DNA of 64,000 nucleotides from Phoronis australis. Taxonomy: Eukaryota; Animalia; Phoronida. The stretch spans positions 124,001 to 188,000 of the forward strand of contig NMRA01000448.1 in NCBI GenBank assembly GCA_002633005.1, written 5' to 3'. The notes below the pieces were generated by a model. The model saw only the letters and a program-made list of their open reading frames with translations. It had not been told where the DNA came from and did not search any database. Below, one piece after another: positions 1 through 64,000 of the stretch (position 1 is its first letter; each line of letters opens with the position of its first letter). The position numbers and the translations under genes were made by a program.

Positions 1-3
1 TAC

Positions 4-456
4 TTATTAAAATCTCTTGGTCTATTTACACCGACCTCTTGTCTATTTACACTGTCACGACGTTTCGGTCGGTTTATTCTCCGGCCACCGTCAAGTGTTC
101 CCGCGTTCTTAGAAGAACGAGCACGGATATGTGGTACACTCATGGTGTGATTTTTTGTCCGAGGCAGGACTTGAACCCACGACTTCTGAAACTACAGATA
201 ATTCGAGTCCAGCGCCTTAATCACTACACCACGGTGTCATCCATTTTTTTCCACTCGAATTACCTGTAGTTTTAGAAGTCGTGGGTTCAAATCCTGCCTA
301 GGAAAAAAATCACACCATGAGTGTACCACATATCCGTGCAAGTTCTTCTAAGAACGCGGGAACACCTGACGATGGCCGGAGAATAGACCGATCGAAACGT
401 CTTGACAATGTAAACAGAAAAGAGGTCGGTGTAAAAAGACCAAGATATTTTAATAA
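4..456. mobile_element. Inverted pair of a ~230-bp tRNA-headed SINE-like repeat carrying a hammerhead-like motif
   Basis: 4-208 is the near reverse complement of 253-456. The minus-strand copy begins with a tRNA-Ser(CGA)-like head (GTGGTGTAGTGATTAAGGCGCTGGACTCGAA...GGGTTCAAGTCC, about 238-156). Both arms carry a (C/T)TGACG(A/G)-stem-GAAACGTC motif and end in an AATAA(A/G) tail. Confidence 0.75.
363..404 (+). ncRNA. Putative minimal type I hammerhead ribozyme (Penelope-type)
   Basis: cac-CTGACGA-t-ggccgg-agaataga-ccgatc-GAAA-CG-TC-ttg: core CUGANGA/GAAA/UH intact, stem II 5 of 6 paired, stem I has one mismatch. The mirror copy (about 56-97, minus) has an intact cac/gtg stem I but two core changes. 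Confidence 0.5.
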
Positions 457-867
457 AAGGTGTAACACGCCACCACCTCAAAGCGGTTTTTAGAAAGTCA
501 TTATGCTATTCTACTACTTCAGCTGCTTATTTGGTGAAGTTTGTACTTCGAGTGATACTAATGTGAAATCGTGACGTCTCCACAGGTAAAGGAGAATTTT
601 TCGAACTTGAAATAATAATAACAATGGCAATGACAATGACAATGATTTTACGCTGAAATGTATCATGGTTTACGTTGACTATAAGTGTCTAATCCGTTGT
701 TGCAGATTCAGAGAACACAATTGAGTTCAAACTCAAAATTTCGAATTCGAGTTTAAAAGAGATGATTTCTGAAATATCACACGACAGATTTTAAAGTGCT
801 CCATGAAGCCGTCTTCCATTAACTTCTGATTTGATCCTACTAATGAAATCGGTCTCAAAATGACCGG

Positions 868-950
868 CCTCATTAAAAATGGCAATATCTCGCGAAGACT
901 TGCGTGGTCTTGCGTCTTCGCGAAATTCTTCAGTCTACCGAATGCAGCCC
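868..950. mobile_element. Fragment of the MITE family seen at 5320-5473
   Basis: Shares ctcattaaaaat and atctcgcgaag(a/t)cttgc with 5390-5437, and ends in gtctaccgaatgcagccc, similar to the reverse complement of the TIR at 5320. Confidence 0.45.
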
Positions 951-1070
951 TGATTCCGGGCTCATAAAATGTTTTTCGACCATTAAACTGATCATACCCC
1001 TTTATACAGTCTCGATGCATTCCATATCTTGCTTGTAGATTGCAGTCCGAATTTTTCGTGCAATTTCACG

Positions 1071-1120
1071 ATGACTCTAAATCCCATGACTCTAAATCGC
1101 ATGACTCTAAATCGCATGAC
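1071..1120. repeat. 15-bp tandem repeat, about 3.3 copies (atgactctaaatcgc)
   Basis: Read directly from sequence. Confidence 0.9.
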
Positions 1121-1707
1121 AAGACGTCGGCTTTTGGCATGCAACTCACTTGAAATAGCCATGAAAGTTTCCCCCATGCCAAATGACGTCGTATGGATGT
1201 CGCAAGCTATTGTTTAACTTGCCAGATCCATGCGACGGCCTAAGGGCGTCGCATGGTTATAGCCTATGGGGTACTACCATTGTTTTCATTTGTTTCGTTT
1301 TGTTGGCTCTCGGATGCAGGTCGCGCGGATATCGTATCTTGGGCACACATCAGCCGGTTACTGATAAATGTTAACCATAATCTTTATCATAAGAAAGAAA
1401 AACAAAGTGAACAATGGATACGCCTATCTATCGGTCTCTATGCGACGAGGATGCGACCGAGTTTCACACAGTGTATCTTAACATGTATAGCTGTTATTGC
1501 TTCATTTCCTGAGACCATATTAACACCAAGCCGTCGACTGGTACGTAGAAGTCATAAAATTTTAGTGAACGTGTTGATTGCGTTTTATTTTAGTTTCCTT
1601 GGGATGTAAAAGTTGTTCATCCGTAATAATTCACGGGTCAAGAGAAGTCCCAACCCTCTCACTGATATGTTAACTGGCTAATCAGTATGTAAATGATAAC
1701 GATAATA

Positions 1708-2349
1708 TCAATTCAACTTACCTTCTACAACTGATTTTCGTGATTTCTCGCTGTCCGATTCACTGGCGCTTTTGAACGTAACATGCGCCTCCTTTTGACG
1801 GCTAAGCAAATGAGTCTTTTTATGTGGCTCTGATGGCACCGCAAGACTCGGAGCAAGATTGTTCCGAATTTCTTCTATTTCCTCGTAAGTGGAATCGGGC
1901 AGTATTTGTTGCGGAGAGTACTTCTCTCTACTACCTGTTGATGTATTGCTTGTGGCCTCGAAGCGTTCATACTCACGCATCAGTTTTGAGAAACTTTTCT
2001 CATAATACGGAGTACTGGAACTTATTGGCCGCTGCAAAACTTGACATATACATAATGATTGACCACAAATGACGCATATGTTGCTTTCGCCATTAAGTGT
2101 GAATTCTGAATCTGTCTCCCATATGCTTTCGCATATTGTGGACGTAACACATGTAGATACGTCATCATCAGTGTCCATGTAGTAGCTTCCACCAGTGCTG
2201 ACGGAAACGCCCGAAAAGGACCGATTGCTCGAAGCGTGGTGACGTCTCTCGCGCTTTTCGTTGCCATAATAATGCGATTTCGTGTGGTCCAACTCGTCGA
2301 TTATTGACTGACACTGAGCATTTATGCTGTGTAAATTTCTGCTACTCAT
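1708..2349 (-). CDS. Uncharacterised Ser/Glu-rich protein, probably one coding exon
   Basis: 213-codon ORF; upstream acceptor ttttgttttag at 2390; strong donor G|GTAAGT at 1722/1721; small Cys cluster CVICGQSLCICQ. No family recognised and no convincing downstream exon found. Confidence 0.5.
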   Translation of the reverse strand: MSSRNLHSINAQCQSIIDELDHTKSHYYGNEKRERRHHASSNRSFSGVSVSTGGSYYMDTDDDVSTCVTSTICESIWETDSEFTLNGESNICVICGQSLCICQVLQRPISSSTPYYEKSFSKLMREYERFEATSNTSTGSREKYSPQQILPDSTYEEIEEIRNNLAPSLAVPSEPHKKTHLLSRQKEAHVTFKSASESDSEKSRKSVVEGKLN

Positions 2350-5319
2350 TATTGTCAGCCGTTGTAATCATTGGAAGTGTGCGCCATGCCTAAAACAAAA
2401 AGAGTACAACTGAGTAGACCGACACACGAGTCTAGTGTCATACATCTAAAAGAACTACTCTTTACATGGGTAAAATTAATTACATTGAATTTGCACTTTT
2501 AGGTTGATTAACTCCAGTAAAGTTTGAGTTGTTGACGGTTTCGATGTTTGTGTTAGTAAAGGAAATCAAGTCCTATCATGTTAAGGACTTTTGAAAGACC
2601 GATTTAATGAGTTTAAGTGGCTTAGTTCACTTTTGGCATCTAATTTCTGAGGAAATGCAGTTTTAATTGATCAGCAGTTCTGTATGTGATCAAATAGTCA
2701 ATTTAGTATTTCACACAAATTTTTAATTACCTTTGGTACAGTGTTTGCGCTCTCACGCTCCAGTGACCAGTGGCATGAAACAGACACAAATAGTAGCTCA
2801 ATGACTACGTTCCTCAATTTTTCACCGCATTCGTGAACTTGTGAAAACCCTAATTGAACTTTCTATGTCTTCATTTCTAAGTCAATTTTTAGTTTAGATG
2901 CAAGTGGAGAGCTGAGTTCTCAATATTTTTCTAAATAGTGCACTGTCCCTAATTAAAAGACTGTTTCCCTATTTATTTTCGTTGAACAGTGACAGTTTTC
3001 AATTGTACTATCATATAATGTCATTAGTAAAAGGAGACCTCATCATAAATACCAAGTTATAGGAAAACATGACATTTGTCAGTAAACAAATTCACAAATG
3101 CACAAAAGATTAGTAACAGAACTAGAAGTCGAGTCTCTATTTGAGATTGCTTCATGCAACCAGTCACAGCACGCTCATTTAGTGTTTTAAAAATAATCAT
3201 TACTGATTTGGATGTAATTATAATTAGGATGCTTACTTTACAGAAATGTCAAACACTTCTCATTTAAGTCTTTTTTCGAGAAAAGCTAATTTCAAATGAG
3301 AAGGTGTTGTCTAGTAGGCTTACTGTACAACTTGCATTTGAAATTATTTGTCCTTAGAAACTTTAGTTCACCCACTAGACAAGGGACCTCGTTTATTTTA
3401 TCAGTTAGAGAGTTTAACAGTTACGTAACCAGTGCTCGATTTGGCAACCTGCAAGTCGCCAATGCGGTCACCTCGGAGAAACCTCAAATAGCCACTAAGT
3501 CGTCACAGCGAGTATCAAAGTCAAACAATAATTTCACCGAAATTCGTATCATAATTTGTTAGAATTAATAACATTTTCCTTTGGTGTAATAACCTTTGAT
3601 TCACAAGTGTATTTGTCACCCTCAGCAGTCAGTACAGTACCCTCTGACCAAAGATACTATATCTATACCTGTATCTATAAAATCTTTGCTCTGACGCAGC
3701 ACCACCTATACTGAAAGTGGCCCTGTGGAACGACACACAGAATTCCGTGTGTGGACATTGATGCGCATGCCTAGGTCAGAAAATACCGATCACATCACCA
3801 CCACTTGCACACGCTTTTATGCACTGTACTAGTTTGGGCTTAAGCCACCGGATCGGGGGTTCCTAGATTTTGTCCACTTTGATCACTACCATTTTAGTAA
3901 ATTGCAACTATTCAAGCTCAAAGGTGGTCGCGCGCGCCATATTAGGGGGCACACTACAGTTATTACAGGCTTTTGGCTGCCGATGCACACCGAAGTAGAG
4001 ATGGTCCCTTTCCTAAAGTTCTAATCGAGAGTCTGAAAAACAAAGGGTTTTGTAGCATTCCCAACCACAAGCACTACTCATGATAACTGAAACTTAATTA
4101 CGCTACAGACTTTTAATCGATTCATTCACATCATAAAAAAGTCCAGGCACCCAAAAATATTAAAAAAAACAAATTTGACAGTTTTCTCCCCAAAATTACC
4201 ACTTCCCTGCAAGTGCTAGGAAAGATCCGACTACAGATTCAGAATGCTCGTACTCTCTAGATTCTAAAAATGGGGTCATAGTATGGCCCTTATTAGCTAC
4301 TTTTTGGCAATTTTGATCTGTCTGACAGCTGCCTGAGATCGCACCAGGTTTCTCGGACAGCAGGCGACAGGGGTGAAAGCAAATGACAGCCACCATTTTG
4401 CATCAAAAGTAGGTCACGGCTAAAAAACTTAGCTCTTCTCATTCAAAAACACAAGTAAATCAGTTTCATGGCATTTGTTTTCAACAAATTCCTCGAACCA
4501 CCCGCCAAACCTGATATACGCTCTGTACATAAATTCTAGGGACTAGACTAGAAAATACCCTGTGGCTACAGGCTAACTGTACAGTGCTACCTTACGTATA
4601 ACAGTAAACAGAAAGGGGGTTCCTCATATTTCAACCAATGGGAATGACTGAATATTATGACGTCGGTTTCAATACTTTAACTAATGAGAATCCGTATTAA
4701 ACAACAACCTAAACGTGCTACCTTTCGTAGCACTGTGAAAGCATTTGGGTCTGGGCCTGAGGAAGCGTCCGCTCGACTTCCATTGATTCGAGCGGACGGT
4801 CTTATGTGCATAAATTAGCAAGTCCTTGACCTCAATACACGTGTTTAGCCTGAGGCAAAGATCCTTATCTAATTATCGCGTTGCCTGCCATTGTGTACCG
4901 TAATTTTCACACAAATTTCAATTTGGAAACCACCGTAATCGAATTCTTCATGAAAAATAAAGATTTATTCTTTTTTGAACGGAAAATGTTGACCCAGAAT
5001 TAAACGAAATACCCCGGTGAAAAGTAAACTTGAACAACAGTTTACTGGAAATTCTGGGGATTCTTCAGGAGACTCTTACGTGCATCCTTGTGTTGTGATC
5101 CTGATTCGTAACAGAATAAAATTTAAATTTTATTCGTGTTAATAACGTGTTTATCATCCATTTTAATGTAATAGAATACAATTTTGACAATGATAAGTCA
5201 TGTTTAACACCATTCCACAGTGCTACCTTTCATAGCACTGTGAAAGAGTGTAACCAAACATGCGCATTACAACAGGAAGTCAACAGAGGGAAGTTGGAAT
5301 TGTTCATTCGACAAAAATC

Positions 5320-5473
5320 GGGCGTGCGTTCAGTAGACGCTAGGACCTACGCTAGGACCTAGCTAAAACCTAGTCAAAGTCACGTGCTCTCATTAAAAAT
5401 GCACGGCAATGTCTCACGTAATCTCGCGAAGTCTTGCTTTTTAGCGAGGTCCTAACGTTACTGAACGGGAGGC
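5320..5473. mobile_element. MITE-like element with ~35-bp imperfect terminal inverted repeats
   Basis: Left cgttcagtagacgctaggacct(a)gctaaaa versus right ttttagcgaggtcctaacgttactgaacg; the GGGC..GCGTTC start resembles PIF/Harbinger-type TIRs (class is inference). Confidence 0.55.
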
Positions 5474-6756
5474 GGGTAAGTTCGGACCATAAAACACGTG
5501 CCTCCATTGTATCCGATCGTCTGCGTTCTGCAGGAGGAAGTAAGTTAGATCATAAATCATAACAATCACAGACATCTTTTTCGCTTCAGCCCAGCTCCCT
5601 CACAAATTCCTGGCCTGCACGCCGTTCAGTACTTTTTCTCCCTAATTGCAGCATATAGAGAAAAAGCAAGATTTCCCTTGCCGCGCGCAACTCAGGTCAC
5701 TGCTTGCTTATGAGCTCAACATGACATGATACCTCAAAACGTTTAGGGATTCTTAGGACCGGTTAGGGTCTGGTCTAACACGATATTTTCTGAACTAATG
5801 TTATGTTGAGACGACTGTAAATCACATGCACATATTCCCTACCTCGTTAGAAAGCCGAGCTGTATAGTCATATCATCATCACACCTTCGACATGTTAGAT
5901 GTTTAACTATTTGGTGATAACACGTCCTTGATTCTATTTAATTTGTTCCACTGTTTCATCTTAATAGCCTGCGTTCCAGTGTTTCTGGTATGATATCGTG
6001 CACTATCTCGTCAGCAGATTGATTTATTAAAATTAAATGTCGGTTATGTGACTTCAGGACAATACAGGCGTCACATTGAACGTAAATCCAACGTAATGTG
6101 CAGCTGGACAAATTTGGTCAGACTTCCGATGTAAGTCCTACGGATTTCAGGTGAAATATTTCAAAACATTAGAATAGTAGTTAATAAACGCAAACTGACT
6201 TCCTGGAAATCATACTGTCACCATAGATCACACTATAGCTTATGCTGCCACTAAAAAGATTTAATATAAAAGTTCAAAAAGCGAAATCTGAACAAAAAGT
6301 TCTTTATACCACTCTCTATTATATTTGCACAGTTCTTGTGACAAACTCAACGCAAAACCGTCTCCGTTGTATTTTTATATTCTCTGTCTTGTTTGCTGAT
6401 CGTAAATCAGACGTATGTATGAATATCATGGCAGTGCTCCCATGTATAGCTTAGAAGATCGTAAAAGATTTCATATCGAAATAGCCCTGGCAGCCGATCT
6501 ATCAACCGTAGACCGGTAATCATTGTTTGGCAACGTGTTTATTACTATCGATGAGAACGAATCTGAAACGTGGGGTCAACTTATCTCCCTGTAATTACCA
6601 TACATAATCCAACAGGAGCAAAATCGTTCACAGCCAGGTGTTTTATGATATGTAGTTTCAATGCACTTGGACAGGAACTCGCCATATCAATGTCAGGACA
6701 ATGCTAAGTGTCGTTGGACTTTTTCATAACACCGTATCTTGAAATATCTTTCAAAA

Positions 6757-8965
6757 CTAAGTGCTTGTTGTGTTGTTTAGTGGCAGCTTTCGTAGACAGA
6801 TTAGATCTTATCAACATTGCTCTGAGCATTCATTGTTGTTTTTTTATAACTTTCGGAGGACTGCCAATCACACAACACTTAGCAATCATATGATCCCCAG
6901 CGTATCGTGCTCTTGTCCGTGTTAAACAGTGAACTGAAACTTAGTTAACTTCTCTTTTTTAGCTTACACTGTTGGAAGTCAGTGTTGTATACACCGAATA
7001 GTTTTTCATCCATTTTTTGTAACTACTGTACTTCAAGGTGATTTGCAGTGCTGTTAAGCAAGTTTGTTGCCATCTTGATCACAATAATACAGTTCTCATT
7101 GCGATCTTAAAAACGAGGCAAAACCAAATGAAAACCATTCGACAAAGTCTCCTGTTTCCGCCAGTCCCATACCCGTTTCGTCAAATGTTAAGATGAGTTC
7201 GGAGACGTTTTCAGAATGAGATTGACTTGGCAATGTGTATAACTTGTTTAAAAGCGTGATTTAGTCATTGCCACTTGGAGTCGTTAATCTTCTTCAGATC
7301 TGAACTTTTTATACACGCTGAAGACTCCAAGACAACCACGAATACAGCGATTTTGAAGCAAACTTTGTACAAATAGCATAAATGTTAAAAATCTTGCAGA
7401 CGAGCCTCATACTAAGTGGGTAAGATGGGAGAGATGAAGGTTAGACATTTCATTGCGTCTGCGAAATATTTAGGGTTATGTTAAAAGATGCGTAACATCA
7501 TCGGATGTAAGGCCTATATAGTAGAGAAGAACGATCGTTGGATACATGCAAATGCTAGTGTGTCCATTGTGAGGTACTGACGTCGAGATGCCAACACCTC
7601 TAAGTCTTTTTAGTCTGTCAGAGGTTAAGGAGCAATCATTTCAATGGTATAATCATGTCTAAGCACATGTTAACAAAAAGAAAATGTCTATATACTTGAA
7701 AGAAATTGGCAAACGTAGGAGCTTCACCAATGAAGAGAATAACTTTATGACTGAGGGTTCTCGTCAGCCCCTATCATTTTGTTCAGCTTGGTACCTTGTA
7801 CATGGCGAGTCCACCACAAACGTTTCCAGACCACCTGCCTTATACTGTCGCTACGGTTNCTAAGTGCTTGTTGTGTTGTTTAGTGGCAGCTTTCGTAGAC
7901 AGATTAGATCTTATCAACATTGCTCTGAGCATTCATTGTTGTTTTTTTTATAACTTTCGGAGGACTGCCAATCACACAACACTTAGCAATCATATGATCC
8001 CCAGCGTATCGTGCTCTTGTCCGTGTTAAACAGTGAACTGAAACTTAGTTAACTTCTCGTCTTTAGCTTACTCTGTTGGAAGACAGTGTTGTATTCACCG
8101 AATAGTTTTTCATCCATTTTTTGTAACTACTGTACTTCAAGGTGATTTGCAGTGCTGTTAAGCAAGTTTGTTGCCATCTTGGTCACAATAATACAGTTCT
8201 CATTGCGATCTTAAAAACGAGGCAAAACCAAATGAAAACCATTCGACAAAGTCTCCTGTTTCCGCCAGTCCCATACCCGTTTCGTCAAAATGTTAAGATG
8301 AGGACGGAGACGTTTTCAGAATGAGATTGACTTGGCAATGTGTATAACTTGTTTAAAAGCGTGATTTAGTCATTGCCACTTGGAGTCGTTAATCTTCTTC
8401 AGATCTGAACTTTTTATACCCACTGAAGACTCCAAGACAACCACGAATACAGCGATTTTGAAGCAAACTTTGTACAAATAGCATAAATGTTAAAAATCTT
8501 GCAGACGAGCCACATACTAAGTGCGTGAGAAGGGAAAGATGAAAGTTAGACATTTCATTGCGTCTGCGAAATATTCAGGGTTATGTTAAAAGATGCGTAA
8601 CATCATCGGATGTAAGGCCTATATAGTAGAGAAGAACGATCGTTGGATACATGCAAATGCTAGTGTGTCCTTTGTGAGGTACTGACGTCGAGATGGCAAC
8701 ACCTCTAACAGTCTTTTTAGTCTGTCAGAGGTTAAGGAGCAATCATTTCAATGGTATAATCATGTCTAAGCACATGTTAACAAAAAGAAAATGTCTATAT
8801 ACTTGAAAGAAGTTGGCAAACGTAGGAGCTTCACCAATGAAGAGAATAACTTTATGACTGAGGGTTCTCGTCAGCCCCTATCATTTTGTTCAGCTTGGTA
8901 CCTTGTACATGGCGAGTCCACCACAAACGTTTCCAGACCACCTGCCTTATACTGTCGCTACGGTT
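6757..8965. repeat. 1.1-kb tandem duplication split by N at 7859 (likely uncollapsed haplotypes)
   Basis: 6757-7858 matches 7860-8965 with scattered SNPs and small indels; a single N lies exactly at the junction. Confidence 0.9.
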
Positions 8966-11900
8966 TTAAATTTCAATGAATTATGCATATAGACCATCGG
9001 TATAAAATGTACCTTAATAATTACAAAAATCCTTATTCAGGCTCTGTTATTGGTTTTATATTGTAGCGCTTACGTAAGATTTCTTTGGCTTCTGATTTTT
9101 GAAAATATTAAAATTAATGTACAGCGCATCGTGTGGAGAAAAACAAAAAGAAATTTAGGCAACACCTTTTGTACACTAGCCGTGAGACTAAAATATTGCT
9201 TTCCACAACTGCCTAAGGTTACTTTATAAATTCGATGCGGTTGTTTACAATAGTAATGCCTGTGAAGTGCACAAAACGATGAATATGACACTGACCAACA
9301 GTGAGAGATACGAATTTAAAAGTGTTCGACACAGTTTTGCTAAAAAGCAGTAAAACAGTGGTAGTTTTTGGACAACAACCAAAGCTCTTTGAGTATCACA
9401 TGTCATTTCAAGTATCAGATTATTGAGGCGTTTAGTTATAGCGCCCCGCGATATCAAATCTCAGAATGACATCATACTAAACTCGAAAGTAGATATTAGG
9501 TGTGTCTTGGTGTGAAGAAACTTCTTGTATTAAATTATTTATGTCAACTAAACTTTTCATAATTCCAACAACAGAACATAACTTCCACGTAATGAAATAC
9601 AGCGATCTAATCTTGAACTTGATTTTGGGGCGCTTTTGAGAAGGTTAAATCCCGCATTCTTAAAATAACTCGAAAACGTTTGTTCTCTCCTTACCAAGAC
9701 AACACGATGAGCGTCAAAATGAAACATGAAAGAAAAAAGCAACAGGTGTAACTTTTTGTTTAGAAGCCGAAACGCTAACATTTGAGGAAATGAAAATAAA
9801 AAAAATGTTCAGAAAATCAGTGACCGGGAAATGTACCTAAATCCGTTAAAACATAACACGAAATGAATCCGTTTTCAAAAAAGATTTTAATCAGCGGTTT
9901 ATATTTTTGCCGTAGGAGTATTTGCTTAGGCGGCTGTAACTGAATAACTAATTTGGTGATTCCTACATCTTTTACAAATTTATGTTAGGCAAAAACTAAA
10001 ATGCAAAATATTAAAATTTTAAAAAATTTCAACGATAAATCAAAACTGTGTCGAACCCCCTTAAAAGATGTCGTATTGCGCATTCGAAGTTCTTGAGATT
10101 TGAAGGGTATTGCAAACTTATTAGGTCGACACTTACCTTCTTCACTAAGGGTCAGTTCTTCAAACATATTTTAAACGTTAAAGATTGATAATTTGTAGAA
10201 CCCTGTATTTTTCGAGTCGTGGACAAATACAGAAACGTGTTATGAAAACGACGTGAGAACGTCTGTGGTCAGGTGACCGTGGTCTTTTAATAGACGCAAA
10301 AAACTTAGAAGTTCAGTTTCCTTTTTTGAATTGACTAAATAAAGGACCTGTATTAACTATCGAGGCTTCCTAAGGTTGCGAAGTCAACCCTCAAATGAGG
10401 AAACCTACGAACTCCACATTGAATGTTTCCAATTGAAATACATTCGTAATTAAACCAAGATGTTTGTTTTCTCTCCCTCAGATGGGCCTCGTGAAATGCA
10501 AAAATTAAAACTGCAAGCCCATGAGACTGTTGCCCTGCACTTACATCTAACTGTGTTGGCTTGCATAGTGCATCAAATTTCAAGCAATCATGGTTCTACA
10601 TACCCAAATTATGGAACATCCACTAAGCGAGTGACGTAACCAACACCTGGTCTAATCTATTCAGTAGGTAGGTAAAACAGGTATGCGGCGATCACGTACA
10701 TGTCGTTGCAAGACCAAATAAGATAACTGTTTCGATTATCTTGCCACTTAAAACATGTAGTTTACACTGGTCTCGTGTTTGAAAGTTAACCCCCTTAGAT
10801 ACAAAGCTAATATGTTGTAATATCTATATCCTCTACTCACGAGCGGCGGCTTTATAGTTAAGCAGCTTGACGTACAACCTGACGTTGAAAAAACAGCAGC
10901 TCCTTTGCCTATAACATGATACGCACTCGGCCACCTTACGATAACAGTTTCAGTGTTGAGACAATAATAGGGTTGTATTTTTAATACAATCGCTCGGTGT
11001 TGAGTTTCTTTCAGTCGTTTTGTTTACGCTCAGAATGAAGAAACAAAGGGGAAATGTGGCGATGGCGAAACAGTCAATCCTTTTACGCGCCCATTCAGAA
11101 ATCTACGTATAGTTGGCCGTGAGAAATTCTCTTCTTTTATCAATTAAAATTTCGTCAAGTAGTGAGGAAAATGTTTTCGAACAGTTCCCCTTGCGGTAAA
11201 AATAAGAACATTGTAGCTGCCTGGAATCAGGCAAAGTTGAAGACGTTCATTCTTCACATGATTTTTGTTTGACCTGGCGGTATCCGTTACGCGTTGCGTA
11301 ACTTCTTGAAATGGATGAGGGGGGCTCCAACTATGATAAATAAACGGTATAATTCATCGTCAGAAATGACCGAAAGAATAAATATAACCGTCTTCGTTGT
11401 GATATGGCATTAAGCACATTGCACAATACATGCAAAGGCATAGTAGTACAAGTTCAGCTTTTAAATCGTCAGAAATAAGATACAAGCACCTTAAACTCAT
11501 TATTATCGGCCACAATATCGCTACAACTCCAACTGCCGCAGTCCGATCCTTTGCAAGCACAGCTGAACGCCAAGCGGCAATTATCCCTAGGTAGCCGAGT
11601 GTTTTATCGATTTACCTGATGAGGTCTGGATTCGATTCGAATGGCTGGAAGTTAACGCTGGGAATCAGTGATTTCCAATGAAATCGCAAGACCACTACCG
11701 ATCTTGCTTTTTAACAGCTTTAGGGAAAGTAATAACTTAAGGGGTCGCCAATGTTGTTTCTATCGGTAGTTTCGAAATTTTAAAGCTACATTTCGCCCTG
11801 TTTAACTGGCTAAAAAACGAAAATCAAATTAGACCCTTCACTCTCATAGACTCGGTCTCATAATATTGTTTACCAAGGTAGGATTCTATTTCCGTTACCA

Positions 11901-12846
11901 ACAAGAACATCGAAACCATCAACAACTCAAGAGCTGGTCAGCCCAAAAATTCGAAATTTGGCGCATGCGCGCATTGTCTGTGATTTGAGTTGTCGGCTTA
12001 TTCGGCAACAATTCAAGAAAGGATAGAGTGGAAATAAGTTTAAACCCCGAAGAGCTTAAGTCAACAATTCAACATTGACAGCTAAACAGGTAGAAACGGA
12101 GCTTTGAAAAACGTTATCTTTAGGAAAACCCCGCTGTTCCGCATAGAGAGTACTTCTCCACTCTTTATCGATGGTCGTCATCGACACTTTATAACATTCT
12201 AGAATCGTTCCGCCCCTCTATCCAACATAGATGTTGTATGATTAAGGACGATCGGTAACGAAGTTATACCCAGTGGGTTGCTGTTGTCGTTGCCTTTAAT
12301 AAGTAAAAATTGTGATGCACTAAGCCAGTGGCATCATCAACAGACAGAAATGTAAAAATAGATGTATTATTATTATTTATGCTGAAAATAAGTAATCTTA
12401 CTCAGAATGACAAAAGACACGGAAAAATAAAAGGATTTACGATGGAAAATGCATTTTGGGATTAATATTGGATTGTGGGTATAGACTTCCTGAAATTATT
12501 AACTTTGACAACAAAATTCCTTGTATTTTAATTGATTACAAATCACTAATTCTCAACGTTGTCTGCCAAACATTGGCTGAAACCAGTGCCAGTGATTTCA
12601 CCGTACGCGTACAATACATTGTCGGTTATCGAGTGGGATTTAGCACCGCCAGCAAAGCGTTATGCTGTGACCGCGAGGGTTCCAGGCTCGATTAGGCGCT
12701 GAAGCTGATTTTAGAAAATCACTTTCCTCGCCGATAATGAACCCCAGCATTGTGCTCATGATGCCATATCCGTTAAATACAGCTCAGCTGCCGTTGAATA
12801 AAAATTCAATTGCATAATTCGTGTGTTACCCTCGTCAGATGAAGAG

Positions 12847-13025
12847 TTATTATTATTGTTGTCATTATTGTTGCTATAATAATAATAATAATGATAGTGA
12901 TAATGATTGTAATAATAACAATAATAATTTTCATTATTATTATTGTTATTAGTGTCAGTATCAGTATCAGCATCTCTATTGGTATAATCATTGTTGTCAT
13001 TATTACCATCATCATTATTATTATT
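12847..13025. repeat. Degenerate (ATT/AAT)n microsatellite
   Basis: Runs of att, aat and atc triplets; explains the poly-Asn/Ile/Tyr ORFs in the ORF track. Confidence 0.9.
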
Positions 13026-16000
13026 TCTCTTGGTTTTCAGTTTAAACAGTTCCACAAGATTACCGTGGGGTGTGCAAAAGGAATCGTCTATTACCGTGCA
13101 CTGTGATAGCGCCACAAGCTGTGCAACAGAACAGACGGTCCCCACTCTTAGTCTGATCCAGAAATCTCGTACTTTTGATGGCCGAAAAGTTCTATGTAAT
13201 ATATTCCGCGCCTTGTTAAGTTCTCCGCACAAATTATGTGGTATGTTCAATTAATTCATATTGTCAATTAAATGCGAGCCATTTCGTGGAAGGTTAATAA
13301 TAGATACTTTAAGGCCGGCAGTGAATATCCAACAATCCATTACCACGAAAGTTCATCGACGGATTACAGAAATTTGGAAGAAATTGTCCAGCAAGGCATG
13401 GATCCACCATCGTGAAATATTTCATCCATGTCTACGACAATCAACATAGTAAATATCATTTTAAGTATCTGTGCTGTGTTATGATGGAAGTAGTTGTCAG
13501 TAGTCGTCAATAAATGGACCAGGGCAGGATGCCTCCTGGAAATTGTTGAACATAATTTGTTTTTGGTGAATGCTCATAAGGGAGAGCCGAGCAAACAACC
13601 AGCCTAATCGAATATTGGCGTAAGGTAAACCGTACATTTGTACACATATTCATGAACTGTATAATACTTTAATCCCTAGCCTATAGTATTTGTCAATGGT
13701 CGTACGCCAAGATGTCTATCCAATATAATACTGACATGTACTAGAAAGAATGTTGACGTACTGAACCGTAAAGACGTCGATAAAGTGCGTCACTTCTAGA
13801 ACTTGAAACTCGACTTACCATGTAACCGGTATACACATTTTTGAATTTACTCTTGTTTATCTTCAGTTTCCCAGCTTATCTTAAAACTGTGAGAACTTGA
13901 AAACGTGGTAGCACGTCTTTGTTCGTACTAAACTGGTTCATATTTTAAGCACTGTTAAGCCACAGGTACATTCCGTATGTACCCACACGACAAGACGTGT
14001 CACAAGCCCGCGTTCGACAAATGATATCACTCGATAATCATTCGTGTCTTTGATTATATACATCATAAAGGTATTCTTATATAACGGGACTATTTGTAAA
14101 TAACGTAGAGTAAAATGTAAACAGTGCTTAAAAAGAACCTGTCAAAACCACTCACCGTACACATCTCATACATTCTCTGTTTTAGAGTTGAATCATCACA
14201 AAGCAGTAGTTTTCATTGAGGGGTAATTCAATAGGCACTCAGACCCCCTTCAGCAGAGCGTGTACGCCAGCGGCTATACTCCTATATTCCTCAAGAATAC
14301 GCGTGATAATCGCTGTCAACGCAAAATACATGCACCGCTATCCTCAGAAAACAAAATATTTAAAAACAAGATTACATCAATGAGTACCTGTATAAAACGA
14401 TTATTGAGGAGTGATAATAAACAACCTGCTAATTCTAATTTATTGCCTCTTATCAAAAACAAACCCTGTTATGTTCCGGAGTTCAAGGATATAACTCGTC
14501 ACCGGCATGGCAAAACATCTTTGTCTTCTTCGTTTTGGAGTCCTGCCAAGTTCTTTCAAGATATTTTCCAACTGGTTAGTTTTTTTGAAATATGCGATGC
14601 CACCATCGATAAAATTGGCACCAGAATTTCGTCGCGTTCGTAGGTGCCGTACCATGCTCGTGGCCTACCATTCAGAACGTTATCATGAGGTCATTTACTG
14701 GAGATTTGGCATCTTAGAAAAAAATAACATTTTTAAATGTTATACGTCTGAAAAGACGCCTATCGCGTAAGCACGGTTAGCCTTGTAGATTGCTTGCTTA
14801 TCAATCTCGTTGAACTTGAAATTAACCTGCTTAGTTATATTAAAACACATTTCAATATCATAAATTATTCTGACGATTGCAAGATCGGAAGTGCAGTTTG
14901 TAGACATGTTTTAATAAACGTCCTTTGTTTCTTTTTCTCTGTAAAAGAAATTAGCTAAGCCGTAGTTCGTGTTCCCTCGAAAAAAGTACAATGCATGCTG
15001 TTTTAAATTTGAGCAAGGAATACACGCTTTTGTCTACGGCAATGAATGCATGGAGGTCTCCTGGGAATGTCAGCAATGATTACTCCTCGGATCGACTTCA
15101 CCACGGAGCAGACTTAGAATTCCTAGGAAGTACTTCTTGAAGTGCGCATATTAGAGTAAAACTAGCCAAATCTGCACAAAGTTTATGTTTTACCAACACG
15201 CCAGTCTTAATCGACTTTAATTGATTTGCTTGGTAAACATTTAGGTCAGTTTGAAAGCAGTGTTAATTTTCACGCTCCCTATCAAAGCAGTCTCATGGAG
15301 AAAATGTACGAGTGTGGACGCAACTCATAAGTCGAAGATTTCATGACCAGACAACTGTGCGCGAATCACTAGCTGCACTTGAAGGGACTACGCCGGTGGC
15401 TGACATCTGGTTGGTCTATAACCCTGAAGCTGTCATCGAGAACCAATCAGTTGTTTTAGCCGGTTGACCCGGTTCCGCCGAATGGGGATACCCTTCGTTG
15501 TTGTCAGTCGTACCAAAATTTTTATGTGGCCAAGACTTTGATTGTCAATGGCAGTCAAGGATTATCAGTCATATTTACTTTGCGTTTGTTACTTGGACTT
15601 GACAATGGTATGCGTTGTTAAGGTGAACATGGCCTCAACTACGTTTGGCGGCGCTAATACTTTAGTTAATCCAAAAAAGAAAAACAGACCTAACATTTTA
15701 TCTTAGCCAATGATTAATTGGACTTCAGTATTCGTTAGCAACCTCGCCTAGAGGGATAGAATTAGTGATTTATAGCCAATCGTTTCAGGGCAGAATGAAG
15801 CATATTCATCAAATTACTTTTCATGTGCAATTATATTCTAAATTCTAAACTGTTTGTTTACAATTAACGTAAGCTCGCCTTCCGTAACACCTTTTCGATT
15901 TAGACGACTTTCCGTTGTGAAATTGTTTTCCCCTGTCAAATCGGAGATGATTTTGGTGCTTCGAAAGAACTGATAAAAATAACCCTCAGTTAAGACTAAA

Positions 16001-16599
16001 GCTTCCATTTCTCCTAAGTTGTTCGATCTCATAATGTTCCTTACAGAGACAGTATTCTATTTACATTACCAAAAAAACGCTTCAAATTTTAATTTGGTCT
16101 TGGCCTACCTTAAAATTGCGGATTCCAAAAGAAAATGACGCACGTGCCCATTGCCATGCAGTGACTTGAGTTGCCCATTACGCAATTAGGCCTAGTGACT
16201 TCAGGTCAACTTCGGGGCACGATCCACCATGGCCGGTAAACTCATTTTTGACTTGTTGGTTGTCTTGCGTCCAAATTATTGTTTTCATAGCTAGTAATTC
16301 GAAAAGGCACATTTCAAAAGAAAGGACCCAAATGCCCAATACTGACTCAGTCAAATCCGATACACTTGATTTGGTTTCCCGTTGACTGCCGGTAGAGAAC
16401 GCTGCCTGTGCCATGCCTAGTCTCGTGCACAGACCTTCACAAGCTATCCGTGACGTTAGTTTGTGAGGCTCGGGAACTGTGCCCGGTTGCACGAAACAGT
16501 CCCAACTTAGGGACTCAGCTCAGTGGCAGATCTAGGATATCACAATGGGGGGCAACATTTTGTCCGGCTGTAAACATTTGCGCAAACTGAACCACGATT

Positions 16600-17027
16600 G
16601 TAGATGCGCATAGCACCGAATGGGGGGAGGTCGGGAGGGGGGTTTGCCCCCCTCCCGCCCAGGAAATTTTTCTGTTTTGACCTCTAAAAATCAAGTATTT
16701 TCCTTGATTCCTGAAGTATTAACCAAGAAAAAAAAAACACGGAGAACGTGTCAAACAGGAAAAACTGCAAGTACCAAAGACTCGAACTCACGACCTTGCG
16801 CATATTGCGCATGCGTTACCACTACACCACCACGATTTAGCTACTAATCTCATACTAAGAGACCTACTTGTTTATGGTCCACAGCGTTTGCGCGCGAAAC
16901 CTACTTCTTTTTGTAATGCTTATTACACGTTTTGTGCCATCGATTCTTAACAAATTTGTCGTATTTAAAATAGTCTTAAAATGCCCAAAAGACCAAATCC
17001 GTTATTCGTGTTGGCAATAATGACCGG
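16600..17027. mobile_element. Repeat fragment with GC-rich hairpin and tRNA-like A/B boxes, cut by gap N at 17028
   Basis: Hairpin cgggagggggg-tttg-cccccctcccg at about 16632-16657; minus-strand TGGTGTAGTGG (16829-16819) and GAGTTCGAGTC (16789-16779) at tRNA-like spacing. Confidence 0.45.
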
Positions 17028-17284
17028 NTCCACCATTTACATACTGAATTTTGTCCGTCAATAATAAAAATCATTTATACAATAAAACAACATTACATCG
17101 AATAAATGCCACTGGCATCTGCCCAAAGCCTCGCTTTGATTTAGCTGGGTCACGTGATATCCTTTCTGTACACGTCGGCCATCGGGATCACCGGTATCCC
17201 AAATTGGTCGGAGTTTTTTTGGTAGTTTTGACCCCTGTAACTGTTGCGGACCCGGCATTTTCTTGATCACGGCTTTTGGACAAG

Positions 17285-29239
<11,955 letters not shown>

Positions 29240-29723
29240 GCGGCGTCTCCAACGCCTGTGTACAGACTTGAATACTCTGTGACACACCGTCACATTAGTG
29301 GAACAGTAATCATTAGGTTATAGGGAATGGACGAACTGAGAAGAGGACAACAGTCTTGGATGATTACACCGAGCAATCCTGGAATTATAATTTATGACGT
29401 ATCTACGTTAAAACCTAATGTTAACTCGACTTGTACATTAATATTCAGCGTAGCTGCAAATTCTGCAGAGTTGTTTCCTAGGAATAGTTAAAATGAAATC
29501 GCACGAATGTTGGCTTGAACATTTATGAACAAGCAGGTGTTGTTTTATCATGACCCTTGAACATAGAATTTATTATTGTAGCTATGGAGTGACCATAGTG
29601 TCTTTGTTCTCATTTTACATTCTCAAACCATTTTAAGAGAGTTGTAAGAAACATCAACACCCACCACTTATTTTTTATCCCGTCATATTGCTGCGCTGCC
29701 GTAGTGCAGGTTGTAAAAAAAAT

Positions 29724-29729
29724 AATAAA
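29724..29729 (+). promoter_or_regulatory. Candidate polyadenylation signal of SEC61A
   Basis: AATAAA about 485 nt after the stop codon, followed by T-rich sequence; a second AATAAA at 29792. Confidence 0.4.
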
Positions 29730-31095
29730 CTCTCGAAACAAAATTACTTTTTTATTTTGACATTTCCCACCCACCAGTCCTTAGAAGCTGTAATAAACCT
29801 GCCGTGTTTGTGTCAAAATAATAACTTTTGATTTACACTACTTGCAGTTCTAAAATTTGTCTCATTGTGTTCCTCGATCCAGAGCTTGGAAAGGACTGAC
29901 CAGGCTCAACACTTTGGCTTGTCACTGTGTCATTTTAACCATGTTCTCCAGCAGTAACTGTCAGTTGTTTCCAAGCTCTAGTGGAGGAATATGGCCAATT
30001 AAAAACGAGAGTTAATTTTTGACTGAACAAATGTTCAGGAACAATAATCTTCGCTCTTCAAGGTTCATACTAACCACATTGGTATGGCTTCAGCAGGCTC
30101 AGTCATACATGCTATCGAACCAGTTTGTGACAACACAAATTTTCAAATAGTTGTTTACTCATCTCAGTGGTTCATGAAACCTGCACGAAACACGAAATAA
30201 ACGGTACTTTTCACGTACATACGCTTGCCTTGTTGATTTCTTCTCGCAGAATACAAGTTTTCAAGTCTCAGTACCTCATTCGCCGAATTGTGGTTATTTC
30301 TGTTTTCACCACGAGTCCTCCTGTACTTGGGGAGAGGTCATTTACTACATTAGCCAGGACTGGCATGGTAACTTATGGCCATCAACTGGAGGACAACATG
30401 TATTTTCGTGTCAACCTTTTCTCAATTGTAACAAGTCGGCTATTCAGTACTAAAAGTTTCAATTATCTTGTGGGGTGCATCCAGGGGGGGAACTCATGCT
30501 GACAAAGAATTAGCAGACCCGCCACCCGCAAAAGGGGTTCTCTCGGCAATTTTTGGTACACAGACACCTTGTCAATATTAATGACCCCTCAGTGCATCGC
30601 ACAAAAAACCCTGATGTCTGTGGTGAATTTCACATAAATGCTCTGTTTAGTTAGTCATTGAAATAGCCATGAACCGTGTTGACGAATGAGGAGCTGTGTT
30701 CCCGAGTGCATGAGCTGTGTAGTCTAAGTAACAAAAAAAAAACTTGTTTGCAAAATAAAATTTACTTATTATACAAAATCCATTCTATTCTTTCAAACTG
30801 GTTGACACTTCGATAGATTAAAATGTCAGTGCTGTTTGCAATTACAAGCTAAGGACGATCCTTTCACTGGAACATTTATCAATTATGGCAATGTCCTTGG
30901 AATTTTTCAGTCATGAAGACAGGTAGGAAACTATAAGAACTAGGCACATCGTTTTCTCACACCCAACTATTCCCAACTTCCCAGAGTCATCCAGAAAATA
31001 CTGAATTTGTCGCTGGAAATGTCCAAGAACTTAACTCGGCAAAATACAGTGAATGAACGTAAAACAAAAATATAAAAAATGACATTTGCATAGGA

Positions 31096-44116
<13,021 letters not shown>

Positions 44117-45018
44117 CTAATATGGGAATCGATTACAGGCCGCGGTTTAATATTTGAAAAATTCTGTGATTTATTTCATTTTTTTATTCTTTTGAGACAT
44201 TAATATAAAGAAAAGAGTACTTTGTTATTAATAAAATATCCTAAAAAGGAATTCAGTAAATGTTTTCTCTAAGAAACTGTGTCTCTCAATCACTGTTTCT
44301 TAAACAAGTCAATCGTTTTTCAACGAAGTTACAACTTTGTTGTAAATTTAACGTATCCTTCGCACATCTTCCAAAGTCAAAGAATCATAAAAACAGTTTC
44401 ATATGTATTTACGTGGCCTTAAATGTGATCATCGAGATAACTTCATTGTTGCCCTGGAGACATTGTTTGGCGGCCATCTTGGATTTTATAAGAGATTATT
44501 CATTGATTATCACGATTATATCGGTCGAGTTTCTGTTTATCCTTACCGATGTGTGAGAAGGTAATGTGAGACTGACAGAAAGGCGACATAAGTTCATTGT
44601 GCTGATATCTGTGGTCAGGTTGAATCTTTTATTGCACTGGAAAATCTGTTTGTGTAAACAGCTATCCTAAATTTTTGCAAAGGAATGCAAAGGCAATCAG
44701 CGAAATTGAAACAATTTCTTATGCTGCTAAGCTAAGGGCTGTGTGGGCAAGCAGGAATATATTATATGGCATTGCTTCAACTGATTTTTGCTGAAGATCT
44801 ACAGAATTTAAATGAAGCAAAAGTCACTATATGAAGAGGTCAAGAAATTGGTTTATAACTCCTATCATCGTGGTGTTGATCAGTCTTTGGACTAGACAGT
44901 GACCACCATCTCTAGCTAGCTGGTTAATAGAGACAGTGTAGGTCTTATAGGCGCTTCATTCACCATAAACGTTTCGGCAAATTATGTGTCACACCGACTA
45001 AAACATTAAAGTCNGCTA

Positions 45019-47850
<2,832 letters not shown>

Positions 47851-48304
47851 GTAATGTGAGACTGACAGAAAGGCGACATAAGTTCATTGTGCTGATATCT
47901 GTGGTCAGGTTGAATATTTTACTGCACTGGAAAATCCGTTTGTGTAAACAGCTATCCTAAATTTTTGCAAAGGAATGCAATCAACGAAATTGAAACAATT
48001 TCTTATGCTGCTAAGCTAAGGGCTGTGTGGGCAAGCAGGAATATATTATATGGCATTGCTTCAACTGATTTTTGCGGAAGATCTACAGAATTTAAATGAA
48101 GCAAAAGTCACTATGTGAAGAGGTCAAGAAATTGGTTTGTAACTCCTATCATCGTGGTGTTGATCAGTCTTTGGACTAGACAGTGACCACCATCTCTAGC
48201 TAGGTGGTTAATAGAGACAGTGTAGGTCTTATAGGCGCTTCACTCACCATAAACGTTTCGGCAAATTATGTGTCACACCGACTAAAACATTAAAGTCACA
48301 TGTG

Positions 48305-48844
48305 TATAGTAATAGCCGAGATTACCCGACCCGGGGATCAAACCCGCGACCCCCATAAAACCGGCAAGCGTGCTAACCATTCAGCTAATAGGCAATTGCT
48401 CGTTAGCGAGTAGCTAACAGAGGCTCATATAATTCACCGGAAGCACATCTACAACATTCCCCCCTTTCCTACGGAACGTGCACGCGACAGGAAGGTGAAC
48501 ACCAGGATGTCTCGCATACAGGTCATCGACGTCCCTTGGTACCTTTACCACCACAACACAGGTGAACACAAGGTTGTCTCTTATACACAGGTCCTTGACT
48601 CCTGGAACCTTCCACGCACGCTGTCCCGAGGTCCGTGGGTACTAGTTGGCAGTGCTTCATCGGTAGATCATCCGTTTGCTGACTACGCCATTTGTAGTAA
48701 TAGCCGAGATTACCCAACCCGGGGATCGAACCCGCGACCCCCATAAAACCGGCAAGCGTGCTAACCATTCAGCTAATAGGCAATTGCCCGTTATCGAGTA
48801 GCTAACAGAGGCTCATATAATTCACCGGAAGCACATCTACAACA
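48305..48844 (-). mobile_element. TRIM (miniature non-autonomous LTR retrotransposon) with tRNA-like sequence in its LTRs, Helenus-like
   Basis: Two 152-bp direct repeats (48305-48456, 48693-48844) with TGT...ACA termini (one end mutated); PBS TGGCGTAGTCAGCA 2 nt after the 5' LTR; PPT AGGAAAGGGGGGAA abutting the 3' LTR; flanks tgtg/cgtg; A box TAGCTGAATGG and B box GGTTCGATCCC within the LTR. Confidence 0.88.
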
Positions 48845-49524
48845 CGTGCGTAGAGGGATACTTTGAGGTAGTCCATGTCTTTAATCACTTCCAACTCGAA
48901 CAATACTCCCGTTATCAAACTTTTTCTTGGAGCAGTCCTTCGTTTAGTTCCCAAAATTGGTAACTCCCCATTTTTACACGACGCACGTCAGGGGATATGA
49001 CGTCATACCACCTACCAATCACGCTCAGGATCACGGCGCCACTATATCGTGTGCGCTGTTCCACCTCAGGGATCCGAGGTCCGTTACTTCAATCCGCTGA
49101 CGTATATTTGAACTGCTTGAAGTTCGACGTCAGTGTAGCTCCGTAAGGGTAAAATCGGTCCTTCGTGCAGTAAGCACCAACTTCTGACTTTTCATAAATT
49201 TTGATTTTAACCGCCCATGCTTGGCTTACTGCCCACCCCGTGTTTTAAGATTCCCTATTTAAGTGCCCTGGGCGGTAATGCGGACAAGTACGGTAGAACC
49301 TCGTCAGTGCCTCAAAAAATAATTGCCAAAATTATAATAAATTTTCAGTGCCTTCTAATGTTGTTTCTGAATGCTCATATTTTTTTTTTAAATTGTCTGT
49401 TATTAGGTATGGTACTGAAGTTGAGAATTTTCAGAATTTCATAGTGACAGTTTACCTCATCTTTTATGGAACAAAAATTTTGCTCGTCTGCTATAACATT
49501 AAATCATTTTTTCAGTGACCAACT

Positions 49525-49713
49525 ATGAGTGGAAACAGAGATACTCTGGACCCTAATGATTTAGGGGAGCGAGAGGAAGGGGATGGGGCCACAGATCCTG
49601 AATCTCATGTTGAGTACCAGCCCCCTCTGTCAGCTGTACCCCCACGCGTTGTCTTGCATGAAGAGAGTCAAGTAGAAGTGTCTGCTAGTCCAGCATTTCA
49701 GTGTTTGGATGAC
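49525..49713 (+). CDS. CCDC146: Coiled-coil domain-containing protein 146 (MBO2 family), first coding exon
   Basis: Acceptor ttttttcag at 49515, ATG at 49525, phase-0 donor GAC|GTAAGT. AVPPRVVLHEESQVEVSASPAFQCLDD resembles recalled human AIVPTINIQDERFVDLSETPAFIFLHE. Confidence 0.85.
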
Positions 49714-52393
49714 GTAAGTATTTGACTTGTAGATTGCTTGTGTGAGCACATTCATCCAGTTAAGATCTCGAATCTACACTCGATATGTAACTCGAAAATT
49801 GACCATCACATGGTGTTATTTGAAAGTTTACTCAAAGCACGCCATGCGATTGGTCAATTTTCAAGTCTTGAGTGAAGTTTGGTGGTCTCGGGCCCTGATC
49901 TAAAATTTTTGCAGTCGAAAATTTGTTTTATTGTGGTAAAATATTTTAGTTTTGATTCTGTTTAAACCAAGATGTAAGGATATCAATAACCAAAGGACTT
50001 TCAAGTCAAGAAAAGAAGTTGTCTTGTTGTGTGAAAAGAACCCCAGATTAAAAAAACGATGTCATGATTGAGTTTGTATATTACAAGGCCTAAACATAAT
50101 ATAATTTTTGTAAAATCAAACCTGTCTACATAACTCTAATATATATCAAACAATTTTATAAGTAAATAACAATTGAATTAAATATACTTGTTGATAAAAT
50201 CATAAACATTTTCATGCAATAGCATTTTAGAAATTAATATCATTTTAAAGATATTTCAAGGCTTATTCACAAAATTGGCCGTTTTTGTAATACTTCATGT
50301 ATGTCTTGCAAAATACTTTATCTTCATTCTCGGGAAACTTCAAGTACGAAATAAGTACCGCGTAGTGAGAAAAAAACATTTAGCAGAACCACCTCTGGCT
50401 TTCAATGGCATAGAAATTTGTTTACTTCGTTTCCAAGGTCAAAGGTTACAGAGCTGTCACTCAAATCGAATCTCCCGCTTAGCTTATACACTTTCCTACA
50501 ATTCATAGTCCTTTCATTCACGGAGACGCCATAAGATTGAGTTAACGAGGTGTACATAGCATGGAAAGAATCGCCATGGAAAACAAAGGCAAAACATATT
50601 TTTAACCCGAGTGAGTTGCACGTCTTCTTGTATTCGACCATTGATAACATCAGGAAGTATGCACCGAGTCACTGCGCGGATTCTGGCACATCACACAGCA
50701 AATTGCGAAAAAAGATAAATTCTCACCCAAACTCATTCATTTCACTGGTAATCTGTCGTTTCGCTGTTTCAATCTTGTGTTCACGGCGCGCTTTATCCAC
50801 AGATACTGGTTTGTACTCTATATTTCGTACTTGGATTCTTTCAGTCTCCATGGCGCGTGCTTCAGTACTAGTACTGTTGACCTGTTTTAATAGGTCAAGA
50901 GGTCAACTCCTCCCTTAACCAGGTTTCACTCAATCATTGTTAACCAACTTCCCAAAATTAGTGATAATTAGGTTAATTACGCACAGCCAATTCAGACTGA
51001 CATCATGAGTTAATGTTCAGAGAGCTAACAAGGTAATAGCGTATAGGTTATATTGACCAAAATCAAGTTTTCACCTAATAAATAGTCGGAAACCTTCAGT
51101 TTTTACTACTCGTTACATTTCCGGCTTTTCTCGGCTTTGGCAAATCGACTTGATTTGACCTAAAGGAACACAAGTTCTCAAATACAGCTTTGTGGATTTC
51201 ACTGAAACTTTCCAAACTTGATATTTATTCATCAATCTCAAAAACCCTATTGGGATTTTTGATACAAAGGCCTCATTTTCATGTAATGTAACACAGACAA
51301 ATACGACTGCTACTTTTTACAAACATACCTTACGTTTTGCAAGTTGATTTGTCATAGAAACCAAACTAAGAGACTAATTGAAAATTTCTAGCAGTGTTTT
51401 TGATTAAGTAATTGATGAAGTTTTCATTTATAAATGGTTTCATTAAAATTGACCTTTGTGTTATTTTGCTATGAAACCTTTATTAAAAATGAAATTTTAA
51501 ATTAAAAAGGGGGTTAATGTAAAAATAATAATGAGACATAAAAATAAAATATATTTTTATAATACTTGATCGTTGTATATACTTTTACTAGTTGACAAAG
51601 TATACAAGTTACAATGGAGGTCACTAGGTTTGAGATAACCTTAACTAAATGCTGGCCAGCCTGAACTAAACATTTAGAAACAAAATGCACCATTTGCTCT
51701 GCATTGTTTTGCAAATTAGGTTGTCACTAGTAAGATTACAAGATTTGTCTTTGCATTATAAAATCTGTTCCAGTCTTATAGGTAATTCACACTTATAGTA
51801 GCAACTTTTAAACCAATAGGTGGTATTTATTATGAACATAAAATGACAAAAAATTCATTCAACAAAGAAAAAAATAGCTACAATATTAAATATTAATTAG
51901 AACATACATACTGTACACTCACTGAGTCTGACACTAAGAGGCAGTCATCCTAAAAATGGACTTACATCAACTGCCTGGTGTTAAACTAAAATAGTCAAGT
52001 TGGCAGACATTTTCTGTTCAGAAATTTTTATCTTCTTTGGGAATATTGACATAGAATATTCCATTAATACACAATTTCCTTGTTAATCTGCCGTGCAAAG
52101 AGTTAAAATAGCAAAACGTTTTGTTCAGGTTGATGTCGCTCTAAACCAGTGTGTTACAATATCAACTGTGTTTCCAGAATGAAGGTGGATCCAGAGTTTC
52201 TCAATAAGTTGCTAAAGACATAATTATGCCAACATGTGATGACAGCTGTCTTGCCTTCTTCAACAAAACTAAAGGGATACGCAAATGCCCCCAAGAGTCA
52301 TCTGTACAGTTCTTGTCTATTTTGTAATGCATGTCTCTTTGTAAATATCTTCTAAAAGTCCAACTGAAGATTCCTCTCATTTGAAAATGTCTT

Positions 52394-55300
52394 CTAGAAG
52401 TTCAGTGGTCTGATCTTGATCTCTGTTTTCCTCAGTGACTCTTCTTGATACCAGGGCTGCCACATGATGCCATCGTTCTTATCACTCAAATGTATTCCTC
52501 CCTGGTAGTAGTTACCATTCAGATTAGCCACTCCACAAAATTTGAACCACCATCCACCTGAAATTATCGATAGCGTATATATGACGTGAAGCGGACAGTA
52601 AGCCTCTTTTCCATGACTTGATCCAGTTTTAAATGGGATATGCTGCTCATGTCTCATCAAAATAATGTAACTCTACCATAGTTTTTCCTAATGTTTCTTA
52701 CCCCAGCTTAGGGTATTTGGCCAAATCTGGCTCTTATGTAATCTTAGTGTAGGATTTTGGGTTTAGTCACAGTGTTGGCTAAATAGCCATGCAGCAAGAT
52801 GAGTACATTCAAAGTCGGTCAAACAACACTCGCATTAGATTTTGTTTCTCAGTTTGAAAATTTCTTGAAGTTCAGGAAATTAAAGCTCCAACTATCTTCA
52901 CAGGTTATTTGCCCAAGGTTCCAAAGTAGCATCACTGCATTTTTATTTTTTGTTTTAGCTGGACTTGGTTACAGTAATTTGCTTGTAATTCCCCAAACAT
53001 TCACACTCCCTTGGGGACTAGAACTAAACCACTTTGACAAGTAATTTAATTTGACCTCCCTGGACCATGCAATAACAACCTGTTCCAATCAGTTTTCCCA
53101 AGCCTAGAAATCATTTCTGAGTAAAGAAACAACATGTGAACGGTTTTATAACAGTCTCTAGTAGTGCCCTGAATCTAGATTTGACATGATGTAGGTTTAT
53201 TCTGCCTTTCAAGAGAAAAATTTAACTGTTCAAAACTTTTCTGACAAATTCAGTCTTATGGCTCAAATTGGGTGGTTCTAAATTGAAGAGGACTCCATAC
53301 ATCAAGCACAATGCCTGAGTACAGCAGCTATGGTTGGTGGTGCACATTCCAACACAGCTCCAACACAATACCTGCCCAGTCAGGAAAATTCGTACCTAAG
53401 ACAAATACCAGATGATAAAAAGTCTTCCTGAGACAATTCATGTTTGACCAACATCCTTTGGTCACACGTTAGATGATACCGCTAGTGAGAGAAAGTCTGA
53501 CATGATATCACAAATTAAAGTGAAACGCCAGAATTCCATCTTAGGACTAAACTTGAAAGGCATAATTGTCTTCCGGAGATGATTCCTAGAAAGTTAAAAT
53601 ACGTCCTATTGTAAGCCCCCTCCTCCCTACTGGGTTAAATCTTACCTTTTCGTTCCTCTGCACAATTCGACCCTTTCACTAAATCATTATCACTGTCGTA
53701 GGTTGAGAACTGTTGCCTATTCTGCTGCAGGTAAACATTGGCGTAATGAAAAGCGTCACCAGCCGTACCCTCGTATTGACCCACTTCAATTCGATATTTG
53801 TCAGTTTCGTTGCTGAGCTGAAACTATATTCAAGAGGTTGATCGATTTAACAATTAGCCACTCTGTTTGTTGTAAATGATTGTTGGTTTTATCAGATTAT
53901 ACTTTTTGGGCTCTCTCCCTCAACATCAAGTTACTGACATTAGCATGTATCTTTCTGTAGTTATTTGGTATTTTAGTACTAAATGTGAGACTATATACTG
54001 GGTTCCATTTAAGTGGAACCAAAAAACAGCTAGTACCTTGATGTGGTGAGAGTAAATGCAGCCGTTTTGTTCATATCTCAAGGTACGGTTCTTTGGCTCT
54101 AAAAGGATCTTAACTTAGCATTTTCAGTACTAAATGTGCTCATTATGATGCAAACATAGCATGATTTTTCATGGCCTGCATGCCCAAACTCATACACACA
54201 ACATTCTTCATATTCAACCTTTCCTTGGTTAACTTAATAATTACTTTGTTCCCTTTGTATTTTGAATTGCATAGGTGCAAGTTAACTAAAATACTTACAT
54301 CTTTGTACATTGCATATCTGTGTTTGTTGTGGAAGTCCCACATGTCAAACCTAATTTCAGTGTTCCCAAACTTGTTGAGCTGGTGAATCTTCTCCAAACC
54401 AAGCCAGAATTCTCCTTCAGGATTTCCAAATCCTTCCTGTGGAGGATAAGTCACTAAGAATTGATGAAATGTGCTGGTAATGCTTTGCGAACAGTATACA
54501 CTTAGGAACATGGGTGTTATCAAACGGTTAGCATGGGCCTTGTCTTGTGAAGTTTGCTTAATTTATTGGCATGGCAAATATGCGTCAAATTTGTATAAAA
54601 AATAGCTTGAATGCTTATTCATTGGAAAGCTGAATATTGTTTTTTATTTTGATGAGAGTATTCCATTATTGTAACGTATGAAGTTCTTTCCAGTTGAAGG
54701 CTGTAAATACAACTTGGCAGTCCAGCTTGTAGCGGGAAGCAGAAATAAAAAACATATTTAAGTGTTTGGATACTCACATGTAAATCAAAAGAGCGTATTA
54801 TTATACATTTGTGTTTTTACTCCAAATGCAAAGCAATGAAACTTACTATGCCAACACAGACATGTTTGCGCCAACTTTTGATTTAGACCATTTTCACTTT
54901 AAACTAATGTTCCTTCACTTTACAAGTGGCCTTCACATCTGGCTTGTTTGGCAAGCCATTCTGCATTAAAAAGTTGGACTTAAAGCGGGTCTAGCCAGTT
55001 ACATGAACCCGATCTCCACCAACAACGAACAGAATTAGTGGTTTGAACCAAAAATTAATTTTTTTCATTGTACAGTACGAATCACTTTAACTATAAACAA
55101 GACAACCTTTCACCTTATAATCATTCCAATCTCTTCTGAAGTTCTCAGCGCCTCCCTTACGTCTCTGTATAACTGTCCAACCGCCACCATCTGTGAACAT
55201 GTCACAGTAAGAGAAGAACTGCATCTCCTTGTCATGAGGGTTGGGCCGGATCTCATAAACACCGCTGTCCCGCAGGCCTCTGTTTCGCATCAGAGCACAG

Positions 55301-58300
55301 TCTTGTCCAATCACTTCAGATTAGAAATAAAATGGCCACTAATTTGTGATGTTTGAATAAAAACAATAACTTCTCTAAAGTGTAGCGACATGTTTCTGTG
55401 GTAAAACATCCACCATTGTCAAACTTTATTCAAAGAATGGATGCCAGGATGGCTACAGGTACAATACACAGAAAATTCCAAAACAAACAAAATACCAGAA
55501 CATGATTGCATGATAGCAATCAGCGAATCACAAGTCAGTGTAAAAGTGTCAATGACTCAAGAAAACTTGTGCACTGAGTGAAGGCGTTTCCGAACACCGA
55601 ATATGAATGGTTTCATGCATGCAGTTTCAAGTGATAGCGCTTCGTATCACAGTCAATAATCGTAAAGATGTGTTCCCCAACAGCCTTTCTACAAACAGCA
55701 TTGTTTTCAAAGTGTCTAAAGATGTGTGACTTCTTATTACTAACTAGATGTTCCTTCATCCTTGTAAGTCAAGTGGCGAGAATTGTCTCACCTTGCTTGA
55801 CTTGACCACGGCTACCATCAAATTAATACACAACATGGGATTTTAGAGTGAAAGGAATATCTTTAACACCAAGTAAACTTGAGATCTTGCATGACTTAGT
55901 AGTATACAAGCTGAACAACCATCGTTTTGCAAAACCTCAATGATTTCAATTAACGCTGTGATATCTTGGAGTAAAAACCCGCATAATGCATTCTGAAATA
56001 ATTAGTGTTGCTAAGGCTTAGGTATTGACGGGGCTTTGTATGAAGATCAGCTCATTCACTCGATCTCTGAAGACGCGTTCAATCTAATTGGCGAGGAATT
56101 GAATTCCTAACTACATCGTTTGCTAATCTCTCAAAATTACTATGTAATAAAGTCCAGGTGTTATTACTCTTAAAATATCTGTCAAGCGTTCTTATAAAAC
56201 CAGTCTTGCAGGAAAATGACATGAAACTGTTGAAATAAGTGTGTAACCTAGTAAAAGTACTTTTACGGTACTATGATGTCACAACTGTGTCAACATTCCG
56301 ATTTTAATCAATGAGTACTTCCAAAACGGAAGTTGTTTGTCGATTTCAGTCTCATTGGATTGTGCTTTTCCATGAAGTATAGTGTCTAATACTGAAGCCG
56401 TCACATTGTTGGTAGCCATAAAAACAATAGGTATACTGTCCAGACTTTGTAGAAATGTTGTTAGTGGATAAAACAGCACTACCGCTTCATAAAAATGGTT
56501 GGGGTTTAAGAAAGGTCTATGCCTGGAAATTTTCCTATCAGTTTTATTTTAACAGTAAATTGCCTTTTAACAAAAAAAATGGTAATTTCGGTCACACAAC
56601 TTTATGAATATTATTTAAAGGAGCGCTTCCGTACACAAAATGTATCTAAAGATTCCATACTGCGAAAGAAATTGATTTCAATCTCCAACAAACCATTCAA
56701 GGCACTGTCAAGTAAACAGACTGTCAAAATCCCATCAATGTTGAGAAGGTTGCCCAACCTTTTTAAGATTTAAGGCTGCTCCATAAGATTGGTGGGTGAT
56801 CCCAATTTGTTATAATCATAGAATCAATTGCTATAGTGATGAGCAAAATTTTGAGACCCTTTTTAGAGATGGTCAAACAATTTCAGAATTTCTATGTTCG
56901 GTCTGCAACTATTTANGCAGTTTCAAGTGATACCGCTTCGTATCACAGTCAATAATCGTAAAGATGTGTTCCCCAACAGCCTTTCTACAAACAGCATTGT
57001 TTTCAAATTGTCTAAAGATGTGTGAATTCTTATTACTAACTAGATGTTCCTTCATCCTTGTAAGTCAAGTGGCGAGTTGTTTCACCTTGCTTGACCACGG
57101 CTACCATCAAATTAATACACAACATGGTATTTTAGGGTGAAAGGAATATCTTTTAACACCAAGTAAACTTGAAATCTTGCACGAGTTAGATACAAGCTGA
57201 ACAACCATCGTTTTACAAAACCTCAGTGACAATGATTTCAATTAACGCTGTGATATGTTGGAGTAAAAACCCGCATAATGCATTCTGAAATAATGAGTGT
57301 TGCTAAGGCTTAGGTATTGACGGGGCTTTGTATGAAGATCAGCTCATTCACTCGATCTCTGAAGACGCGTTCAATCTAATTGGCGAGGAATTGAATTCCT
57401 AACTAGATCGTTTGCTAATCTCTCAAAATTACTATGTAATAAAGTCCAGGTGTTATTACTCTTAAAATATCTGTCAATCGTTCTTATAAAACCAGTCTTG
57501 CAGGAAAATGACATGAAACTGTTGAAATAAGTGTGTAACCTAGTAAAAGTACTTTTACTGTACTATGATGTCACAACTGTGTCAACATTCCGATTTTAAT
57601 CAATGAGTACTTCCAAAACGGAAGTTGTTTGTCGATTTCAGTCTCATTGGATTGTGCTTTTCCATGAAGTATAGTGTCTAATACTGAAGCCGTCACATTG
57701 TTGGTAGCCATAAAAACAATAGGTATACTGTCCAGACTTTGTAGAAATGTTGTTAGTGGATAAAACAGCACTACCGCTTCATAAAAATGGTTGGGGTTTA
57801 AGAAAGGTCTATGCCTGGAAATTTTCCTATCAGTTTTATTTTAACAGTAAATTGCCTTTTAACAAAAAAAATGGTAATTTCGGTCACACAACTTTATGAA
57901 TATTATTTAAAGGAGCGCTTCCGTACACAAAATGTATCTAAAGATTCCATACTGCGAAAGAAATTGATTTCAATCTCCAACAAACCATTCAAGGCACTGT
58001 CAAGTAAACAGACTGTCAAAATCCCATCAATGTTGAGAAGGTTGCCCAACCTTTTTAAGATTTAAGGCTGCTCCATAAGATTGGTGGGTGATCCCAATTT
58101 GTTATAATCATAGAATCAATTGCTATAGTGATGAGCAAAATTTTGAGACCCTTTTTAGAGATGGTCAAACAATTTCAGAATTTCTATGTTCGGTCTGCAA
58201 CTATTTACGAAAATTATCTTTTTATGAAATTAAACTAATTTTGTAAATAAAATTTCCGAGGTACCTGAAGGTTGGTTCTTCCTTGGAGTGCTTGGTTTCA

Positions 58301-61300
58301 TCAGGTAGATGTATTTGTCACCTGTTGCATAACCATAATACAAGCCTTCAATGTTGCTTAATCGCCGGCTCAGACTGGTAAAGTTCTTCCTATATTCACT
58401 AGCATAATCGTCCAAGCTGAAGAGAGGAAAGAAAACAGAAATGCTATGGAACTTTATGCAAGAAAAGAAATCTAACTTCATAGGGTACTTTGGCTTCAAA
58501 TTTCCCTGTTCTAAATTATAATTGATACAAAGTAATTGTTCATATCATACAAACATGCCATTTGTTACAACATTTGTTTGTAAAAGAAGCAAATTCCTTC
58601 ATTTGTAAATCTGTCCCTGTGGAGTGAATACATGGGACCTTTGTTGAATTGAGCTAAATAATTATAGATTATCGTTAAGAAAGTTCATCTTCTGTCATTA
58701 AGTTTCGCTACTTTCCATAATTTGTTGCCTTTTATGATATGGATTGACAAGTTAAGCTATCTTCTGATTCTCCAAATTTTCACTTTTAAATGTGCATACT
58801 TTCACCTACGCCCATGCCGATTTTTCAATTTCTCAATTTGTATTTGTATTAGTAAAAAAGTGTTGTTATTTACCTTGGAGTTTTGATAACGGTCACAATT
58901 TTATCCACTGATGTGTTGTTTTGGGTGGGTTTTCGCAACTTCGTCACTTGTTCAAACAACTTCCTCTGTTTCTTCTGCCCACGTTTCAACTGCTTTCGTA
59001 AATCGGCGACTTCTTCCTTCAACCATCTCGTCACTTCTGTATCTGACCTCTGCAGCTGTAACTTAACCACCTGACGGGTCAAGTTGGCTATCTGCGCTGT
59101 GTGATTTACTGGAGCCTCCTTCTGGGTTACCGTCTTTACTGTCTGATTGACCAATCCCTGCAGTTGCCACCTCAGTTCGTCCAAATGATCAAGTGTTACT
59201 GATCGGTGACCCAATTCATCTAGTTGCAGCTCCAGTCTGTTTAACCGAGTGACATCCTTTTTTGTTTGATTTTGCAAAACGTCAATCCTTTTCTTCAACT
59301 GTTTTATTTCCATGTCATGTTCCAGCTCCAAGCGACCAACACGTTCGTCCATTGCATTCCTCAGCTCGTCTAGTTCAAATCTATGTTCCTGGAAATTTAA
59401 AGAGACGATCACCTATTATGAAATTTATTCAAGTACAGGACGATTCTCCCAAAACAAGCCCCAAACTTTTGTTAATATTTTTTCCAATAGAGGCAAAAAC
59501 TTAAGATCTTGAAGGCTGACAATTTTATGTATTGAGCTCTTGCTGATATTGAACGTTTTTAATGCTAGCATTTTCAGCGGCGTCTCGGTGATTTTCCAGA
59601 GGCTCATTGCATTTAGTCCAATGAAGTATGAGGAAGCCTAGGTGAGCTGAGAATAATATTTATAGTCTAACAACAACAAAGCACTTTTACAGTAGGTGCT
59701 TGAAATGTCCCCCAAGATAGCATTTAAGCGCCTTTCCAAATTGAAAAACACTTCTATATCTGTCAAGCAGCGTTGAACAATTTTTTCATAGCGCATGCTA
59801 CAGCATTTGTTCATTATAGAATTATGTAGATTTATACAAAGTTTTGGATCACTAGCTCAAGTAGAAAAACAATTATTAGACAGTATTTGGGAGCCAGTTT
59901 CGGGAGAATCACCCTTTATGAAGTAAAATTTCACAGTGGGCAATAGGGTGAATTATCCTTCCTGGAGTTTTTTACAAGCTTGGATATTTTTTCTGGAAAT
60001 GCTTTCATAGTATTTGTAAATGTTTACTCTTACCTCGGGCATTTTGGTACTTAATCTTAATACCTATCCTATTTTTCCCTGCTGATCTTATCAGAACCTG
60101 TGGCAACAGCGAGGCTTACCATTTAAGTTATTTTGGGAACAAGTCTGCTAATTACTGAAACAGCTGCATTTATGTAGTGTTCCATGTGAAGACTACGTTT
60201 AATTATGCTGAGATAAAAAACCGAGTTTGAGTTTGTTTACGTTTTTCAGCCTGCTTGTTGGTGGATTAAGTCATTTTGATTCTTAATGATTCAGCCACCT
60301 TGACTTAACTACCATAATGTACTGGTAATTAAAGCTTGTTGATTGCTCATAGCTTAGTAAAGAGTTTAAGGCACTGACTTGTGAAGATACAAATGGTTGT
60401 GCAGGGTAGAAACGTTGCCAGAAATTTGTAACCTTCACATCTGCTTGGTGAACATAGTGTGATGATATATGTAACTGCTCTTACCAATCAGTCCCACAAT
60501 TCAACAGTCCAACCTCGCTGACCAATCACCATTTAGCTAGAATAGGGTAGTAAGCTCCAGATCAGAGCTGTGAAGCACCGGCTTTTCATTTGCATGATTT
60601 AGTAAGGTTTTGCAAGATTTTGCTCTTCTCATGTACTTTTCACATTTTTCATTTCACCTCAGTTGCGCTATCATTATGGTAAAACCTCACCAGTACCAGT
60701 CTAGAATGATTGCCAGCGATGCATCCGTTTCATATTCAAGGTCTTACAGTGTTGTGAATGCCCTTACTTTTTCAACACATTGTCTGTGGCAATAGAAGCT
60801 ATAATGGTACAGAGCTTGAACACAGTATTATAAATTTGTGTCACGTATCTTTGGTTAAAAAATGACGAAATAGAATTTTGCTTGTCTACCAATTGTGTGC
60901 TAAATTGGTGAGATGTTACACTTTAAATGTTGAAACACTATTGAGTTGATAAGGTTGCCTTTGGCTATTGAAAGTAGTATAAACGGGCATTTTATCCAAG
61001 AAGCTGTAAAATTGACCTCAACTTGTTTCTTAATCAGCTCTTGTAGCCTGATGGTAACTTCCAAGATTAATTGCTGCATAAAATCCAACTGTTTATCAAC
61101 CCCTCCATCCATTTCTTGATACTCACTTCTTCATGCAGTGCCCGTACTCACCTTGGATGCATTACCAACAGCGTACTTCATCATTTCAAGTTGAGTCCTC
61201 AACTCATTCACATCCTTCCTGGTAACATTGCTGCCAGTATCGTTTCTTGATGGCCCCTGCTGCGGAGGTAGAGTCAGTCTGAATTGATATTTACAAACAC

Positions 61301-61466
61301 CTTTACTGTTACACCTGTATTTGTACGTGTGAAGCTCATCTTTGGAGTCTTTTTTAGCCTTCTTTCCTTTGGCTTTCGGCCGACCATTCACCATAACACT
61401 TGCCCAAAGTATCAAAATCACCAGTAGGCAAAGCCCTAAACCATGTCGGCTGGGTACGTAATACAT
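52394..61466 (-). CDS. FGL2: Secreted fibrinogen-related (FReD) protein, fibroleukin/FGL2-like, 7 exons, about 553 aa
   Basis: Phase-consistent exons: 61466-61152, 59388-58874, 58416-58265, 55313-55114, 54436-54299, 53823-53646, 52557-52394; total 1662 nt. Signal peptide, [18 protein letters not shown] motif, long coiled coil, FReD motifs [57 protein letters not shown]. Family is secure; FGL2 orthology is inferred. The exon 3 donor (GTACCT) and exon 4 acceptor (AAG) are weak. Confidence 0.85.
55621..58207. repeat. 1.3-kb tandem duplication split by N at 56916 (likely uncollapsed haplotypes)
   Basis: 55621-56915 matches 56917-58207; a single N lies at the junction; intronic. Confidence 0.9.
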
Positions 61467-63353
61467 GGTTGATGAAGTCTTGCTATGCCCAGATGATTTT
61501 TTAGTTTAAATACAACACCAGTGTGTATAAATAACTACAAGATTGCTTTGACTGGAATGTGCTACTTCAAAGGGGTGCTGGGGTTTTTCCATTTTGTTTT
61601 TGAAGTATGACGTGATTTGAGCATGTGTGGCAATGAAATGATTTGATCTTGACCCAAACTTTCTGTGAGGTCATTACTGTAACATTAGCTTATTCTTAAA
61701 ACTTTCTTGTGTATTGGAATTTTGTTTATTACAACATGAAATAAACTCTCCCTAAAAGTTTTTTCCTCGTTGAAAAAGCTTCTCTGTTGGTGTGTTTTTC
61801 ACTAGCAGATGATTCTTAATTTCGAATGTTAATTCTACAAATTACTGAGAGGTTCATGTAAACCAATTTTCCAGGAAATGAAATTGCGAATTGATGATTT
61901 TTGCATTGCGCAAGTTGTTGCGTTTTTTCTCAGCCGGAATCTTTGAACTTCCCTGTTCCTGTGGTATTACTCACTTTGTTACTCAGCTAATCACAGCTGT
62001 CGTATAATAGCACCTGCTTTTATAGTTTTTGTTAAGAAAGAAAAAATTGTCTATTATTTGGATGAACCTGCTTCTATGTTCTCATGACTGGCAAAAGTGC
62101 AAGTCAATTTTCGATAGATGGATTGTCCGCTTCAAGGGGTAATTGTTCCTTGTACTTAGTTACCAAATCACTTATAAAGTGAAAATTGCTAGTGCGGTTC
62201 TCTCACAGCGAATGTATCAGTTAAAAATGGCCTGTGTCTCATACATAGTCATGACCTTTGAAGTTGCACTAAAGTAATAGTAAGAGCACCAAAGTGCCAG
62301 CACAGTACCAGCTGAAAGTGATCTCACTGTGTGCACCATTGGCATTTTTGCTGCTTGCAAATGTGTTGTATAGTGAAATTGCCAGCATTTTAACTAATTT
62401 GTTAGTGGGGTATCAGATCATTGCTTAAACATTCACAGGTCTGCATTTCTGCTGTATAGTGTTGTTCATGTTACTTAGGCAGTTTCAGATTTTTGTAATG
62501 TTAAGCAAAATGGGATATTGAAATTGTATCGTAAGGTTAAGTAAAATAGATGTTACATTTAGTAAGCCATGAGCAGTCTGTTAAGTACAGTTTATAAAAA
62601 CAAACGTCATGGATTATGTAATTTGGAGATCTTAAGGCATTTGTGATTTCGCTAAAAGCATCTTAAATAGAATTGTCAGTACAAAGATATAATATAAATA
62701 TGACGTATTAATAAATAATTAATGAAATTACTGGAATAAATATTTATAATTTGGCTGTTATTTGACGACCATGGTATACGTTAATAATTTTAACGTTTTA
62801 ACATTTTAAACCATAGCAGTTTACAGCTAGTACATAAAAAGTGGTTTTACATTATTTACACTCACATACTGTTGATTTTTATTGGTGATGCATTTTCTAG
62901 AAAGAATATCATAAAGCTCACAGACAGCTGAGGTGTCGTTTGCATTAACGCTATTTGCATTTCATTTCCGAATTTGAGACTAAAATATGATGTTCTTTGT
63001 GTGCTTCATTTCTGGTGAAAGTTGGTCTAGTTAAGGACACCTTGTAGACCAAAAACACATATCACCTGATCTTGGGGTGAACGTTATTTTGTCAAAGTGG
63101 TTCCCGTGCCCAAGCAGAAAATCTAATTTGATTGATCGTTTGGTTTTATTTACGTGTAACATGGAGTAATCTCCCCTGTGTTCAGTCACTGTAAACTGAC
63201 TTCGAACTTCATTAATTGTAAATCACATGACATCAGTCATTTAGTTTCGGAAGAAGATTATCCATGTCAGAAATAATGTGGAAATTGTCCACATTTACTG
63301 TGATTGATGATTCTTGGTACGCTTTTGTAATCACACTTTTTTGCCAATTGCAG

Positions 63354-63436
63354 CTGTTTCAAGAGGGAAAATTGACAGGAACCAGAGTGGCCCAGCTGAA
63401 GGCCAAGTATACGGCTCTACATGACTTCCTTAAACA
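63354..63436 (+). CDS. CCDC146: CCDC146 second coding exon; gene continues beyond the window
   Basis: 83-nt exon between ttgcag and GTGAGT, in phase with 49713: LFQEGKLTGTRVAQLKAKYTALHDFLK, resembling recalled human [27 protein letters not shown]. Too short for the ORF track. Confidence 0.88.
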
Positions 63437-64000
63437 GTGAGTGTTACAGGAGTGTCCAGATAGTGATGGACTGGCAGGCAGCCAAAGCCTGGCGTTAAAC
63501 AATTAGTAGCATTAGTCACATATAGCAATGTAAGAGAAAATAGGATGATTATTGAGATATGGTAGTAGTGACTGTGAGAGTTACTTGATATGGTTCAGTA
63601 TCTACATCAACAGATGAAATCCTGATAATTGACAAAATTCAGTTCAAAGATATCGCATGTTCTAATTGACAGTGTTTTGCCTTTATTACCAGTTCTCAAA
63701 ACTTTGCCACCAATCTATAGCAACTGAGTCATCGTATTAATTAAGCATGCCTTAAAAAACAAATGAACTGAAACATAAGTCAAAACATCTTAATAAAATC
63801 TATATATCCTTGCCTTGAAATTTGTTTGTGCACGTATCAGCAAAAATAGATATACAATTTCTTGCCCTGTTCTGTTAAGTTTGAAGAAATCTAATGTCTA
63901 GTTGAAAGTTAGCAAGCTTGGGGACTTGAGTGTAGGCTTGTTTCAGGTGATTCATGCCAAGCTCTCTGTGGGTTCAGGAATAGAATGTCCTTATTCTTGC

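What the first reader, a model, noticed from the sequence alone, without database searches (positions are those of the whole stretch)
48305..48844. Complete 540-bp miniature LTR retroelement whose LTRs carry a tRNA-like Pol III promoter
Seen on the minus strand: 152-bp LTRs differing at only a handful of sites, a PBS matching the 3' end of eukaryotic tRNA-Ser (..GCCGACTACGCCA, one mismatch), a 14-nt PPT, a 236-bp non-coding interior, a probable 4-bp TSD (tgtg/cgtg), and in each LTR a tRNA-like segment tagctgaatggttagc...ggttcgatcccc in the element's sense orientation. Established (recalled): TRIMs with small-RNA-derived LTRs are rare (Cassandra with 5S, Helenus with tRNA and 4-bp TSD in animals). 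Inference: a young family, possibly unreported in this lineage, that uses one tRNA-derived sequence as promoter and another tRNA as primer, sitting upstream of the CCDC146 ATG.
Basis: partly seen in the sequence, partly recalled or inferred. Interest (0 to 1): 0.8.

Follow-up and report, generated by a model that had tools for sequence, protein, structure and literature searches.

The report
Helenus mini-retrotransposon with shared palindrome
This is a real, gene-less, many-copy jumping element of the Helenus kind described in 2024, likely copied from a tRNA-type promoter in its end repeats; next to that promoter it carries a short self-complementary motif that recurs, with different letters, in most published non-insect animal Helenus families and likely lets the element's RNA pair with itself.

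Summary
In detail: two LTRs 97% alike, a tRNA-Ser primer site, a 14-nt purine tract, a non-coding 236-nt interior, and tRNA-type A and B boxes in the LTR. Reads show many copies with the same ends and unrelated flanks. One correction: the 3' LTR most likely ends in CA at 48303, which makes the 4-bp target duplication perfect on the second haplotype. The element fits Helenus (Kojima 2024) and matches none of its listed families, so it is a new family of a known kind. The scan noted Helenus-like elements before (46 findings in at least 13 genomes). Pol III transcription is untested; mRNA reads show only embedded copies. The added point: a stem-loop plus 10-nt palindrome directly before box A. 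By eye, such a palindrome occurs in 52 of 76 published non-insect animal Helenus LTRs (background 3.8%) and in Ajax, with changed letters. The paper's main text does not mention it. It suggests a shared origin and an RNA-pairing role, neither tested. The copy lies between head-to-head RUVBL1 and CCDC146; no effect on either is shown.

The parts
48303..48844 (-).
48693..48844 (-). 5' LTR, 152 nt, TG...CA
   Evidence: loose ends of sister copies pile at 48693 and 48844/48845 with unrelated flanks
48303..48456 (-).
48845..48848 (.). Target-site duplication, copy at the 5' end (CGTG on +)
   Evidence: an X3 contig at single-locus depth 3.06 covers 48845-48875
48299..48302 (.). Target-site duplication, copy at the 3' end (CATG in window; CGTG in the other haplotype)
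   Evidence: table 3 row 48300 and table 8 record 9; haplotype assignment (inferred)
48677..48690 (-). Primer-binding site for the 3' end of tRNA-Ser (AGA type, label recalled), 2 nt after the LTR
   Evidence: 13 of 14 against the tRNA-Ser template in PMC3299991; sister copies match at the mismatch
48457..48692 (-). Non-coding interior, 236 nt, with an internal direct repeat (48611-48560 / 48545-48493, 78%)
48457..48470 (-). Polypurine tract, 14 nt, abutting the 3' LTR
48765..48775 (-). Box A, 5' LTR (3' copy 48387-48377)
   Evidence: no variant at 12% or more in 4 runs
48723..48732 (-). Box B, 5' LTR, intact (3' copy 48344-48335 has C>T at 48340)
   Evidence: only 48724 varies, C/T at a position the consensus leaves open
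48779..48788 (-). 10-nt palindrome GGCAATTGCC just before box A (3' copy 48400-48391, one change)
   Evidence: only 10-nt palindrome of the element; strongest self-duplex, -21.2 kcal/mol, reached by 0.2% of background 15-mers
48402..48418 (-). 6-bp stem-loop directly before the palindrome, intact in the 3' LTR (5' copy 48806-48790 broken at 48794)
   Evidence: fold; sister copies keep the pairing letter
48745..48748 (-). T4 run between the boxes, only T4 of the LTR (3' copy 48360-48357); candidate weak Pol III terminator
   Evidence: role inferred
49525..49714 (+). Neighbour: CCDC146 first coding exon, ATG 681 bp from the element
47255..47357 (-). Neighbour: RUVBL1 first coding exon (lower end approximate), ATG about 950 bp from the element
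   Evidence: motif; TIP49 domains in downstream exons

Best explanation
It is a non-coding, many-copy Helenus-type miniature LTR retrotransposon that is likely transcribed by RNA polymerase III from the A and B boxes in its 5' LTR, likely primed by tRNA-Ser, and likely mobilised in trans by a Gypsy element. Shown: LTRs, PBS, PPT, boxes, many insertions with the same ends, 4-bp duplication at this site. Inferred: Pol III would start about 10-20 nt before box A (recalled rule), at or near the palindrome, read through the T4 run in the 5' LTR and stop at or before the T4 run of the 3' LTR, giving an RNA of about 430 nt with a short terminal repeat that contains the palindrome. The two palindrome copies would pair, within one RNA or between two, to help first-strand transfer or dimer packaging. 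The stem-loop, present only at the RNA's 3' end, may help Pol III stop there. The tRNA-like segment works as a promoter, not as a tRNA.
For: Anatomy. Independent insertions: in X2, 49 contigs leave the LTR at 48692/48693 and 92 at 48844/48845 with flank agreement of only 0.35-0.41. Summed depth over LTR and interior is hundreds to thousands of times the flank depth (an order of magnitude only). Full elements occur elsewhere: LTR-interior-LTR joints in X2, X3 and X5. Size (542), 4-bp TSD, tRNA 3'-end PBS and the TRGCY/YGG/GGTTC boxes match animal Helenus. There is no AATAAA or ATTAAA in the element. A common variant at 48733 (57-59% in X2, X3) breaks the T-stem without a compensating change, as expected if only the boxes matter. 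The minimum-energy fold of the assumed RNA pairs the 5' palindrome with the 3' one (start and end assumed, no shuffle control). Palindromes as candidate dimer signals and 5'-3' cyclisation are described for Ty1 (PMC3592414, passages).
Against: No direct sign of a Pol III transcript: no place where many RNA molecules begin or end, both strands covered, and 70-81% of RNA reads run on into unrelated sequence; these libraries were read at 18-19% and are not designed for this. Box conservation is not statistically meaningful, since only 5 LTR sites are polymorphic at 12% or more in the DNA runs. T4 sits inside the 5' LTR, where it must be read through. The TTT that follows the palindrome in published families is TATT here. 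The tRNA-like segment folds no better than shuffles (z -0.98 to 0.08). No autonomous partner was found (no genome held). The TSD rests on one site.
Confidence: 0.8

Rival explanations
1. An ordinary Pol II-driven TRIM whose LTR carries a decayed, passive SINE head; the A and B boxes are relics.
For: No Pol III start was seen. A TATA-like stretch lies at LTR 26-30. The segment is not a recognisable tRNA.
Against: No poly(A) signal. The TATA-like letter at 48819 is changed in 53-61% of copies. The boxes are unchanged at their invariant positions, and the same layout recurs across phyla.
Confidence: 0.12
2. A Pol III TRIM that arose independently by a local SINE insertion; the palindrome and stem-loop resemble those of other Helenus families by convergence or chance.
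For: No letter-for-letter match of five short motifs from this element in Data S1. Kojima argues for multiple origins. The spacer after the palindrome differs.
Against: The rule is met by 3.5-3.8% of background positions, and stem-loop plus palindrome by 0.16%. Register and order (stem-loop, palindrome, two letters, box A) are the same as in fish, coelacanth, bivalve and nemertean families.
Confidence: 0.2
3. Assembly artefact or tandem duplication: the two LTRs are uncollapsed alleles like the other duplications of this window.
For: The window holds several adjacent duplications at 95-98% joined by single Ns, one ending at 45013, whose partner ends 5 nt short of the element at 48297.
Against: There is no N in the element. 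It has PBS, PPT and TG...CA ends. Both junctions are present in run contigs, and full copies lie at other loci.
Confidence: 0.01

Closest known systems
Animal Helenus TRIMs (TRIMp3; Kojima 2024, PMC10886601; read: main text parts 1-4 and 6 of 6, a term search, supplement parts 1, 5, 6, 7, 9, 10, 11 of 11 and two supplement searches)
   Same: Two short LTRs with boxes A and B, tRNA 3'-end PBS, PPT, no ORF, 4-bp TSD, length within 311-1263 bp, primer tRNA unrelated to the LTR's tRNA-like segment.
   Different: No family in the animal rows of Table S1 has LTR 152 with interior 236. This PBS motif has 0 hits in Data S1; the published Ser primers are the TGA and GCT types. The palindrome letters have 0 hits. 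The host protein matches none of the named species compared.
Mytilid Helenus-2 families (Helenus-2_MyGa, -2_MoPh, -2_LimFor) and Helenus-1_BaPl
   Same: The three Helenus-2 families have a tRNA-Ser primer, LTR 141-156, interior 226-268 and a similar purine tract; all four have stem-loop plus palindrome before box A.
   Different: Different Ser isoacceptor, different palindrome letters, and no evident interior similarity by eye (no alignment run).
Ajax (5S-type TRIMp3 of nemerteans, same paper)
   Same: By eye, a stem-loop and a palindrome-like 10-mer directly before the promoter (strict in Ajax-1_LiLo, one central mismatch in Ajax-1_NGe).
   Different: 5S-type promoter, 5-bp TSD, tRNA-Leu primer.
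Cassandra (plant 5S TRIM; PMC7215508, passages)
   Same: Pol III promoter inside the LTR, short terminal repeat in the RNA (18 nt as cited by Kojima), self-complementary LTRs in predicted folds.
   Different: 5S-derived, found in plants, and transcription was shown there but not here.

Membership tests
Helenus | TRIM: two LTRs, under about 1.3 kb, no protein coding | tested here: met
   542 bp; stops in all six frames
Helenus | PBS complementary to a tRNA 3' end just after the 5' LTR | tested here: met
   13 of 14 against the tRNA-Ser template; sister copies match at the mismatch
Helenus | PPT before the 3' LTR | tested here: met
   14 purines, 48470-48457
Helenus | Boxes A (TRGCY...YGG) and B (GGTTC) of a tRNA-type promoter in the LTR | tested here: met
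   against the motifs stated; single occurrence in the window
Helenus | Segment is derived from a tRNA (sequence similarity beyond the boxes) | tested here: inconclusive
   No ARAGORN or Rfam hit; T-arm and an acceptor-like stem form in the fold, but energy is not better than shuffles
Helenus (animal) | 4-bp TSD | tested here: met
   One site only: CGTG/CGTG on one haplotype, one CpG change on the other; 4 bp on either boundary drawing
Helenus (animal) | Interspersed family with full copies and solo LTRs | tested here: met
   Loose ends with unrelated flanks and full-element joints; records 6, 7 and 14 are likely solo LTRs
Helenus (animal) | Gypsy partner sharing the PBS | not testable with these tools
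   No genome held; two metagenome scans and one viral scan were empty
TRIMp3 | Transcription by RNA polymerase III | tested here: inconclusive
   RNA reads of 3 runs show embedded copies and no sharp ends; also unvalidated for published Helenus
LTR retrozyme (hammerhead or twister in the LTR) | Self-cleaving ribozyme in the LTR | tested here: not met
   No ribozyme family at E<=10 in Rfam; only 30 nt follow box B
SINE2 | tRNA head at the 5' end, LINE-like tail, variable TSD, no LTR/PBS/PPT | tested here: not met
   LTR-PBS-PPT-LTR layout with fixed ends

The most novel reading that the evidence does not exclude
Most non-insect animal Helenus families (fish, coelacanth, sturgeon, bivalves, nemerteans, this host) and the 5S-type Ajax descend from one ancient Pol III TRIM defined by a stem-loop plus palindrome in front of box A. 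The palindrome is the RNA's terminal repeat and is kept self-complementary, whatever its letters, so that the RNA pairs end to end or dimerises; Ajax arose by swapping the promoter behind this module. That would overturn the proposed multiple origins and give a testable answer to how a Pol III transcript starts and stops in identical LTRs.
Probability: 0.4. Interest if true: 0.6.

Novelty: new member of a known kind. Interest (0 to 1): 0.38.

Why it matters
As a family it only extends the host range of a kind described in 2024. What could matter is the shared module before box A: if it is homologous and functional, it links tRNA-type and 5S-type Pol III TRIMs across phyla, and it names the sequence to test for how such short RNAs are ended, packaged and strand-transferred, which is open for Helenus and Ajax. 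In this genome, hundreds or more of box A/B cassettes are a source of false tRNA calls and possible insulator-like sites, one of them between two head-to-head genes (inferred, no evidence of effect).

Tried and rejected
No whole genome is held, so BLAST tabulation of copies and TSDs and a Gypsy partner search were not possible. Pattern scans found nothing: metagenome contigs twice, viral contigs once. No other copy lies in the window. ARAGORN and Rfam found no tRNA or ribozyme. No RNA holder was listed as on record by the run search; that is no evidence either way. RNA strand bias (LTR mostly one way, interior the other) was not used, because library strandedness is unknown and a few host transcripts dominate. 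A TATA-like stretch at LTR 26-30 was dropped as support for a start site, since over half of the copies differ there. A 15-nt interior likeness to a Tn5 adapter end (recalled) was rejected as contamination: it lies in the internal repeat, and the letter peculiar to this copy stands at single-locus depth in X1. Host lineage: a search with a coiled-coil exon gave no hit; the protein atlas gave no answer; Sec61-alpha is closest to Lingula (444 of 469) but tree supports near the window row are 40-49%. A search for phoronid or invertebrate tRNA-derived TRIM papers gave 0; a search for a source on hairpin-assisted Pol III termination gave no usable paper, so that step is recalled. The scan's own notes hold nothing on the palindrome or on this sequence or place.

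Full report
Observation. On the minus strand the window holds two LTRs, 48844-48693 and 48456-48305, 152 nt each with 5 ungapped differences, around a 236-nt interior; every frame of the element is interrupted by stops. Two bases after the 5' LTR, 14 nt match at 13 positions the start of an oligo complementary to human tRNA-Ser (PMC3299991, one passage seen). A 14-nt purine tract abuts the 3' LTR. Box A (48775-48765) and box B (48732-48723) are 32 nt apart, and the pattern occurs once in the window; the 3' box B has a C>T change. ARAGORN finds no tRNA and Rfam has no tRNA or ribozyme hit at E<=10, so 'tRNA-like' rests on the boxes and a T-arm.

Boundary and TSD. The window contains haplotype duplicates joined by single Ns; 43715-45013 is the other allele of 47007-48297. 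A contig of run X2 carries that allele's letter at 48076, runs into the LTR, and has G at 48300 (allele letters; only 4 of its 6 differences were displayed). A contig of X1 with the window's letter at 48076 also runs into the LTR. So both haplotypes carry the insertion (inferred). If the 3' LTR is drawn to 48303, ending in CA with a 2-nt insertion, the duplication is 48299-48302 and 48845-48848, perfect on one haplotype and with one CpG change on the other. Either way the TSD is 4 bp. The right junction is covered by an X3 contig at single-locus depth. Sample S1 may be the source of the assembly, so these runs are not independent support.

Family. Of the 8 runs listed I laid 7, in two calls. 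In X2, 31 and 18 contigs leave the LTR at 48693 and 48692, and 58 and 34 at 48844 and 48845, with flank agreement of 0.35-0.41, which means many different insertion sites with the same ends. LTR-interior-LTR joints stand in X2, X3 and X5, a different sample. Summed depths are about 60-490 times the flank depth over the interior and about a thousand times or more over the LTR. The tool warns that this is no copy number, so I take it as an order of magnitude. The four LTR substitutions and the PBS mismatch are peculiar to this copy. Only 5 LTR sites are polymorphic at 12% or more in the DNA runs: none in box A, the palindrome or the stem, one at the open C/T position of box B, and one (57-59%) that breaks the T-stem uncompensated. 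Five sites in 152 nt are too few to prove selection on the boxes. LTR divergence is 4 in 150 (2.7%), against 1.2-2.8% between five haplotype pairs: recent, but not new.

Expression. In X6, X7 and X8 (18-19% of each read), reads cover both strands, 70-81% run on into unrelated sequence, and no place shows many starts or ends. These are copies embedded in host transcripts. Pol III transcription is neither shown nor excluded.

Comparison with what is known. Kojima 2024 (PMC10886601; main text parts 1-4 and 6 of 6, supplement parts 1, 5, 6, 7, 9, 10, 11 of 11) defines Helenus as TRIMs with a tRNA-like sequence in the LTR, PBS, PPT and, in animals, 4-bp TSDs, probably moved by Gypsy. All features testable here are met except that tRNA ancestry beyond the boxes is inconclusive. 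No listed animal family has these lengths, and motifs for this LTR start, PBS, box A region, palindrome and interior have 0 hits in the supplement (line breaks can hide a match; parts 2-4 and 8, fungal and wasp sequences, were searched but not read). Repbase and Dfam were not available, so an entry there is not excluded. Searches for later Helenus work gave 4 papers listed, two of them checked by passage, which only cite it. The scan itself noted Helenus-like elements in 46 findings in at least 13 genomes; the twister-ribozyme variant noted there does not apply here.

The shared module. Directly before box A this LTR has a 6-bp stem-loop (LTR 39-55) and the palindrome GGCAATTGCC (57-66), the only 10-nt palindrome and the strongest self-duplex of the element. 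I scored by eye all 76 non-insect animal Helenus LTRs in Data S1 with the rule: five self-complementary pairs with at most two G-U (10 or 11 nt), or a perfect 8-mer, ending 0-1 nt before the TTT that leads into box A. 52 meet it, 2 are borderline and 22 do not; apart from the ctenophore family, those 22 keep a tRNA-like 5' strand instead. The 52 come from ostariophysan fish (13), coelacanth (2), sturgeon and paddlefish (2), bivalves (32) and nemerteans (3), and most also have the upstream stem-loop. The rule was framed after seeing these sequences. In window DNA it is met by 190 of 5,030 positions before TTT and 4,441 of 127,726 positions overall; stem-loop plus palindrome by 210 of 127,870. 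The families are related, so 52 is not 52 independent trials, but the letters differ (centres such as CATG, ATAT, CCGG, TTAA, GTAC, GATC, TCGA, AATT) while complementarity is kept to the centre, and departures are mostly G-U, which points to pairing in sense-strand RNA rather than a protein site or a simple hairpin. One Ajax family meets the rule and the other is borderline. This element has TATT in place of TTT, so it fails that part of the rule but keeps the same register if the outer G-U pair is counted. 'Palindrom', 'hairpin' and 'dimer' have 0 occurrences in the paper's main text; figures are not held, and the scan's notes have none. No alignment or covariation test was run on the published sequences, which leaves homology open.

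Mechanism. Shown: structure, copies, TSD at one site. Inferred: Pol III starts near the palindrome (recalled spacing from box A), reads through T4 in the 5' LTR and ends in the 3' LTR; there is no poly(A) signal. The RNA would be about 430 nt, and its predicted fold pairs the 5' and 3' palindromes (ends assumed). Palindromes as candidate dimer signals and end-to-end pairing are described for Ty1 (PMC3592414, passages), and self-complementary LTRs for Cassandra (PMC7215508, passages). I put Helenus membership at about 0.9, Pol III transcription at about 0.7, homology of the module at about 0.7 and its pairing role at about 0.4; these are judgements.

Host and setting. The host is an invertebrate animal: CCDC146 hits are nemertean, bivalve, hemichordate and echinoderm, and Sec61-alpha is closest to Lingula (444 of 469), with no supported placement among 14 compared proteins (one search used 24). 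Whether the phylum is new for Helenus is open. The copy lies in the 2.2-kb gap between the head-to-head RUVBL1 (ATG near 47357) and CCDC146 (ATG 49525), among other repeats and perhaps nested in one (joints 48288-48301 to 48902). Nothing shows an effect on either gene.

Verdict. A real element and a new family of a known kind; interest 0.38, most of it from the shared pre-promoter module, which rests on a by-eye survey and needs a covariation test.

Noticed in passing
window 7859, 17028, 26609, 37182, 41481, 45014, 56916: Seven single Ns; at least five join adjacent duplicated blocks of 1.1-2 kb that differ by 1.2-2.8%, likely uncollapsed haplotypes. RUVBL1 exons therefore appear twice (44065 and 47354).
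   Followed up: partly
window 52394-61505, minus strand: A fibrinogen-domain gene (PF00147) lies antisense inside the 13.6-kb first intron of CCDC146, and Sec61-alpha (17489-29236, +) faces RUVBL1 tail to tail; both arrangements recall human FGL2/CCDC146 and SEC61A1/RUVBL1 (recalled, not checked).
   Followed up: no
window 48176-48300, 48865-48976, 49016-49295: Three further high-copy repeats flank the element; joints link 48288-48301 to 48902, suggesting the TRIM sits inside another repeat, and opposite-strand joints at 48965-49015 suggest an inverted-repeat element. A 42-nt piece recurs at 17979-18020.
   Followed up: partly
window 48980-49140: Several TGACGTCA-like (CRE-type, label recalled) motifs in a CpG-rich stretch (observed/expected about 1.1 against 0.73 for the window), possibly the shared promoter of RUVBL1 and CCDC146 though it overlaps repeats.
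   Followed up: no
window 48575-48589: 15-nt likeness to a Tn5 adapter end (recalled); judged chance, as it is part of the internal repeat and supported at single-locus depth.
   Followed up: yes
window 1708-2367, minus strand: A 219-codon open frame with no Pfam match.
   Followed up: no
window 40800-47200: Many nested inverted repeats of 100-600 nt at 72-90% identity, likely a MITE family inside RUVBL1 introns.
   Followed up: no
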